A DNA stretch of 64,000 nucleotides from positions 416,001 to 480,000 of the forward strand of contig CAVOJR010000001.1 in assembly GCA_963696295.1 (NCBI GenBank), given 5' to 3'. Positions 1-64,000 of this stretch are shown piece after piece. How positions within the stretch are numbered: the first letter of the stretch is position 1; the number at the start of each line of letters is the position of its first letter. The position numbers were made by a program, and so were the translations under genes. The notes below the pieces were generated by a model. It made no database searches, had not been told where the DNA came from, and saw only the letters and a list, made by a program, of their open reading frames with translations. The stretch is from an uncultured Chlamydiae bacterium. Lineage in GTDB: Bacteria; Chlamydiota; Chlamydiia; Chlamydiales; JAJFMB01.

Positions 1-1
1 G

Positions 2-526
2 ATTGATCATTTTATCGCTCCCCATATCTCTTTTTGGGTGGAAGGGGAAAACGCCTTGAGCGCGGCGCTAAAAAAGCGGGGATTCCAGGCGGTGATGAGC
101 TGCCCTCTCATGACCTGGCAGACTGCCTCCCTGCCGGCGCCAAATCAGACCATCGCTCCCGCCGACGCCGAATTTCATTCTATCGTTGCGAAGACTTTTC
201 AATTTGACCAAACTGTCAAAGAGGGGTTTGCCAAATTGGTCGCGAATGTCGAAGCGGAGAACTATCTCATTTATGCGGAAGGCAAACCTGTCGGGACGGG
301 CACGCTCATCCCCAATGGGAAAACCGGGGGCATTTTTAATCTCGCCGTCCTTCCCGAATATCAAAGAAGGGGCTTGGGACGGGCCATGATGCAGTTTCTC
401 ATGCACAGAGCCGCCAAACTTCACCTGGAAAAAGTGGTTTTGCTAAGCTCCCCCATAGCCGAAAAGCTTTACGCAAGTCTTGGTTTTACAAAATCTACGG
501 CACTTGATATATACATTAGCTTATGA
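2..526 (+). CDS. GNAT-family acetyltransferase (5' end lies outside the window)
   Basis: Frame is open from base 2; acetyl-CoA motif A in LAVLPEYQRRGLG and C-terminal LYASLGF. Confidence 0.85.
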   Translation: MDHFIAPHISFWVEGENALSAALKKRGFQAVMSCPLMTWQTASLPAPNQTIAPADAEFHSIVAKTFQFDQTVKEGFAKLVANVEAENYLIYAEGKPVGTGTLIPNGKTGGIFNLAVLPEYQRRGLGRAMMQFLMHRAAKLHLEKVVLLSSPIAEKLYASLGFTKSTALDIYISL

Positions 527-1320
527 AGAACGATGAAAGCTATTGGGACGAAAAACTGGTCAGAACCTATGTCCACAACTCCGAAATGCAGCGGCGCTGG
601 GCTATCGCCTTCTTAGCTGATCATTTGAAGGGGTTGAAAGGGGATGAACGCGTGCTGGATGTCGGCTGCGGGGATGGCCGGATTACGGCCGACCTCTCCC
701 GGTTCGTTCCCGGAGGTTTTGCGACCGGGATAGACCCTTCAGAGGCGATGCTGGATTGGGCCGGAAAGCAATACCACTCCCTGGAATACCCCAACTTGAG
801 CTTTAAAAAAGGGGGATTTTTAAATCCCGGAAAAGACCAATTCGATCTCGTCATCAGTTGCTGCGCCTTCCAACAATGCCCAGAACAAGAGAGAGGTTTG
901 AGCCGGCTGGCTGATCTGGTGAAACCGGGCGGCAAATTGCTCCTTACAATGCCCGCCTCTTTCAATCCCGCCTGGAATCAAGCCGCAAAAAATATCCAGG
1001 CTGCCCCCAAGTGGTCCCGCTACTGGCAAGGAGGGGCGCAATGGGCCAGACTGAGCGCCAAGGAAATCGCCTCAATTCTTGAATCAAAAGGCTTTACTGT
1101 GCATGCGCGAGAGAATCATACCAAAGACCCCTTTATCGACCGGGAGGAATTAGCGGGCATGCTGCGAGGCATTTATCCCTCCGTTCTACCGGAGGAGTTG
1201 GAAGGACAATTTTTTCAGGAGTTGATCGACGAATATCTCCGCTTACGGCCTGAGGGAATGGAGAGTTCAGGCGTCATTTATCTCGAATGCGGCTATATAA
1301 GCATCGCAGCGAATCTGTAA
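523..1320 (+). CDS. Class I SAM-dependent methyltransferase (trans-aconitate MT-like)
   Basis: VLDVGCGDG motif I, GIDPSEAML, LVKPGGKLL; ATGA overlap with the upstream gene. Confidence 0.85.
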   Translation: MKNDESYWDEKLVRTYVHNSEMQRRWAIAFLADHLKGLKGDERVLDVGCGDGRITADLSRFVPGGFATGIDPSEAMLDWAGKQYHSLEYPNLSFKKGGFLNPGKDQFDLVISCCAFQQCPEQERGLSRLADLVKPGGKLLLTMPASFNPAWNQAAKNIQAAPKWSRYWQGGAQWARLSAKEIASILESKGFTVHARENHTKDPFIDREELAGMLRGIYPSVLPEELEGQFFQELIDEYLRLRPEGMESSGVIYLECGYISIAANL

Positions 1321-1343
1321 ATGGTGCAATTTTCGCACACTTC

Positions 1344-1372
1344 TTGCCATAAATTGACAAATATAGTACACT
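1344..1372 (+). promoter_or_regulatory. Putative sigma66/sigma70 promoter of the XRE-peptidase/PIN operon
   Basis: TTGCCA-N17-TACACT, 13 nt upstream of ATG 1386. Confidence 0.5.
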
Positions 1373-1385
1373 TAAGCCAGAGTAC

Positions 1386-2615
1386 ATGGAAGAAATTATG
1401 GATAAAAAACACCTGGGAAAAAAAATTCAACTCGAGAGAAAGAAAAGGGGTTTAACTCAAGAATATGTCGAAAAACACTTGGGACTTCCTCAAAAAGCTA
1501 TGTCTCGAATTGAAGCAGGGGAAAGAAATCCTTCAACGCTCGAACTAGCAAAATTGAGCGAGTTATTTCATTTATCCATTGCAGATTTTTTCAAAGGTGA
1601 TGAATCTGATGAAGATCCTCTCATTGCTTTGCATCGGATAGCACCTGGATTAGAGCAAGACCCTGTCATTCAAGAAGAAGTAAACCGCTGTGTTCTTCTT
1701 TGCAAAGAAGCAATTTTTTTGGAAAAACTATTAGAGCAACCTTCAAGACCCTGCGTGACTTTTTCTTCATTTGCAAAACCCTCTAATCTTTCCGAAGCGA
1801 TCAGACAAGGGGATCAAGCTGCAAAAGAAGAACGTAGAAGGCTAGGTTTGGGCGGCATTCCCCTTTCGGAGATTTTTGAACTGCTGACTTCACAAGGAGT
1901 TTGGTGTGCAGCAACTCAATTGCCTCCTGAAATGTCCGGCCTTTTTATATACCACTCCTCGATCGGAAGGGTAATCCTTGTAAACCTTTTCCATAATAAA
2001 GCAAGACAAAAATTTTCATGTGCTCATGAATACGCACACGCACTCTTCGATACGGATCATCAGGTTATGATTTCCAATAGCCAAAATTCTTCAGAATTTA
2101 TAGAAAAACGAGCCAACGCCTTTGCCGCATCCTTTCTGATGCCTGAAGAGGGGATTCAGGAAATAATGGCTTTTTTGAATAAAGGATCACAGAGTAGAAA
2201 TCTTAGTTCCATCTATGATGTGTCTACGCAAGGAATTATCGAGAATGAAGAGCGGCGGCTGGTGAAAAACCAAAAACTTTTACCCCAAGATATAGCGGTT
2301 ATCGCTAACCGTTTTGGAGTCAGTTACCAAGCGGCAGTCTATCGTTTACACAGTTTGCGCTTTTTATCTCAAAAGGAACGGGAGGACTTAATGGGAGAAG
2401 AAAGCAAAGGAAAGGATTATCTTCATCTTTTGGATCTGGATTTAGAACAAACGGGTCAGAATCAATCTAACTTGCGCGAGCTAAGAACTTATGTTTCACG
2501 TTTAGTCATAGAAGCTTATAGGCAAGAAAAAATATCACGCGGCCGAGTTATTGAGATAAGTAAACTTCTGAAATTGCCCCCTCAAAAACTGATAGAACTC
2601 GCTAATAATGAATAA
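1386..2615 (+). CDS. XRE-family HTH fused to ImmA/IrrE (DUF955) zinc metallopeptidase
   Basis: N-terminal HTH_3 (ERKKRGLTQE...SRIEAGERNPS); HEYAH HExxH motif; EKRANAFAASFLMP. Confidence 0.9.
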   Translation: MEEIMDKKHLGKKIQLERKKRGLTQEYVEKHLGLPQKAMSRIEAGERNPSTLELAKLSELFHLSIADFFKGDESDEDPLIALHRIAPGLEQDPVIQEEVNRCVLLCKEAIFLEKLLEQPSRPCVTFSSFAKPSNLSEAIRQGDQAAKEERRRLGLGGIPLSEIFELLTSQGVWCAATQLPPEMSGLFIYHSSIGRVILVNLFHNKARQKFSCAHEYAHALFDTDHQVMISNSQNSSEFIEKRANAFAASFLMPEEGIQEIMAFLNKGSQSRNLSSIYDVSTQGIIENEERRLVKNQKLLPQDIAVIANRFGVSYQAAVYRLHSLRFLSQKEREDLMGEESKGKDYLHLLDLDLEQTGQNQSNLRELRTYVSRLVIEAYRQEKISRGRVIEISKLLKLPPQKLIELANNE

Positions 2616-3132
2616 GCCCATCTCCCGCGACTCTTCTGTTCTTATCAATTTTCTTCGGATCAATCGTCTCGATCTGTTTGAAAAATGTTCCTATTCCTTT
2701 TTTATTACAGACCACGTTCAGGATGAAATTTCTACTTGTTTCCCCGATCAACTTGATTGCTTAATGAGAGGTTTAAATCAAAATACTCTTCAAAAAGTCA
2801 ATGTAGAGTCTCCAAAAGAATTTTCCGTTTTTGCCGACTTATGCCAAAGCGGGCAACTGGGCGCAGGTGAATGTGCTGCAATTGCTGTCGCCAGTTGTCG
2901 AGAGTATTGCTTGGCGATTGATGACACTCAGGCAATCAAAAAAACTAAAGATCTTCTCCCTCCATCCAGTCTAGTGCGTACTCAAGATCTCATATTAATT
3001 ATGATTCAAGAACAATTACTAGATATAGAAGAGGCGGATAAACTGAAAGAAACATGGGCAATGCAACATCGATTTAAATTGAAAATTAAAAGTTTTAGCG
3101 AATTAGTTCATTCAATAAAAATTCATACTTGA
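2608..3132 (+). CDS. PIN-domain protein (DUF3368-like), putative ribonuclease toxin
   Basis: DSSVLINF, VQDEI, LGAGECAAIA, LAIDD acidic PIN pattern; overlaps the upstream stop. Confidence 0.8.
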   Translation: MNKPISRDSSVLINFLRINRLDLFEKCSYSFFITDHVQDEISTCFPDQLDCLMRGLNQNTLQKVNVESPKEFSVFADLCQSGQLGAGECAAIAVASCREYCLAIDDTQAIKKTKDLLPPSSLVRTQDLILIMIQEQLLDIEEADKLKETWAMQHRFKLKIKSFSELVHSIKIHT

Positions 3133-3157
3133 AAACTAATTTATTTTTTGTTATAAT
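3129..3157 (+). promoter_or_regulatory. Putative sigma66 promoter (extended -10)
   Basis: TTGAAA-N17-TATAAT with TG upstream of the -10; GGAG RBS before ATG 3179. Confidence 0.6.
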
Positions 3158-3178
3158 TTTAGCTTTTTTGGAGTTTCT

Positions 3179-4720
3179 ATGAAAACCAGCTTCAATATAG
3201 ATTTTTATCGCACCCATTGGGAAAAGCAATTAAACGACATTCCCATGGGACGGCTTGATAAACTTTCCGCTTTCGCCAAAAATTTGTTTAAAGATGTCGC
3301 TTTTCTCAGCGGTATTGGCGCGGCGGGATACTTGCTGGCTACTCGAGTCGTAACACCTGCTTTTCTTGGATTAAGCGCCCTGACCGTCTCATTGGCGGCC
3401 TTAAGCTCTCTCTTTAAGGACAGGAAGCAGGAGGACAAGAAGCTTATTAAGAAAGGAATGGACATCGCTATCGATATTTATACGTACACCCGCAGCTATG
3501 TCGAACTAAAGGAAAAGCTTAAGAATTTGCCAGAGGTAAAACAACTTTTTAGCGGCAGTGTGGTGCTCAATGAGCTGTTCAGAAAGTATATGGCCGATAG
3601 TCGAAAATATACGGAAACAAGAGACGGATTGCTGGTTGATCATAAATTCGAATTTGAATTTGACGATACAAATAAACAAAAGCTGGTAGAAAAGATCAAT
3701 AAACAGATACGCCTGGAAAATTTCCCAATACTCGCTGCCGATCACGGATTGGGAATCAAGAGCCAGCTCCAAAATATGGGGGCCGACTTAGAGCTCGTCC
3801 GTCAAAAAGCCTACAAAGGGTCTGACATAAGCGGCTACGACGAAGATGTGGTAAAAATTCTCCAAAAGGCCATTCTGGAACAGTGCTTTGATGCAAAATA
3901 CTCTATTGCTGAAGCCATGAAGCAAGAAGCCGTAATCAAGCTGAATATCTCAAAGCAACAGATGGTAAACTTCTATTTAGAAAAAGTTTACGTTTCTCCG
4001 GAGGAGGATTGGCTCCCCTTCATTGACAAAACTTTGCTCGTGAAGCGCTTTCTGGCTTTGGATTTTAAGCAAATGAACCAATACAAAGCCGACGCTCAAA
4101 AGATCGGGGTGGATAACATCGAGGAGCTGCTGCAGGAAAGGTTCAATAGTGACATGCTGAAAATCACAAACTTTAGTCAAATACCACCGGGGAGTGATCA
4201 ATACCTCGCCGTTTTCGCCAATGCCCATAAAGCGCATATGCATAAAATCGTCATCGGCGATCTCGTGACAAAATCTTATCTGCTCGATGCCAATGACCCG
4301 GTTTGCGCCTATCTCACACCGGAAATGAAAGCCGTGATTGAGAAAGCTTGCGAAAGCCACAAGAAAGAACTGGAATCGTATGAAAAAAATATAGCGAAAG
4401 TTGAGAAAATAAGAGGGGAACACCTCGACGTCCTTCCTTATACTCAAGGTCTTGAAGACGCCCTCGAGGTGACAAGAGCGAACATAAAAAACCTCTCTCA
4501 CAATCCTATAAAGCAAAAAGAGGAAGAGGAACAGGCTGAGCTTTTAGAAAAACAGATCAAGAAAATGAAAGCCGCTACGGCTGAGATTAATCAGAAGGCT
4601 AGAGACAACTTAAATAAACGATGCGATGAACAATTAGCCTTTTGGAAAACTTGGTTTGAGGGGAATACGCAGAATATTCAATACAGCTACCAGGCCGAAC
4701 TCCGTAAATTAAAACCCTAA
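3179..4720 (+). CDS. Inc-like protein: N-terminal bilobed hydrophobic segment and C-terminal coiled coil
   Basis: 513 aa; about 40-aa hydrophobic stretch VAFLSGIGAAGYLLA-TRVVTP-AFLGLSALTVSLAALSSLF; K/E-rich heptads at the C-terminus. Confidence 0.6.
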   Translation: MKTSFNIDFYRTHWEKQLNDIPMGRLDKLSAFAKNLFKDVAFLSGIGAAGYLLATRVVTPAFLGLSALTVSLAALSSLFKDRKQEDKKLIKKGMDIAIDIYTYTRSYVELKEKLKNLPEVKQLFSGSVVLNELFRKYMADSRKYTETRDGLLVDHKFEFEFDDTNKQKLVEKINKQIRLENFPILAADHGLGIKSQLQNMGADLELVRQKAYKGSDISGYDEDVVKILQKAILEQCFDAKYSIAEAMKQEAVIKLNISKQQMVNFYLEKVYVSPEEDWLPFIDKTLLVKRFLALDFKQMNQYKADAQKIGVDNIEELLQERFNSDMLKITNFSQIPPGSDQYLAVFANAHKAHMHKIVIGDLVTKSYLLDANDPVCAYLTPEMKAVIEKACESHKKELESYEKNIAKVEKIRGEHLDVLPYTQGLEDALEVTRANIKNLSHNPIKQKEEEEQAELLEKQIKKMKAATAEINQKARDNLNKRCDEQLAFWKTWFEGNTQNIQYSYQAELRKLKP

Positions 4721-5482
4721 AATCGCCCGGGCGACCTCTTGGGGCACCTCCAGCGGGCTGGAATGCCCCCCCTGCAGGCTTTTTTGCCCTGCCTGCAAAA
4801 AATGGGGCGCCAGTTGGGCGCACTCCTCAGGCAGACAGACAATATCCTCCTTCGAGGAAATAAGAAGGGACGGCACGGAGATGGGCTTGGAAAAACGGGA
4901 GATGTCAAACCCTTTAATGGCCTCTAATTGCCGCTCCAGATCCTCAATTTTTTGGGGGTAGGGATTGTTCATAATGCTCTTTTTAAAAGCGGCGATATTT
5001 TCCTTATTCTCCAGGTAGCGGGGAGAAAAAAACCAGGGCGCGCTGGTTTCTATCACAGTTTCTATGCGGGCATTTTCTTTAAGCAGCTTAAGAAAGCTTT
5101 CCAGAGCCATCAAGGTGCGCCGGTTTGTTTTTCCCGCGGAATTGAGGAGGATGAGCTTGCTGATGGCCTGAGGATATTTTTTTCCTATGATTTGCGCGAT
5201 CATTCCTCCCATCGACTGTCCGACGATGACGGGGCGGGTGATTTTGAGGGCCGAAAAAAGCTTTACGGTTTCATCGGCCATGAGCTCCAGGGAAAGGGGA
5301 GCGCCATCATCCACGGTCCGCCCGACCGCTCTATTGTCAAAAGCCAAAACCTGATGCTTTTTGATGAGCTCATCGAACACGGCGTTCCAAAAAGTGTGGT
5401 CGCAGGCATATCCGGCTATCAGGACAATGGGTTCTCCCCGCCCTTCCAGCCGGTAAAAGTAGCTAGCTTGATTGATGTGCAT
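4709..5482 (-). CDS. Alpha/beta-fold hydrolase (PcaD/enol-lactonase-like)
   Basis: FDNRAVGR, GQSMGG nucleophile elbow, C-terminal GGHS. Confidence 0.85.
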   Translation of the reverse strand: MHINQASYFYRLEGRGEPIVLIAGYACDHTFWNAVFDELIKKHQVLAFDNRAVGRTVDDGAPLSLELMADETVKLFSALKITRPVIVGQSMGGMIAQIIGKKYPQAISKLILLNSAGKTNRRTLMALESFLKLLKENARIETVIETSAPWFFSPRYLENKENIAAFKKSIMNNPYPQKIEDLERQLEAIKGFDISRFSKPISVPSLLISSKEDIVCLPEECAQLAPHFLQAGQKSLQGGHSSPLEVPQEVARAILGF

Positions 5483-6665
5483 ACTTGATAAACACCCAGT
5501 AGACGAAGAGGTTCACTAAAGTGAAGGGTATGCCATATTTGGCAAATTGAAAAAAGGAAAATGCCTTTTCCCCTCTTTTTTCGGCGTTTTGAATGATGAT
5601 AATATTGCTCGCGGCGCCAAAGATCAAAAAATTTCCGGCTATGGTGCTGCCGCAGGCCAGGGACATCAGCGAGGCGACTTCCTGCGATTGCTCCTGCAAA
5701 ACCGGAAGATAGAGCGCCACCATGGGCACGTTGGAAATCAGCTGGCTCAAAAGGAGGCTCACCAGCATTATCTCATACTGTTCCCCTTCAAAAGGGGGCA
5801 GGTAATGCTTTAAGGCGGATGTGCGCCAGACGCTCTCCATCAAAATAAACATCGCCATAAAGAAAACGAGCGTATGCCAGTCAATGAAAGAGAGAATCCG
5901 CTTTCTTTCCGGGCTGAAAAAAAGGATGAGGGCGGCGGGTATCAGCGCAATCAAAGAAAGGGGCAGGCGCCAGGGGGCCGCGATATTGAAAGCGATCAAG
6001 AGAAAGATCAGCGCGAGGGCTATATAGGCTAAATTTTTAAGGGGGGGATTGACAGGAGGCGCTTCGATTTCGAGATGGGCCGGTTTTTCTTTGCGCATGA
6101 GAAAAAAAAAGAGGAAGAATAAAAGTAGCAAGTTGATCAAAGTCGGCAGGGCTAGATAGCGAAAAAAGGCCTTAAAAGGGGAGGAGAGGTCCGCATTGAC
6201 GGCTATAAAGAGATTTTGCGGGTTTCCGATCGGCGACATCACGCTGCCGATAGTGACCGAAAAGGCGAGCAGCAGCAAAAGCCGCTCCAATGAAAGCCCC
6301 CTTTGACGGGCCACCGCCACCAATAATGGGGTGCCGATAATCGCCACGGTGTCGTTCATCAAAATGGCCGAAAGGAGGCCGGAGCCGAAGATAATGAGCA
6401 GTCCCAAAACGGGAAGGGAACATTTTACAACCCCAAAAGCCCCCGACTCTTCCAGCGCCTGTCCGACAACAAACATCCCGAACAAAAAAAAGATGACATT
6501 CCACTCAATGGACTCCCAGGCTTGGGGAAGAGATATTTGCCCGGTCAGCAGAACGACGCCTGCGCCAATCGTCATCATTTGCCAAATTTGAAGGGGGATG
6601 CGGAAGAGCTGCCTTAAGGCAATTCCCAAAAAAACGGCGAGCAACACAATCAGAGAAATAGACAT
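5463..6665 (-). CDS. ArsB/NhaD/CitM-type anion permease
   Basis: Multi-TM protein; SAILMNDT, SPIGNPQN, SQLISNVP, GAASNIII motifs. Confidence 0.85.
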   Translation of the reverse strand: MSISLIVLLAVFLGIALRQLFRIPLQIWQMMTIGAGVVLLTGQISLPQAWESIEWNVIFFLFGMFVVGQALEESGAFGVVKCSLPVLGLLIIFGSGLLSAILMNDTVAIIGTPLLVAVARQRGLSLERLLLLLAFSVTIGSVMSPIGNPQNLFIAVNADLSSPFKAFFRYLALPTLINLLLLFFLFFFLMRKEKPAHLEIEAPPVNPPLKNLAYIALALIFLLIAFNIAAPWRLPLSLIALIPAALILFFSPERKRILSFIDWHTLVFFMAMFILMESVWRTSALKHYLPPFEGEQYEIMLVSLLLSQLISNVPMVALYLPVLQEQSQEVASLMSLACGSTIAGNFLIFGAASNIIIIQNAEKRGEKAFSFFQFAKYGIPFTLVNLFVYWVFIKYAHQSS

Positions 6666-6741
6666 AGGACAATTTTAACTGATTTTTATTTTCAGAAAAA
6701 GTCTAATCTTGTATAATAATTGCTTTTTGTTGAGTGTTATT

Positions 6742-7482
6742 TTGAAACTGATCAGTTCCATTAAAGATCCCGCCTTTGAAGAATTAAGGAGAAACCGCAC
6801 CGTAAACGGGCGGAGGGAATTCCACACGTTCGTGATAGAAAATGAGGAGATGATCGCTCAGGCCGTTGAGGCCGGATTCGCGCTCAAAGCCGTTTATGCC
6901 GCTCAACCCCTATCCAGGAAACTGGCAACGCCGAATTTGTATGAGATCTCTCAGGGGATGATGGCGAAAGTCTTCAGCAATGAAACTCCCGGCGTGGCCG
7001 CCCTGGCCTTCAAAAAAGAAACCTTTTTGTCAAAAAAACCTTTGCTGCTCGTGCTGGATCAGATCCAAAACTGCAACAATATGGGCATGATTTTGCGCTC
7101 GGCCGAAGCGTTCGGCGTGGAAGGGGTGATTGTCATCCCCCATCCGACGGCCGACCTTTATGACCGCAACGTGATCAAAGCCTCAATGGGATCGTTTTTT
7201 CGCCTGCCCATAACTCTCTGTTCGGCCGATGAGGCTATAGAGTTTCTGAAAAAGAATAAAATTAACATCATCAGCACGGTTCCCGACACCGAACTCACCC
7301 TTGAGGCCGTGGGCAACGCCCTTCCCGCGGCTTTAGTGGTCGGCAATGAAACCCATGGCGTTTCAGACCCCTTTATCCGGGGCGCGGACACCTTGATCTC
7401 CATTCCGATGAAGGGGAAAATTCAGTCGCTGAATGTCGTTGTCGCCGCGTCGCTTTGCCTTTATCACTGGGGTATTAAATGA
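6742..7482 (+). CDS. TrmH/SpoU-family RNA 2'-O-methyltransferase
   Basis: NMGMILRSAEAFG, VVGNETHGVS, IPMKGKIQSLNV SPOUT motifs; TTG start inferred. Confidence 0.88.
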   Translation: MKLISSIKDPAFEELRRNRTVNGRREFHTFVIENEEMIAQAVEAGFALKAVYAAQPLSRKLATPNLYEISQGMMAKVFSNETPGVAALAFKKETFLSKKPLLLVLDQIQNCNNMGMILRSAEAFGVEGVIVIPHPTADLYDRNVIKASMGSFFRLPITLCSADEAIEFLKKNKINIISTVPDTELTLEAVGNALPAALVVGNETHGVSDPFIRGADTLISIPMKGKIQSLNVVVAASLCLYHWGIK

Positions 7483-7850
7483 ACATACCGGATGAATTTT
7501 ATTGTCCCATCAATTTAACCGTCATGACGCGGCCGAGAAAGCTGCCTTGCGGTCATAATTTTGAAAGCAACGCCATTTTGGAGTGGTTGGCTGAAAACCC
7601 TACCTGCCCCCTTGACCGCTCGGTAATTCACCACAACGTACCATTAAGAAGAAACAGGATGCTGCAAAGAAAAATTGTGCGCTTTTTTGATCAACATCCT
7701 GAACTGGAAAAGCCTCCAGGACTGATAAGGTCATCCAGAATAATAGACCTATTGAAAGATTTGAGAGACAAGATTTTGTTTACCGATATCTTTATCTCTC
7801 CCTCCAGCGACTTTTTTTGGAATCCGCATATATCTGTCCCTGAATATTGA
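7479..7850 (+). CDS. U-box domain protein (eukaryote-like E3 ubiquitin ligase candidate)
   Basis: IPDEFYCPINLTVMTRP..LPCGHNFE..AILEWL....TCPLDR matches the U-box pattern. Confidence 0.85.
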   Translation: MNIPDEFYCPINLTVMTRPRKLPCGHNFESNAILEWLAENPTCPLDRSVIHHNVPLRRNRMLQRKIVRFFDQHPELEKPPGLIRSSRIIDLLKDLRDKILFTDIFISPSSDFFWNPHISVPEY

Positions 7851-7859
7851 GTTCGACAT

Positions 7860-8717
7860 TTAGATTTTTCGCTTATGCCATAGTTGAATCACCCGGCCCG
7901 CCAAATAGCTTAGCCAAAAACCGGTAAATAGGGGCTGGAGGCAGGAGGTAAAGAAAAAGTTGAGTCCAAAAACGCCTGCGATTCCAAGAGCCGCCCGGCA
8001 AAAGCCCTGTTTGAATGAAGCGGACGGCGCTAAAAAACAGTTTTGCAGCGCCGAGAGGCACAATCCCCAGCCGATCGAAAGAAATGAAAGAGAGATTATC
8101 ATGGGCGTCTTTAACCCTTTGGCATAGGCGATGGCAAAAGCGATAAGCGGAATTTGGCTGAGCAAAAAGCGGCCGGCGAGGGGCATTTTTTCCAAAGCCT
8201 TCTCAATTTTTGGGAAAAGGCGGTAATACACAAGGACTAAAAGAGCCCCGACCATCCATCCTCCGGCCAAATCGCTTGGGAAATGAACGCCGAGATAGAC
8301 GCGGGAGAGGCTGAGCAGAAAAAAAAACAAAAAGCCCAAAATCCAGGCCCAGGCGGTGCGGAAGGTGCCGATCAGCAGGCAGGCTAAAATCATAGCGGTT
8401 TGCGCCGCGCCGCTCGGGAATCCGTAGATGCTTTTCATAGAGATCAGGTTTAAGCCGGGCTCGATAATAAAGGGTCTCGGCTCCTCAAATAGGACTTTAA
8501 GCGTATAGTTGATCAGGCCCGAAAGAGAAAGTATGTAAAAAACCCGGGCTCCGGAGCGCCAGTTACTCCCCAGCCAAACAGCCGGAATGAGCAGGGAAAA
8601 AAAATAGTAAGTGTCGAAAAAGTTCATAAAGATGAAAAAATCATCCAGCCACGGTGTTCTAAAAGTGTGGAGCCAATGGATGAGCGGCAGCTCTAACTGA
8701 TGAAGTCTTTCAAACAT
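7860..8717 (-). CDS. PAP2-family membrane phosphatase
   Basis: KVLFEEPRP, FPSG, SRVYLGVHFPSD motifs; start reassigned to ATG 8717 (MFERLHQ). Confidence 0.85.
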   Translation of the reverse strand: MFERLHQLELPLIHWLHTFRTPWLDDFFIFMNFFDTYYFFSLLIPAVWLGSNWRSGARVFYILSLSGLINYTLKVLFEEPRPFIIEPGLNLISMKSIYGFPSGAAQTAMILACLLIGTFRTAWAWILGFLFFFLLSLSRVYLGVHFPSDLAGGWMVGALLVLVYYRLFPKIEKALEKMPLAGRFLLSQIPLIAFAIAYAKGLKTPMIISLSFLSIGWGLCLSALQNCFLAPSASFKQGFCRAALGIAGVFGLNFFFTSCLQPLFTGFWLSYLAGRVIQLWHKRKI

Positions 8718-8725
8718 AACTCTCT

Positions 8726-10102
8726 TCAAATTTTGATGAACTTCCACTTTTGGTTCCGGTACCTGATGAAATAGATGACCAGGATCAAAAACGCGCTGAT
8801 CACGATCAGCATCCAGGCGGTATCTACGCCGAGCCCCAAGTAGCGGATAGCGATGTAGACAGGGAGGAAATAGCAGAGCCACTGAATGATCACCCCGACG
8901 ATCATGATAAAGCGGGTGTCGCCCGCCGCGGTCAATAATCCGATAAATGCCCAAACCAGGCCGTCGACCAGAAAGAAACAGGCCACCCAAAACACCGTTC
9001 TTTTAAATAAGGGAAAAAAGAGGGGGTCTTTGAGCAAGTACATATCATTTTCGGAAAGCAGCAGGGAGAGGAGACGGTCGGGAAAGAACAAGGCCACAGA
9101 TAACACAAAGGCAGCAAAGAGCGATTGGAGCCGGCATGCGGAAAGAAGCACCTTCCCGATCGGTTTATAGACGGAAGCCCCGATCAGGTTGGAGGAAATG
9201 GCCGTCACGGCTTTTGACAATCCTTCAACCAGAAAGAGTGTCAGCAGATAGAAACTTTGCATCATGGAGGCGATGATCATGTAGTAGGGATCCGCTAAAA
9301 TCATCAGCCGGAAAAAGGCCATATGCCCGATCATTTCGCTCACATGCGCGATGCCGGCCGGAAAACCGATCTTGATGCAGCGAAAAAAATCGCCGAGCCT
9401 TAAAGCAAAATGGGTCGTTCCATTGTTTTGACGGTCCTCTTTGCGGAAAAAAAAGAGCAGAAAGAAGAGGATCTGGCATAATGAGGCGATCACCGTGCCG
9501 ATGGCAGCGCCAAGAACGCCGAGCTCGGGGATGCTCTTCCAGCCAAAGATCAGGACCCAATCCAATAGGCCGTTCACCACATTGGCGAGAATCGCTGCGA
9601 TGGTGATGATTTTCACTTTGCCCTGCCCGGCAAAATAGCCCATGAGCGCCGGAATCATTGTCACCAGCGAGCCGAAGTAGACAAGCGTCTGGAAATAAAT
9701 CGTTTCATTGGCTTCATTGCCCGTTCCGTGAAAGATAAGGCCCGGCAAATATTTGGCGATGAGAAAAAAAGCGGGAGTTAAGAGAATCGAAAGCCAAATC
9801 ATCTGCCAGGTGAATTGCCCCATGCGGTAGCGTTGTTCGTCGGCATGATACTGTCCGACAAACACTTCGGTGATACCCGCTACCGTGATGGGCGCGACGA
9901 AGATGGCGTAGGCCGCCGTTCCCCCGTGGGCCGCCGCCGTCAAAGCCTCGACGGAATATTGAGCGAGCAGCAGCCGGTCCACGAACATCATCACGCTGGT
10001 GGACAAAAGAGCCAGGATGAGAGGCCAGGCAATAGTCCACATCTCCAAAAAAGAGCCGAGAGGATATCGGGTTAATTGATAACTTTTTAATTCACTAGTC
10101 AT
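8726..10102 (-). CDS. MATE-family efflux transporter
   Basis: About 12 TM segments; AWPLILALLSTSVMMFVDR, PELGVLGAAIGT, AAGDTRF. Confidence 0.9.
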   Translation of the reverse strand: MTSELKSYQLTRYPLGSFLEMWTIAWPLILALLSTSVMMFVDRLLLAQYSVEALTAAAHGGTAAYAIFVAPITVAGITEVFVGQYHADEQRYRMGQFTWQMIWLSILLTPAFFLIAKYLPGLIFHGTGNEANETIYFQTLVYFGSLVTMIPALMGYFAGQGKVKIITIAAILANVVNGLLDWVLIFGWKSIPELGVLGAAIGTVIASLCQILFFLLFFFRKEDRQNNGTTHFALRLGDFFRCIKIGFPAGIAHVSEMIGHMAFFRLMILADPYYMIIASMMQSFYLLTLFLVEGLSKAVTAISSNLIGASVYKPIGKVLLSACRLQSLFAAFVLSVALFFPDRLLSLLLSENDMYLLKDPLFFPLFKRTVFWVACFFLVDGLVWAFIGLLTAAGDTRFIMIVGVIIQWLCYFLPVYIAIRYLGLGVDTAWMLIVISAFLILVIYFIRYRNQKWKFIKI

Positions 10103-10111
10103 AAATTCAGG

Positions 10112-10140
10112 AGTGTAATTTTAACCGGTCCAATTTTCAA
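10112..10140 (-). promoter_or_regulatory. Putative sigma66 promoter of the MATE/PAP2 unit
   Basis: Minus strand TTGAAA-N17-TACACT, 9 nt before the ATG, no SD. Confidence 0.5.
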
Positions 10141-10259
10141 TCTTAATCTTGCAGGAACCCTCATAATATTTTTAAATCATGCTTCTTCCGAAAATTATTG
10201 AAAAAAAACTCATATAGAGCGACAATGCTTCACAAATTTCCCGCTTGGAGACAAAGTTT

Positions 10260-11099
10260 ATGTTCCCTTCCGAACTGGTATGTGAAATCAATCAGAAAGA
10301 ATCCTGCAAATCCCTGCACCAGCACTTTAACCTGTTCTACCAAATCCTCTCCGAAAACCAGCCCTATACCGCCGGAACAAACACGTGCGGCGTCAACCAC
10401 TGTCTTTCCGGCATTCCGGACAGCTATCACAATGCCGTTATCGGCTGTCCCGATAAAAACTGGGATGAAGGGATCGAAGGAGAGCTGGAGCAGTTCAACA
10501 AGGCCAACCTCTCTTTTGTCTGGTATGTCGATGAAACGGCCAATCCGGAATTTAAAGAAAAATTGAAAGAGCACGGCTTTCTCGATTCGGGCATTTTTCA
10601 AGGGGTGATCGGCGAGCTGACCGACAATATCCCCACCCCGAAGATACCGCCCGGCTGCGAACTGGAACGGGTCATGGATGAAAAAACGATGGACGCCTTC
10701 AGTGAACTCGTCTGCTCCACTCTCGCCATCTCCGACAAGGCGGGCGCCGCCTACAAGAAAGCTCTATGGCAGGCGGCTCAAGGAGATAAGCCCCTCTTAT
10801 TTCACTGGGTTGCGCGCCAGGACGGCAAGGTGGTCTCCGCCTTAACTACCTTGGTGAGCGGCGAGGCTGTCAGTTTTTGGAACGGGGCGACCCACCCCGA
10901 TTACCGCTGCCACGGAATCAATACGGCGCTCCGCTGCCTGGCGCTAAAAGACGCCGCATCGAAAGGGTGCCATACCGGCATCTCCTTTTTGATGGGCGAC
11001 GGGATGGCCTTTGGCATTTGCAAGAAACTGGGCTTCCAGACCAAATGGCGCTTCCACGCCTTTCAATCTCCCAAGGCAAATCAGGAAAAAATAATTTAA
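10260..11099 (+). CDS. GNAT-family acetyltransferase
   Basis: C-terminal GATHPDYRCHGIN motif A and KKLGF; GGAG RBS before ATG 10260. Confidence 0.8.
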   Translation: MFPSELVCEINQKESCKSLHQHFNLFYQILSENQPYTAGTNTCGVNHCLSGIPDSYHNAVIGCPDKNWDEGIEGELEQFNKANLSFVWYVDETANPEFKEKLKEHGFLDSGIFQGVIGELTDNIPTPKIPPGCELERVMDEKTMDAFSELVCSTLAISDKAGAAYKKALWQAAQGDKPLLFHWVARQDGKVVSALTTLVSGEAVSFWNGATHPDYRCHGINTALRCLALKDAASKGCHTGISFLMGDGMAFGICKKLGFQTKWRFHAFQSPKANQEKII

Positions 11100-11103
11100 A
11101 TTA

Positions 11104-12045
11104 ATGGAATTACCAATTATTGCCGATGGGGAAGACAAGAGCTCCCCTTTCAAAAACCGGATCAGAAAAAACTACCGCCACGTCCGCAAATGGGCCAAAA
11201 GAACGGCGACAAACTGCTTCCGCATCTACGACCGGGATATCAAGGAATACCCTCTCACCATCGACTTCTATGCCGGCCACTTTTATGTGCAGGTCTTCAC
11301 AACCGGCGACGAAATCCCCGAGGAGCTGCAAAAAGAAACTGAGGAAGCGCTCTGCTCCATTTTTGAAACTAATACCTCTCTTATTTTTTGGCGCGCGCGC
11401 GTCAAGCGGAAAAAAATCGAGCAGTATGAAAAAGTGAACGATTTGAAAAGCTTTTTCATCGTGCAGGAATATGGGGTCCTCTTCTATGTCAATCTCCACG
11501 ATTATCTCGATACCGGCCTCTTTCTCGACCACCGGGAAACAAGGCAGATCGTGGCGGCCCGGGCCAAGGGGAAAAGAGTCCTGAACTTATTTGCCTACAC
11601 CTGCGCCTTCAGCGTGCATGCGGCAAAAGCCGGCGCCTCCTTTACCAAAAGCGTCGACCTCTCCAACACCTACACCGAATGGGGAAGGGAAAATTTTCTT
11701 TTAAACTCCCTCTCTTTGAAAAACAACGAAATCGTCCGGGCCGACTGCTTAAAATTTTTATTCGAGGAGACCGCCAAATACGACCTGATTATCATCGATC
11801 CCCCTACCCTTTCCCGCTCCAAGAAGATGGATCAAATGTTCGACATCCAGCAAGATTATGTCCCGCTCATCCAGCAAGCCTTAAAATTGCTAAACGAGGA
11901 GGGCACCCTCTATTTTAGCACGAATTTCAGGCAATTCTCCTTTGACGACGCCCTCTTTTCGGCCAAAGAGATCACTAGGAGAACCATTCCGATCGATTTC
12001 CACAACCAAAAAATCCACCGCTGCTGGGAAATAATAAACAAATAA
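11104..12045 (+). CDS. RlmK-like (C-terminal half of RlmKL) 23S rRNA methyltransferase
   Basis: FKNRIRKN, FRIYDRDI, DYLDTGLFLDHR, LNLFAYT, IIDPPT. Confidence 0.88.
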   Translation: MELPIIADGEDKSSPFKNRIRKNYRHVRKWAKRTATNCFRIYDRDIKEYPLTIDFYAGHFYVQVFTTGDEIPEELQKETEEALCSIFETNTSLIFWRARVKRKKIEQYEKVNDLKSFFIVQEYGVLFYVNLHDYLDTGLFLDHRETRQIVAARAKGKRVLNLFAYTCAFSVHAAKAGASFTKSVDLSNTYTEWGRENFLLNSLSLKNNEIVRADCLKFLFEETAKYDLIIIDPPTLSRSKKMDQMFDIQQDYVPLIQQALKLLNEEGTLYFSTNFRQFSFDDALFSAKEITRRTIPIDFHNQKIHRCWEIINK

Positions 12046-12097
12046 GAATATCCAGATATTTACATTGTTATAATCAATGTGCTACAATCTTGCAACA

Positions 12098-13975
12098 ATG
12101 CAAGCAATAATTAAATATAATTATATCAATCCACCCCAACCCCTCCAGGACCCGGGAAGTTCAAGCGGAGCCTATGATGTCCCGGGCGAATATTATCAAA
12201 ACGTTCACCAGCTAAAGACCCCCGGCACGAAGGTTGATCTCCTGGCCGAAACATTTCCCCTTCCCTTCGATGCCCTGTGCAGGCTGGAAAATTACTGCTG
12301 CCTGGCTGAGATCGATGTGGCGGATCTTTGCGCGGAGTATGCCGGGTTTCATGCGGCGCTTGGTGAGAACGAGTGCGCGAGGCTAGGGCTTTTTCTTGTC
12401 TCAAAGCTTTTGAAATTTACGGTTTATGAAAAAAAAGGAGTCTCCCTTTTTGAAGCCTTTGAAGATTATAAAATGTCGGAGCTTTTTATGGAAAATTGTG
12501 GGAGTTTCTCCGATTTCCTTGAAAGTTATACAAAAAAGCCGATTTTCGAGGCCCTGAAATGCGCTTATGCCTCAAGTATTGATTATTTACCGCGTGGATT
12601 TAAAGAAAAGATTGAGGAAGCTTTGCGGGCAGGCCCTACCGACCTCTCTGAATTTTATGCCCTCTTAAAGGCTTTTCCGGGCGTTTCCCCGATGACCCTA
12701 GTCAATTTGCAAAGGGAGGGAAGGACCCCCTCGCTCCTTAAAGCCTTGCATACGCGCGATCCGGATTTTCCTCCCTTTCCTCTTGTTTTCCAGGAGATGG
12801 AGGGATATGCAAAATGCGCTCCTCATATCGACAGCAAGCTCATGTACGTCGCGTACGAAATTATGGGAGATAGAATCGAAAATGCTTTTGAGATGTTGGA
12901 GGATATCGAACCTTCGAAAATGGAGAGTCTTCTTGCAAGCTTCACCCTCGGGTGCATGAATGGGGAGCTTTGCACGCTCATGAATACGTACGGCTACCCA
13001 TTGGATGCGCTTGTTGAGCTGCGAAAGAATGAACTTTTAAAAAAAATGCATGATTTCCGCATCCCTTACGAAATGGTAAAAGATTGCCTGCCTGAATTTA
13101 TTGCCTTTTTAGGATCTGAAAAATGCGATCAGAGGGCAAGACTCTTTTTTGCCTTGAAGCCCGATTTTAGCCTTCTCAATAAGAGCATCGCGATTCCGTA
13201 TGGGATATGGGAGAGCTATGTCGTTCGGATTGAGGGGTGGGGCGACGGTTATAATGCGATCGACCGGCAGCAAGCGTACGGCGACCTCATGCACCGGGCG
13301 GTGATGCTCACGGCAGAGGCGATCAAGCGGAAGCTCCCCTTTTCGGCCGTACTTGACTTCGCAGCTTACCAGCGGTTTAAGATCGCAGAAACTCTAGGGC
13401 ATGAGGGCGCGGAGAAATTTGGACTGCGTCTGACTCCTGATGATATTCCGATTGTGACCCCATGCGTGAATCGGTATGCATTCCTTGCAGATGAGCTGCT
13501 AAAGGCTCCATTTGAACCGCTATCTTGCGTTCAAAGCGAATTATCCCCTCCCACAACACAAAAACTGGCAAAGAGAAATCGAACCTGGAAAATCCTCAAG
13601 ATGCGCTATGAAGAGAGCTATCAGGAGCTGATCGTGGCAGATTCCATCGGAACTTTTTATCACTCAGCGCCATCGCAAATAGCCGCCATGGAAAAGAGGG
13701 GGGAGAACGCGTTCAAGGAGGCCTTTGCGGCCAAGGAAGAAGGATCGATTTTCTCACACAATGGGGAAGTTTTCTGGTGTATATGCACAGGAAAGTTTTG
13801 GCATCGCGCCGACCCGAGCATTGCAGAGATCGTTACCAAGGCCTCCCTTGCCCTTCAGGGCTATACCAATCTTCGCTGGAAAAAGGGAAAGATTCCTTGG
13901 GCGGAAGTGATATTGACCCCCACCCCGCAGCAGTTCGGCGCCAAATTCCGCACTCTCCTAGAAATTTTAGCATGA
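12098..13975 (+). CDS. Large candidate effector with an AvrB/AvrC-like (Fido-related) C-terminal region
   Basis: Long ORF with P/S-rich N-terminus; C-terminal ExxW...RxxxxxAE...G...KxGxxPxxE...F spacing recalls AvrB. Start could be 12077. Confidence 0.5.
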   Translation: MQAIIKYNYINPPQPLQDPGSSSGAYDVPGEYYQNVHQLKTPGTKVDLLAETFPLPFDALCRLENYCCLAEIDVADLCAEYAGFHAALGENECARLGLFLVSKLLKFTVYEKKGVSLFEAFEDYKMSELFMENCGSFSDFLESYTKKPIFEALKCAYASSIDYLPRGFKEKIEEALRAGPTDLSEFYALLKAFPGVSPMTLVNLQREGRTPSLLKALHTRDPDFPPFPLVFQEMEGYAKCAPHIDSKLMYVAYEIMGDRIENAFEMLEDIEPSKMESLLASFTLGCMNGELCTLMNTYGYPLDALVELRKNELLKKMHDFRIPYEMVKDCLPEFIAFLGSEKCDQRARLFFALKPDFSLLNKSIAIPYGIWESYVVRIEGWGDGYNAIDRQQAYGDLMHRAVMLTAEAIKRKLPFSAVLDFAAYQRFKIAETLGHEGAEKFGLRLTPDDIPIVTPCVNRYAFLADELLKAPFEPLSCVQSELSPPTTQKLAKRNRTWKILKMRYEESYQELIVADSIGTFYHSAPSQIAAMEKRGENAFKEAFAAKEEGSIFSHNGEVFWCICTGKFWHRADPSIAEIVTKASLALQGYTNLRWKKGKIPWAEVILTPTPQQFGAKFRTLLEILA

Positions 13976-14015
13976 ACAAAATAATATCATGATGGTATCA
14001 TCGTGAGGTATTATT

Positions 14016-14231
14016 ATGTCTACTTCTAACTTTAATTTGAGATGCATCCCGCATAAGGTCATGCTAACTCTAAAACAAAAAGCAAATATCAGCAGAATAG
14101 GCTATTCCAGACCAAAAAAGAAAATTTACCACGATTTAGATGAACTGGCAGGAACCTGGTCAGCCCGGGAAGAGAAAGCTTTTAAGAAAAATCCAAATAC
14201 TTTGAACAAATTGACAAGGATCTTTGGATAA
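14016..14231 (+). pseudogene. Degenerate VapB-like (ribbon-helix-helix) antitoxin
   Basis: NFNLRCIP and YHDLDELAGTWS present; middle helix apparently deleted; the tail YFEQIDKDLW is in another frame. Confidence 0.7.
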
Positions 14232-14451
14232 CCAGATCCTCACTATTCTGCAACATGCTGATGAGATAGGGATGAGCGTTATCGTTTTGAATCTTCAAAC
14301 ATCAGAAAAAAAGGGGAAACCAATACCCACAAATGATATTTGGATAGCAGCTCAAGCGTTAGAGCACGGCTGTATCTTCTGTTCCTATGATGCCCATTTC
14401 AGAGAAATTGATGGCTTATTAGTCGCCACGACATTAGAGGACTTCCTTTAA
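14224..14451 (+). pseudogene. vapC: Degenerate VapC PIN toxin
   Basis: KKGKPIPTNDIWIAAQALEHG..SYDAHF retained; N-terminal DTN strand and central helices absent; no proper start. Confidence 0.8.
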
Positions 14452-15515
14452 ACTTTGGGCCGCTGCTCATGCCACTTGTTGAAAATGTAAGCATCTCCAT
14501 ACCAGCCTGTTGCGCACATAACAAAGTCGGCGTACTGCAAAAACTCATCGAAATGCCCCTTTTCTGTAATCCCTCCGCCTGCGATGAGAATGAGACTTAA
14601 GCCTTTCTCCGTAATGACTTCCCGGGCATCTCTCGCAAAGGCGAGAGCAGTTTCCCGGATCGGAAAGCCGCAAACACCGGACACCTTCCGCTTCTCATCA
14701 AGTGCAGGCGATCCGTCCTGATTTCGGATTTCCACCGGAACGGTGTTGATCCCGCTCACAGCCTTCACACCGGCATTTTCAGCGGCAATCAAGGTCTTTG
14801 CGAGCTGCTCTTTGCTCTCAAACCGGCCGACTTTGATAATCAGAGGGATTCCCTCAAGCGCCTCGACGATCGCATGACTGACTGTCGCCACCCCTTCAGG
14901 ATCGAGATAGAGCTGCCCCTCTTTGGAACAAACATTGGGACAGGAAAAGTTAGCTTCGATAATTTTCGCTCCACAATTTTTGGCGAGGAGCGCCGCCTCG
15001 ACAAAACCGGCAGTATCGGTTCCGACGACAGAGACTATCAGCACCTGCCCCTCTTTCGCCTGCGCGATGGCCTTTGGTATGTCTTCCCGCAAATAGTCCG
15101 CTCCTTTTGAGGGCATGCCAAAGGAATTCGTGATAGCTATCTTGGAGGGGTCTTCAGGGGGTTCATCCAGCGCGTACAAAACTTTTGGCGGATTTTTCGG
15201 ATCGAACATCTCCAACACATCGATATAGCGCACATTGGGGAAGCCATTGACAGGTTTCGGTTCCGCCCTGATCGTTTTGTAGCAGCAGATATCGGCGCCC
15301 AATTGAAAAGCTGCCTCCGTCCACTTGGAATTCAGCAGGGGTCCGGCCGGTATCCCGAGGCGGGAAGCGACGGGCACTCCCAGGAAATCGACAAAACCCT
15401 CTTTGGAGGGAAATTCCCTTGCCGGCAACTCCCCGGAAAAAACAGGCCCGCTTTCGCAATTGTCATCATAGGCAGCATTCACATTATATAAAAAAAGCAG
15501 ACCAAGGATCCACAT
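14448..15515 (-). CDS. Dihydroorotate dehydrogenase-like flavoprotein
   Basis: GIPAGPLLNS, YKTIR, ITNSFGMPS, EANFSCPNV, GINT, GGGIT. Confidence 0.8.
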   Translation of the reverse strand: MWILGLLFLYNVNAAYDDNCESGPVFSGELPAREFPSKEGFVDFLGVPVASRLGIPAGPLLNSKWTEAAFQLGADICCYKTIRAEPKPVNGFPNVRYIDVLEMFDPKNPPKVLYALDEPPEDPSKIAITNSFGMPSKGADYLREDIPKAIAQAKEGQVLIVSVVGTDTAGFVEAALLAKNCGAKIIEANFSCPNVCSKEGQLYLDPEGVATVSHAIVEALEGIPLIIKVGRFESKEQLAKTLIAAENAGVKAVSGINTVPVEIRNQDGSPALDEKRKVSGVCGFPIRETALAFARDAREVITEKGLSLILIAGGGITEKGHFDEFLQYADFVMCATGWYGDAYIFNKWHEQRPKV

Positions 15516-15634
15516 ACAGCAACCTCTTTTTTTTAAAGCAGCCTACCATAGCTCAACATTCAAAATGTTGCAAGAAAATCCGAAACTGTTGACAAAAGGC
15601 AGACATTGTCATCTCATTAAACTTGAGAATTGAT

Positions 15635-15928
15635 ATGCCCGTTTATACTTATTCCCCAGAAAAGAACATCAAACTAATTTTAGAGCGGAATATTAGTTTC
15701 GAAGAAGTTATTGTTGCGATTGAAAATGATCAAATTTTAGATATTCTTGAACATCCAAATCAAGATACGTATAAAGATCAAAAATTGTATGTAATTAATA
15801 TAAAAGGTTATTTTTATATGGTTCCTTTTGTAACGGATTCTAATGGTAATATATTTCTTAAAACCATTATTCCTAGTTGAAAGGCAAAACAAAACTACAG
15901 TGAGGAGAAAGAAATTGAAAAAAAGTAA
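15635..15928 (+). pseudogene. brnT: BrnT-family toxin with a premature stop at 15878-15880
   Basis: EKNIKLILERNISFEEV...FLKTIIPS*KAKQNY: TGA sits where the Arg of the usual PSRK motif belongs, and the frame stays open to TAA 15928. Confidence 0.75.
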
Positions 15929-16199
15929 AGAATCAGATCATCTTGACGATGAAGAAAAAGAGATTTTAGCTTCTTTTGAAAAAAAGGAATGGAAAACTGT
16001 AAAAAAAGTTAAAAAGGAAAAAGCTGCCGCTCGCAAAGTTGCAGAGAAAACTCTCCAAAAAGATATTCGAATAAATATCCGCATATCAAGCAGTGACATC
16101 TTCAGCATCAAACAAAAAGCCGCTTACGAGGGAATACCTTATCAAACGCTTATTGCAAGCATTTTACATAAATATGCTGCTGGACACTTACACCTTTAG
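15915..16199 (+). CDS. BrnA/CopG-like antitoxin
   Basis: GAGGAG RBS with TTG start; LDDEEKEIL..RINIRIS..IKQKAAYEGIPYQTLIASILHKY. Confidence 0.85.
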   Translation: MKKSKESDHLDDEEKEILASFEKKEWKTVKKVKKEKAAARKVAEKTLQKDIRINIRISSSDIFSIKQKAAYEGIPYQTLIASILHKYAAGHLHL

Positions 16200-16257
16200 C
16201 TGCATGTCGGTACATTAATATTTACGAAATTTCTTTGTTCCTGATATGATGTCCGCG

Positions 16258-18786
16258 ATGAACGAGGAAGAAAAAAAGACCACTCCGATGATGGCTCAGT
16301 GGCAGGCCTGCAAAGAGGCCGCCAAAGACTCTCTCCTGCTCTTTCGCATGGGAGACTTCTACGAGGCGTTTCACGACGACGCCTCCGTCATTGCGCGGGA
16401 ACTCGATCTCACCTTAACCAAAAGACAAGATATCCCTATGTGCGGTGTGCCCTGGCACACCAGCGATAGCTATATCGACAAACTCGTCGGCAAAGGGTAT
16501 CGCGTCGCTGTCGCCGAGCAGACCGAAGACCCGAAATTCGCGAAAGGCCTGGTGAAGCGGGGCATTGTGCGCGTCGTCACCCCGGGAACGCTGATCGACT
16601 CCAGCTTATTATCCGAAAAGCGGAATAACTTTTTTGCCTCCATTACCCGCGTGGGCTCGATTTTCGGCCTCGCCTATCTCGATCTGACGACCGCCGAATT
16701 TCGCGTCATCGAGTTTCTCGATCTGCAAGAGTTGATCAATGAGATCCACCGGCTGAAACCCGCGGAGTTTCTCACGCCGCAAAGGTTCTACAACCAGCAC
16801 CTCAAACTTTTTGAAGACCTGCGGCAAAGCTTTGACACTTTGATCAATACGCGGGACGACTGGACCTTCGAGCATCAGACGACTTACGAATTTCTCGTGC
16901 AGCACTTCAAAGTGCACAATCTCGACGGCTTCGGCCTCAAAGGGATGGTGGTCGGAGTCAACGCCGCCGGGGCCCTTCTCCACTTTCTGCAAAGCGATCT
17001 TTGCCTGCCGATCGAACATATCCAGGATATCTCCACCTACTCCACTTCGGAGTTCATGACTTTGGACCGGATGACGATGCGCAATCTGGAACTGACCGAA
17101 GCCCTGTATGACGGCGCCCGCAAAAACACCCTGCTTTATATCCTGGACCAGACGTTGACGCCGATGGGCGGAAGGTTAATCCGCAACTGGATCAAACAGC
17201 CGCTCCTTTCGGTGGAAAAGATCCAAAAAAGGCAAAACGCGATCGAGGCCCTGATTGCCAACCCCTTCTCCTTCAAAGAGCTCAGGCTGCATCTCCGCCA
17301 TATCAACGACCTGGAGCGGCTGATGATGAAAATCTCGTCGGGATACGCCTCGCCGCGCGACTTATACGCTCTTCGCCAATCCCTGGAAGCGCTCCCCCAT
17401 CTCAAAGGGGTTTTGCTTTCGATACTCTCTAAGCCCGGGCTGCTCGATGAGCAGATGCGCCAGCTGAACCCCATTCCAAGCCTCACCCAGCTGATCGCCG
17501 CCGCCATCGCCGACGATCCCCCTGTCAGGCTCAGCGACGGCCAGGTGATCCGCGACGGTTATCACAAAGAGCTCGATGAACTCCGCACTATTTGCCACGA
17601 CAGCAAAGCGTGGATGATGCGCTACCAGCAACAGGTGCGGGATGAAACCGGCATCAGAACCTTAAAAGTCGGCTATAACAAGATTTTCGGCTACTACATC
17701 GAAGTGAGCATCGGACAGGCTCATTTGATGCCGAATTCCTTCCACCGCAAGCAGACGCTGGTTAACGCCGAGCGTTTCATCTCTCAAGAATTAAAGGACT
17801 TTGAACATAAAGTCCTTACCGCCGAAGATAAAATTGCGGCCATCGAAAGCGAGCTGTTTACCCTGGTGAGAAAAGAGGTCGCCGGATTTGCCAAGGCAGT
17901 GATGCAAATGGCGCAAGGAATCGCCTGCATTGATGTGATCCAGTCCCTCGCCACAGCCGCCAAGGAAAATCATTATATCAAACCAGTTATCAACGACGGT
18001 GACACCATTTCCATAAAAGAGGGCAGGCATCCGGTGGTGGAAGTTGTCAATAACGCCGAACCGTTCGTCCCCAACGACACTTTCCTGGACGCTGAAACTC
18101 AGCGCATGATGCTGATCACCGGGCCCAATATGGCGGGCAAGTCGACCTATATCCGGCAAGTGGCCATGCTGGCCATCATGGCGCAAATCGGCTCCTATAT
18201 TCCGGCAAAAGAAGCGACGATCGGCCTGGTCGACAAAGTCTTCACCCGCATCGGCGCTAGCGACGACCTCGCGCGCGGCCATTCCACCTTCATGGTGGAA
18301 ATGACCGAAACGGCTAATATTTTACACAACGCCACCTCCCGCTCTCTGGTCATTCTCGACGAAATTGGAAGAGGAACGAGCACTTACGACGGCATTTCGA
18401 TCGCCTGGGCTGTGGCAGAGTATTTGCTGCTGACCGAAGGGAAACAGGCAAAGACTCTCTTTGCCACTCACTACTTCGAACTCACCAAATTAGAAACGAT
18501 CGCTCCCGGCGCTGTCAATTACCATGTCGCCGTGCATGAAGCGAATGACCATATCCAATTTTTGCGTAAAATCGTCAAGGGAGACACCGACAAAAGCTAC
18601 GGAGTCCACGTGGGACGCCTGGCCGGCCTGCCGGGAACGGTGATTTCGCGGGCCAAAGAGATCCTGCTCCATCTGGAAGAAAATGGCAGCCGGGTCAACG
18701 CCTTTGAGCCTTCAAAACCAAAAAAACGGGTCAAACAGCAAGCCCCGTACGAGCCTCCGCAACAAATTCAATTGACATTGTTTTAA
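16258..18786 (+). CDS. mutS: DNA mismatch repair protein MutS
   Basis: TPMMAQW, FRMGDFYE, TGPNMAGKSTY, STFMVEM, DEIGRGTST. Confidence 0.98.
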   Translation: MNEEEKKTTPMMAQWQACKEAAKDSLLLFRMGDFYEAFHDDASVIARELDLTLTKRQDIPMCGVPWHTSDSYIDKLVGKGYRVAVAEQTEDPKFAKGLVKRGIVRVVTPGTLIDSSLLSEKRNNFFASITRVGSIFGLAYLDLTTAEFRVIEFLDLQELINEIHRLKPAEFLTPQRFYNQHLKLFEDLRQSFDTLINTRDDWTFEHQTTYEFLVQHFKVHNLDGFGLKGMVVGVNAAGALLHFLQSDLCLPIEHIQDISTYSTSEFMTLDRMTMRNLELTEALYDGARKNTLLYILDQTLTPMGGRLIRNWIKQPLLSVEKIQKRQNAIEALIANPFSFKELRLHLRHINDLERLMMKISSGYASPRDLYALRQSLEALPHLKGVLLSILSKPGLLDEQMRQLNPIPSLTQLIAAAIADDPPVRLSDGQVIRDGYHKELDELRTICHDSKAWMMRYQQQVRDETGIRTLKVGYNKIFGYYIEVSIGQAHLMPNSFHRKQTLVNAERFISQELKDFEHKVLTAEDKIAAIESELFTLVRKEVAGFAKAVMQMAQGIACIDVIQSLATAAKENHYIKPVINDGDTISIKEGRHPVVEVVNNAEPFVPNDTFLDAETQRMMLITGPNMAGKSTYIRQVAMLAIMAQIGSYIPAKEATIGLVDKVFTRIGASDDLARGHSTFMVEMTETANILHNATSRSLVILDEIGRGTSTYDGISIAWAVAEYLLLTEGKQAKTLFATHYFELTKLETIAPGAVNYHVAVHEANDHIQFLRKIVKGDTDKSYGVHVGRLAGLPGTVISRAKEILLHLEENGSRVNAFEPSKPKKRVKQQAPYEPPQQIQLTLF

Positions 18787-18875
18787 ACGAATTGCATTGC
18801 TATTCAGTCACATGCAATGTAAATTAAAATTTTATTTTATTTTTTTCCCTTTAAAGTGTATCAATAAAAACAGCT

Positions 18876-18900
18876 GCGAATCCTAACCCTTAGGATTTGT
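18876..18900 (+). terminator. Hairpin downstream of mutS (terminator or operator)
   Basis: AATCCTAA-CCC-TTAGGATT perfect 8-bp stem, extendable by G-U pairs, followed by T-rich sequence. Confidence 0.4.
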
Positions 18901-19031
18901 TTGCTAATTGAATACTCATATAGTTAATCTTAAATAGAGGAATGAAAATGACCTGTTTGTTAAATGGCATTAATATGTTTGGGGGAACAGAGCCATTTAT
19001 ATTTAATATAAGTTTGACAGAGGAGGGGGAT

Positions 19032-19133
19032 ATGTCAACAAAAAAAACACAACAACAAAAAAAAACGCGCAGTGCGACTACCCGTAGAAAAGCACTCGTC
19101 AGGACGGAGGCTTCAACACCAGCTTCTCAATAA
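19032..19133 (+). CDS. Small basic protein (33 aa)
   Basis: Strong SD (GAGGAGG) before the ATG; MSTKKTQQQKKTRSATTRRKALVRTEASTPASQ; followed by a GC-rich hairpin. Confidence 0.6.
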   Translation: MSTKKTQQQKKTRSATTRRKALVRTEASTPASQ

Positions 19134-19147
19134 GTGTCGGTGGGCCT

Positions 19148-19181
19148 GTGGGAGGGGGGCAATAAGCCCTCCGCTTCCTAC
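19148..19181 (+). terminator. Putative intrinsic terminator
   Basis: GTGGGA-GGGGGGC-AATAA-GCCCTCC-gct-TCCTAC stem, then TAAAATTTTT. Confidence 0.5.
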
Positions 19182-19316
19182 TAAAATTTTTATTTCACTA
19201 ATTAATCCATTTTGTTACTTTTAAACTTTACTCGACTTTAAACTGGAATTTATGCCATTCTTGTTTCCTTCGAGTTTTTTGAGAGTGTGATGTGAATCAA
19301 TTGTGGAACTTAGAAG

Positions 19317-19976
19317 ATGCTTAGACCAAAGGGGTATTTCAAAGCCTTTCATCAAGATACTCCCTTGCTATTCCAGTTCATTTACACGGAATATTTATCC
19401 ACCCAGCGCGAATTGCTCTCCCTCATCAACCTCATCCAGCGCGCTAAGAAAAAAGCTTCTATCGAAGTCGTCTCCGCCGCTTTGATCCGGTTAACCGGCG
19501 CCGCCAACGATTATATGCGCCTGTTCAACTGGAATCACAACGACGGAATCTTGACCAAATTGAAAAATAACTGCATCCATTTTGTCCAAAATTCCCCCAT
19601 TCCGGGAATAGACATCTCATTGCTGCACGTTTACACCGACCAGGCGTGGCTCTTAACGGCGAAGTGTCTGCATGGCGTGCAACAAGGCGCTATCGAAGGG
19701 AAGCTATTACAGCAATCCTATGATACGCTCCTCTTGCTGGGTGAAATACTCAGACAGATGATCGCTCATTTTAAAGAGGATGAAAATGTCATTTTTTTCC
19801 TCTTGCGCCACAAAGAACCGCTCGACTCGCTTTATCAAGAGCCCTTCGTGCGAAATTGTTTTGAAAAAATCTATCCCGAAGGGTTACGCTCAGTTTCTCA
19901 ATTCCTCATTGCCCGTTATACGGAAAGAGGCTTTGTGCATTTAATCCCTATCATAGAAAAATTATGCCGCACATAG
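19317..19976 (+). CDS. Hypothetical protein
   Basis: 219-aa ORF overlapping the next gene of the priA operon. Confidence 0.7.
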   Translation: MLRPKGYFKAFHQDTPLLFQFIYTEYLSTQRELLSLINLIQRAKKKASIEVVSAALIRLTGAANDYMRLFNWNHNDGILTKLKNNCIHFVQNSPIPGIDISLLHVYTDQAWLLTAKCLHGVQQGAIEGKLLQQSYDTLLLLGEILRQMIAHFKEDENVIFFLLRHKEPLDSLYQEPFVRNCFEKIYPEGLRSVSQFLIARYTERGFVHLIPIIEKLCRT

Positions 19977-20755
19977 ATGAACTGAAAGAGTTGATTTCGT
20001 TGACGAAACTCTTTCTCCTCTCAGAATATTCTCCCAAGGAATGGAAATTTTGCGACGAAGCGTCGTACCGCTTTTTTAAAGAGCGGGCGCAAAAACTTCC
20101 CCTTCCGGAAAAAGCTCCGGCCCCGGCTCCAAAAATCGAAGCCGCTCAGGAACCGCCAAAAATCGCAATCCCTCCAAAGGAAGCGCCAAAAGCCATCACC
20201 CCTCCAAAGGAAGCCCCAAAAAAAGAAGAAGCGGCGGTCATTAATCTGGAACCGGTGCGGCAAACCGACGCGAGCGACTTTAGCGACATCAAAAAGATAT
20301 TGCAAGCGCGTTTTCCCGCTTTGACTCTGCTGCCCGCGCCGCCGGATGACAGCGAAGCGAAAAAAGAAAGCAAAGCCGCTTTTGGCGAAATCGTGATCCT
20401 CTCTTTTGAGCGGCAGACCTCTCCTTTCATAAAAAACCTCGCCTGCGCGATTCAACAGGAGATCGCCCCCTGCACCATCGTTTCCGCGGCGCGCCTGGAG
20501 AGTGAAAAAGAGTGGGAAAACCTCTTGCGGCAGGAGCAGCTGAAACTGATTCTCTCTACCGACTACGGGCTGTTTTCCCTGCCCGGCGCGATGCCCTACT
20601 TCCGGGAAATCCCCAAACAGGCAAAATCATTTTTGGGCAACGTTCCGCTGCTGCTTCTCACTGATCTCTCCCTCTATCTTAAAGAGCCCAAATTGAAACC
20701 GACCCTTTGGCGCGCGATTTGTCAGATGTTAAGCTCCGGGATGAAACGATCGTAA
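19964..20755 (+). CDS. Chlamydial conserved hypothetical protein (CT779-like) with a P/K/E/A-rich linker
   Basis: Directly upstream of priA; C-terminal YLKEPKLKPTLWRAI; repeated PPKEAPK. Confidence 0.65.
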   Translation: MPHIDELKELISLTKLFLLSEYSPKEWKFCDEASYRFFKERAQKLPLPEKAPAPAPKIEAAQEPPKIAIPPKEAPKAITPPKEAPKKEEAAVINLEPVRQTDASDFSDIKKILQARFPALTLLPAPPDDSEAKKESKAAFGEIVILSFERQTSPFIKNLACAIQQEIAPCTIVSAARLESEKEWENLLRQEQLKLILSTDYGLFSLPGAMPYFREIPKQAKSFLGNVPLLLLTDLSLYLKEPKLKPTLWRAICQMLSSGMKRS

Positions 20756-20757
20756 GA

Positions 20758-22992
20758 ATGAAAGAATATCCCCTATACGCCTCCGTCATCACCGATCTTG
20801 CGATTCACAAGCCGCTCGATTACGGCATCCCCGCCCACCTCGTCGACGGCATTCAGAAGGGGGTCCTCGTAGAAGCCCCCATCAAGGGTTTTTTAAGGAA
20901 AGGCTATATCTATGAGGTGAAGGAAAAACCCGATTTCCAGCCGGTCCTTCCCATCGCCAAAGTCCTGACCGATAATCCTCTGATCCCGGCCGATCTTTTC
21001 GAACTGGCTGTCTGGATGAGCGGCTACTACTGCTGCCCTTTAAGCCAGGTGCTCAAAATAATGCTGCCCCCAAGCGTCAGAAAAAATGAGCGGCCTAAAG
21101 AGCAGAAGATGGTGCTGCGGCTGAAAACCAAAGAGGAGCTGAAAGAGGCGGCCATCGGCCTCAGAAACAAAGCGACAAAACAGGCCGAAGTGCTCGATGT
21201 GATGCTGCAGGTGACGAAAGGGATCTTCTTTACCGAGCTGATAGAAAAAGTCCCCGGCGCCGAAAAAGCTATCGAGGCCCTCTGCAAAAAAGGATACCTC
21301 GCAATCGAAAGAGTCCATGTCGACCGCTCGCCCCTCGCTAATGCCGAGTATTTCAAAACAAGCAAAAAAAATTTAAGCGAGGAGCAATCGTCCGCTTTCG
21401 CCAAAATATGCGCCACCATCGAAGAGGCGCGGTTTTGCACCCATCTGCTGCATGGGGTGACCGGCAGCGGCAAAACGGAAGTCTACCTGCAGGCGATCGA
21501 TTACGCTTTGCAAAAGGGTAAAAGCGCGATCATGCTCGTCCCCGAAATTTCCCTCACCGGGCAAACCATCGAGAGGTTCCGCTCCCGCTTTGAAGGGCAC
21601 ATCGCCATCCTCCACCACCGCTTGAGCCATGGAGAGCGCCTTGACGAATGGAAAAGGGTAAAGATGGGAAGAGCCAGGATTGTGATCGGCGCGAGATCCG
21701 CCGTCTTCAGCCCGGCCAAGGACCTGGGGCTCATCATTGTCGACGAAGAGCATGAATCCTCCTACAAACAAAATGAGGAAACGCCCTGCTATCATGCGCG
21801 GGATATCGCCGTTATGCGCGCGCATTTCGCCAAGGCCGCTGTGGTTTTAGGCAGTGCGACGCCGAGCATCGAAAGCTACTACAACGCCCAAATCGGAAAA
21901 TACACCCTCTCCACGCTCACCTGCCGGGCTGACAGCGCCAAAATCCCGAAAGTGAAAATTGTAGACATGAAGCAGGAATTTGAGCGGCAGCAGGGCTACA
22001 CCAATTTTTCCGAACCCCTTATTGAAGGAATTAAAAAGCGGCTCGAAGCCGGTGAGCAAACCATCCTTTTCCTCAACCGCCGCGGCTACCACACGACGCT
22101 CTTTTGCCCCTCCTGCAGCCAGGCGGTCCAGTGCCCCCACTGCGACCTCGCTCTTACCTTCCACCTCAACGCCAAAACTCTGTCCTGCCACATGTGCGGC
22201 TTTGCCATCTCCCCGCCCCCCTTGCACTGCCCCCATTGCAAAACGGGCGTGCCGATGAAATTCCGCGGCGTGGGAACCGAGCAGATCGAAAGGGCGCTGC
22301 ACGCCATCTTCCCCGAAGTCCGCACGATCCGCCTCGACGCCGACACGACCCGCCACAAAGGAAGCCACGAGAAGCTGCTCCGGCAGTTTGGCACCGGCAA
22401 AGCCGATGTGCTGATCGGCACGCAGATGGTGGCAAAGGGACTGCACTTTTCCGAAGTCACGCTAGTCGGCGTCATCAACAGCGACGCCGGCCTCTATTTC
22501 CCCGATTTTCGCGCCTCGGAATCGGTCTTTCAGCTGATTACCCAGGTGGCCGGCCGGGCAGGGAGAGGCGCGCTGCCGGGCGAGGTGGTCATCCAAACCT
22601 TTATGCCGGACAACCGGATCATCCAGCTCGCCGCCGCCCAAGATTTCAATACCTTTTACAAGGAAGAGATCGAAACCCGGAAACTCTTTCACTACCCCCC
22701 TTTCACTAAAATGGTGAAGATCACCTTTTCTGGCAAAGAGAGCGCCCTCACCAGCACAGTCGCAAACCAGGTGCAGATTTACTTAAGCCAGACCCTCCCC
22801 GCCCACTTTGCGGTGCATCCCATCATTCCTTCGGGGTATGCCAAGCTGAAAGACTTCTTCCGCTTTCAGTGCCTGATAAGGGGGCCTTCGGTCATCCCGA
22901 TCAATAAAGCGCTTGGATCGGTCAGGGAAAAGCTCAACATCCCAAGCAAAATAAAAATATTAATAGATGTGAACCCAACCTCGACGTTCTAG
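20758..22992 (+). CDS. priA: Primosomal protein N'
   Basis: GVTGSGKTEVY, DEEHE, four CxxC pairs, GTQMVAKG, QVAGRAGR. Confidence 0.97.
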   Translation: MKEYPLYASVITDLAIHKPLDYGIPAHLVDGIQKGVLVEAPIKGFLRKGYIYEVKEKPDFQPVLPIAKVLTDNPLIPADLFELAVWMSGYYCCPLSQVLKIMLPPSVRKNERPKEQKMVLRLKTKEELKEAAIGLRNKATKQAEVLDVMLQVTKGIFFTELIEKVPGAEKAIEALCKKGYLAIERVHVDRSPLANAEYFKTSKKNLSEEQSSAFAKICATIEEARFCTHLLHGVTGSGKTEVYLQAIDYALQKGKSAIMLVPEISLTGQTIERFRSRFEGHIAILHHRLSHGERLDEWKRVKMGRARIVIGARSAVFSPAKDLGLIIVDEEHESSYKQNEETPCYHARDIAVMRAHFAKAAVVLGSATPSIESYYNAQIGKYTLSTLTCRADSAKIPKVKIVDMKQEFERQQGYTNFSEPLIEGIKKRLEAGEQTILFLNRRGYHTTLFCPSCSQAVQCPHCDLALTFHLNAKTLSCHMCGFAISPPPLHCPHCKTGVPMKFRGVGTEQIERALHAIFPEVRTIRLDADTTRHKGSHEKLLRQFGTGKADVLIGTQMVAKGLHFSEVTLVGVINSDAGLYFPDFRASESVFQLITQVAGRAGRGALPGEVVIQTFMPDNRIIQLAAAQDFNTFYKEEIETRKLFHYPPFTKMVKITFSGKESALTSTVANQVQIYLSQTLPAHFAVHPIIPSGYAKLKDFFRFQCLIRGPSVIPINKALGSVREKLNIPSKIKILIDVNPTSTF

Positions 22993-22996
22993 AACA

Positions 22997-23025
22997 TTTA
23001 CAAAAAAAATCCCCTCTGCTACCAT
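22997..23025 (+). promoter_or_regulatory. Putative sigma66 promoter of the small ORF-lysS unit
   Basis: TTTACA-N17-TACCAT with TG extended -10; ATG 7 nt downstream. Confidence 0.55.
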
Positions 23026-23032
23026 GTCGCAT

Positions 23033-23194
23033 ATGTTTAAATGGGTCGATCAATTTACCGAAGCTAAGTTTCAAACAAAATTTTTTATTTTTACCGCCAT
23101 CTTGTTTGGTCTGCTGATTATCGGTTCCATGTTATATTGCTATACCCGAGTAGAAATCATTCACAACCAGAAAATATATGATTCAAAAGCCTGA
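23033..23194 (+). CDS. Small single-pass membrane protein (53 aa), not in the ORF track
   Basis: MFKWVDQFTEAKFQTKFFIFTAILFGLLIIGSMLYCYTRVEIIHNQKIYDSKA; fills the priA-lysS gap and overlaps the lysS start. Confidence 0.65.
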   Translation: MFKWVDQFTEAKFQTKFFIFTAILFGLLIIGSMLYCYTRVEIIHNQKIYDSKA

Positions 23195-24761
23195 TTATCA
23201 CAGCCACGAAGAGTTTCAAAACCGCTCGCGCAAACTCGCTGAAGTACGAGCCAGCGGCATCGACCCCTACCCCCACCGCTTTGAACCGAGCGAAACAGCC
23301 AAGGATCTGCACCAGAAATTTCACGAGGTGGAGATCGGACACAGCGACGACGCCATCGCCGGCAACACCCAGCCCGTCTGCGTGGCCGGACGCCTGGTGC
23401 TCTTCCGAGCTATGGGAAAAAACGCTTTCGCCCATATCCAGGATAACACCGACCGCATTCAAGTGATGTTCAACCGCGATGAGACCGAAATGGTCGGCCT
23501 GAACGATCCCGAGACAAACGCGCTCAAATTCCTCGAGAAAAAAGTCGATCTGGGAGACATTTTAGGTATTGAAGGCTATCTCTTCCGCACGCAGAAAGGG
23601 GAACTCACCATTTTCGCCAAAAGGGTCACCCTTCTTTGCAAAACGCTTTTACCTCTCGCTGACAAACACGCCGGCCTTACCGACAAAGAGCTCCGCTACC
23701 GCAAACGGTGGCTCGACCTGATCTCCAACCAGGAGACCAAAGAGCTGTTCCGCAACAGAAGCCGGTTGATCAAAATTTTGCGCGATTTCTGCCATGAACA
23801 AGACTTTCTGGAAGTGGAAACACCTGTTTTGCAAAGCATCTACGGAGGCGCTGAAGCCCGCCCCTTTATCACCAAATTAAACGCCTTAAATCAAGAGATG
23901 TTCCTGCGCATTTCTCTCGAAATCCCCCTGAAAAAATTGATTGTCGGCGGAATGAACCGCGTGTTCGAACTGGGCCGCGTTTTCCGCAATGAAGGGATCG
24001 ACCGCAACCACAACCCCGAATTTACCCTCTTTGAAGCCTACGCCTCCTATTGGGATTACAACGATATGATGCGCTTTGTGGAAAACCTGGTCGAGAGGAT
24101 GGCCATCGAAATGCACGGCACGACGCTGATTAAAGGGACCTCCCCAAAAACGGGTGAAAGGGTCACTGTCGACGTGAAGGCCCCCTGGAAAAGAATGACG
24201 ATGAAAGACGCCATCCATACCTATGGCCACCTCAATGTCGATGAGCTCTCCGACGAAAAATTGCGCGAGATTTTGGAAAAAAGCGGAGACGTGGAACCGA
24301 AGAAGCTCGCCCACCTGAACCGGGGTCTGATGATTGCCGCTCTCTTTGAAGTCGTTGCCGAACCCCACCTCATCCAGCCTCATCACATCATCGATCACCC
24401 GATCGAAACGACTCCCCTTTGCAAACTGCACCGCGACCCGAAAGCGCGGCAAGAGCGCCTCGTGGAGCGGTTCGAGAGTTTTGTCTTGTGCGGCGAACTT
24501 TCCAACGCCTATTCCGAGTTAAACGATCCGGTCCTGCAGCGGGAATTGCTCGAAGAGCAAGCCAAGCGGCGCGACGCCGGCGATGAAGAGGCGAGCCCGC
24601 TGGATGAAGAGTTTATCGAGGCGATCTGCCAGGGTATGCCCCCTACGGGCGGTCTTGGCATCGGCATCGATCGTCTGATAATGCTAATCACCGAAACGCA
24701 TTCGATCCGCGACGTTCTTTATTTCCCCTGGATGAAGCCATCCCATATGGAAGAAGAATAA
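23178..24761 (+). CDS. lysS: Lysine-tRNA ligase (class II)
   Basis: RYRKRWLDL, GGAEARPF, FRNEGID..HNPEFT, GMPPTGGLGIGIDRL. Confidence 0.98.
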   Translation: MIQKPDYHSHEEFQNRSRKLAEVRASGIDPYPHRFEPSETAKDLHQKFHEVEIGHSDDAIAGNTQPVCVAGRLVLFRAMGKNAFAHIQDNTDRIQVMFNRDETEMVGLNDPETNALKFLEKKVDLGDILGIEGYLFRTQKGELTIFAKRVTLLCKTLLPLADKHAGLTDKELRYRKRWLDLISNQETKELFRNRSRLIKILRDFCHEQDFLEVETPVLQSIYGGAEARPFITKLNALNQEMFLRISLEIPLKKLIVGGMNRVFELGRVFRNEGIDRNHNPEFTLFEAYASYWDYNDMMRFVENLVERMAIEMHGTTLIKGTSPKTGERVTVDVKAPWKRMTMKDAIHTYGHLNVDELSDEKLREILEKSGDVEPKKLAHLNRGLMIAALFEVVAEPHLIQPHHIIDHPIETTPLCKLHRDPKARQERLVERFESFVLCGELSNAYSELNDPVLQRELLEEQAKRRDAGDEEASPLDEEFIEAICQGMPPTGGLGIGIDRLIMLITETHSIRDVLYFPWMKPSHMEEE

Positions 24762-24832
24762 ATATAGGACATGAGCGGCCAAAGGCAATTTTATTTTTCC
24801 GCTCACCTTCAATGTTGAATTTCTGATTGCTC

Positions 24833-25069
24833 TCAAGTAGTAAATTTAACACCGGGAACTTTATACTCAGGAACACAATAGGTAACGCCGTCCAAAGTCA
24901 CGATACGTGACGACATGGGTGTGGCGTTTATTTGGATGTTCTTAAAAATATCTCTTACGTCAAGAGTATTTCCTATCAAAGGGATTTGTGATCCCATTGT
25001 ATGATGGTGTGTTTCCACTGTAATAATAGAGCTTGTTGATGGATTTACATTATTTACATTTGCTGTCAT
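24833..25069 (-). CDS. Small hypothetical protein with an N/S/T-rich N-terminus
   Basis: AGGTGA SD before the ATG; MTANVNNVNPSTSS. Confidence 0.55.
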   Translation of the reverse strand: MTANVNNVNPSTSSIITVETHHHTMGSQIPLIGNTLDVRDIFKNIQINATPMSSRIVTLDGVTYCVPEYKVPGVKFTT

Positions 25070-25224
25070 AATTTCACCTAAGTTATTTTTACAACTTAAT
25101 CATAAATAAATTAACAATAAAAATCAATAAAATTAATCTTAACAAAATATTAATATAATATTAATAATAAACACATACGCTTGGATGAAAATTTTGAGCC
25201 AGAAGCTTGTAAAATAATAGGCTC

Positions 25225-25473
25225 TCAACCTGCGCGCTTCCTCAGCGTCAAGCCCTCAAGCCTTGTGAGAAGCTTGTCATTCACTTCGCCCCTTTTCCAA
25301 AGTTCCAGCAATAGCTGCCGCTCCGCTTGCAATACTTTAGTCCTTGCAAGCTCAAGCCAGGGACTGGGGCGGCTTTTTAGAGGATTCTTGCTTGTCCGGA
25401 TTATGAAGATGACAAGCACTTGGGTCGCCAAAGACTCGATGAACCAGCTAGTATGAAAAAGAGACTCTCCTGC
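25225..25473 (-). pseudogene. Chimeric relic: MgtA P-type ATPase C-terminal fragment joined to a CPA1 Na+/H+ antiporter C-terminal fragment
   Basis: AGESLFHTSWFIESLATQVLVIFIIRT..NPLKSRPS (MgtA-like), then VLQAERQLLLELWKRGEVNDKLLTRLE / LDAEEAR (antiporter tail, frameshifted). Confidence 0.65.
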
Positions 25474-25514
25474 TTATGATTTTAGTACATCTAAACCAAT
25501 ATAATGATATTTGA

Positions 25515-25543
25515 TTGACACACCCCAGCATTTATTATATTAT
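25515..25543 (+). promoter_or_regulatory. Putative sigma66 promoter
   Basis: TTGACA-N17-TATTAT. Confidence 0.55.
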
Positions 25544-25556
25544 TTCCATTAAAAAA

Positions 25557-26789
25557 ATGGTTGATATAATGCTATTTCCTATAGTTATTATTTTAATTGC
25601 GCTTATTATGATCTGCTTTGAAAAAAGCAGGCCGGGCAGAAGCTGGCCTCAAGTGAGCCTCTGGTGGCTGCGCGCCGGCTTTTTGAATGGCCTCCAAGCG
25701 GGAACTGTCTTCCTGGCGGGTTTGAGCTGGGATCGCTGGATGATAGAGCGGCATCACGGCGCCCTTGCCGGCCTAAGCAGTTTCTGGGGCGGAATCGCCG
25801 GCTACCTCGTTATCACCTTTGTGTTCTATTGGTGGCACCGCTTAAGGCACTCCAGCGATTTTCTCTGGAGATGGTTTCACCAAATGCACCACAGCCCCCA
25901 GAGGCTGGAAATTATCACCGCCTTTTACAAGCACCCTTTTGAACTTGTTGCCGACAGCATTCTCTGCAGCGCTATCCTTTATATCGGCTTAGGATTGTCC
26001 CCGGCTGCTGCCGCTAATGCCGTTTTACTCTCCGGACTGGCAGAGCTTTTTTATCACTGGAACATCAAAACCCCTTATTGGCTGGGCTTTATTTTCCAAA
26101 GGCCTGAAAGCCACTGCGTCCATCACCAGGATGGAGTGCACGCCTATAATTATGCCGATCTCCCCCTTTGGGATATGCTTTTCGGCACCTTCAGAAACCC
26201 CAGGCAATGGAATGAAAAATGCGGTTTGGGAGAAAATGAACATCGCTTCGCAGAAATATTAGCGGGCCGCGATGTCACCAAAAGGAAGAAACAAAACCCC
26301 GCACAAGTTTTTATTTCCGCATTCCTGGTTATCTTCGCCCTGCTTCAGATGACGGGGGATCTGTGCCAGCAAAACTGGATGAAAGCCATAGGCGCTGCGT
26401 GGGGAGCATCCCCCGCCCCGAAAGTATTTTCATCCGCCGAAGGGCTGGAAACATTTTCTTCTCAATTTTTCTTGATCTGGGAAGATCAAAACGGTGTGAC
26501 ACAGCGCACGCCATTGACCCCGAAGCTCGCTAAACGAATGAAAGGGCCTTATAACCGCCGCAATGTGTACGGGGCCATTTTATCGTACGGACCCCTGCTG
26601 GCCAAAAATGAAGCGCTGCGGGACGCCTATGAGTCCATCTTGAATTATGCCATCTGTCGAAATGGGCCCCTTTTAAAAGAATTGGGAATAAATGCCGAGG
26701 CGCTATCAAAAGGGATCATCATCGAAGTGGCCCCTAGAATGGGCAACGACTATTCTCATTTGGAATTATTCAAAGAAGTAACGCTATGA
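25557..26789 (+). CDS. Sterol desaturase/fatty-acid hydroxylase fused to a C-terminal domain of unknown function
   Basis: His boxes YWWHRLRH, HQMHH, HCVHH and WDMLFGTF; extra ~165 aa with a TM helix and ASPAPKVF, GPYNRRNVYGA. Confidence 0.85.
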   Translation: MVDIMLFPIVIILIALIMICFEKSRPGRSWPQVSLWWLRAGFLNGLQAGTVFLAGLSWDRWMIERHHGALAGLSSFWGGIAGYLVITFVFYWWHRLRHSSDFLWRWFHQMHHSPQRLEIITAFYKHPFELVADSILCSAILYIGLGLSPAAAANAVLLSGLAELFYHWNIKTPYWLGFIFQRPESHCVHHQDGVHAYNYADLPLWDMLFGTFRNPRQWNEKCGLGENEHRFAEILAGRDVTKRKKQNPAQVFISAFLVIFALLQMTGDLCQQNWMKAIGAAWGASPAPKVFSSAEGLETFSSQFFLIWEDQNGVTQRTPLTPKLAKRMKGPYNRRNVYGAILSYGPLLAKNEALRDAYESILNYAICRNGPLLKELGINAEALSKGIIIEVAPRMGNDYSHLELFKEVTL

Positions 26790-27598
26790 AAAATAAGTGG
26801 ACTTACAATCAATATGCCCTGTTCAGAATCATCTTCGGACTCTATTTGATGATCCATTTTATCAACTTACTGCCTTGGGGAAGCGAGTTGTTCTCAAACC
26901 AGGGAATGCTCCCGGAAGCCTCTTTAAGCCCCTTATATAATTTATTTCCAAGCCTTTTACTCATCAACGACTCTCCCCTTGCCGTGACTGCTTTCATTGT
27001 AATGGGGATCGCAGGCAGCGCTTGCCTGATGTTGGGAAAATGGGATCGTTATGCCGCCCTATTGAATTGGTATATCCTCACTTCGCTTTTCGATCGCAAC
27101 CCGCTCATTGCCAATCCTAGCCTCCCCTATATAGGATGGCTGTTGATTGCTCACGCCTGCTTACCGCGGAACCGAGGGGATGAGTGGAGAATGCCTCCCG
27201 GCATATTTTTTGCCGCCTGGCTGGCAATGGCCCTGGGATATTCCTACAGCGGATATGCCAAACTGACCAGCCCCTCTTGGGTGGATGGCAGCGCATTTCA
27301 TTATGTCCTGACAAATCCTCTTGCCAGATCCAATCTGCTGACAACCTATCTCTTGCACTTGCCGGAAACAGCTATCAAATGTTTGACCTGGGGCGCGCTT
27401 GCCGCAGAGCTGCTGTTTGCGCCCTTAGCCCTAGTTTCGCGCGCCAGGCCGTGGATCTGGCTGACGCTTTTTGGAATGCACGCGGGCTTGCTTTTCATCC
27501 TGAGATTTGCCGACCTGACTTTCGGGATGATTATTTTGCATCTCTTCACATTTGATCCCGGCTGGATAAAGCCCAAAGCCCAAAAAGGTTTTTTATGA
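26786..27598 (+). CDS. HTTM-domain membrane protein
   Basis: FRIIFGLYL..HF, ELFSNQGML, RNPLIANPSLPY, YSYSGYAKLTSPSWVDG, MHAGL. Confidence 0.75.
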   Translation: MKNKWTYNQYALFRIIFGLYLMIHFINLLPWGSELFSNQGMLPEASLSPLYNLFPSLLLINDSPLAVTAFIVMGIAGSACLMLGKWDRYAALLNWYILTSLFDRNPLIANPSLPYIGWLLIAHACLPRNRGDEWRMPPGIFFAAWLAMALGYSYSGYAKLTSPSWVDGSAFHYVLTNPLARSNLLTTYLLHLPETAIKCLTWGALAAELLFAPLALVSRARPWIWLTLFGMHAGLLFILRFADLTFGMIILHLFTFDPGWIKPKAQKGFL

Positions 27599-27780
27599 TA
27601 GCTCCTCAAGCTTATGCCGCGCCTTTGTTCTAGGCCGTTTTCGCCCCTCTCCAGGATCCGGACGGGGCCATTGTCGTTTCCGGCGCCGCGCTGTTTCAGG
27701 GAGATGCCATTGTTTGCGTTTTAGAATTCTTCGGGGGAATCTGGAAATGCGCAGCAAAATTTCATTCAGAAATTCAATAA
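27588..27780 (+). pseudogene. Degenerate DCC1/DUF393 thiol-disulfide oxidoreductase domain
   Basis: Shifted frames give VFYDSSSSLCRAFV and FAPLQ..PDGAIVV..GDAIVCVLEFFGGIWK; CxxC lost; two frameshifts. Confidence 0.65.
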
Positions 27781-27884
27781 CACGCTTGCTTTTAACCTAT
27801 TCACAATGATAGCTGCTGGCATAATAATGCAAAAGGGGCAAATCCGAAGATAAATCTTTGAAGAGCCTTGCTTCTCCCGGGCTG

Positions 27885-27964
27885 AAGGATAGGAAATTCA
27901 AGAGTGGTCTGGTCTGCGAACTTAAGGGAATGCAGACCAGACCACTCTTGAATTTCCTATCCTT
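27885..27964. repeat. Perfect 33-bp inverted repeat with a 14-nt spacer (MITE/REP-like palindrome)
   Basis: AAGGATAGGAAATTCAAGAGTGGTCTGGTCTGC (27885-27917) is the exact reverse complement of 27932-27964. Confidence 0.9.
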
Positions 27965-28069
27965 AAAGATCCGCTCCAGTTATTATTCCGGTAATTTTTC
28001 TATGGATAACTTTTGCAGCGTGGCGTTTGGTTGCTTATTTGAGGATTTTCAACCCTTTTGCCTGTCGTT

Positions 28070-28198
28070 CTACACCTTCTAGAGTCCCCGGTCGGGCAGG
28101 CGGCTATGCAGGGGTAATCCTCGCAGCGCCCTTTTCAGGGTAAATAACCGGATATCTTTTTTGCAGGTCGTCCACTATAATGACGTTGACCGGGCAGG
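28070..28198 (-). pseudogene. Degenerate duplicate of the 3' end of the ferredoxin gene (copy of 28732-28871)
   Basis: Shared blocks such as CCCCGGTCGGGCAGGCGGCTATGCAGGG and CCTTTTCAGGGTAAATAACCGGATATCTTTTTTGCAGGTCGTC; about 10-nt internal deletion. Confidence 0.9.
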
Positions 28199-28292
28199 GT
28201 TTGGGTATAATGGCTCAAATATACTTTTTATATTGTTTTTTTATGCTATATGCAATATAAAATGTGCTTTCAAATATAATTGAGGAGATAAT

Positions 28293-28727
28293 ATGACGAC
28301 TAATACTGTAACTTACCCGCGAATGGAATTTTTGGAAACCTGCCATCAGTGCGACGCTTGTCTGGTAAAGGATACTTCTTTACTGGTAACCGGCGAAAAC
28401 AACAAAGTTCTTGCCACTGTGAATAAACTCATGGCCTGCGGCCGGTGCTTAATCACTCAGTATTGTTCCACGGAATGTCAAAAAGCCCATTGGGCTGAGC
28501 ACAAAAAACTGTGCCATCTCCCACCAAGTACAAGAACCAAAGAAGAATATAGGAGCTGCATCAACGCTTCCATTCAAAAGACTGAAAGGGTCGACATCCC
28601 TCACTGTTACGGTAAAGCTCAGGCGGGTTTTAGTTTCGCTGCGGTGGCATACGTCGACTTTGCAGGCACTAGAATTGTCCACACCAGAACTTATGTGAGA
28701 GCTTGGGTGCAGCCTGCCCAAAAATAG
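28293..28727 (+). CDS. MYND-type zinc-finger protein (eukaryote-like)
   Basis: CHQC...CGRC....YCSTECQKAHWAEHKKLC; GAGGAG RBS. Confidence 0.88.
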   Translation: MTTNTVTYPRMEFLETCHQCDACLVKDTSLLVTGENNKVLATVNKLMACGRCLITQYCSTECQKAHWAEHKKLCHLPPSTRTKEEYRSCINASIQKTERVDIPHCYGKAQAGFSFAAVAYVDFAGTRIVHTRTYVRAWVQPAQK

Positions 28728-28731
28728 AAAC

Positions 28732-29049
28732 TCAGACTTTGGAGAGGGCCCCGGTCGGGCAGGCGGCTATGCAGGGATAATCCTCGCAGCGGATGCAAGG
28801 GGCCTTTTCAGGGTAAATAACCGGATATCTTTTTTGCAGGTCGTCGACCATAATGACGTTGACCGGACAGGCAATCATGCAGGCGTCGCAGCCGGTGCAG
28901 GTTTGCTGAAACCGGGCATCGTCCGCCAGCGCCCCGGGAGGCCTCTCCCGCTTATCGGCTAATTTCTCCAAGGAGTCCAGCAGGGGATGGGTTTTCATCC
29001 AGTCAAAACCCAAATGGAAGAGCTCTTTAAAAAAATCGCGCCGGTTCAA
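28732..29049 (-). CDS. 4Fe-4S dicluster ferredoxin (NapF/MauM-like)
   Basis: RPPGAL, CTGCDACMIACP, CIRCEDYPCIAACPTGAL. Confidence 0.9.
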   Translation of the reverse strand: MNRRDFFKELFHLGFDWMKTHPLLDSLEKLADKRERPPGALADDARFQQTCTGCDACMIACPVNVIMVDDLQKRYPVIYPEKAPCIRCEDYPCIAACPTGALSKV

Positions 29050-29291
29050 TGCAGTAAACTTTTTACAAGGTTAAAACCGTTCGGGGTGAGATAAATATCA
29101 TCCCCCTCTTTTTTTATAAAATTGGTTTTCAGCAGCTGATTGCAGATAGAATCGACCACGCGCGTGTGCACATTGGAGGCATGCCCTATCTCATAGCGGT
29201 CGACGGGAGTGTCGTAACTGCCCTTTCGACTCGCAGCCTCAAACAATCTTATTAAAAAGCGTTCCTCTTTAGTCCTTTCACCCCGGCTCAT
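29046..29291 (-). CDS. Small hypothetical protein (winged-helix-like)
   Basis: Overlapped (ATGA) with cysS and the ferredoxin; NQLLKTNFIKK..IYLTPNG wing-like tail. Confidence 0.7.
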   Translation of the reverse strand: MSRGERTKEERFLIRLFEAASRKGSYDTPVDRYEIGHASNVHTRVVDSICNQLLKTNFIKKEGDDIYLTPNGFNLVKSLLH

Positions 29292-30715
29292 TGGATAGCT
29301 TTCACTTTAGAGCCCTGTGGAGTATCCTCCAGCACGAATCCTTTGCTTGTGATAAATTCCCTAAGCTCATCAGCGAGGGACCAGTTCTTGTCTTTTCGCG
29401 CCTGCAGCCTTCTCTCAACGGCTTCATAAATCTCTTGCGGGATCTCGTCTTTGCGCGGTTCAAACGACATAACGCCCAGCACGGAGTCAAAGCGCTTCAG
29501 GCAGTTCAACACCTCCACAGCCTCGCCGGAGCTCAATTTCTTCATATCGCAAAGGGCGTTGACTTCGCGAAGAAGGTCGAAAAGGGCCGCCAGGGCCACT
29601 GAAACGTTCAAATCGTCCGCTAAGGCCTCGGTGAAATGGGTGAGGGCTTTATCTAATATCGGCTGCACCGCATTGCCAGGCTGCTGCTGATTGATTTCCA
29701 GCAGTCTTTGTATAAACTCATTCAAACGGTGCAACGTCGATTTGGCCGCTTCCAGACCGTCTACAGTGAAATTCAGCTGGGTTTTGTAATGGGTTTGCAT
29801 CAGCATGTAGCGGATCTGAATGCCGGTCCATCCTTTATTCAACAAATCGCGCAAAGTGAAAAAATTGCCAAGGCTCTTGGACATCTTTTTATTGTCCACA
29901 ATGAGGTGTTCGGTGTGCATCCAATACCTGACAAAACGCTCTCCGGTATACGCCTCGGATTGAGCGATCTCATTTTCATGATGGGGAAAAATATTGTCCA
30001 CGCCGCCCGCGTGCAGATCGATCGAGTGGCCGAGCAGCTTCAAGGCCATCACAGAGCACTCCAGATGCCATCCGGGGCGCCCGGGACCAAATGGGCTTTC
30101 CCAAAAAATCCCCCCATCCCGCTCCTTGTCATACGCTTTCCATAAAACAAAATCAGCGACATGATCCTTCTCATACTCATCAGAGGCTACCCGTTCCGAA
30201 GCCCCGGCCTGCAGCTCGCCCAAATGAAGGTGGGAAAGGCAGCCGTACCTTGGAAATTTGTGGATGGAATAGTAGACGCTATTGTCCTTTCCCACATACG
30301 CGAGCCCCTTTTTGACCAGATCCTGAATCACGACAATCATTTCGTCAATGTAATCTGTAGCGGCCGGATAGAATTCCACGGGCTCGATATTGAGCGTCTT
30401 GATATCGTCAAAAAAAGCGTCCTTATAGATTTTTGTAAAATCATTGAGGCTCATTTCTTTTGCAATCGCCCCTTTGATCGTCTTGTCATCGACGTCGGTG
30501 AGATTCATCACCTGCGTCACTTGATACCCAAAAAACTTTAAAGTGCGGCGAAGTACATCTTCGAAAACATAGGCGCGGAAATTGCCGATATGGGCGAAAT
30601 TGTAAACCGTGGGTCCGCATGTGTACATCTTAACATGCTTAGGATCAATCGGTTTAAAGACTTCTTTAGCTCGGGTTTCAGTATTGTAAAACTTGAGTTG
30701 GCAGCTTGTTTTCAT
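29288..30715 (-). CDS. cysS: Cysteine-tRNA ligase
   Basis: MYTCGPTVY..HIGN, GRPGWHLECS, KMSKSLGN. Confidence 0.98.
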   Translation of the reverse strand: MKTSCQLKFYNTETRAKEVFKPIDPKHVKMYTCGPTVYNFAHIGNFRAYVFEDVLRRTLKFFGYQVTQVMNLTDVDDKTIKGAIAKEMSLNDFTKIYKDAFFDDIKTLNIEPVEFYPAATDYIDEMIVVIQDLVKKGLAYVGKDNSVYYSIHKFPRYGCLSHLHLGELQAGASERVASDEYEKDHVADFVLWKAYDKERDGGIFWESPFGPGRPGWHLECSVMALKLLGHSIDLHAGGVDNIFPHHENEIAQSEAYTGERFVRYWMHTEHLIVDNKKMSKSLGNFFTLRDLLNKGWTGIQIRYMLMQTHYKTQLNFTVDGLEAAKSTLHRLNEFIQRLLEINQQQPGNAVQPILDKALTHFTEALADDLNVSVALAALFDLLREVNALCDMKKLSSGEAVEVLNCLKRFDSVLGVMSFEPRKDEIPQEIYEAVERRLQARKDKNWSLADELREFITSKGFVLEDTPQGSKVKAIQ

Positions 30716-30976
30716 TGAGACCTTTCTTCGTGTTAACAGGTCCAGTTTAAAACAGACCTTGAAAATGCGCAAGAAATTCCGAACCTAAAATTTAAATTTT
30801 TAATTTTCCTGTTTTGCATCTCACCTATTTTGTGCGTTTTACGAAAATTTATCGCATAAATGAAATTTTAATTTACACAAAATACCAAAAAATGTTTTAC
30901 TTTTGATTTCTGCAAAGCCATTCTGGGCACAGCTTGAAGATGATTTTAAATAAAATAATATATTGAGGAAGCAGTC

Positions 30977-31567
30977 ATGACAATCCCAAATACCAATGAA
31001 CAGGATATCATTCTAAATCTGATGACAAGACCTTTTGAGTCATTATCTATGCCGCAAAGCCGCCTGTGCGGGCTTTTTGTCTTTATCGACCATTTGATGA
31101 GCAAGCATCAAAAAGCTCCCTGCCGCGAAAAGCAGTTAAAAATAATCGACACTCTGCTCCAAAGCGGTCCGCGCATGCATGTAGCCATACATCATCCCAA
31201 AAATGAGGATATTCAAACATTTTTGCAAAAGATGATCAAAAGCGCCGATCAAATCGAAGAAGATCCCGCCACGCATCAACCCCTTATTCAAAAATGCGCA
31301 AAAAGGTTCAAGGAAGCCTTTCAAGCCTTTTTCAGCCTGATCAAAAACAAAATTGCTAAGACACAGGGTACGCTTCAGGATTTATGGAAACAGCTCGACA
31401 CGCAAAATGAAATTCGCCTCTTTGCCAGCACCTTTGTCAATAGCCTGGTTAATTTCACCTATCTGTTTTATCAGGAAACCATCGGCCGTTTGCTCAAATT
31501 AAACCCTATCCAGGTTGAAGGACGTCTGCATCACGCTCAATGCCTCTGCGCCAAAGCGATCATGTAA
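30977..31567 (+). CDS. Hypothetical helical protein
   Basis: 196-aa ORF with a GAGGA RBS; no recognisable motif. Confidence 0.65.
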   Translation: MTIPNTNEQDIILNLMTRPFESLSMPQSRLCGLFVFIDHLMSKHQKAPCREKQLKIIDTLLQSGPRMHVAIHHPKNEDIQTFLQKMIKSADQIEEDPATHQPLIQKCAKRFKEAFQAFFSLIKNKIAKTQGTLQDLWKQLDTQNEIRLFASTFVNSLVNFTYLFYQETIGRLLKLNPIQVEGRLHHAQCLCAKAIM

Positions 31568-32819
31568 ATTTTTTTGTCGGATACCCCGGAATTTTTTGGG
31601 GTATCTGAATTATCGCCTCGTAAATTCGCTCCAATTGCTCATCGGTGATGCAATAGGGAGGTATCAAATAGAGCACATTGCCAAGGGGCCTGATCAACAC
31701 GCCCCGCTCCAAAAAATAACCCCTTAGATCAAAATTATCAGCGGCTTCCATGGCGACAATGGTTCCGCATACGCGAACCTTTTGAAACTGAGCTGTCAGG
31801 GCCTCCAGATAGGGCTGATGCCTTTTTTCCATTCCTTTAAAGCAGGCAGGATCTTTCTCTAAAAGATCCATCGTCGCTATGGCGGCGGCGCATCCCAAAG
31901 GATTAGCCGTGTAGGAGTGGCCATGATAAAACGTGCGGGCGGCGTTATCACTGCAAAAAGCCTCATAAATCTCATCGGTGCAGACAGTCGCAGCCAGGGG
32001 CAAAAACCCCCCCGTAATCCCTTTCGCTAGACAGATCAGATCGGGTTTTGTTCCCGATTTCACGCAGGCAAACCAGTCTCCGGTGCGCCCAAAGCCGGTC
32101 ATCACCTCATCATAAATGAGCAGGGTGCGATATTTTCTTACAAGCGCTTCCAGTTTTTGTAAAAAAACCGGCCGGCACATCTGCATGCCGGATACCCCTT
32201 GCACCAGGGGCTCGATCAAAACAGCCACATGATTTTCCCGCGACAGCTCCTCTTCCACTCTGAGAAGGACGGCGTTCTCCCTCTCCTCAACCGTCAAATC
32301 GCCCGGAAAAGTGGCGGGATAGGGCAGCGATGTTTTGCTGAAGAGCAGCTTTTCAAATGTCCGGAAAAAGACCGGCTGGTTGCCAAGCGACATGGCGCCG
32401 ACCGTATCGCCATGGTAGGATCCCTCGAAGCAAAGAAATTTTTCCCTTGTTTCGCCCAGGTTGACAAAATACTGGTAGGCGATTTTAAGGGCCGCTTCCA
32501 CAGCGGTCGATCCATTGTCCGAATAAAATACTTTATTTAAGGATTTTGGCAAACGGCGCAATAGTTTCTCCGCTAAAACCTCGGCAGGTTCATGCGTGAA
32601 GCCGGCAAAAATCACATGTTCCAATTTTTGCGACTGCTCGTAAATGGCGCGGCTGATTTCAGGATGGGAATGACCGAGAAGGTTAACCCACCAGCTTGAA
32701 ATGGCATCGATCACCTCGCGGCCATCCTCCAAAGTCAAGAGAGTCCCTTGGCCGCTTTTCACTTTGAGCGGAAGGGGAGCTGTTTTCATTTGTGTGAAGG
32801 GATACCATATATGATTCAT
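31560..32819 (-). CDS. bioA: Adenosylmethionine-8-amino-7-oxononanoate aminotransferase
   Basis: HIWYPFTQM, DAISSWWVN, SDNGSTAVE, DEVMTGFGRTG, HGHSYTANP. Confidence 0.97.
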   Translation of the reverse strand: MNHIWYPFTQMKTAPLPLKVKSGQGTLLTLEDGREVIDAISSWWVNLLGHSHPEISRAIYEQSQKLEHVIFAGFTHEPAEVLAEKLLRRLPKSLNKVFYSDNGSTAVEAALKIAYQYFVNLGETREKFLCFEGSYHGDTVGAMSLGNQPVFFRTFEKLLFSKTSLPYPATFPGDLTVEERENAVLLRVEEELSRENHVAVLIEPLVQGVSGMQMCRPVFLQKLEALVRKYRTLLIYDEVMTGFGRTGDWFACVKSGTKPDLICLAKGITGGFLPLAATVCTDEIYEAFCSDNAARTFYHGHSYTANPLGCAAAIATMDLLEKDPACFKGMEKRHQPYLEALTAQFQKVRVCGTIVAMEAADNFDLRGYFLERGVLIRPLGNVLYLIPPYCITDEQLERIYEAIIQIPQKIPGYPTKKFT

Positions 32820-32897
32820 AAGGGCTAAAGTTTAGCTGAAAATGAGATTTTCTGTTATTTTTTTTCGCATTTGGATATAGTTTTCTGAAAACCAGGG

Positions 32898-34154
32898 ATG
32901 ATTTCCATGCGCGCTGCCCTTTTTCTCCTGTTTATCCTTTTCCACTTTGTAGAGGGAGCCCCTTACCTCACTATCATAGGAAAAGTCAAAAGGGCCGACG
33001 GCCTCGGAAGGCAGACCCTTGAGATGCTGGAGCTCTACAAGGATCATTTTTCAGTCAATTGCATTGCCACAAGAAGCCCGGACTTCACCGATGTTTCCAA
33101 AGAATTGAAAAAACTCATACATTACGCCGACAAAAAAACTACCCCTTTGGGAAGCGTGGTCCTTTTCGAAGAATTCCTGTGGTTTCCCGCCGGCAAGGAC
33201 CATTATAAACTCGTGGCCCTGCCAAAAAAACAGGACCAGATCCGCATCGCCTATTCGATGTTCGACGCCACAGAGATACCGGAACAATTCACCCAAATCA
33301 TCAACCAGTACTTTGACGCGGTCGCCGTTCCAGATAAATTCCACATCGGTGTGTACAAAAATTCAGGCGTCAATGTCCCCATATTCGAATTGCCCTTGGG
33401 TCTAGACCTTCGAAATCTTTTGGAAAAGCCGATAAAGACCACTAAAAAATCCCCTTTTGTCTTCTCCTTCCTCGGGGGCTGCGTCAAAAGAAAGAATCAA
33501 ATCACCCTGGTGCGGGCGTTTGCCAAAGCGTTTCAAAATAACAAAGATGTGGTTCTATTCATGAATTCCCGCTACGCGGATCTGCAATGTTACTATGAGC
33601 TGACCGGTGAAATAAAAAAACTAAATTGCCCAAATATTTCATTCCAGAAGAAAACTCTCGACACCAAAAGTTACATAAACGCCCTGCTGAATACCGACTG
33701 CCTGGTCAATATTTCAAAGGGGGAAGGGTTTTCTATCCAGCCGAGAGAAGCGATGGCGCTCGGCATCCCGGCCATTGTGACCAATAATACCGCCCAGACA
33801 ACTCTTTGCGATAGCGGCCTGGTCAAAGCAGTCCCTTCCGATATCCGGGAAAAAGCTTACAGCACCATTTTAAACAGAACGATTGGCGAGGATTTTAATT
33901 GCGAGATCGATGATGCCGCCGACGCGTTAAAAGAAGTCTATGAAAATTACGACTCTTATCTGGCGCTGTCGCAGGAGATGCGCGCCTTTGCGGAGCAATA
34001 CGATTATTCCCATATGAAGGAGCGCTATCTGAATCTGGTATGCCCCAAAGAGATAGCTTTAGGGGATGTGGACGAAGTGACGGAAAGGGGCTTAACCACC
34101 ACTTCTAAAGAGCTGTATGAAAAATATCTAACGGTAACAAGGAACCGCAGATGA
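32898..34154 (+). CDS. GT4-family glycosyltransferase with an N-terminal signal/anchor (paralog 1)
   Basis: RKNQ..LVRAF, SKGEGFSIQPREAMALGIP. Confidence 0.88.
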   Translation: MISMRAALFLLFILFHFVEGAPYLTIIGKVKRADGLGRQTLEMLELYKDHFSVNCIATRSPDFTDVSKELKKLIHYADKKTTPLGSVVLFEEFLWFPAGKDHYKLVALPKKQDQIRIAYSMFDATEIPEQFTQIINQYFDAVAVPDKFHIGVYKNSGVNVPIFELPLGLDLRNLLEKPIKTTKKSPFVFSFLGGCVKRKNQITLVRAFAKAFQNNKDVVLFMNSRYADLQCYYELTGEIKKLNCPNISFQKKTLDTKSYINALLNTDCLVNISKGEGFSIQPREAMALGIPAIVTNNTAQTTLCDSGLVKAVPSDIREKAYSTILNRTIGEDFNCEIDDAADALKEVYENYDSYLALSQEMRAFAEQYDYSHMKERYLNLVCPKEIALGDVDEVTERGLTTTSKELYEKYLTVTRNRR

Positions 34155-35389
34155 AGAAATTGCTGATCCTGCTAACGCTCACTTGTTTCCTCTTTTCCGA
34201 TCAAGCTCCTCCCTATTTGACCATTATAGGCCCTGTCAACATGGAGGACGGCCTGGGCAGACAAGCCATTGAGCTTTGCGACAGCCTCTATGGCAAAGAG
34301 ACGATGCAATGCGTCGGTCTCGATACCATCAAACTCACCAACGTTCCCAAACGTCTGATTCCGATCATAAAAACTCCCGAGAACCACCTCCCCTTCGGCT
34401 CCATAGTCATATTTGATTTTTGCCTATGGTTTCCGCATGGAAAACCCCACTACAAACTACTCACTCTCCCCAAACCGGAAGACCAGATCCGCATGGCCTA
34501 CTCCATGTTTGAATCCTCTCAGATCCCAAAGCAATGGGTGGAAATCCTCAATGAACGCTTCGACCTGGTCGTTGTCCCCGATCCCTTTTTAGTCGACGTA
34601 TATAAAAATAGCGGTGTGGAGATTCCCATCTTTGAACTGCCGCTCGGGCTTAACTTAAAAAAATTTCTCAATAAGCCGCTCAAAAATAACAGGAACAAAC
34701 CCTTTGTTTTTGCCAACCTCGGCTCCTCTATTTTTCGAAAAAACCAGATAAAATTAATCCAGGCCTTTGCCAAAGCGTTTGGAAACAATCCCGATGTGGA
34801 ATTGATAATCAATTCCCGAACCGCTATCAGAATGTTTCATTTAAAAGTGGAACAAGAGATTAAACGCTTAAGTTTAAGCAATGTCCATTTTAAACTGCAG
34901 CGCCTGCCCGAAAAGGAATATATCTCGCTTATGATGAATGCCGATTGCCTGGTGAACAACTCTCTTGGGGAGGGATACTCCATCCAGCCAAGAGAGGCTA
35001 TGGCCCTTGGCATTCCGGTGATTTTGACCGACAACACCGCCCAGAGCACCCTTTGCCAATCAGGCATTCCCCTCTCGATTCCCTGTTATGCCGAGCCTGC
35101 CTACTACGATTTTTTAAATGGCTATTATGGAGATTTTTTTAACCATGAGGTCGACGATCTGGCCAACGCTTTGACCGAAATGGTAAAGAATTACGGGGAG
35201 TATCTCAGCAAAGCGGAAGCGGCCCGGGAGTTCGCCGCTCAATACGACTATTCCCACTTGATCGGCAGGTATCAAAACCTGATCCACCCCAAAGAAGTGC
35301 AGCTCGGGCGACAAAATCTCTTGACTGAAGAGGTTCTGATCACAAACTCCGACGCTTTATTTCAGAAGTACCAAAGGATATTGAGATGA
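34151..35389 (+). CDS. GT4-family glycosyltransferase with an N-terminal signal/anchor (paralog 2)
   Basis: SLGEGYSIQPREAMALGIP; collinear with the upstream paralog. Confidence 0.88.
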   Translation: MKKLLILLTLTCFLFSDQAPPYLTIIGPVNMEDGLGRQAIELCDSLYGKETMQCVGLDTIKLTNVPKRLIPIIKTPENHLPFGSIVIFDFCLWFPHGKPHYKLLTLPKPEDQIRMAYSMFESSQIPKQWVEILNERFDLVVVPDPFLVDVYKNSGVEIPIFELPLGLNLKKFLNKPLKNNRNKPFVFANLGSSIFRKNQIKLIQAFAKAFGNNPDVELIINSRTAIRMFHLKVEQEIKRLSLSNVHFKLQRLPEKEYISLMMNADCLVNNSLGEGYSIQPREAMALGIPVILTDNTAQSTLCQSGIPLSIPCYAEPAYYDFLNGYYGDFFNHEVDDLANALTEMVKNYGEYLSKAEAAREFAAQYDYSHLIGRYQNLIHPKEVQLGRQNLLTEEVLITNSDALFQKYQRILR

Positions 35390-36459
35390 AAAGGATTGTG
35401 GTAAAAATCGGCACGCAGCTGATCACCGACGGGAAGGGGATGCTCAACCTGCCCTTCATCCAATCGATTGCCGAACAAGTGATCCAACTCAAAAAACAAA
35501 AAGTCGAGGTGATCCTCGTCTCTTCCGGGGCCGTGGGAGCGGGCCGGGGCTTAATCCAGCTGCCGCTCGCGATGAACAAGATTGTCCAAAGGCAGGTTTT
35601 AGCCTCCATTGGACAGGTGAAGCTCATGGAAGCCTACAGCAACGCCCTGCAGAAGCATGGCTATCTTTGCTCTCAGGTATTGACTTGCAAAGAGGATTTT
35701 CGCGACCGCCACCACTACCTCAACATGAAAAACTGCTTCCAGGCCCTCCTTCACGAAAATATCGTGCCGATCGTCAATGAAAACGATGTGATCTCCATTG
35801 ATGAACTCATGTTCACCGATAACGACGAGCTGGCCGGATTAATCGGAGCGATGATGGATGTCGAGCAGGTTCTGATCCTCTCCACGGTCGACGGCATATT
35901 CGACAGGCCGCCCAAAGAGCCCGGGGCAAAATTAATTTCAGAGATCGATCCGGACAGCGATGAATATACGCAATACATCTCCGATGAGAAGTCCCCTCTC
36001 GGCAGAGGTGGGATGCATACCAAAGCGCGGATTGCCGTCAAACTGGCGGGTCTGGGGATCACCACCCATATCGCGAACGGTCACAAAGAAAATGTCATCA
36101 CGCGTATTGTCCAGGGGGAAATTCCGGGAACCAAAATTATCCCGAAAAAGCGCGTTTCGAGCGTGAAGAAATGGATTGCCCACAGCAAAGGGCAGGAGAA
36201 GGGGAAGGTCGTCATCAATACGTGCGCTGAAGAGATCTTAACCGAAGGGAAAGAAGCGCGCAGCCTTCTGCCCGTAGGCGTCACAGATATTCAAGGCTCC
36301 TTCCAAAAAGGGGATGTGGTCACAATCCAGAACCAGGCCGGCAAACCGATCGGCATCGGCATTGCCGAATACAGCTCCGAGACGGCCAAAAAGCATATGG
36401 GGCAAAAAAACAAACCGGTGCTGATGCACTACGATTTTTTATTTTTTGGAGAAATATGA
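35386..36459 (+). CDS. proB: Glutamate 5-kinase (with PUA domain)
   Basis: RIVVKIGT, VSSGAV, IVNENDV, DNDEL, GRGGMHTK, SLLPVGV. Confidence 0.96.
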   Translation: MKRIVVKIGTQLITDGKGMLNLPFIQSIAEQVIQLKKQKVEVILVSSGAVGAGRGLIQLPLAMNKIVQRQVLASIGQVKLMEAYSNALQKHGYLCSQVLTCKEDFRDRHHYLNMKNCFQALLHENIVPIVNENDVISIDELMFTDNDELAGLIGAMMDVEQVLILSTVDGIFDRPPKEPGAKLISEIDPDSDEYTQYISDEKSPLGRGGMHTKARIAVKLAGLGITTHIANGHKENVITRIVQGEIPGTKIIPKKRVSSVKKWIAHSKGQEKGKVVINTCAEEILTEGKEARSLLPVGVTDIQGSFQKGDVVTIQNQAGKPIGIGIAEYSSETAKKHMGQKNKPVLMHYDFLFFGEI

Positions 36460-37220
36460 AGCTAGCAATCATTGGAGCGGGAAATATGGGGCAAGCCATG
36501 TACCGCCGTTTATCCGACTCTTTGGGGGTTGAAAACGTATGGCTTTGCGACCACCATGCCGAGAAACTCAAAAGCGCAACGCAGGCCTCAACGGATCTTG
36601 CCGCCATCCTTCCCAAAGTCGATGCGCTGATGTTTGCCCTCAAACCGCAAAGCTTCGCTCTCTGGAATGTGAAGGTCCCCGACCACCTCATCCTCTCGAT
36701 TATGACCGGCATTACCCTTCACACCCTGTCTGAAAAAACCGGCGCAAATAAAGTGGTGCGTTCCATGCCGAATCTGGCCTTGCAGCTGGGGTGCTCCCTG
36801 ACCGGCTGGATTGCGAGCGGTCACGTCAGGGCTGCCGAGAAAAAATTTGCTCATTCGATTTTTGCCTCCTTCGGCAAAGAGTTCGAAGTAAAACAGGAGG
36901 GGCAGCTCGACGCTCTGACAGCCGTAAGCGGATCGGGGCCAGCCTATTTTTTATTCCTTTGCTCGACGCTCGCAAAAAAGGCTGAAGAATATGGCTTTTC
37001 CGAAGAGGAGGCGCGTGCGATCGTGCTTGAGACTCTGAAGGGGGCGAGCGCGCTCCTGGAGCGGGCCGAAGGGCAATCGGAGAAACTCGTTTCGGCCATC
37101 ACTTCAAAAGGAGGCACAACTCAGGCCGCCTTGAACGCCTTTAAGGAAGGGGAAGTCGAGCGCTATTTCTCAAAAGGGGTCGACGCCGCCAAAAAAAGAG
37201 CCGAGGAGCTCTCCGTATGA
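36456..37220 (+). CDS. proC: Pyrroline-5-carboxylate reductase
   Basis: [28 protein letters not shown]. Confidence 0.95.
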
Positions 37221-38443
37221 CCCCCTTTGAGGCGATAAAAAAGGCAAGCCGCAAACTGATCGGCCTGCCAAATGAAACGATTAATGCCATTTTGGCCCAC
37301 CTGGCGAACCACATGAATATCTCAGCCGTGCTTGAAGCTAACATGCGCGATTTGAGCCGGATGGATAAAAGCAACCCCCTTTACGACCGCCTCCTTTTGA
37401 ATCCGGCGAGGATGGAGGGAATGTTAAAAGGGCTCATTGAAGTAAGCAAGCTCCCCTCTCCCCTGGGAAGGGTTTTAGAGGCCCGCACCTTGCCAAACGG
37501 CCTTGAGCTGCAAAAGATCTCCGTTCCTTTGGGCGTGGTAGGCGTCGTTTACGAAGCGCGTCCGAATGTCACCCTCGACGTTTTCTCCCTCTGCCTCAAA
37601 TCGGGCAACGCCTCGATTTTGAAAGGGGGCAGCGACGCCATCCACTCCAACCGGGCGATCGTCTCTGAAATTCACCAGACACTGGCAGCCTTTAACCTGC
37701 CGCAAGAGATCGTCCATCTGATGCCTGCCGACCGCAGCGCCGTCAAAGAGCTTCTGGAGGCCACCCGGTTTGTCGATGTGATTATCCCGCGCGGCAGCCA
37801 GCAGCTGATCGACTTTGTGAGGGAGCACTCCAAAGTGCCTGTCATAGAAACTGGCGCCGGCATTGTCCATACCTACCTCGACCAAAGCTTCGATTTAGGC
37901 ATGGCAAAGAAAATCATTTTTAACGCCAAGACCAGGCGGGTCAGCGTCTGCAATGCCCTTGACACCCTCATTGTGCATCGGGAATCTCTTCCCAAACTGC
38001 CTCAAGTCCTTTTGCCGCTTGCCGAAAAAAAGGTGGAAATTTTTGCCGATGCCCCCTCGTTCCTCGCCCTGCGAGGCCATTATCCTTCTTCCCTTTTGCA
38101 CGAGGAAGAAAATTTCGGTACAGAGTTCCTCGATTATAAGATGAGCATCAAGACGGTAGCTAATCTGCAGGAGGCTCTCGACCATATCGACACCTACAGC
38201 TCGAGGCATAGCGAAGCGATTATCTCAAGCATACCGGAACATATCGATCAGTTTTTACAAGCGGTCGACGCCGCTGCCGTTTATGCCAACACCTCTACCG
38301 CCTTCACCGATGGGGGAGAGTTTGGTTTAGGAGCTGAGATAGGCATCAGCACTCAGAAGCTCCATGCGCGCGGCCCCATGGGGCTGCAGGAGCTGACCAG
38401 CTATAAATGGGTTATTAGAGGCGAAGGGCAAACCAGACTTTAA
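37217..38443 (+). CDS. proA: Gamma-glutamyl phosphate reductase
   Basis: [49 protein letters not shown]. Confidence 0.97.
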
Positions 38444-38473
38444 TTAAAAAACCTTAAAATATATGATGAAGCT

Positions 38474-39265
38474 ATGAATTATATTATCCCCGTCCTACTA
38501 CTTTTCACTTCGATTGCTGCGGGCGAACTCGCCCTCTACCGCCCCGGCGGCTACACCCCGAAAAACAGCCTATCTTCCCATTTTATTGCCGGAGGAAAAG
38601 AATTCAGCGCTTTCGTGCAGAAGATGTCTGCCCATGTTAAGGAAGCCCCGGCAAAAGATCCCAACAAAAAAGCCGTGCTGTTGGTCCATGGCCTCAACTC
38701 CTCCCCGAAAGACTGGCATAACCTCTTTAAAGACCTGCAGGCCGAAGGCTATGAAGTGTATACCATCTATCTCTCCTACTGGAAGCCGGATGGATTTACA
38801 CAAAGCGTGCAAAAAATTCAGGATAAAGTCCTTGCCATTCTAAAAGTGCACCCCTCCGTCGATATTATCGGCCATTCCCTCGGCGGCCTGGCCTCCGTTC
38901 AAGCGGTCAACCAGCTCGGCATCCATCAAAAACAGATCACTCGTCTGATAACGATAAATTCTCCCTTAAACGGGACGACTGTCATGAATCGCTTTACCCG
39001 TCTTTTTATCCCGGATCATCTGATCGAGGTGTTGACCTACGATTGCGCGTTCACGAACCAGCTGCGGCAGCAGTCCCTGGAAACGGGAAAAGCGGGCGTG
39101 CGGTTTTTCCATACGGCGACAGAGAGCGACCATCTGGTCAGAGACCTCGACACCTGCTTCCTGCCCCAGTTTGAGGAAGGAGTAGTTATCACCGAAGAGG
39201 GTCACCTCAGCACGCTGAATTCCCCCAGCGTGCGAAGCAAAATCCTCGAATGGCTTAAGTCTTGA
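38474..39265 (+). CDS. Secreted lipase/esterase (alpha/beta hydrolase)
   Basis: Signal peptide; LLVHGL, GHSLGG, DHLV, GHL catalytic triad pattern. Confidence 0.85.
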   Translation: MNYIIPVLLLFTSIAAGELALYRPGGYTPKNSLSSHFIAGGKEFSAFVQKMSAHVKEAPAKDPNKKAVLLVHGLNSSPKDWHNLFKDLQAEGYEVYTIYLSYWKPDGFTQSVQKIQDKVLAILKVHPSVDIIGHSLGGLASVQAVNQLGIHQKQITRLITINSPLNGTTVMNRFTRLFIPDHLIEVLTYDCAFTNQLRQQSLETGKAGVRFFHTATESDHLVRDLDTCFLPQFEEGVVITEEGHLSTLNSPSVRSKILEWLKS

Positions 39266-39545
39266 TATTTTCTCCGCCTCGGCACGCTGAATTCCCCCAG
39301 CGTGCGAAGCAAAATCCTCGAATGGCTCAAGTCTTGATATTTTCTCCGCCTCGGCACGCTGAATTCCCCCAGCGTGGGAAGCAAAATCCTCGAATGGCTT
39401 AAGTCTTGATATTTTCTCCACCTCGGCACGCTGAATTCCCCCAGCGTGCGAAGCAAAATCCTCGAATGGCTCAAGTCTTGATATTTTCTCCGCCTCGGCA
39501 CGCTGAATTCCCCCAGCGTGGGAAGCAAAATCCGAATAGTCTTGA
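39203..39545. repeat. 72-bp tandem repeat (4 full units plus 1 degenerate) derived from the lipase 3' end
   Basis: CACGCTGAATTCCCCCAGCGTG at 39211, 39283, 39355, 39427 and 39499; each unit holds a CACGCTG/CAGCGTG hairpin. Confidence 0.97.
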
Positions 39546-40247
39546 CTACCACCTTTTTTTGGCATTTGTCCAGACGGCTTCCCTTTGGGTGCCTGAAATG
39601 AGAAAATAGGCAAAGCTATCCGTATTTAAATTCAAACCGAGATAGACATATTTTCCCTCATAAAAGGAATCCAAATCCTTCGCAATCCTCCAGAGAGTTC
39701 CATCGCTCAAAAGAAGATCTCTGTGATAAATAATGGCCCAATATTGCTCCATAACAGGCTTTCCTTGAGAATCCTTGACCGTTTGGCCATACTGGTCTTT
39801 CTTCTCTCGCGTGATCAACTGACGATCGACTTCAATATCCTGATAACTTTGCACAATCAAAGGATATTTGGGATATTCCACAAGCATAACCCTCACAAAT
39901 TGTTTCAGGTTCTGATTATATAACTTAAATTTATGCTCCCTTTTGAAGAAGTAGGGTTCCGTGCGAAGGTCGGTATAAACCAAATCGCCCAAATTCCATT
40001 TGCGGAATTTCGCCTTGTCTTCCGGATGCACTTTCCATCTTGAGCCATCATTTAAGACAGCCACATCGTCGCCGGCAAATTGCTCATGGCGGTCGCCGGC
40101 AAAGCTTTCAGTCCCATCCAAAACGCGCACCATAAAGCGGGGCGTGTTACCCAGCAAACGAAGCTCCGCCTTAACTTCAGGACTGACCTCCTGAACAGCA
40201 AACAGAGGGAAAGAAGCAACTAACAAACACAATAATAACTTTTTCAT
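39546..40247 (-). CDS. Exported hypothetical protein (paralog B)
   Basis: Signal peptide; two L-x-D-G-[ST]-x-W motifs; highly similar to 40257-40922. Confidence 0.8.
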   Translation of the reverse strand: MKKLLLCLLVASFPLFAVQEVSPEVKAELRLLGNTPRFMVRVLDGTESFAGDRHEQFAGDDVAVLNDGSRWKVHPEDKAKFRKWNLGDLVYTDLRTEPYFFKREHKFKLYNQNLKQFVRVMLVEYPKYPLIVQSYQDIEVDRQLITREKKDQYGQTVKDSQGKPVMEQYWAIIYHRDLLLSDGTLWRIAKDLDSFYEGKYVYLGLNLNTDSFAYFLISGTQREAVWTNAKKRW

Positions 40248-40256
40248 AAATTCTCC

Positions 40257-40922
40257 TTAAAATATCCTTGCCGCACGTGTCCAAACAGCTTCCCGTTCGC
40301 TTCCGGCAATAAGAAAATAAAATAAACCATCCGATTCACTATTCATTCCGACATAGACGAATTTTCCTTCAGCAAAGGCATCGTAAACTGATTTGATTCT
40401 CCAAACCGTTCCATCGCTCAAAAGAAGATCCCTATGGTAGATACATTCCCAATACTGCTCTAAAATGGGATCTCCCTTTGAATCCTTAAGCGGCTGTCCG
40501 TATTTATCTTTCGCCGGGCGTGTCTTTAACTCCCTGTCGACTTCCACATCTTGAAAGGCCTGGACAAACAGCGCCTGATCGGGATAGTTAACGAGCATAA
40601 CCCTCACAGAATCTTTTAGCGTGTGATTGTACAAATCAAATTTATGCTCCCTCTTAAACCAATAATGGGAAGTGCGCAATCTGACGTGCACTTCATCGCC
40701 AAAATTCCATTTGCGGAATTTCGCTTTGTCCCCCGGATGCACTTTCCAACGGGAATCATCATTTAAGACGGCCACAAAATCGCCGGCAAACTGATTATGG
40801 CGGTCCCCTTCAAAAGTTTCCACGCCATCTAAAGTGCGCAGCAAAAAATCGGGGACTGTGGCAGCGTGGGCTTGAAACGTCACAACTAGCAAAAGAAAAA
40901 AGGTAATTAATATTTTTTTCAT
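40257..40922 (-). CDS. Exported hypothetical protein (paralog A)
   Basis: Signal peptide (AHA); shares FAGD, RWKVHP.DKAKFRKWN, FKREHKF, YHRDLLLSDGT with the neighbour. Confidence 0.8.
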   Translation of the reverse strand: MKKILITFFLLLVVTFQAHAATVPDFLLRTLDGVETFEGDRHNQFAGDFVAVLNDDSRWKVHPGDKAKFRKWNFGDEVHVRLRTSHYWFKREHKFDLYNHTLKDSVRVMLVNYPDQALFVQAFQDVEVDRELKTRPAKDKYGQPLKDSKGDPILEQYWECIYHRDLLLSDGTVWRIKSVYDAFAEGKFVYVGMNSESDGLFYFLIAGSEREAVWTRAARIF

Positions 40923-41030
40923 CTATCAAACCTTGGTTAAAATTCAAACGTGAGTCATCTTATTCAACGTATATTAAGAAAAAATAAAGAATTAATAATA
41001 AGTTATTAACAGTAAAAAGTCAATATTCCA

Positions 41031-41059
41031 TTGACGCAAAAACAAGAGGGACTTAGAAT
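41031..41059 (+). promoter_or_regulatory. Putative sigma66 promoter
   Basis: TTGACG-N17-TAGAAT; AGGAGG RBS downstream. Confidence 0.6.
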
Positions 41060-41084
41060 TGTCTGATTTTTCAAGGAGGCCTAC

Positions 41085-42179
41085 ATGAATTGGACACCTT
41101 TAAAAAAAGTATTACTTCGTTTTGCCTTTCTCTATTTCTTTTTGTGCGTGACTCCCTTATCCGCCTTTATAGTCTTACAAAAAATCCCCCCCGCCCCGAA
41201 CGGTTCGGGAGATCAGCTGTTCCATTATGTCCTTACTCTCTTGAATCTTTTGCTGGCGGCGTTTGGCTGCCTGCTCTGGTCCCTTTTCGACAGGAGGACA
41301 AATTATGAAAAACTTGCCTGGTTTTTATATGTATGCTGCCGCTACTACCTCTCCTTCGTTCTCATAGGGTATGGTTTCGCAAAACTTCTTCCCGTTCAAT
41401 TCCCCTTCCCCGATTTGGAGGACCTGATCATCCCAATGGGTCAGATGTCTCCCATGGGATTAGTCTGGAGAATGATGGGATTTTCGGCCGCCTATAGTTT
41501 CTTCGCCGGTTTGGCTGAGGTCGCGGGCGGTTTACTCCTCCTCTCCCGAAGAACGACGTCTCTTGGCGCTTTGATTATAGTCGCCGTGATGAGCAATGTA
41601 GTGATGTTAAATTTATGCTACGATATTCCGGTGAAACTTTTATCGACCCACTTACTCCTGATGGCTATGGCCTTGCTCATCCCGGACACAGGTCGCCTCG
41701 TGAATTTCTTTATCTTAAACCGGCCCGTCTGTCCGGCCAATCTCGCAGTAGAAATCAAAAACCCCCTTTTTCTTAAAGCGCGGATGGCCGGTAAAACCCT
41801 CTTTGCCCTTTTCTCTATAGGCTTCACTCTATTTTTCCTGTGGCGAAAAGAGCCGGCGCTCCCTCCGCTTTACGGCATTTATGAAGTGGTGGAGAACCCA
41901 TCAAAACTGCGCTATGTCATCTTTGATAAACACTGGACCATATTGAGCTGGATGAACGATACGCGCGAATCTTTTCACGCCGACTTCGAGGCAAACACCC
42001 TCCTCCTTAAAAGGGAGGAAAAGAGCCTGAAATTCACCTATCTCGAAGAAGGGGACCGGCTGATCTTAGATGGGGAATTGGAAGGAAAGGCAGCGCTGCT
42101 CACGCTGAAAAAGAAAAGCGATTTTCTGCTCATTAACAGGGGTTTTCATTGGATAAATGAGTCCCCCTTAAACAGGTAA
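41085..42179 (+). CDS. DoxX-like membrane protein
   Basis: GSGDQ, YGFAKL.P.QF, SPMGLVW, NLCYDIPVK, RGFHWINE. Confidence 0.8.
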   Translation: MNWTPLKKVLLRFAFLYFFLCVTPLSAFIVLQKIPPAPNGSGDQLFHYVLTLLNLLLAAFGCLLWSLFDRRTNYEKLAWFLYVCCRYYLSFVLIGYGFAKLLPVQFPFPDLEDLIIPMGQMSPMGLVWRMMGFSAAYSFFAGLAEVAGGLLLLSRRTTSLGALIIVAVMSNVVMLNLCYDIPVKLLSTHLLLMAMALLIPDTGRLVNFFILNRPVCPANLAVEIKNPLFLKARMAGKTLFALFSIGFTLFFLWRKEPALPPLYGIYEVVENPSKLRYVIFDKHWTILSWMNDTRESFHADFEANTLLLKREEKSLKFTYLEEGDRLILDGELEGKAALLTLKKKSDFLLINRGFHWINESPLNR

Positions 42180-42184
42180 AACAG

Positions 42185-43282
42185 ATGGATGTCAATCTTG
42201 GTTTCGATGAGAATGAGTTATTAAGCTACGTGCAAATCACCTTTGATTCCGGGCAACTAATCAAAATCGATGTGGATATGCTGGGTATGCTCCATTGCCA
42301 TTTCGAGCAGGAAACCGATTTGGCTGAATTTATCGAATTTTTAGGAGAGTTAGGGTATCACAAATTGGTAAGCGTTACCCGCCAGATACTCGAGCAACAA
42401 GCCGAGTCGGGAGATCCCCAGGCGCAGTTTGCCTTAGGAGAAATCTGCCTGCAAGACAAAGACGAGCCTCAGGCCGTAAACTGGTTCCAGAAAGCGGCAG
42501 AGCAGGGATACGCCGTAGCGGAGCGCTATTTAGCTATCTGTTTTAATGATGGAATAGGGGTTATCAAAGATAACCAAAAAGCCCTGCAGTATTTTCATCG
42601 GGCAGCCCTCAGCGGAGATCAGACGGCGCAAAATAATCTCGGGTATTATTACGAAGTTGGCCAAGGGGTGGAACAAGATCATAAAAAAGCCTTTGAATTT
42701 TATGCGATGGCCGCAGACCAGGGGAACGCTCCGGCTCAATCCAATCTGGCCTTATGTTATTTGCGGGGCATTGGAGTTCCCGTCGATGAGCAAAAAGCAG
42801 TCCAATTATTTCAAAAAGCGGCTGACCGGGGAAATCCCATTGCTCAAGGGGAATTGGCCGATTGCTACGAGAAAGGCGTTGGAGTCGAACGCGATCCGGC
42901 CAAAGCGATCGAGTATTATCAAAATGCCGCCAGCCAAGGGTATGTCAAGGCTCAAAATAATTTAGCCTACCGCTATGAGCATGGAATCGGCGTCGAAAAA
43001 GATGAAGACCTCGCTTTTACCTGGTACTTGGAAGCGGCTAATCAGGGTCACTTGCCCGCCCAATTTAATTTGGCCCATTGCTATGAGCATGGAATCGGCG
43101 TCGTGAAAGATGAAAACCTCGCTTTTGCCTGGTATCTGGAAGCGGCGACTGAAGGGGATATAGCGGCTCAATTTAATTTGGCCCATTGCTATGGCTATGG
43201 GATCGGCACTTCCAGAAACGAGGCTTTAGCCTGGGAATGGCATGCTCGCGCCGAGGCTGGTTCTTGTGCACGGAATGCTTAA
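42185..43282 (+). CDS. Sel1-like repeat protein
   Basis: About eight 36-aa AQxNLAxCYxxGxGVxxD...AAxQG repeats. Confidence 0.93.
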   Translation: MDVNLGFDENELLSYVQITFDSGQLIKIDVDMLGMLHCHFEQETDLAEFIEFLGELGYHKLVSVTRQILEQQAESGDPQAQFALGEICLQDKDEPQAVNWFQKAAEQGYAVAERYLAICFNDGIGVIKDNQKALQYFHRAALSGDQTAQNNLGYYYEVGQGVEQDHKKAFEFYAMAADQGNAPAQSNLALCYLRGIGVPVDEQKAVQLFQKAADRGNPIAQGELADCYEKGVGVERDPAKAIEYYQNAASQGYVKAQNNLAYRYEHGIGVEKDEDLAFTWYLEAANQGHLPAQFNLAHCYEHGIGVVKDENLAFAWYLEAATEGDIAAQFNLAHCYGYGIGTSRNEALAWEWHARAEAGSCARNA

Positions 43283-43432
43283 ATTAATCGACGCCCGAAA
43301 GGCAAGGTCAATACCCAAACAACCTCAAAATTTAGTTAGCATGACATTTTTCAAATATTAAATCGCAAAGGATATAATATTTGATCTAAATGTTAGATAG
43401 AGGTAAATTTGTTCATTTAACAGAGAACTAAT

Positions 43433-44050
43433 ATGCTTAAATTTATTTTTCCTTTTCTCGTTTCTTGCTGCATGGGGCATGCCCAATTACCGGACCAGTT
43501 TTTTGTCGAGCAGCACTGGTTTTCCCTAACAAACGCCTTCTCCATTAAAACAGAACAGGAAACATTAGGCACTGTCTACCGCAAACTACTGACCCTCAAT
43601 CTGCAATACGAGTTCAACGATCCCGATGAAAAACTCGTCGCAACCGCCCGAGCGAGATTTTTTAGCCTGGGAGCAATCTTTGATGTGACCGATGCCGAAG
43701 AGACCTATTTGGGGCGCATCGACGAGTATGTCTTCACTTTTTTCCCTAAATTCGACATCTTGAGCCAGGATGAGAAGATTTTGGCGACCGCAGAGATGAA
43801 TATCTGGGGCACCACCTACACCTTCCGCGATCAGGCAGACGATCACGTTATCGCCATAATGCACCGCGACTTTTTTAGACTAAAAGATGACTGGGCCGTG
43901 ACGATCCACGATCAATCCGCGTTCGGACCGGACAAGATCGATCCCAAAATAATGATTCTCCTCGCCGCCTTCCAAACAGACCTTGAGGCGTGGTCACAGC
44001 AAAACCACATTATTGACACCACACAGCAAAACGGAAATAATGACTCCTGA
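43433..44050 (+). CDS. LURP-one/scramblase (tubby C-like) exported protein
   Basis: Signal peptide; repeated beta-hairpin pattern (FFSLGAIFDVTD, FFPKFDI, FFRLKDDWAVTI) and terminal helix IDPKIMILLA. Confidence 0.65.
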   Translation: MLKFIFPFLVSCCMGHAQLPDQFFVEQHWFSLTNAFSIKTEQETLGTVYRKLLTLNLQYEFNDPDEKLVATARARFFSLGAIFDVTDAEETYLGRIDEYVFTFFPKFDILSQDEKILATAEMNIWGTTYTFRDQADDHVIAIMHRDFFRLKDDWAVTIHDQSAFGPDKIDPKIMILLAAFQTDLEAWSQQNHIIDTTQQNGNNDS

Positions 44051-44077
44051 TAAGGGAGCAAAATGCGCTTTATTCTA

Positions 44078-44614
44078 TTATTTTCGCTTCACTTTTGCAT
44101 TTTTCTTTTCCATGTGGCTGACTTTAGCGAGGATATTTTTTTCAAAGCCCGCCTCCTTCAGCTGCCTTTTCACCTCCGCCAAACCCGCCTGCCCAACCGC
44201 TTTCAGATCCTTGACAAACCGCTCTTTGGCTTGTCTGTAATCTCTGTGGTTAATGGTTATGCCCTCAGGCGTCATGAAGCTGGCGCCATCGATTTTTTCG
44301 TACGATTTCACTAACACAGCCGCAGATTTTTGGATATCTATGGCGAGCTGATCGAGGTTTCCCGAGATTTCATTGCTTTCATGTTTTTGGTAAAAATTCT
44401 CGATCTTTTTGGCAATCCTCTCCCTCCCTTCCTGATCAAACGATTTGGCTTTTAACCTCGAAAGAGACTCTTTCGAACCTCCCGCGTCGATGTATTGGTG
44501 GATCAAACTTTTAAACTTATCTTTGGCTACAGCGAATTTTTTAAGTAACGCGTTGCCATTTAAAGTGTTATAATAATTTTGATACTGTCTTGCGTGATCT
44601 AATAATGAACTCAT
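44078..44614 (-). CDS. Hypothetical protein
   Basis: 178-aa K-rich ORF with a GGAG RBS. Confidence 0.65.
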   Translation of the reverse strand: MSSLLDHARQYQNYYNTLNGNALLKKFAVAKDKFKSLIHQYIDAGGSKESLSRLKAKSFDQEGRERIAKKIENFYQKHESNEISGNLDQLAIDIQKSAAVLVKSYEKIDGASFMTPEGITINHRDYRQAKERFVKDLKAVGQAGLAEVKRQLKEAGFEKNILAKVSHMEKKNAKVKRK

Positions 44615-44793
44615 GTGATGCTCCGGTAGAACGTCTGCATCCTATATGCTATATAAGAATTAAGCAACTGATTCTTTGGGTTTAATTGTATTTACATTGT
44701 CCACACTGCGCCATGCTCCTCCTTCCCCTTAAGCCCACAAAGAATTTGTTTTTATTAATTCGCAATAAATACATAATAAATTATAATTATATC

Positions 44794-46032
44794 ATGGATA
44801 TTCATTTTTCTATTGCTGATAAACAACAGCAAGTCCAATTGATTGAGGGCAGCGGCTCGCATAGCGTCGCAATCGGCGGCCGCCATTACACGCTTCTAGG
44901 AAGCGCTGAGGCCATTTGCTTCATCAAAGAGTGCCTTGTTCCGGCCGATTCACTAGAGCAGGCCGGCAAAGAACTAAAGGCCAGGATGTGGCTGCAGGGG
45001 GCCAAAGAGGTGAGTGTGACCACGACCCATGCGATCGGCCTCACAGTGCTTGGAAAAAATGAAGCCATTGACAAACAGGCCATTATCGGGGAAATTGCCA
45101 CCCTTTTTGAAACGAGCTATGTGGATGAAACCATCGGCAAACAATGCGCCGCCTACCTGAAAAAGCAACTGGCAGAGGGCGCCTATGAGGGCATTACCGA
45201 CGGCGATGTCTTTACACAGGCGATTACGGCCGACTTGCGCCATATCGCGGAAGATAAGCATATCGTTTTATATGTCAGTAGCGAGGAAGCGGCTCCGGAG
45301 CAGGCTGTGGAGCGGTATCAAAGCCCGGAACTCACACACCCCTTTACCTTTAAGGGCTCCGAGGAAGGGTTGATGGGCGCTTCTCCCGATGAATTTCCCT
45401 ACGAAATCCGCTCCGGTTTTATCGAGGAAAAAACCGGGTATATCGATCTGCGCCTCTTTGGCACCACCCGTACAGAGAGCGCCGACTCCAGAGCGCGCCG
45501 CCACGCGATCATCGATGCGGTGCACAATATACAAGGCGCTGAAACGGTGATAGTAGACTTGCGAAACAACGGAGGGGGCGATCCGGCCACAGTCCAGCTG
45601 CTCTGCAGCCTCTTTATCGAGGAAGGGCTTCCCCTCAATACGATTCAATACCGCGGAGAGCCGCTGCAAGAATTTGCCACCCTTTCCCATCAAGAGCTCC
45701 CCTTAGAACAGCGGCTCACAGCCGCCAATCTGTTTGTGCTCATCGGCCCCCGTACTTTTTCCGCGGCCGAAGAGTTCACCAATAATATCAAAGTGCTGAA
45801 TAGAGGAAGAGTGGTCGGCGAGCCCTCGGGCGGCGGCGCCAATCCCGGCACAACGCGCCAGGTTGGCGAGGGAGACAAATTCGTCCTCTTTATCCCCACA
45901 GGCAGGGCGGTCAATCCGATTCAGGGAGGAAACTGGGAGGGGGTCGGCATCATACCAGACCAGATGGCGCCGGCCGAAGAGGCGTTAGAGGTGGCTCTTA
46001 AGCTGCGCAAACATACTCCACTTGATACATAA
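44794..46032 (+). CDS. S41-family peptidase (IRBP-like) with an N-terminal extension
   Basis: DKHIVL, VDLRNNGGG, TFSAAEEF, GEPSGGGANP, NWEGVGIIPD. Confidence 0.9.
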   Translation: MDIHFSIADKQQQVQLIEGSGSHSVAIGGRHYTLLGSAEAICFIKECLVPADSLEQAGKELKARMWLQGAKEVSVTTTHAIGLTVLGKNEAIDKQAIIGEIATLFETSYVDETIGKQCAAYLKKQLAEGAYEGITDGDVFTQAITADLRHIAEDKHIVLYVSSEEAAPEQAVERYQSPELTHPFTFKGSEEGLMGASPDEFPYEIRSGFIEEKTGYIDLRLFGTTRTESADSRARRHAIIDAVHNIQGAETVIVDLRNNGGGDPATVQLLCSLFIEEGLPLNTIQYRGEPLQEFATLSHQELPLEQRLTAANLFVLIGPRTFSAAEEFTNNIKVLNRGRVVGEPSGGGANPGTTRQVGEGDKFVLFIPTGRAVNPIQGGNWEGVGIIPDQMAPAEEALEVALKLRKHTPLDT

Positions 46033-46080
46033 ATGGATTATTGGTAGTGTAATCCGTTTGTGTTTTTAAAGGAGGAATTT

Positions 46081-46695
46081 ATGAGTTTAGCCATTCAAAG
46101 ACCCGCGATGTGTATTGTTCTTTCAGGCCTGCCTTGCACTGGAAAATCAACTTGGTCCGACAGATTTATCGCAAAATCAAAATTAAACGGCTTATCTGTA
46201 AGAGTGATTTCTTCAGACACCATCTCCTATCAAATTTGTGATGAATACAATAAGCATAACAGGGAACAACTTAATTATGCCACCGTTTGGAATCATCATC
46301 GCCAGGAAATAGAGGACAAATACCAATCAGAGATCGATCAGGTAAAAGCCGGAAATAACGTTGATGTGGTTATTTTTGATCGCACCTACACCACCATCGA
46401 AGCGCGCGCCAAAGCCCTGCAATTAGCCAATGGGATTCAAAGGGTGCATTTGCTTTCCATGCAAATTCTAAATGAGACATCATGGAATAATAATTTGCTT
46501 GAGAGAAACAAGAATTTGCCAAATAAAACAATTACCCAGGCAATCCTTGATAAATTAAAGAGTGGAGCGACTCCCCCTGCTGAAACAGAAGGATTTCATT
46601 CAATTGTCAGGTGCCCGGCCATTGGAGAACCGGGATGGGAAAATGTGTTTGAAAGTTCCATTGATGAGATGATTAAAAATGCTATGAACAACTGA
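46081..46695 (+). CDS. P-loop kinase (AAA_33/PNK-like)
   Basis: GLPCTGKST, ISSD, VIFDRT, PPAETEGF; AGGAGG RBS. Confidence 0.82.
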   Translation: MSLAIQRPAMCIVLSGLPCTGKSTWSDRFIAKSKLNGLSVRVISSDTISYQICDEYNKHNREQLNYATVWNHHRQEIEDKYQSEIDQVKAGNNVDVVIFDRTYTTIEARAKALQLANGIQRVHLLSMQILNETSWNNNLLERNKNLPNKTITQAILDKLKSGATPPAETEGFHSIVRCPAIGEPGWENVFESSIDEMIKNAMNN

Positions 46696-46868
46696 CCGGT
46701 TTTTGCTTTGGAGGAGTGCTTGCTGTTTCGACGGAGATTAGGGCTTTGCGTGATCCATCGCTCGGCAATACTTTAATAGAAAATAAAGGATTTTCTTGTT
46801 TTTTCATAAATGTCTCCATTGTTAAAACAAGTAATTATAACAAAAAACAACGCAAGTGTAAACAAATA

Positions 46869-48062
46869 ATGAATAGAATTGCAAACAGTTTTCTGAAGAA
46901 CGATCTCTTTGGGAGCGCAAAGGTACACCCTTTCGACCATATTATCATAGGCGGAGGGTTGATGGGCAGCTCTGCTCTCTATCAATTGGCCAACCGCCTG
47001 GCACAAAAAATCCTTTTACTGGATGGGGGAGGCTATGACAAACCCGTCGGAGCAAGCCAGGGTTTTGCGCGAATTACCGGCCGGCTGACAGGCAGCGAGT
47101 GCAATGCCTATTTTCAAACCGTGCCAAGATCGAACGAAATCTATGCCGGTCTGGAACAAAAGGGGCATTATTTCTATTCAGCAGCCCCCTGCGTTACCAT
47201 AGCAAAAGCCGAAAATCCGGGTATGGCGACCGTGCTTGAGCAGTGTCAAAATCACCGCATACCCCATATTCACTTCCGAAGGGGCGAGGCTAAAAACCAT
47301 GAAGCTTTAACGGGCGTTGATGTGCAGGATAACGATGTCGTGGTTGAAGTGGTCACAGCAAATAACCGCCTGGGGTTATTGGATCCCAGCGCTTTGCGGA
47401 ACGCCTTCCTGATCGAAGCCAAAAAACAGGGAGCCAAAACCCTGTTTGGGCAGCGCGTCACCCGGTGCACCCCCATGGAAGGGAGCCGATGGTGCGTAGA
47501 GCTGGATAACGGCCTGAAATTTTCGACCCCCTCGCTCGCCGTGACTACCGGCATCGAAAATCCCGGATTAAGCCAGCTGAAAAAACCGATCAACCCTACC
47601 CGCGTTCCCCTCTTTTTTCTCCCCTTGAAAGAGGAGTCTAAGCTAAACGCATCCTATCTTGGCTTGAATAAAACAGGGGGTTTAGATTGGTTTGCCATGC
47701 CTGAGAGGCATAAAAGCATTCGCTGCTTAAAAGTCGGGATCCACGATTTGTCTCATCTTAGCGACGACACCCTGACCGATGAAGAATTTAGCCGAAAAGT
47801 CCAGGCAAATTTAATTCCTGTGATTCAAGAGATTTTTAGCAAACATCTCAAATCCCTCGAACTCGTCGGGCATTTGACCTGTTTTTACGACAACACCACG
47901 CGCGGCTACCCCTTTATCAAGCGGGAAAGCGTCGACGGACATTCCCTAGTCTACGCGGTTGGCTTTTGCGGAAATGGAGCGAAGCACGCCGGCTTTGTGG
48001 GCGAGGCCCTCGCCGACCTGATGCTCGGCCAAGAAAACCCATTAATTAAAGAATTTTCTTAA
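46869..48062 (+). CDS. FAD-dependent oxidoreductase (sarcosine/N-methyl-amino-acid oxidase-like)
   Basis: IIIGGGLMG, GASQGFARI, CFYDNT, GFCGNGAKH. Confidence 0.85.
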   Translation: MNRIANSFLKNDLFGSAKVHPFDHIIIGGGLMGSSALYQLANRLAQKILLLDGGGYDKPVGASQGFARITGRLTGSECNAYFQTVPRSNEIYAGLEQKGHYFYSAAPCVTIAKAENPGMATVLEQCQNHRIPHIHFRRGEAKNHEALTGVDVQDNDVVVEVVTANNRLGLLDPSALRNAFLIEAKKQGAKTLFGQRVTRCTPMEGSRWCVELDNGLKFSTPSLAVTTGIENPGLSQLKKPINPTRVPLFFLPLKEESKLNASYLGLNKTGGLDWFAMPERHKSIRCLKVGIHDLSHLSDDTLTDEEFSRKVQANLIPVIQEIFSKHLKSLELVGHLTCFYDNTTRGYPFIKRESVDGHSLVYAVGFCGNGAKHAGFVGEALADLMLGQENPLIKEFS

Positions 48063-48079
48063 ATCAAAGGAGAAGGAAA

Positions 48080-48904
48080 ATGAAATATTTCATACCTATG
48101 CTATTACTTTTTTCAACTGCAATTGCCTCTGCAGATGTCGAGTCAAACGTGAATAGGGAATGTGTCGTTCTCCTGTGCAATAAAGCATTTTTTCCAAAAT
48201 TTTTATATACTCTTAATTTACTTACAACTAATGGAAAATATCATGGAGATATTTGTCTAGTGATCGGTGATGACTTACTAGATAATAAATTGTTAAATGA
48301 TGACTTATTAAAAAACAACAACGTTATCATTAAACATTTTCCCGATTTGCAATTTCCACTAGATTTTATTGAAATGGCTAAGAATCTCGATCGCCCATTT
48401 TTTTGGTTTGAAAAACTATTTCAATATCATAAACTGCATTTATTTAACACGTACTTTAAAAAATGGGATACAATATTTTATATAGATTGCGGGGTGACGA
48501 TTTTTTCTGATATACGTCCCATCCTTAATACTAGAGAGCCTGATCTGTTATTGGCCCATTCAGATGCCTACCCAACTTATCAATGGAAATTGCATGTTCA
48601 ATTCGATAAATCAAAAGTAGACTTTTATAATAAATTGAATAGCAATTTCAATTTAAATATTGATTATTTTCAAACAACTTGCATGCTATACGATTCAAAT
48701 ATTATTGAAGAGAATACATTTGAAGATCTTTACAATTTAACTTTAACATATCCAATAAGTAGAACAAATGATCAAGGTATTATTTCTCTATATTTTACTA
48801 ATATAGTGCCAATATGGAAACAGATTCCCTTGAGAAATGAAAACACCTTCTTTTACGATTATATGAAAAGAGGTAATGACAAATACATCATGACAAAAAT
48901 GTAG
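48080..48904 (+). CDS. GT8-like (GT-A fold) glycosyltransferase with a signal peptide; AT-rich gene
   Basis: KLHLF, IFYIDCG, YFQT, NDQGII. Confidence 0.7.
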   Translation: MKYFIPMLLLFSTAIASADVESNVNRECVVLLCNKAFFPKFLYTLNLLTTNGKYHGDICLVIGDDLLDNKLLNDDLLKNNNVIIKHFPDLQFPLDFIEMAKNLDRPFFWFEKLFQYHKLHLFNTYFKKWDTIFYIDCGVTIFSDIRPILNTREPDLLLAHSDAYPTYQWKLHVQFDKSKVDFYNKLNSNFNLNIDYFQTTCMLYDSNIIEENTFEDLYNLTLTYPISRTNDQGIISLYFTNIVPIWKQIPLRNENTFFYDYMKRGNDKYIMTKM

Positions 48905-49294
48905 CAGGTAATCAAATCGGATTAACTCAATTGTTCGGTTTCTTGCCGGCAAAATATGGGCAAGGACCGAACCCATTAAAAGACAAATAGAGTATCCCTT
49001 TTCCCTGACTCAATCATGTCTACTTTAAAAATGTTGTAAGGAAGTACCATTTTGGAATTAAATGGTTTACATTTATTTCGACATTCTACATCGCAATAGC
49101 GGGCAAAAAGGCATCTGCTGCAAATATCCAGCTTTTTTGTTGTTCTTATGGCCTTCGCACTGTTTGGATGTAGGAGAGTCTGTTAAAAAAGCCACTATTA
49201 TTGTCAATTTATCATTAAGAATTAAAATTATTTGACTATCAATTTATTTTTATTCATACTAATAAATGTACTATTTAATAAATAGGAGACAATT

Positions 49295-49555
49295 ATGCCA
49301 TCAACACAAGTAGCTATAATTAATGCCAAAATCAAGGAAGTAAACGATTACCTCGACAGTGTAGAACGCGATTTGGCTAAGAGACAGCCGGGTGAGGCGC
49401 CAAAAATGAAAAACAGCATGCTTATGATGCTTGAAGACTGCATCATTGAATTGACAGAGCTCAAGCGAAATGCGTCACCGGAAGATCAGACATCAATCGC
49501 TCCTGTGATCGACAAAGCGAAGGGTTTGGAATCCAATTTAAAAAGCAGAAAATAA
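49295..49555 (+). CDS. Small helical hypothetical protein
   Basis: AGGAG RBS; TTGACT-N17-CATACT promoter at 49232-49260; 86 aa. Confidence 0.7.
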   Translation: MPSTQVAIINAKIKEVNDYLDSVERDLAKRQPGEAPKMKNSMLMMLEDCIIELTELKRNASPEDQTSIAPVIDKAKGLESNLKSRK

Positions 49556-50131
49556 CATTTGCTTCAGGGCGTCTTGATCTAAGGGAGAATGAGGCTCAAT
49601 CTCCCTTACTTTCACATTGCCGAAATGCTCTATGGCCTGTTTGTTCGATTCATTCTTTGGACCATTGAGGATCACCCCCGCAACCGGTATTTGACGGGAG
49701 CGCAGCCCTGAGAGGGTCAGGAGGGTGTGATTGAGGGTGCCAAGCGCACTGCGGGCAACAATCAGCACGGGAAGATTTAACTGCTCGATCAGATCGATCA
49801 TCAAATCCTTTTCATTTAAGGGCACGAGGATGCCGCCGGCCCCCTCTACAATGATAGGCTCAAGCGGGGGGAGTATGATTTTTGACAAAGAGATCGAGAT
49901 CCCCTCAAGCTTGGCGGCAGCGTGGGGAGAAAGGGGCGCTTTCAGCCGGTAAGCTTCCGGAAGAAAGGCGCAGCCGGTCATCGTTTTGACCCACTCAGTA
50001 TCTGTACAGGGTTCGAGGCCGGCCTGGATCGGCTTCCAATAAGTGCCTTTTAAACTGAGTGTGAGGGCTGCCGAGATAACCGTTTTGCCAACGCCGGTGT
50101 CGGTGCCTGTTACGAAATACCCTTTTACCAT
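49538..50131 (-). CDS. bioD: Dethiobiotin synthase
   Basis: FVTGTDTGVGKT, KPIQAG, VEGAGG, LGTLNHTLL. Confidence 0.96.
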   Translation of the reverse strand: MVKGYFVTGTDTGVGKTVISAALTLSLKGTYWKPIQAGLEPCTDTEWVKTMTGCAFLPEAYRLKAPLSPHAAAKLEGISISLSKIILPPLEPIIVEGAGGILVPLNEKDLMIDLIEQLNLPVLIVARSALGTLNHTLLTLSGLRSRQIPVAGVILNGPKNESNKQAIEHFGNVKVREIEPHSPLDQDALKQMLFSAF

Positions 50132-50880
50132 TTTTGCATGGCCGCATAGGCTATGTTATAGGTGATCCCCACGCCAAGGGGCGATTGCTCATCCCAGTAG
50201 TTTAGCAGCTGCCGCATTTGGGAGGGGGAAAGGCTCTTCTTTTTTAAAGCTGTGTTCGCACCGATCCGCTTAAAACCCTTTAAGCACTGCAACGCGTTGG
50301 GATAAATCAGCGTAATCCTCTTTTCCCAAAGGTGATAGGAAGTAGAAATGGGGCGAAGATCGGTTACGAGGGGAAAATCATTGCCGGTATAAGGAAGATT
50401 GAGATCGCAGCACGCCTGCTGCCACTCTGGAAAGCTTTTGTCTTCCAGGAAGGAAAAAAGCAGGAGGCCGCCGGGCTTCAAACCTTCATAGAGCTTCTGA
50501 ACGCTAGCCTGAAAATCGCGAAACCATTGAAAAACTAGTCCCGAAACAATCAGGGCGAACTTATTCTCCTCATAAAAATCCTCCCCGTCCAATAAGGAAA
50601 AATTGAGTTTTTCGCCGTTTACATTCGAGCGGCACTTTTCAAGCATGGTAGGGCAGATATCGGTGATGATCTTCTGCCGGTCAGGAAACGAGCTGCAGAG
50701 CTCTTTAGTGATAAATCCGGTTCCGCAGCCGATCTCGAGAATGGGTCCGGAAGGCAGCCTGTCCAGTTGGTGAAAATATTTCCCAAGAGTTTTAGCGGCA
50801 ACTCCTTGCACATAAGCTTCCCTGTCATAGTTTTGAGAGCCCTTCGAAAAACTCTGGATAATTTGCTCGGCTATAGCCAT
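50125..50880 (-). CDS. bioC: Malonyl-ACP O-methyltransferase
   Basis: FSKGSQNYD..A.VQ, ILEIGCGTG, FQWF; position in the bio operon. Confidence 0.9.
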   Translation of the reverse strand: MAIAEQIIQSFSKGSQNYDREAYVQGVAAKTLGKYFHQLDRLPSGPILEIGCGTGFITKELCSSFPDRQKIITDICPTMLEKCRSNVNGEKLNFSLLDGEDFYEENKFALIVSGLVFQWFRDFQASVQKLYEGLKPGGLLLFSFLEDKSFPEWQQACCDLNLPYTGNDFPLVTDLRPISTSYHLWEKRITLIYPNALQCLKGFKRIGANTALKKKSLSPSQMRQLLNYWDEQSPLGVGITYNIAYAAMQKW

Positions 50881-51611
50881 CTTTTAACCCATTGAAAGCA
50901 TTCAGTCGCATTCACTATCGGCAGGGCGTGAGTCCCGCCATCTAGAGTAATGAGTTTACTATTGGGTAGTAAACTTTGCAACTCAATTGCTTTTTCAAGG
51001 GGCGCGATTTGATCTTCTGTTCCATGCAATAACAGTATTTCCGGAATTATTTTGAGGCGCTCTATATCTAATATACTGTTATTCAAAGAGTTTAAATCTT
51101 GGATCAGGAGAGGCAGATTAGCCTTGTTCACTTCTCCGGGCAGAAATACAACAGCTGGCGAAGAGGGAATAGCTTTGAATTTAGCCGAGGAGCCAGATGT
51201 TGTAGATAGAGCTTGAAAACTGACCGAAGATGTGAACAAGGCCGGCAGATTTATGTCCTTTGCCGCTTTCTCTTCCAGGCCGCAATCCCGGTAAAACTGT
51301 GTTAAGGTGCCCTCTGGATGGGTTTTTAAGCCTTTCATCAGCCAGGCGAGGTAGGCTTTTGTATTTTGTTTGCCGTGAATATGGACGAACCCGCCGATAA
51401 TGACTAACTTTTTTATCCGGCTAAGTTCGGCTTGTGCGAGCATGTGCAGGCCATAGGAATGGGTGATGACGAGGCAATTTTCAAGATCGCAAAGAGGAAT
51501 TGGAGTTTTAAAATAGCCCCGGTCGAAAAAATGAGAATTGGGTATAGACCCTTTCCAGCCGGTCCAACACTCCGGGCCAAATCCCCATCCATGCAAAAAA
51601 ACCCAATGCAT
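50871..51611 (-). CDS. bioH: Pimeloyl-ACP methyl ester esterase (BioH/BioG-like) carrying a 44-aa in-frame insertion
   Basis: FLHGWG, HSYG, HGTEDQIAP, GTHALP; between bioF and bioC. Confidence 0.8.
   Translation of the reverse strand: MHWVFLHGWGFGPECWTGWKGSIPNSHFFDRGYFKTPIPLCDLENCLVITHSYGLHMLAQAELSRIKKLVIIGGFVHIHGKQNTKAYLAWLMKGLKTHPEGTLTQFYRDCGLEEKAAKDINLPALFTSSVSFQALSTTSGSSAKFKAIPSSPAVVFLPGEVNKANLPLLIQDLNSLNNSILDIERLKIIPEILLLHGTEDQIAPLEKAIELQSLLPNSKLITLDGGTHALPIVNATECFQWVKRWL
51112..51251. mobile_element. Miniature palindromic element inserted in frame in bioH
   Basis: Terminal IR GCCTTGTTCAC (51121-51131 / 51232-51242, extends to 20/23); inner IR TACAACAGCTGGC/GCCAGATGTTGTA; GGCAGATT duplicated at 51112 and 51244, 132 bp apart. 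Confidence 0.85.
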
Positions 51612-51614
51612 CGA

Positions 51615-52709
51615 TCAACCTATCAGCGCGAGGTGTTCTTCCGTGTGCTCCGCGGTCAATGAGAGGCGGACTCTCGATTGCCCCTTCGCTACGGTGGGCG
51701 GGCGAATGGCGGGGGCAAAGCATCCCCGCTCAAACAACCGGCTCTCCAGGTCAAGCGCTTGTTCCTCGGAACCGACAATGAGGGGGATAATATGCGAGGC
51801 GCTGCAGCCAATATCGATCCCAAGAGTTTGCAGTTTCTGACGAAAGAGGGAAGCCGTTTGCTCCAGATGGCTCCGCTCCTTATCCATGGCGGGTATCAAG
51901 TCTAAAGCCGCGTCCACAGCCCCGACGATGGGCGGCGGCAAAGCGGTGCTGTAGATCAGTCCGCCGCACTTTTGAATGAGCAAATCGCAAACAGGGCGGG
52001 AACAGAGGATATAAGCGCCGAAGCTTCCGAAGGCTTTGCCAAAGGTGCCTAGGACAAGATCGATTCCGGCACCGGCCGTCAAACCAAGTCCTTTTGGACC
52101 CAGGACGCCGACGGCATGGGCGTCGTCGACATAAAGAAAAGCCCCATATTCCGCTGCGAGGGATTTTAAATCTGTTAAAGGGGTGATATCTCCATCCATG
52201 CTAAAGAGCGATTCGGTCACGATCACTTTCTTTTTATAAGGGGAGTCCTTTAAATATTTTTTTAGCTGATCAAAATCCTGATGGGCAAAGCGGAGAAGGC
52301 GCCCCTGGCTTAACCTGGCCCCTTGCACCAAACTGTGATGGCAATGGCGGTCCATGACGATTAAGGTGTCGCGGTCTGCCAAGGCCGAAAGTATGCTGAT
52401 ATTGGCCTGGTAGCCGGTATTCATCAAAAGGGCGCACTCATAGCCCATCATGGCGGCCAAGCGCTTTTCCAGCTGATCGTGATAGATATGGCTGCCTGAG
52501 ACCAGCCTGGAAGAGCCCGCGCCAACCCCGTATTGCTCGATATAGCGGATCGCCCGTTCTTTGAGACAGGGATGGTTTTTCAATCCCAAATAATCATTGC
52601 CGGCGAAGTTGATCACTGTCTTACCCTGCCAGAGAAGTGAAAGCTCCGAACCGGGAACGAGGGTTTTTAAAGTTCTTTTCAGGTTAGGAGAGATTGAACT
52701 TCGGAACAT
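51615..52709 (-). CDS. bioF: 8-amino-7-oxononanoate synthase
   Basis: NDYLGL, GSSRLVSG, ESLFSMDGD, VDDAHAVG, GTFGKAFG, IRPPTV. Confidence 0.96.
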   Translation of the reverse strand: MFRSSISPNLKRTLKTLVPGSELSLLWQGKTVINFAGNDYLGLKNHPCLKERAIRYIEQYGVGAGSSRLVSGSHIYHDQLEKRLAAMMGYECALLMNTGYQANISILSALADRDTLIVMDRHCHHSLVQGARLSQGRLLRFAHQDFDQLKKYLKDSPYKKKVIVTESLFSMDGDITPLTDLKSLAAEYGAFLYVDDAHAVGVLGPKGLGLTAGAGIDLVLGTFGKAFGSFGAYILCSRPVCDLLIQKCGGLIYSTALPPPIVGAVDAALDLIPAMDKERSHLEQTASLFRQKLQTLGIDIGCSASHIIPLIVGSEEQALDLESRLFERGCFAPAIRPPTVAKGQSRVRLSLTAEHTEEHLALIG

Positions 52710-53092
52710 ATCTTGAGCGCCTCTTTGAATGTGATCAGATCCATTGCCTCGGATAGGGAAGCCCATTTGCCTTCAGCGAGTTCTTCCATTTGGAGTTTCA
52801 CATCTCCCTCGGCCTCAGCCATAAAGTAGGTTACCCGTTTTTTTATGACCGTTTCATCGCTTTTACGGAAAATATAGTATTCCTCCAACTCTTTGAAGGG
52901 GAGAAATTGCACGACCGACAAACCGGTTTCTTCAAAAAGCTCCCGCTTAGCGGTCTCTTGAGGGGTTTCGGAGCCGTCTTGGTGCCCTTTGGGAAAACTC
53001 CAGTGCCCGGCTCGGTGCTGAATGAGGAAAACCTGCCAGCATCCCTGGAAGCGTCGAAGGGGGATAATCCCAAAGGAATGTTCATGCTGCAT
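52679..53092 (-). CDS. NUDIX hydrolase (Ap4A hydrolase-like)
   Basis: WSFPKGH.....TAKRELFEETG Nudix box. Confidence 0.92.
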   Translation of the reverse strand: MQHEHSFGIIPLRRFQGCWQVFLIQHRAGHWSFPKGHQDGSETPQETAKRELFEETGLSVVQFLPFKELEEYYIFRKSDETVIKKRVTYFMAEAEGDVKLQMEELAEGKWASLSEAMDLITFKEALKICSEVQSLLT

Positions 53093-53095
53093 AGC

Positions 53096-54343
53096 TTATT
53101 CTTGGTAAGGAGCAAAAACAATAGAGGCATTGTGGCCGCCAAATCCAAAAGAATTGGAGAGGGCCGCTTTAATTTTCAACTCTTCAGCATGGGTTGGAAT
53201 ATGAAAATCGATTCCAGGTTCCGGGTTTTCCAGATTGGCAGTCGGGTGCACGATACCTGTTGTAATGGCTTTGACCGTCGCCACCGCTTCAATCCCACCG
53301 GCAGCGCCTAAACTATGCCCTACCATCGATTTTGTGGAGTTCATGGTCACTTTTTTGGGATCTTTGATCACAAGCTTTGTCGCCTGCACTTCGACCATAT
53401 CCCCAGCAGGTGTAGAGGTGGCATGGGCATTGATAAAATTAATATCTTCGGGCTTTATTCCGGCATCCTCCAGAGCGTGGCGGATGCACAGGGCAATTCC
53501 GTAGCCATCGGGACGAGGCTCGGTCATGTGGTAGGCATCGCAGGAGACACCGCCGCCTAAATACTCGGCCAAAATAGTCGCTCCCCTCGCTTTGGCATGG
53601 CTCAAACTCTCCAGCACAATTACGCCGGCTCCTTCCCCCATGACAAAACCGTCGCGGTCGCGGTCCCAGGGACGGGAGGCTTTCATCGGATCGTCGTTGC
53701 GCTGCGAGAGCGCTTTACAGGCGCAGAAACCGGCTACCCCCATCGGGATAATCGGCGCTTCGACGCCTCCGCAGATCATGAGATCGGCATCCCCGAAGCG
53801 GATGTGGTTGGCCGCGGCGATGATAGAGTTATTAGACGTCGCACAAGCCGTGGAAATGGAGTAATTCGGCCCCATGAAGCCGAGATCTTTAGCTAATAAC
53901 GCGCCGCCCATATTGGATAAAATGTAGGGGACAAAAAAGGGAGACACCCGGCGCGGCCCTTTTTCTGCGAGGGTATTCACTCCCTCGGCAAAGATACCCA
54001 TCCCGCCCATGCCGGAGCCGATAACGATCCCGCATCTTTCCTTATTCAGTTTTTCCATTTCCGCACCGGACAGATGGGCATATTCCATCGCTTTTTTTCC
54101 GGCGACTATGGTGTAGGAGATATAGGGATCGGCGCGTCTGGCCAGTTTGTAATCGACATACTCGCCGGGATCAAAATCTTTGATCGAAGCGGCAAAGCGC
54201 GTGGTGAAATCTTCGCAGGGAAACTGGGTGATAGGGGTGACGCCGCTTTTGCCTGCCAGCAGCTCGGAATAAAAATGCTCGACATCGTTTCCAAAACAGG
54301 AAACTACCCCAAGCCCCGTGACGACGATTCTTCGCTTATTCAT
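53096..54343 (-). CDS. fabF: 3-oxoacyl-ACP synthase II
   Basis: RIVVTGLG, STACAT, NAHATST, GHSLGAAG, SNSFGFGG. Confidence 0.97.
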   Translation of the reverse strand: MNKRRIVVTGLGVVSCFGNDVEHFYSELLAGKSGVTPITQFPCEDFTTRFAASIKDFDPGEYVDYKLARRADPYISYTIVAGKKAMEYAHLSGAEMEKLNKERCGIVIGSGMGGMGIFAEGVNTLAEKGPRRVSPFFVPYILSNMGGALLAKDLGFMGPNYSISTACATSNNSIIAAANHIRFGDADLMICGGVEAPIIPMGVAGFCACKALSQRNDDPMKASRPWDRDRDGFVMGEGAGVIVLESLSHAKARGATILAEYLGGGVSCDAYHMTEPRPDGYGIALCIRHALEDAGIKPEDINFINAHATSTPAGDMVEVQATKLVIKDPKKVTMNSTKSMVGHSLGAAGGIEAVATVKAITTGIVHPTANLENPEPGIDFHIPTHAEELKIKAALSNSFGFGGHNASIVFAPYQE

Positions 54344-54719
54344 TTTTATCACCCTCGGCGATTTTAATGGTTAAATCCACAATTTTTCCCTCTTTCCACA
54401 AATTCTCAAGAGCGTATTTTTCCCTAAGCTCCGGTATAAATAAGTGTACCAGCACTTCGCCAAAATCCATCACGATCCAATCGCCGGATTCAGCGCCTTC
54501 CACATGCAAGGGGGAATGCCCCATTTCAGTCAATTTTTCCTGAAGAGACAAGCAGATAGCCCGGACATGGCGATCGACAGAGCCCTCAGCAATGACGAAA
54601 AAGTCTGTTAAGTTGGAAACATCCCTGACATCCAAGCCCAGAATGTTAAAGCCTTTTTTATCGTAAATTGTTTGGGCAATGGCATTTAACATTGCGATAG
54701 AGGTTTCTTGTTCAGTCAT
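54336..54719 (-). CDS. rsfS: Ribosome silencing factor
   Basis: DKKGFNI..LDV, WIVMDFGEVLVHLF, REKYALENLW. Confidence 0.94.
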   Translation of the reverse strand: MTEQETSIAMLNAIAQTIYDKKGFNILGLDVRDVSNLTDFFVIAEGSVDRHVRAICLSLQEKLTEMGHSPLHVEGAESGDWIVMDFGEVLVHLFIPELREKYALENLWKEGKIVDLTIKIAEGDKNE

Positions 54720-54747
54720 TTGCAATATATAAAAATTATTCTCGAGA

Positions 54748-55341
54748 CTACAAGTATAAATCATTTTGATAAATAATTGCCAGTATTTTTGCCGGTATCA
54801 AATGGCCGCAATAAATTCTTTTTTTTAACCGCTCCCGCAGCTCGGTGCTGCTTATTTCCATAATGCGAGTCTCAGTCAATCCCTGTTGCAAGGCTTTTTG
54901 AATTTCAGGGTTTCCTAAAATTTCCAGACTATAGCCCTGGGTTCTCTTGCCAATTAATAATTTAGCAAGGGAAACGATCTCTTCCGCTTTATGCCATCTA
55001 AAAAAGTGGGCCAGCGCATCCTCTCCCATCAGCACATAAAACTCATGATCCGGATATTGCCTATGCAAATCGCGCAAAGTCTCTACGGTATAGGAGGGCC
55101 CCTCCCGATTGACTTCGATTTCCAGGACGCGGAATCGGGGAATTTCATTCAAAACGCTTCTTAACATCTCGAGGCGGATCGTCCCATCCACCTTCGGCGC
55201 CGCATGGCTCTTGAACGGGCTGATTTTGGCCGGGCAAAACCAGACTTCGTCCAGTTTCCGTTTTTCCATTAATTCCAAAGCCAAATTGAGATGGCCAAAG
55301 TGAAGAGGATCAAAAGAGCCGCCGTAAAGTCCCACCTTCAT
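54748..55341 (-). CDS. nadD: Nicotinate-nucleotide adenylyltransferase
   Basis: GGSFDPLHFGH, SYTVETL, ISSTELR. Confidence 0.95.
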   Translation of the reverse strand: MKVGLYGGSFDPLHFGHLNLALELMEKRKLDEVWFCPAKISPFKSHAAPKVDGTIRLEMLRSVLNEIPRFRVLEIEVNREGPSYTVETLRDLHRQYPDHEFYVLMGEDALAHFFRWHKAEEIVSLAKLLIGKRTQGYSLEILGNPEIQKALQQGLTETRIMEISSTELRERLKKRIYCGHLIPAKILAIIYQNDLYL

Positions 55342-57470
55342 AAAATAAACAATAACTCCCTGTATTTGGGCAGAGGCCAAAGTTGATCGTCGATCAGCCC
55401 CTCCAGCTGGTCGACGGCATCCCGCAGCTCTTCTCCTTTTGAAAGGACTTGATCGCCGAAGGTAAAGGCGCGTTTTGAAAGCTCCTGGCTCATCGCCCTC
55501 ACCCGCAACTCCTCAAGTTCCCGGGCTGCGGTCAGGGCTTTTTCGATCAGTCCGTTTAATTTCTCCCCTAACAATGAAACGGCAGAGAATTCCTTCAGCT
55601 GTTTCAGGGCGGCCGGGAGAATTTGGGTGTAAAACATTTCCCTCATCAAATTTGCGTCGATATTCATGGTCGTCGCATAAATATCCAGCGCAATTTCATG
55701 GCGGCTTTTCATTTCATGTTCCGTCAGGATCCCCTCAAAGGCTTGAATCGTTTCTTTCTTTAGCAGCGCTTCCATTGCCTCGGTCGATCTTTTGAAGTTT
55801 GACAAATTGCGGCGCCTGGCCTCATCAACCCATTCCTGCGAATAATTGTCCCCGGAATACCTCACTTTTTTTGAAAGCTTGATATATTTCTGCACTACAG
55901 GCAAAGCGGCTTCAGCAAAGGAGATTTTAGCCGAGGCCATCTCCTTCTCAATTTCATCGATCATATGATTCAGGCAGTCCGCCACCATCACGTTAAGCAC
56001 AGTGATTAAAAAGGCAGGACTCGCTGAGGAGCCAAGGGCGCGCATTTCAAACTTGTTGCCAGTAAAGGCAAACGGGGATGTGCGGTTGCGGTCGGTATTG
56101 TCGCGGCTCAAATGGGGCAGGGCGGAAACGCCGAATTCATACATCTTCCTGTCCCCCCGGCTCACATGCTGTCCGCTCTTTTCGATATTGTCCAAAAAGG
56201 CTTCTAAAGCCTCGCCAAGATAAACGGACATAATGGCAGGAGGGGCTTCATGGCCGCCCAACCTGAAATCGTTGCTGGCAGAGCCTATTGAGGCCCGGAG
56301 CAAATCGGCATGCTTATGGACAGAATAGAGGATAGCCGTCAACAGGATCAGAAAATGGGCGTTATTTTCGGGAAAATCGGTGGGATTCAGTAAATTTATG
56401 CCCCCATCAGTGATTAACGACCAGTTGCAATGCTTGCCCGATCCGTTCAATCCGCCAAAAGGCTTTTCATGCAGCAGGCAGCATAAATTGTGCTTTAAAG
56501 CAATCCGGCGCATCAATTCCATCAAAATAATATTGTGATCTGTGGCCACCACCGCTTTTTCATAAACCGGCGCCACTTCGTATTGAGCCGGAGCTACTTC
56601 ATTGTGGCGCGTCTTGACCGGGATAGCGAGCTTTAAGGCCTCCGTTTCAAAATCGCGCATAAAATCTAAAATACGGTCTTTGACCGATCCAAAGTAATGG
56701 TCTTGCAGCTCCTGCCCTTTCGGGGGCTCTGCGCCGAAAACGGTCCTGCCGAGAAGGAGAAGATCGGGCCTCAAATCGCGAAGGGCCCTGTCCACCACAA
56801 AGTATTCCTGTTCCAGCCCGACTGAGGAGTAGACCGCCTCGGCTTTGATGCCGGTATGGCGGAGAAGCCGCAAAACGGCGTCGCTAATCCTCTGATCGGA
56901 GCGCAAAAGGGGGATTTTATTGTCTAACACATGGCCGGTCCATGAGAAAAAAACAGAGGGGATGCAAAGAGTTGCCCCATCGCCAGCTTTCCAGATAAAA
57001 ACCGGCGAAGTGGGATCCCAGCCGGTGTAGCCCCGGGCTTCATAGGTGCTTCTTAAGCCACCGGAAGGAAAAGAGGAGGCGTCGGGCTCCCCCTGGATCA
57101 GCTGTTTGCCGGAAAATTTTTCTATCACACAATCCTCGCCGCTCCAATCGATGAACGCGTCGTGCTTCTCTGCGGTGCCTCCCGTCAAAGGTTGAAAAAG
57201 ATGGGAGTAATGGGTCGCTCCATGACTCATAGCCCAATCTTTCATCGCCACGGCGATGGCATCGGCAAATTGGGGATTTAACCTCCCTTTTCGCTCTCTC
57301 GCCTGCAGGATATTCTCAAACACCTCTTGCGGCAGCATCTTTTGCATAACGCTTTGAGTGAAAACATAAGCCCCGAAAAACTCAGAAGCGTGCCGTTCAT
57401 TCCTGCAGCTTTTTTCCCGGTAAGTTCTATTTCCAATTGTTTGTATGGCTTTAAAACGAGGATTAATCAT
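55338..57470 (-). CDS. glnA: Glutamine synthetase type III
   Basis: GEPDASSFPSGGLRSTYEARGYT, HNEVAPAQ, NGSGKHCNWS, DRNRTSPFAFTGNKFE. Confidence 0.95.
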   Translation of the reverse strand: MINPRFKAIQTIGNRTYREKSCRNERHASEFFGAYVFTQSVMQKMLPQEVFENILQARERKGRLNPQFADAIAVAMKDWAMSHGATHYSHLFQPLTGGTAEKHDAFIDWSGEDCVIEKFSGKQLIQGEPDASSFPSGGLRSTYEARGYTGWDPTSPVFIWKAGDGATLCIPSVFFSWTGHVLDNKIPLLRSDQRISDAVLRLLRHTGIKAEAVYSSVGLEQEYFVVDRALRDLRPDLLLLGRTVFGAEPPKGQELQDHYFGSVKDRILDFMRDFETEALKLAIPVKTRHNEVAPAQYEVAPVYEKAVVATDHNIILMELMRRIALKHNLCCLLHEKPFGGLNGSGKHCNWSLITDGGINLLNPTDFPENNAHFLILLTAILYSVHKHADLLRASIGSASNDFRLGGHEAPPAIMSVYLGEALEAFLDNIEKSGQHVSRGDRKMYEFGVSALPHLSRDNTDRNRTSPFAFTGNKFEMRALGSSASPAFLITVLNVMVADCLNHMIDEIEKEMASAKISFAEAALPVVQKYIKLSKKVRYSGDNYSQEWVDEARRRNLSNFKRSTEAMEALLKKETIQAFEGILTEHEMKSRHEIALDIYATTMNIDANLMREMFYTQILPAALKQLKEFSAVSLLGEKLNGLIEKALTAARELEELRVRAMSQELSKRAFTFGDQVLSKGEELRDAVDQLEGLIDDQLWPLPKYRELLFIL

Positions 57471-58123
57471 AGAATCTCCCAATTGCGCTTCTGGCAAACC
57501 CGCCGTAATTCTCTATCGGGCTGAACCCCGATAGGACGTCCGGCAGCTTCTAAAAAATACAAATCCCGAATACTATCGGAATAGGCGATCGTATGCTGTT
57601 TCTGCACAGAATATAACTCTTGCAGCAAAAGCATATAATTCACTTTTTCATTGCCTTGTATGGGAGCTGAAATTACGACAAAAGCACCCCGTTTGTCAAC
57701 ATGATATTTTGATCCGCACCAGTGGCTGATATTTAAGTGCCTGGCAAAACATTCCACGATAAAATCGGGGGAACTCGAACAGATGGCGATATGATCCCCA
57801 TTCTCTTTGGCTTGCAGCAACCTGGAAATTGCAGGCGGGTAGAATAGAACCGCTTCTTTTGACTTCAAAAAGCGTTGCAGCAGATTAACAAATACATCTT
57901 TTGATTTGCCTAAAAAAAGCTCAGAAAAAACTTTTTCGTGGATCTCTTCGGTAGTCACTCTTTTCCAACTGTGACTCCAGTAAGCCCACAAGAGGCGTAA
58001 CATTTTCAGCCAGGGAATACACCCCTGTTTAAAAAGAAAAACGCCGAAGGAAAAGCTGCCGTTCCCTTTCAAAAGGGTATGGTCCAGATCAAAAACGTGC
58101 AGTTTAGCGCAGTTTTTCTTCAA
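57467..58123 (-). CDS. HAD-IB family hydrolase
   Basis: FDLDHTL, SSSP, YSDSIRD. Confidence 0.88.
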   Translation of the reverse strand: MKKNCAKLHVFDLDHTLLKGNGSFSFGVFLFKQGCIPWLKMLRLLWAYWSHSWKRVTTEEIHEKVFSELFLGKSKDVFVNLLQRFLKSKEAVLFYPPAISRLLQAKENGDHIAICSSSPDFIVECFARHLNISHWCGSKYHVDKRGAFVVISAPIQGNEKVNYMLLLQELYSVQKQHTIAYSDSIRDLYFLEAAGRPIGVQPDRELRRVCQKRNWEIL

Positions 58124-59720
58124 GTAAATCTATTTTCTGTTGGATTTCAGCAATGCCGATATTAACTTTTTCCAGCCTTTCCCTTTCAGAAAGAAGCTGT
58201 TCATTATAACTCATGGCTTGTTCAAAGTCAGAGATAGAGGTTCCTTTCACTTTTCGATATATTTCAATCTGCTCTTTGATCTCTCTGCTGCGCTCTTTAC
58301 GCTCTTTTAAGATCTCTTTGAGATTAAGCAATACCTGCTTCTCATCATCAGACAGATTCTCAAGAACCTGTTCTCTTTTTTCAGCGACTATATCTTTGAC
58401 CGGTTTTAACATTTTTTCAAAGTTTTGCCGTTCAAATTTGGAAATCAGCATTCCCTGAATTTGCTTGAAGAGGTCATCACGCTCGCTTAATACAGACTCG
58501 ACATCATATTCGTGCACTTTTGAGAGGAATTTCTCAATCTTTACTTTCATTTCGTCGATCAGTTCTAACCGTTTGCGGTCTTTCTCCCCTTCTCTATATT
58601 TTTTATCTTCTTCTTCAGTCTGAACTTTCTTAGTAGCTATTTTTTTAATTTCATTAAGTTCAAAACGCAATTCTTTTATTTCATCTTTGCCGAGTTCCAC
58701 ATCGCGCATTAATTGGCTAATCTCGTTAACGGCAGAAAAAATTTGTTCGCTCGTGTAATTTTCCGTTTCGATAGAAGCTACAAGGGCTGTGATTTTTAGT
58801 TTTACTTCCTCGGCATTTTGTCTGAAAATCGAGCGCATTTCCATCCGCTCTTTCTTCCGCTCTTTTTCCATCTGTTTGATTTTATCCCAGCACTCGCTGA
58901 GTTTCAACCGGGTCTCGTTAAACGCCTGTGTATTTAAAGTAAGCTGCTTGGCCAAACCTTGAAGCCCTTTAATTTCCTCGCGGATGAGAAATAAGGCATC
59001 CTGCAGGGAGCCCTCTGAACTAAAGTACGTTTCAATGAATTTTTCAATGTCGCCGATAAATGTCTGGCTGAGTTCTTTGATCAAATCTTTGCGGCGAGGA
59101 AAAACCTTATCCCCAGCTGCAGATAATCTTTGGAAAAATTTATTTTTAAATTTTATCCTCATTTCCGTTTTGATCAGCTCTTTTCTCAAGGCATTGATGC
59201 GGGAAGCTAAGGTATTTAAAAAATTTAATTCTTTTTGAGTTTGCTGATAAAAGGGAAAATTCTTTTCTATTGTGACCAGCTGATCAAAGACAATCGGAGC
59301 ATTATCGGTTACAGAACCTATTTGTCCGACTTCAGTTTCAAGCGCTTGTATCGCGATTTCGATCTGTTCAACAGCAAAAGCGCTTTGCTCGTCAAGCATT
59401 TCCTTTAAATTTCTCGCTTCCTTGGATAAATCGCGATAGCGGGGCCAAAGAGCCGACCTTACCTGAGCCGGGATGTTTTCCTTGAAAATTTCTCCGCAAA
59501 GCTTGCGGGACTCCCAAAAATTCTTAAAATTTGGACACCCGTTTTGAGATAGGGACATCTCCATGTATTGTATGGCCATCTGCAGCTTCTCTTCAGAAAG
59601 AGGGAGCTGGCTGAGCTGGCTGACAAACTCTTCAAAGCTTTTTGGCAAGGGCTGCTTGCTGTCGCAGCAGGCTGTATTTTCTGTACTCTTTTCCGACACT
59701 TCTAAGGAATCCTGACTCAT
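58104..59720 (-). CDS. Chlamydial coiled-coil protein (CT768-like)
   Basis: RINALRKELIKTEMRI.FKNKFF.RLS..GD.VFP.RK; syntenic with miaA and rsfS. Confidence 0.75.
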   Translation of the reverse strand: MSQDSLEVSEKSTENTACCDSKQPLPKSFEEFVSQLSQLPLSEEKLQMAIQYMEMSLSQNGCPNFKNFWESRKLCGEIFKENIPAQVRSALWPRYRDLSKEARNLKEMLDEQSAFAVEQIEIAIQALETEVGQIGSVTDNAPIVFDQLVTIEKNFPFYQQTQKELNFLNTLASRINALRKELIKTEMRIKFKNKFFQRLSAAGDKVFPRRKDLIKELSQTFIGDIEKFIETYFSSEGSLQDALFLIREEIKGLQGLAKQLTLNTQAFNETRLKLSECWDKIKQMEKERKKERMEMRSIFRQNAEEVKLKITALVASIETENYTSEQIFSAVNEISQLMRDVELGKDEIKELRFELNEIKKIATKKVQTEEEDKKYREGEKDRKRLELIDEMKVKIEKFLSKVHEYDVESVLSERDDLFKQIQGMLISKFERQNFEKMLKPVKDIVAEKREQVLENLSDDEKQVLLNLKEILKERKERSREIKEQIEIYRKVKGTSISDFEQAMSYNEQLLSERERLEKVNIGIAEIQQKIDLLEEKLR

Positions 59721-59913
59721 ATTAACTCAAACTTGGGGGGGTCATTTTGTTATTCTAGGCTTATTCTTAACAGAACGAGCATTTTTTTTCTATACTCTTC
59801 AAATATATTTTTAACCTGAATCTCAAATCATCATTTGCGATTCGAGCATGGTTTTAAGTTAGAAAGGATATAGGAAAACTCTTTTTAGGTAAAGAACTTC
59901 AACTCGGCTGACG

Positions 59914-60951
59914 TCAAATTCCCGATTCGTAGTCCCTTCTAACCATGTCAACGGCAATCTCCGGATCGTGCAGATCGATATCAAGCCAATTAAATAAAGG
60001 GCGCTTGCGAAACCAGGTCAGCTGCCTTTTGGCATAATTGCGGGAAGCCTGCTTGAATTCCGAAACGAATCGCTTGTAATCCTCTTCCGTCTGGGCTGTC
60101 TGCAGGAAATCTAATGCCTGGCGGTAGCCGATCGCCCTTGCCGCTGAAGGGTTCTCGCAAAGCCCCTCCTCTACCAAGTGCTTCACTTCATCCAAAAATC
60201 CCAAGGCAAGCATCTGGTCGCATCTCTCTTCGATCCTTTGATAGAGCTTCTCTTTCGGACGGTACAAAAACCAGCCCCGGAAATTGTAATTTAAGGGATT
60301 ATGCCTGGATTTCCAATGCAGCTGGCTCACTTTTTTGCCCGTTAAGCTAATAATTTCCATAGCTCGGACAATTTTCTGCTTATCGTTTTTTGTGATTGTT
60401 TTGGCATATTCCAAGTCAAGGTGCTTTAATTTCTCAAACATCGCCTCGGATCCCTCCTTTTCCACCTGATCCTCTAAAGCTTTGCGCAGTTCCGGCACAG
60501 AGGGGGGGCCGCTCGGCGGGCCGTAAATCAGAGAATGGAGATAAAAACCGGAGCCGCCGACGACGATGGGAACGGCGTCGCGGGCCAAAATCTTTTGAAT
60601 GCAATGCCTGGCTTCATAGTAAAAATCGACGACGTTGAAAGGTTCGCTGATGTGATGGGTGTCGATCAGATGATGGGGAACTTGAGCCAAAATTTCTTTG
60701 GAGGGCTTTGCCGTACCAATATCCATTCCCCGGTAAATCTGCATAGAATCGGCAGAGATGATTTCTCCGCCGACCTCTTTGGCAAGCATCAAAGAAAAAT
60801 CTGTTTTGCCGCAACCCGTAGGTCCGGCGATCACGATAACCCGTTTTTTATTCCTCTGGAATTGATCGCTCATTTGCTTTTGCGCCTGCACAGCAAATCC
60901 GATAATAATCTTTTCCAGCTCCTCCTTTTCGAAGGTTAAACTACTGGTCAT
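59914..60951 (-). CDS. miaA: tRNA dimethylallyltransferase
   Basis: GPTGCGKT, SADSMQIYRGMDIGTAKP, YAKRQLTWF. Confidence 0.97.
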   Translation of the reverse strand: MTSSLTFEKEELEKIIIGFAVQAQKQMSDQFQRNKKRVIVIAGPTGCGKTDFSLMLAKEVGGEIISADSMQIYRGMDIGTAKPSKEILAQVPHHLIDTHHISEPFNVVDFYYEARHCIQKILARDAVPIVVGGSGFYLHSLIYGPPSGPPSVPELRKALEDQVEKEGSEAMFEKLKHLDLEYAKTITKNDKQKIVRAMEIISLTGKKVSQLHWKSRHNPLNYNFRGWFLYRPKEKLYQRIEERCDQMLALGFLDEVKHLVEEGLCENPSAARAIGYRQALDFLQTAQTEEDYKRFVSEFKQASRNYAKRQLTWFRKRPLFNWLDIDLHDPEIAVDMVRRDYESGI

Positions 60952-60952
60952 A

Positions 60953-60976
60953 TTCCTCCAAAAAGATTTGGAGGAA
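60953..60976 (-). promoter_or_regulatory. Hairpin pairing with the miaA Shine-Dalgarno
   Basis: Minus strand TTCCTCCAAA-TCTT-TTTGGAGGAA-T-ATG. Confidence 0.45.
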
Positions 60977-61051
60977 AAGCGGATCTATTAAACAAATTAA
61001 ATACTCATATTTTTTATACACATTTATACCACATTTTAGATATTGTGGCAA

Positions 61052-61282
61052 CTATTCTACAAGCTCCACCCGTACGCGATAACCCAATCTGGCGCAGGCG
61101 GTCATGGCTATCATTCTGATGGCCTTAATTGTCGCCCCTTTCCTTCCCACGACCTTCCCGATCTCATTGGAATCCACGCGCACTTCAATCTGCATTATCT
61201 TTTCTTCGTCATAACATTTCACTTCTACAGCTTCTGGTCGGTCCACTAGGTTTTTGATTATATATTCAATAAATTCTTTCAT
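61052..61282 (-). CDS. khpA: KH-domain RNA-binding protein
   Basis: MKEFIEYIIKNLVD.P, IGKVVGRKGATIKAIR. Confidence 0.9.
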   Translation of the reverse strand: MKEFIEYIIKNLVDRPEAVEVKCYDEEKIMQIEVRVDSNEIGKVVGRKGATIKAIRMIAMTACARLGYRVRVELVE

Positions 61283-61318
61283 ATTTCTTTTCGCTCGTTT
61301 TCAGTTTTTTAAATTCAG

Positions 61319-61666
61319 TTATTGATGACTCGTCATCTCTGGTGTAGATTCAATCAGCCAGTCAAGATACTCTTTGTTGCCGCCATCAATAGTCACGTAA
61401 GTGATTTCAGGCACCTCATACGTGCAGTTATCGAGGATAATGCTCTTTATCGAATCATACTTGCCAAGGCGGGTTTTCAATACTATTTTACTTTCCTGAG
61501 AAGTCTCCAGCTGATTATTCCACATGTAGATTGATTCGATCCAGGGAGTGATCTGAGCACAAGCGACAAATCGCTCCTGTACTAGATAGCGGCAAATTTT
61601 ACGCGCTTCATCAATGCTTCCGCAAGTCCAATGTATTTCGATAAGTTGGTCCATAGTTCCTACCAA
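61319..61666 (-). CDS. cutA: Divalent-cation tolerance protein
   Basis: LVQERFVACAQI, SIYMW, YEVPEI, YLDWL. Confidence 0.92.
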   Translation of the reverse strand: MVGTMDQLIEIHWTCGSIDEARKICRYLVQERFVACAQITPWIESIYMWNNQLETSQESKIVLKTRLGKYDSIKSIILDNCTYEVPEITYVTIDGGNKEYLDWLIESTPEMTSHQ

Positions 61667-61767
61667 TATTTTCGGCTAAGTTTTCATTTTGCCACAACAG
61701 TCATAACAAATTTCTCAATTTTTAACAATGACAGGAATTGTGTTTCGGAGCGAGACCCTCATAGGCG

Positions 61768-62727
61768 TCAGCTGTGGGGATTCATGAGGATCTCGTACTG
61801 GCATTTGCTGACTTCACGGCCCTGATAATAATAATCGGTCTTAACCGCATCTCCAATATAGGTATAAGAGGGGCCATGGCGCATATTATCGCACCAGGAA
61901 ATCTCTTCGACCACTGTTTTGCTATTGCGGAAACGCTTCTCAATACCTTTCTTGCACCCTTTATCATAAGGTACTTCGGCATATTTTTCGCCGTTTTGAA
62001 AGACTACAGTCATCCCCTGCTGCACCCCTCCAACCCATCTTTCGACAGTGCTCGGCTCGCCGGCCGGGAGGAATGTTTTGCGCTCCCCGTCTACAACTCC
62101 ATTGTTATAAGGCGTAATCTCTTTTGGCGATCCGTTGGGATAATACATCGTTTTTTGCACCACTTTCCCATTTTCCATCGTTTCAGAGGAGATCAATTCC
62201 CCATACTCATCACGGTTGATGCGGGTTCCTGAGCCATTTTTCACTTGGGATTCGATCGCGTTAGCGGGATTGTAATACTCGGCATAAATGATCGAAGCGT
62301 CTTCATACTCCTCAATGCTCTTGGGAGCCCCATTATCGTACCAGCCTGTCACACGCTCTCCCCGCGGAAGGTAGTGCACTTCCTCCTTTGGGTTGCCGCA
62401 ATAATAATTTGTGATTTTACGCTCTAATTTACCCTTGGAATAGATCTCTTTGCATTCAATGGCGTCGCAATAGGGAAAAGTGTAGGTAGTCTCTCCCTCC
62501 TGCTTGCCCCGGCAATAGTTTTTACTGATCACGACGCCGTTTTTCATGCTCACGATAATTTTTCCGTTTTCGCCCCGGTTTACCCAGTCTTCGGGAGGAA
62601 CGACCAGACCGTATTTGTGAACATATTTCTGATCGATAATATCCTGATTACCGGCTCTTTGCTGAGAAGCGCAACCGGCTAAAACAGCAATTAGAAACGG
62701 TACGGAATACTTTAGACGGCTGGACAT
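61768..62727 (-). CDS. Lipoprotein with MORN-variant (YwqK-like) repeats
   Basis: Lipobox LAGC; YVHKYG; repeated YYPNGSPK-type units; GGAGG RBS. Confidence 0.85.
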   Translation of the reverse strand: MSSRLKYSVPFLIAVLAGCASQQRAGNQDIIDQKYVHKYGLVVPPEDWVNRGENGKIIVSMKNGVVISKNYCRGKQEGETTYTFPYCDAIECKEIYSKGKLERKITNYYCGNPKEEVHYLPRGERVTGWYDNGAPKSIEEYEDASIIYAEYYNPANAIESQVKNGSGTRINRDEYGELISSETMENGKVVQKTMYYPNGSPKEITPYNNGVVDGERKTFLPAGEPSTVERWVGGVQQGMTVVFQNGEKYAEVPYDKGCKKGIEKRFRNSKTVVEEISWCDNMRHGPSYTYIGDAVKTDYYYQGREVSKCQYEILMNPHS

Positions 62728-62753
62728 AGGCAACCTCCCTTTATTTGTTTTCA

Positions 62754-64000
62754 TTATAATTTCAACCTCTTTTGTGTCTCCACGACTATCCGGGCATGCT
62801 CCGCTTCAACTTCCTCTTGCGAGAGAGTTTTGTTTTTATCCCGATAAAAGAAGCGCAATGTGATGTTGTGGAAGTCTCCCAGTTTTTCATTCCAGTAGAT
62901 ATCGACAAGGCTTGTCTGTATTAATAAGGGACCGGCTGCAGCGTTGATCGCCTCGAAGATCTCTCCCACAGGAAGGCTCTTTTCCACTGTCAAAGTCCAG
63001 TCTCTCTCCGATCCGGGAAGGCGCGGAATCTCACGCATTTTCACTTCCTTTTTCCTTTTTTGGAACAGATCGTGCAAATTCAGTTCGGCAAAATAAATGC
63101 GCTGCGTCACATCAAGCGCCCGCAATATCGAAGGATGGACCTCCCCCATCGTTCCGACATCGACATCGTCGATATAAATCGAGGCTTGGCGCCCTGGATG
63201 GAAAGCATTCAATTGCTGAACCCGGAAGTTTCCGTTAGGGAGGCTCAAACCGGCAAAGAAGTTTTCAATTATCCCTTTCAAGTCGAAAAAGTCTACTTCG
63301 CGCGATTTGCTTTCAAAATGGTGCGGCTCCCTCTTTCCCGTCAAAATAATACCCGCCATAACCTGTTCTTTATACTGTTTGCCCTCTTTGAAATGGATCC
63401 GGCCGATCTCAAAACCGCCGATGTCCTGGTTTTGGTGCAGCATGTTCTCCTTTACCAGGTGCAAAAGCCCGGGAATCAGAGAAGTGCGCAATATAGACTG
63501 TTCGATCGAATTGGGATTTAACACTCTGATAGTCGCATCGGAGGGCATCATAGAATCTTTCAGGAGATCGACTTGAGAGGGGCCGATCAAATCGCAAGTG
63601 ATAAACTCCTGCAGCCCTTCAGCGATCAAGCGCTCCCTCGCTGCTCTTTCAAAATGAAAAATCGGGTTATCTTCCATTTGGGAATGGCGGTAAGCGGGTT
63701 TTTTCGTAGGTATTTTGTCAAAACCATAGAGGCGCGCCACCTCTTCCACCAGATCGATCTCTTCATGGATATCGACTCGGTAAGTGGGAATGACGACAGA
63801 GAATTGGTCCCGCCCATCCCAGTGATAGGGAAAATCCAACTGCTTGAACATCGTTTCGATCTCATGGACCCCCAAATGGGTGCCGAGAAGGGCGTTGACA
63901 CGGCTCAAACGGCATTTGACCTTTTTTTCCTCAAAAACTTCTGCCTGGTCGTCCAGAATGCCTAAAGCGATCTCTCCCCCGGCTAATTGCTGGATCAGCA
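62754..64000 (-). CDS. pheT: Phenylalanine-tRNA ligase beta subunit (5' part outside the window)
   Basis: PTYRVDIHEEIDLVEEVARLYG, LRTSLIPGLL, FHPGRQA, FDX-ACB tail; frame open to the window end. Confidence 0.96.
   Translation of the reverse strand, partial: LIQQLAGGEIALGILDDQAEVFEEKKVKCRLSRVNALLGTHLGVHEIETMFKQLDFPYHWDGRDQFSVVIPTYRVDIHEEIDLVEEVARLYGFDKIPTKKPAYRHSQMEDNPIFHFERAARERLIAEGLQEFITCDLIGPSQVDLLKDSMMPSDATIRVLNPNSIEQSILRTSLIPGLLHLVKENMLHQNQDIGGFEIGRIHFKEGKQYKEQVMAGIILTGKREPHHFESKSREVDFFDLKGIIENFFAGLSLPNGNFRVQQLNAFHPGRQASIYIDDVDVGTMGEVHPSILRALDVTQRIYFAELNLHDLFQKRKKEVKMREIPRLPGSERDWTLTVEKSLPVGEIFEAINAAAGPLLIQTSLVDIYWNEKLGDFHNITLRFFYRDKNKTLSQEEVEAEHARIVVETQKRLKL

Follow-up and report, generated by a model that had tools for sequence, protein, structure and literature searches.

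An in-frame MITE insertion in a BioH-like gene of an uncultured chlamydial bacterium and a DUF6399 insertion sequence as its candidate driver

The window analyzed here, the whole stretch of 64,000 nucleotides of DNA from an uncultured Chlamydiae bacterium, contains a BioH-like hydrolase gene whose reading frame runs through a palindromic segment flanked by a repeated 8-mer. We asked what this segment is, what could have moved it, and how the gene has accommodated it. The features concerned are summarized in Table 1.

The direct repeat GGCAGATT was found on both sides of the segment at a spacing of 132 bp, exactly as an earlier note on this DNA had claimed, and the two 8-mers enclose an element of exactly 124 bp. 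By simple arithmetic, an exact 8-mer at both junctions is expected by chance about once in 65,000 for a given pair of ends. The arms (51121–51143 and 51220–51242) form an inverted repeat in which 20 of 23 positions are paired. The earlier note had described an 11-bp terminal repeat extending to 20/23; the extension was recovered, whereas the true terminus lies one base further out. The family end is GGCCTTGTTCAC, and at 51120 the window copy has A instead of G. The inner inverted repeat that had also been described was found with 12 of 13 positions matching. On the mRNA strand, the insert folds with −49.7 kcal/mol (z = −6.2), and none of 200 shuffled sequences was equally stable. Compared with the 160-bp master, the window copy has lost one piece of 12 bp and one of 24 bp, each from a different hairpin arm, and 44 codons are left. 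With terminal inverted repeats paired at 20/23, a duplication matching at 8/8, dispersed copies, an empty orthologous site and no transposase of its own, the insert is, with very high confidence, a genuine MITE insertion.

Table 1. Coordinates of the insert, its parts and the neighboring bio genes in the window
Feature	Position	Strand	Basis
124-bp MITE, trimmed internally relative to the 160-bp master; its mRNA strand is translated in the frame that is open in the family	51120..51243	-	
8-bp target-site duplication, second copy on the mRNA (Asn165-Leu166-Pro167)	51112..51119	.	
8-bp target-site duplication, first copy on the mRNA (Asn121-Leu122-Pro123)	51244..51251	.	
Terminal inverted repeat that is similar to the left terminus of the DUF6399 IS, with A in place of the outermost G	51120..51145	+	
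Terminal inverted repeat, identical to the right terminus of the DUF6399 IS at 23/26 bases	51218..51243	-	
Inner inverted repeat with arms 51147-51159 and 51192-51204; what is left of a stem showing covariation between lineages	51147..51204	.	
Central hairpin core, worn copy; the core also occurs in repeat families of this genome with other ends	51157..51194	-	
Internal deletion junction, 24 bp (8 codons) relative to the 160-bp master	51145..51146	.	alignment
Internal deletion junction (+/-2), 12 bp (4 codons) relative to the 160-bp master	51210..51211	.	alignment
Alpha/beta hydrolase, BioH-like; 246 aa with and 202 aa without the insert; S52, D200 and H228 invariant	50871..51611	-	
bioF, upstream in the operon	51615..52766	-	
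bioC, overlapping the end of the hydrolase gene	50125..50880	-	
bioD	49538..50131	-	
bioA match without internal stop (G000:C1:447605-448810; G000 is the window's genome); rest of the pathway intact	31605..32810	-	

Copies of the family and their reading frames

Ten copies or fragments with these ends, each with private deletions, were found in the window's genome (G000), and three of them keep both ends and the duplication with at most one mismatch. With the MITE as DNA query, matches were obtained in 16 of the 400 genomes searched in the phylum, and fresh copies with different 8-bp flanks were detected in other chlamydial families. The chlamydial MITE family that the earlier note had proposed was accordingly recovered as a set of dispersed copies bounded by terminal inverted repeats, with 8-bp duplications of varying sequence; we call it chlamydial because the named records with repeated matches were mostly Chlamydiae. 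The exact end 14-mer occurred at least 8 times in 7 of 401 genomes (maximum of 251, in the relative G266), and a reversed control never occurred more than 4 times. No MITE copies were found in the plasmid and viral collections, and an exact 20-mer of the window copy had no match in the genome contig collection.

The full-length member of the family is 160 bp, which together with the 8-bp duplication amounts to 56 codons. In G266, 99 paired copies were counted; 85 were 160 bp in length and 81 had a perfect 8-bp duplication. This census covered 1.10 Mb in 60 stretches chosen around ends among the matches listed, corresponding to about 28% of the genome. The interior stem covaries across lineages at 25 of 62 pairs (8 sequences).

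Several other features of these ends were observed. Many unrelated interiors of 55–433 bp carry the same ends, mostly with 8-bp duplications, in different chlamydial genomes (loci L015, L017, L020, L021, L049, L056, L063 and L110). Nesting was also seen, with MITEs lying inside their own ends, inside other MITEs or inside other transposase genes (L013, that is, G266:C1:130119-130342, L157 and L201), and a 733-bp pair of ends in L102, considered as one element, turned out to be two MITEs. In element orientation, the interior of the target 8-mers in G266 is rich in T; the first base is C in 39/81 and the eighth is G in 41/81. By GC skew, 8 of the 10 copies in G000 are oriented one way, which is too few for a claim; strand bias in G266 was rejected as a test because its stretches came from ends listed unevenly by strand.

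The description of the family as coding-tolerated was supported only in part. In G266, a long coding register, stop-free on both flanks, was found for 10 of 84 copies, compared with 971 of 1500 random positions (65%), and four of these 10 coding copies read through, with the other six breaking the frame with stops. The 84 copies are those whose duplication could be used; a further one, located where an RHS-repeat gene is broken, was set aside. The register rule was a crude one, applied without gene calls, that missed one short in-frame case. According to the census, coding insertions have been lost to a large extent, and reading through is not overrepresented among those left.

In G000, where the family is worn, the remaining internal coding copies are all in frame: two of the 10 copies are internal (in the BioH-like gene and in putA), and three more lie at gene ends. 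The putA copy (G000:C1:1562457-1562556, L240) is worn, 100 bp in length and flanked by a duplication matching at 7/8, and it is in frame on the opposite element strand; PutA with the MITE is 32 aa longer than all seven aligned orthologs. Another copy, of 76 bp (G000:C1:894659-894734), is in frame where a probable HTH regulator gene ends; its right duplicate carries a TAC>TAA change that provides the stop, and the element supplies the last 25 residues. An element remnant (G000:C1:495766-495805) accounts for the final residues of a gyrase/topoisomerase B-type subunit, so labeled from its sequence, at the junction with the next gene.

These cases raise the possibility that the family itself has been shaped for translation, as RPEs might be, with its 160 + 8 length and two open frames under selection through read-through survivors. 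Consistent with this, 13 of 14 near-full-length copies, which represent five lineages (67–82% identical), have no stop in the frame used in the window, the same holds for the mirror frame on the other strand, and three different element frames are used in real coding insertions (the BioH-like gene, putA and G266 genes). However, both frames were open in 5–17% of shuffles per lineage and in 24% and 28% of the trials with redistributed substitutions, and selection for open frames was not significant in either test, the lineages being related. Moreover, a frame-keeping length was found in only four of seven sister MITEs with the same ends, most copies lie outside genes, and the covarying hairpin may hold the length instead. 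We regard a family shaped for translation as unlikely. The simplest reading is that tolerance reflects geometry and filtering, that is, a frame-keeping length, two or three of six frames open, and survival only in loops or tails.

The BioH-like host gene

The ORF of the host gene stays open across the insert, and at the insert site the 246-aa protein exceeds five homologs by 44, 44, 45, 39 and 39 residues. The in-frame gain of 44 aa that had been reported therefore agrees with the alignment, in which all five homologs are shorter by a gap of 39–45 residues. Of these homologs, three were taken from the protein collection and two from genomes of relatives, where matches were obtained in 5 of 40; three weaker BioH-like matches (G014, G019 and G030) were left out of the alignment. 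The length at the site varies by at most 6 residues among the homologs, and the esterase 5frd has 7 additional residues there. From the alignments and general knowledge of the fold, the insert site is predicted to fall in a cap-domain loop whose length varies. Three low-share DNA read runs left the junctions of the insert uncovered.

The gene order bioF, hydrolase, bioC and bioD is the same in the relative G001, and bioA and bioB are intact in the window's genome. In another relative (G008, L003), a single 478-aa ORF, located between bioF and bioD, encodes a BioH-like domain together with BioC as a fusion. Downstream of the bio genes, on the opposite strand (44686–48904), the window encodes an S41 peptidase, an AAA_33 kinase-like protein, an FAD oxidoreductase and a 274-aa protein without a Pfam match.

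The Ser-Asp-His triad (S52, D200 and H228) is invariant in the homolog alignment, and the other invariant columns are kept as well. On the BioH model (TIGR01738), the hydrolase scored 24 bits and missed the curated cut-off of 207 bits; the model gave 15 other matches elsewhere in the genome, and 11 other hydrolases outscored the window protein. A profile of the insert-free homologs matched solved BioH chains over their full length (E = 4e-6 to 3e-5). The name bioH used in the earlier note was supported by the operon context and the triad, but not by the BioH model, and because of its 24/207 bits despite the profile match to solved BioH chains, we call the gene BioH-like. The protein resembles BioH (E. 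coli 1m33 and 4etw; 6k5e) in the full-length profile match, the Ser-Asp-His triad and the place between bioF and bioC. The nucleophile motif of BioH is G-x-S-x-G; the window protein differs in having H-S-Y-G in its place, a length of about 200 aa and a short cap.

The same element, moved by the same transposase, might instead have inactivated or crippled the enzyme, leaving a young pseudogene with an accidentally open frame while another hydrolase or host biotin covers its role. Some lineages have three of the six frames open, the proportion of read-through among the G266 coding copies is that of chance, and the 15 other BioH-model matches offer substitutes; the insert is near-identical to its sister copies where they overlap and is thus not old, and its stable hairpin could hinder translation. 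Against such a loss, the triad and all other invariant columns are kept, the 246 codons contain no stop or frameshift, both private deletions comprise whole codons (which, for this net frame, would happen by chance in one of three cases), bioF, bioC, bioD, bioA and bioB are intact, and BioY was looked for in the window's genome and not found. No rate increase was observed, since the hydrolase is 58–60% identical to two homologs that share 59% mutually; the copy differs little from sister copies and is therefore perhaps too young for relaxed selection to show. We consider a pseudogene improbable, and the long 246-aa allele is probably still functional. The insert likely survived in the gene because the frame was kept and the predicted cap loop is variable in length.

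A DUF6399 insertion sequence as candidate driver

Starting from an unpaired MITE end, we located in G266 a 1,883-bp IS (L201:3801-5683) with MITE-type ends (GGCCTTATTCACCTTT.../GGCCTTGTTCACCTTTTCGGTCA), a perfect 8-bp duplication (CTCAAAGG) on both flanks and one 559-aa ORF, whose sole Pfam label is DUF6399 (E = 2.7e-41). An IS with the same ends, for which the earlier note had proposed to look, is thus present in G266 and has no counterpart in the window's own genome. The G266 MITE and the IS are similar at their ends only (24/26 and 30/35 bases), and G266 is also the genome richest in MITE ends (251 exact 14-mers). The IS itself interrupts another transposase-like gene.

DUF6399 homologs were detected in 21 of 400 genomes, that is, in 4 of 7 MITE-rich genomes compared with 17 of 393 others (kin are not independent); G262, G185 and G102, three of the seven genomes richest in MITE ends and all fragmented, gave no match. 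GGCC-type ends were found at 14 of 30 DUF6399 loci, from 13 of the 21 genomes, with perfect 8-bp duplications at L202 and L213 and no duplication at L204, L215 and L231, where both ends are present. The DUF6399 copies scored in G132 have ends that differ from the MITE ends, and a copy on a Thiodictyon plasmid is bounded by GGCCTTGATCAT and flanked by a perfect 8-bp duplication. The end search found ends in neither of two cyanobacterial copies, and a metagenome scan with the transposase confirmed none of 141 candidates. A second DUF6399 subfamily in G132 (L210 and L225), with ends CGCCTGCTTTTCC and an 8-bp duplication, lies inside the palindromic center of a GGCTATT-ended MITE; MITEs with GGCTATT-type ends occur in G000 as well. 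A DUF6399 gene or remnant was searched for in G000 and not found, so the element would now be stranded there. A 32-bp segment (G000:C1:858047-858078) matches the left end of the DUF6399 IS at 28/32 positions without an adjoining transposase and is a possible relic of a lost driver. The DUF6399 IS is very probably the driver of the MITE.

The motif GGCCTTG resembles the end motifs of IS1595/ISPna2, IS1 and IS6. Despite this likeness and the presence of IS903-type transposases in the window's genome, it is highly implausible that a catalogued IS with 8-bp duplications and GG ends, or an IS903-type element, was the mover: the IS1595, IS6 and IS1 models each matched none of five carrier genomes, paired ends of the MITE type were found at none of 26 IS1595 loci (17 of 401 genomes), the IS903-type ends in the window's genome differ (GGCCTTTATGCA and GACTGTGTTGCA), and the DUF6399 element with matching ends largely refutes such a driver.

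Mutator, ISL3 or NCBIfam transposase models gave no match to DUF6399 proteins (sets of 1, 9 and 20), weak rve matches were found in 2 of 20 DUF6399 proteins, and a profile search of the DUF6399 protein against solved transposases gave no match. The nearest Atlas clusters include ISL3 (21% and 43%) and Mutator (49%) members. Residues D166, D221, H243 and E473 are invariant in all 101 sequences (the query and 100 from the best 150 of 1,627 matches), and D240 is present in at least 90%. In the available text of PMC3942029, prokaryotic Mutator-like enzymes (p-MULT) are defined by DDE, a C/D(2)H 11–19 residues after D2, and an insert of 99–138 aa. The DUF6399 protein resembles p-MULT (IS256/ISH6/ISLre2/ISKra4) in the D-D-E candidates D166, D221 and E473, in D240-x-x-H243 at 19 aa past D221, within the range given there, in its N-terminal HTH, and in the GG ends and 8-bp duplication of its element. 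However, D221 and E473 are 252 residues apart, compared with the 99–138-aa insert of that text, and DUF6399 did not match p-MULT models of Pfam or NCBIfam. The catalytic role of D166/D221/E473 is putative, and the protein is likely a Mutator/IS256/ISL3-like DDE transposase that does not qualify as a member of those families.

Taken as a whole, we consider it probable that the MITE was moved in trans by the predicted DDE transposase DUF6399 and was kept in the gene as an in-frame loop insert. The transposase would bind the TTTCGG(T/C)C sites that recur close to each end, the ends would be joined to target DNA cut with an 8-bp stagger, and filling in would yield the duplication. Most coding insertions would then be purged by selection, and read-through ones in loops or C-termini would stay, such as those in the BioH-like gene, putA and the regulator tail. 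The transposase would later have been lost from the window's genome, with copies only decaying since, and the 246-aa protein would still act as a pimeloyl-ACP methyl ester esterase.

Relation to known elements

An in-frame MITE within a gene is an already known kind of event. According to the available text of a review (PMC10969869), in-frame MITE fusions are not unusual and nearly half of RPEs lie in ORFs. As far as the accessible parts of the sources go, QMITE2 of Coxiella is 150–190 bp in length, with 7–11-nt direct repeats and some copies in frame (PMC5896051), and intragenic REPs and RPEs have been catalogued (PMC3733652). The chlamydial element resembles RPE-1 to RPE-3, as portrayed in the same parts of PMC10969869 and PMC3733652, in being a palindromic repeat of about 150 bp that is in frame in unrelated metabolic genes and adds a peptide. 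It differs in its terminal inverted repeats, 8-bp duplication and candidate transposase, and in that in-frame coding copies make up 4 of 84 in the fresh G266 expansion, compared with nearly half of RPEs in ORFs (PMC10969869, available text). With bacterial MITEs (QMITE2, Correia and RUP), it shares being non-coding, bounded by terminal inverted repeats, hairpin-forming and mostly intergenic, with target duplications and occasional in-frame fusions (for QMITE2, accessible part of PMC5896051); in contrast, the chlamydial MITE has other ends, has only its ends in common with the partner IS, and the partner lies outside the named transposase models. A chlamydial MITE is named in none of the available portions of PMC10969869, PMC5896051 and PMC3733652.

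Searches of the open-access literature found no paper on chlamydial MITEs, on this element or on DUF6399. NCBIfam contains RPE models. The insert peptide, in its one frame, gave 0 matches to NCBIfam and the insert gave 0 to Rfam, so that no tested family is common with RPEs.

It is doubtful, on balance, that DUF6399 represents uncatalogued and widespread Mutator-like transposases with an insertion domain of about 250 residues and, in addition, a 160-bp passenger tuned for translation as an RPE-style protein-grafting element. If the tuned-for-translation reading were true, the selectable BioH-like enzyme would provide a direct readout of tolerance. RPE-like entry into proteins has so far had no named enzyme, and here an insert is tied to a specific candidate transposase. 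The analysis also suggests a candidate function for DUF6399, a large family labeled as unknown (1,627 clusters at 50% identity) and missed by IS annotation. Because the BioH-like gene offers a simple growth test, both the movement of the element and its tolerance may be testable in E. coli.
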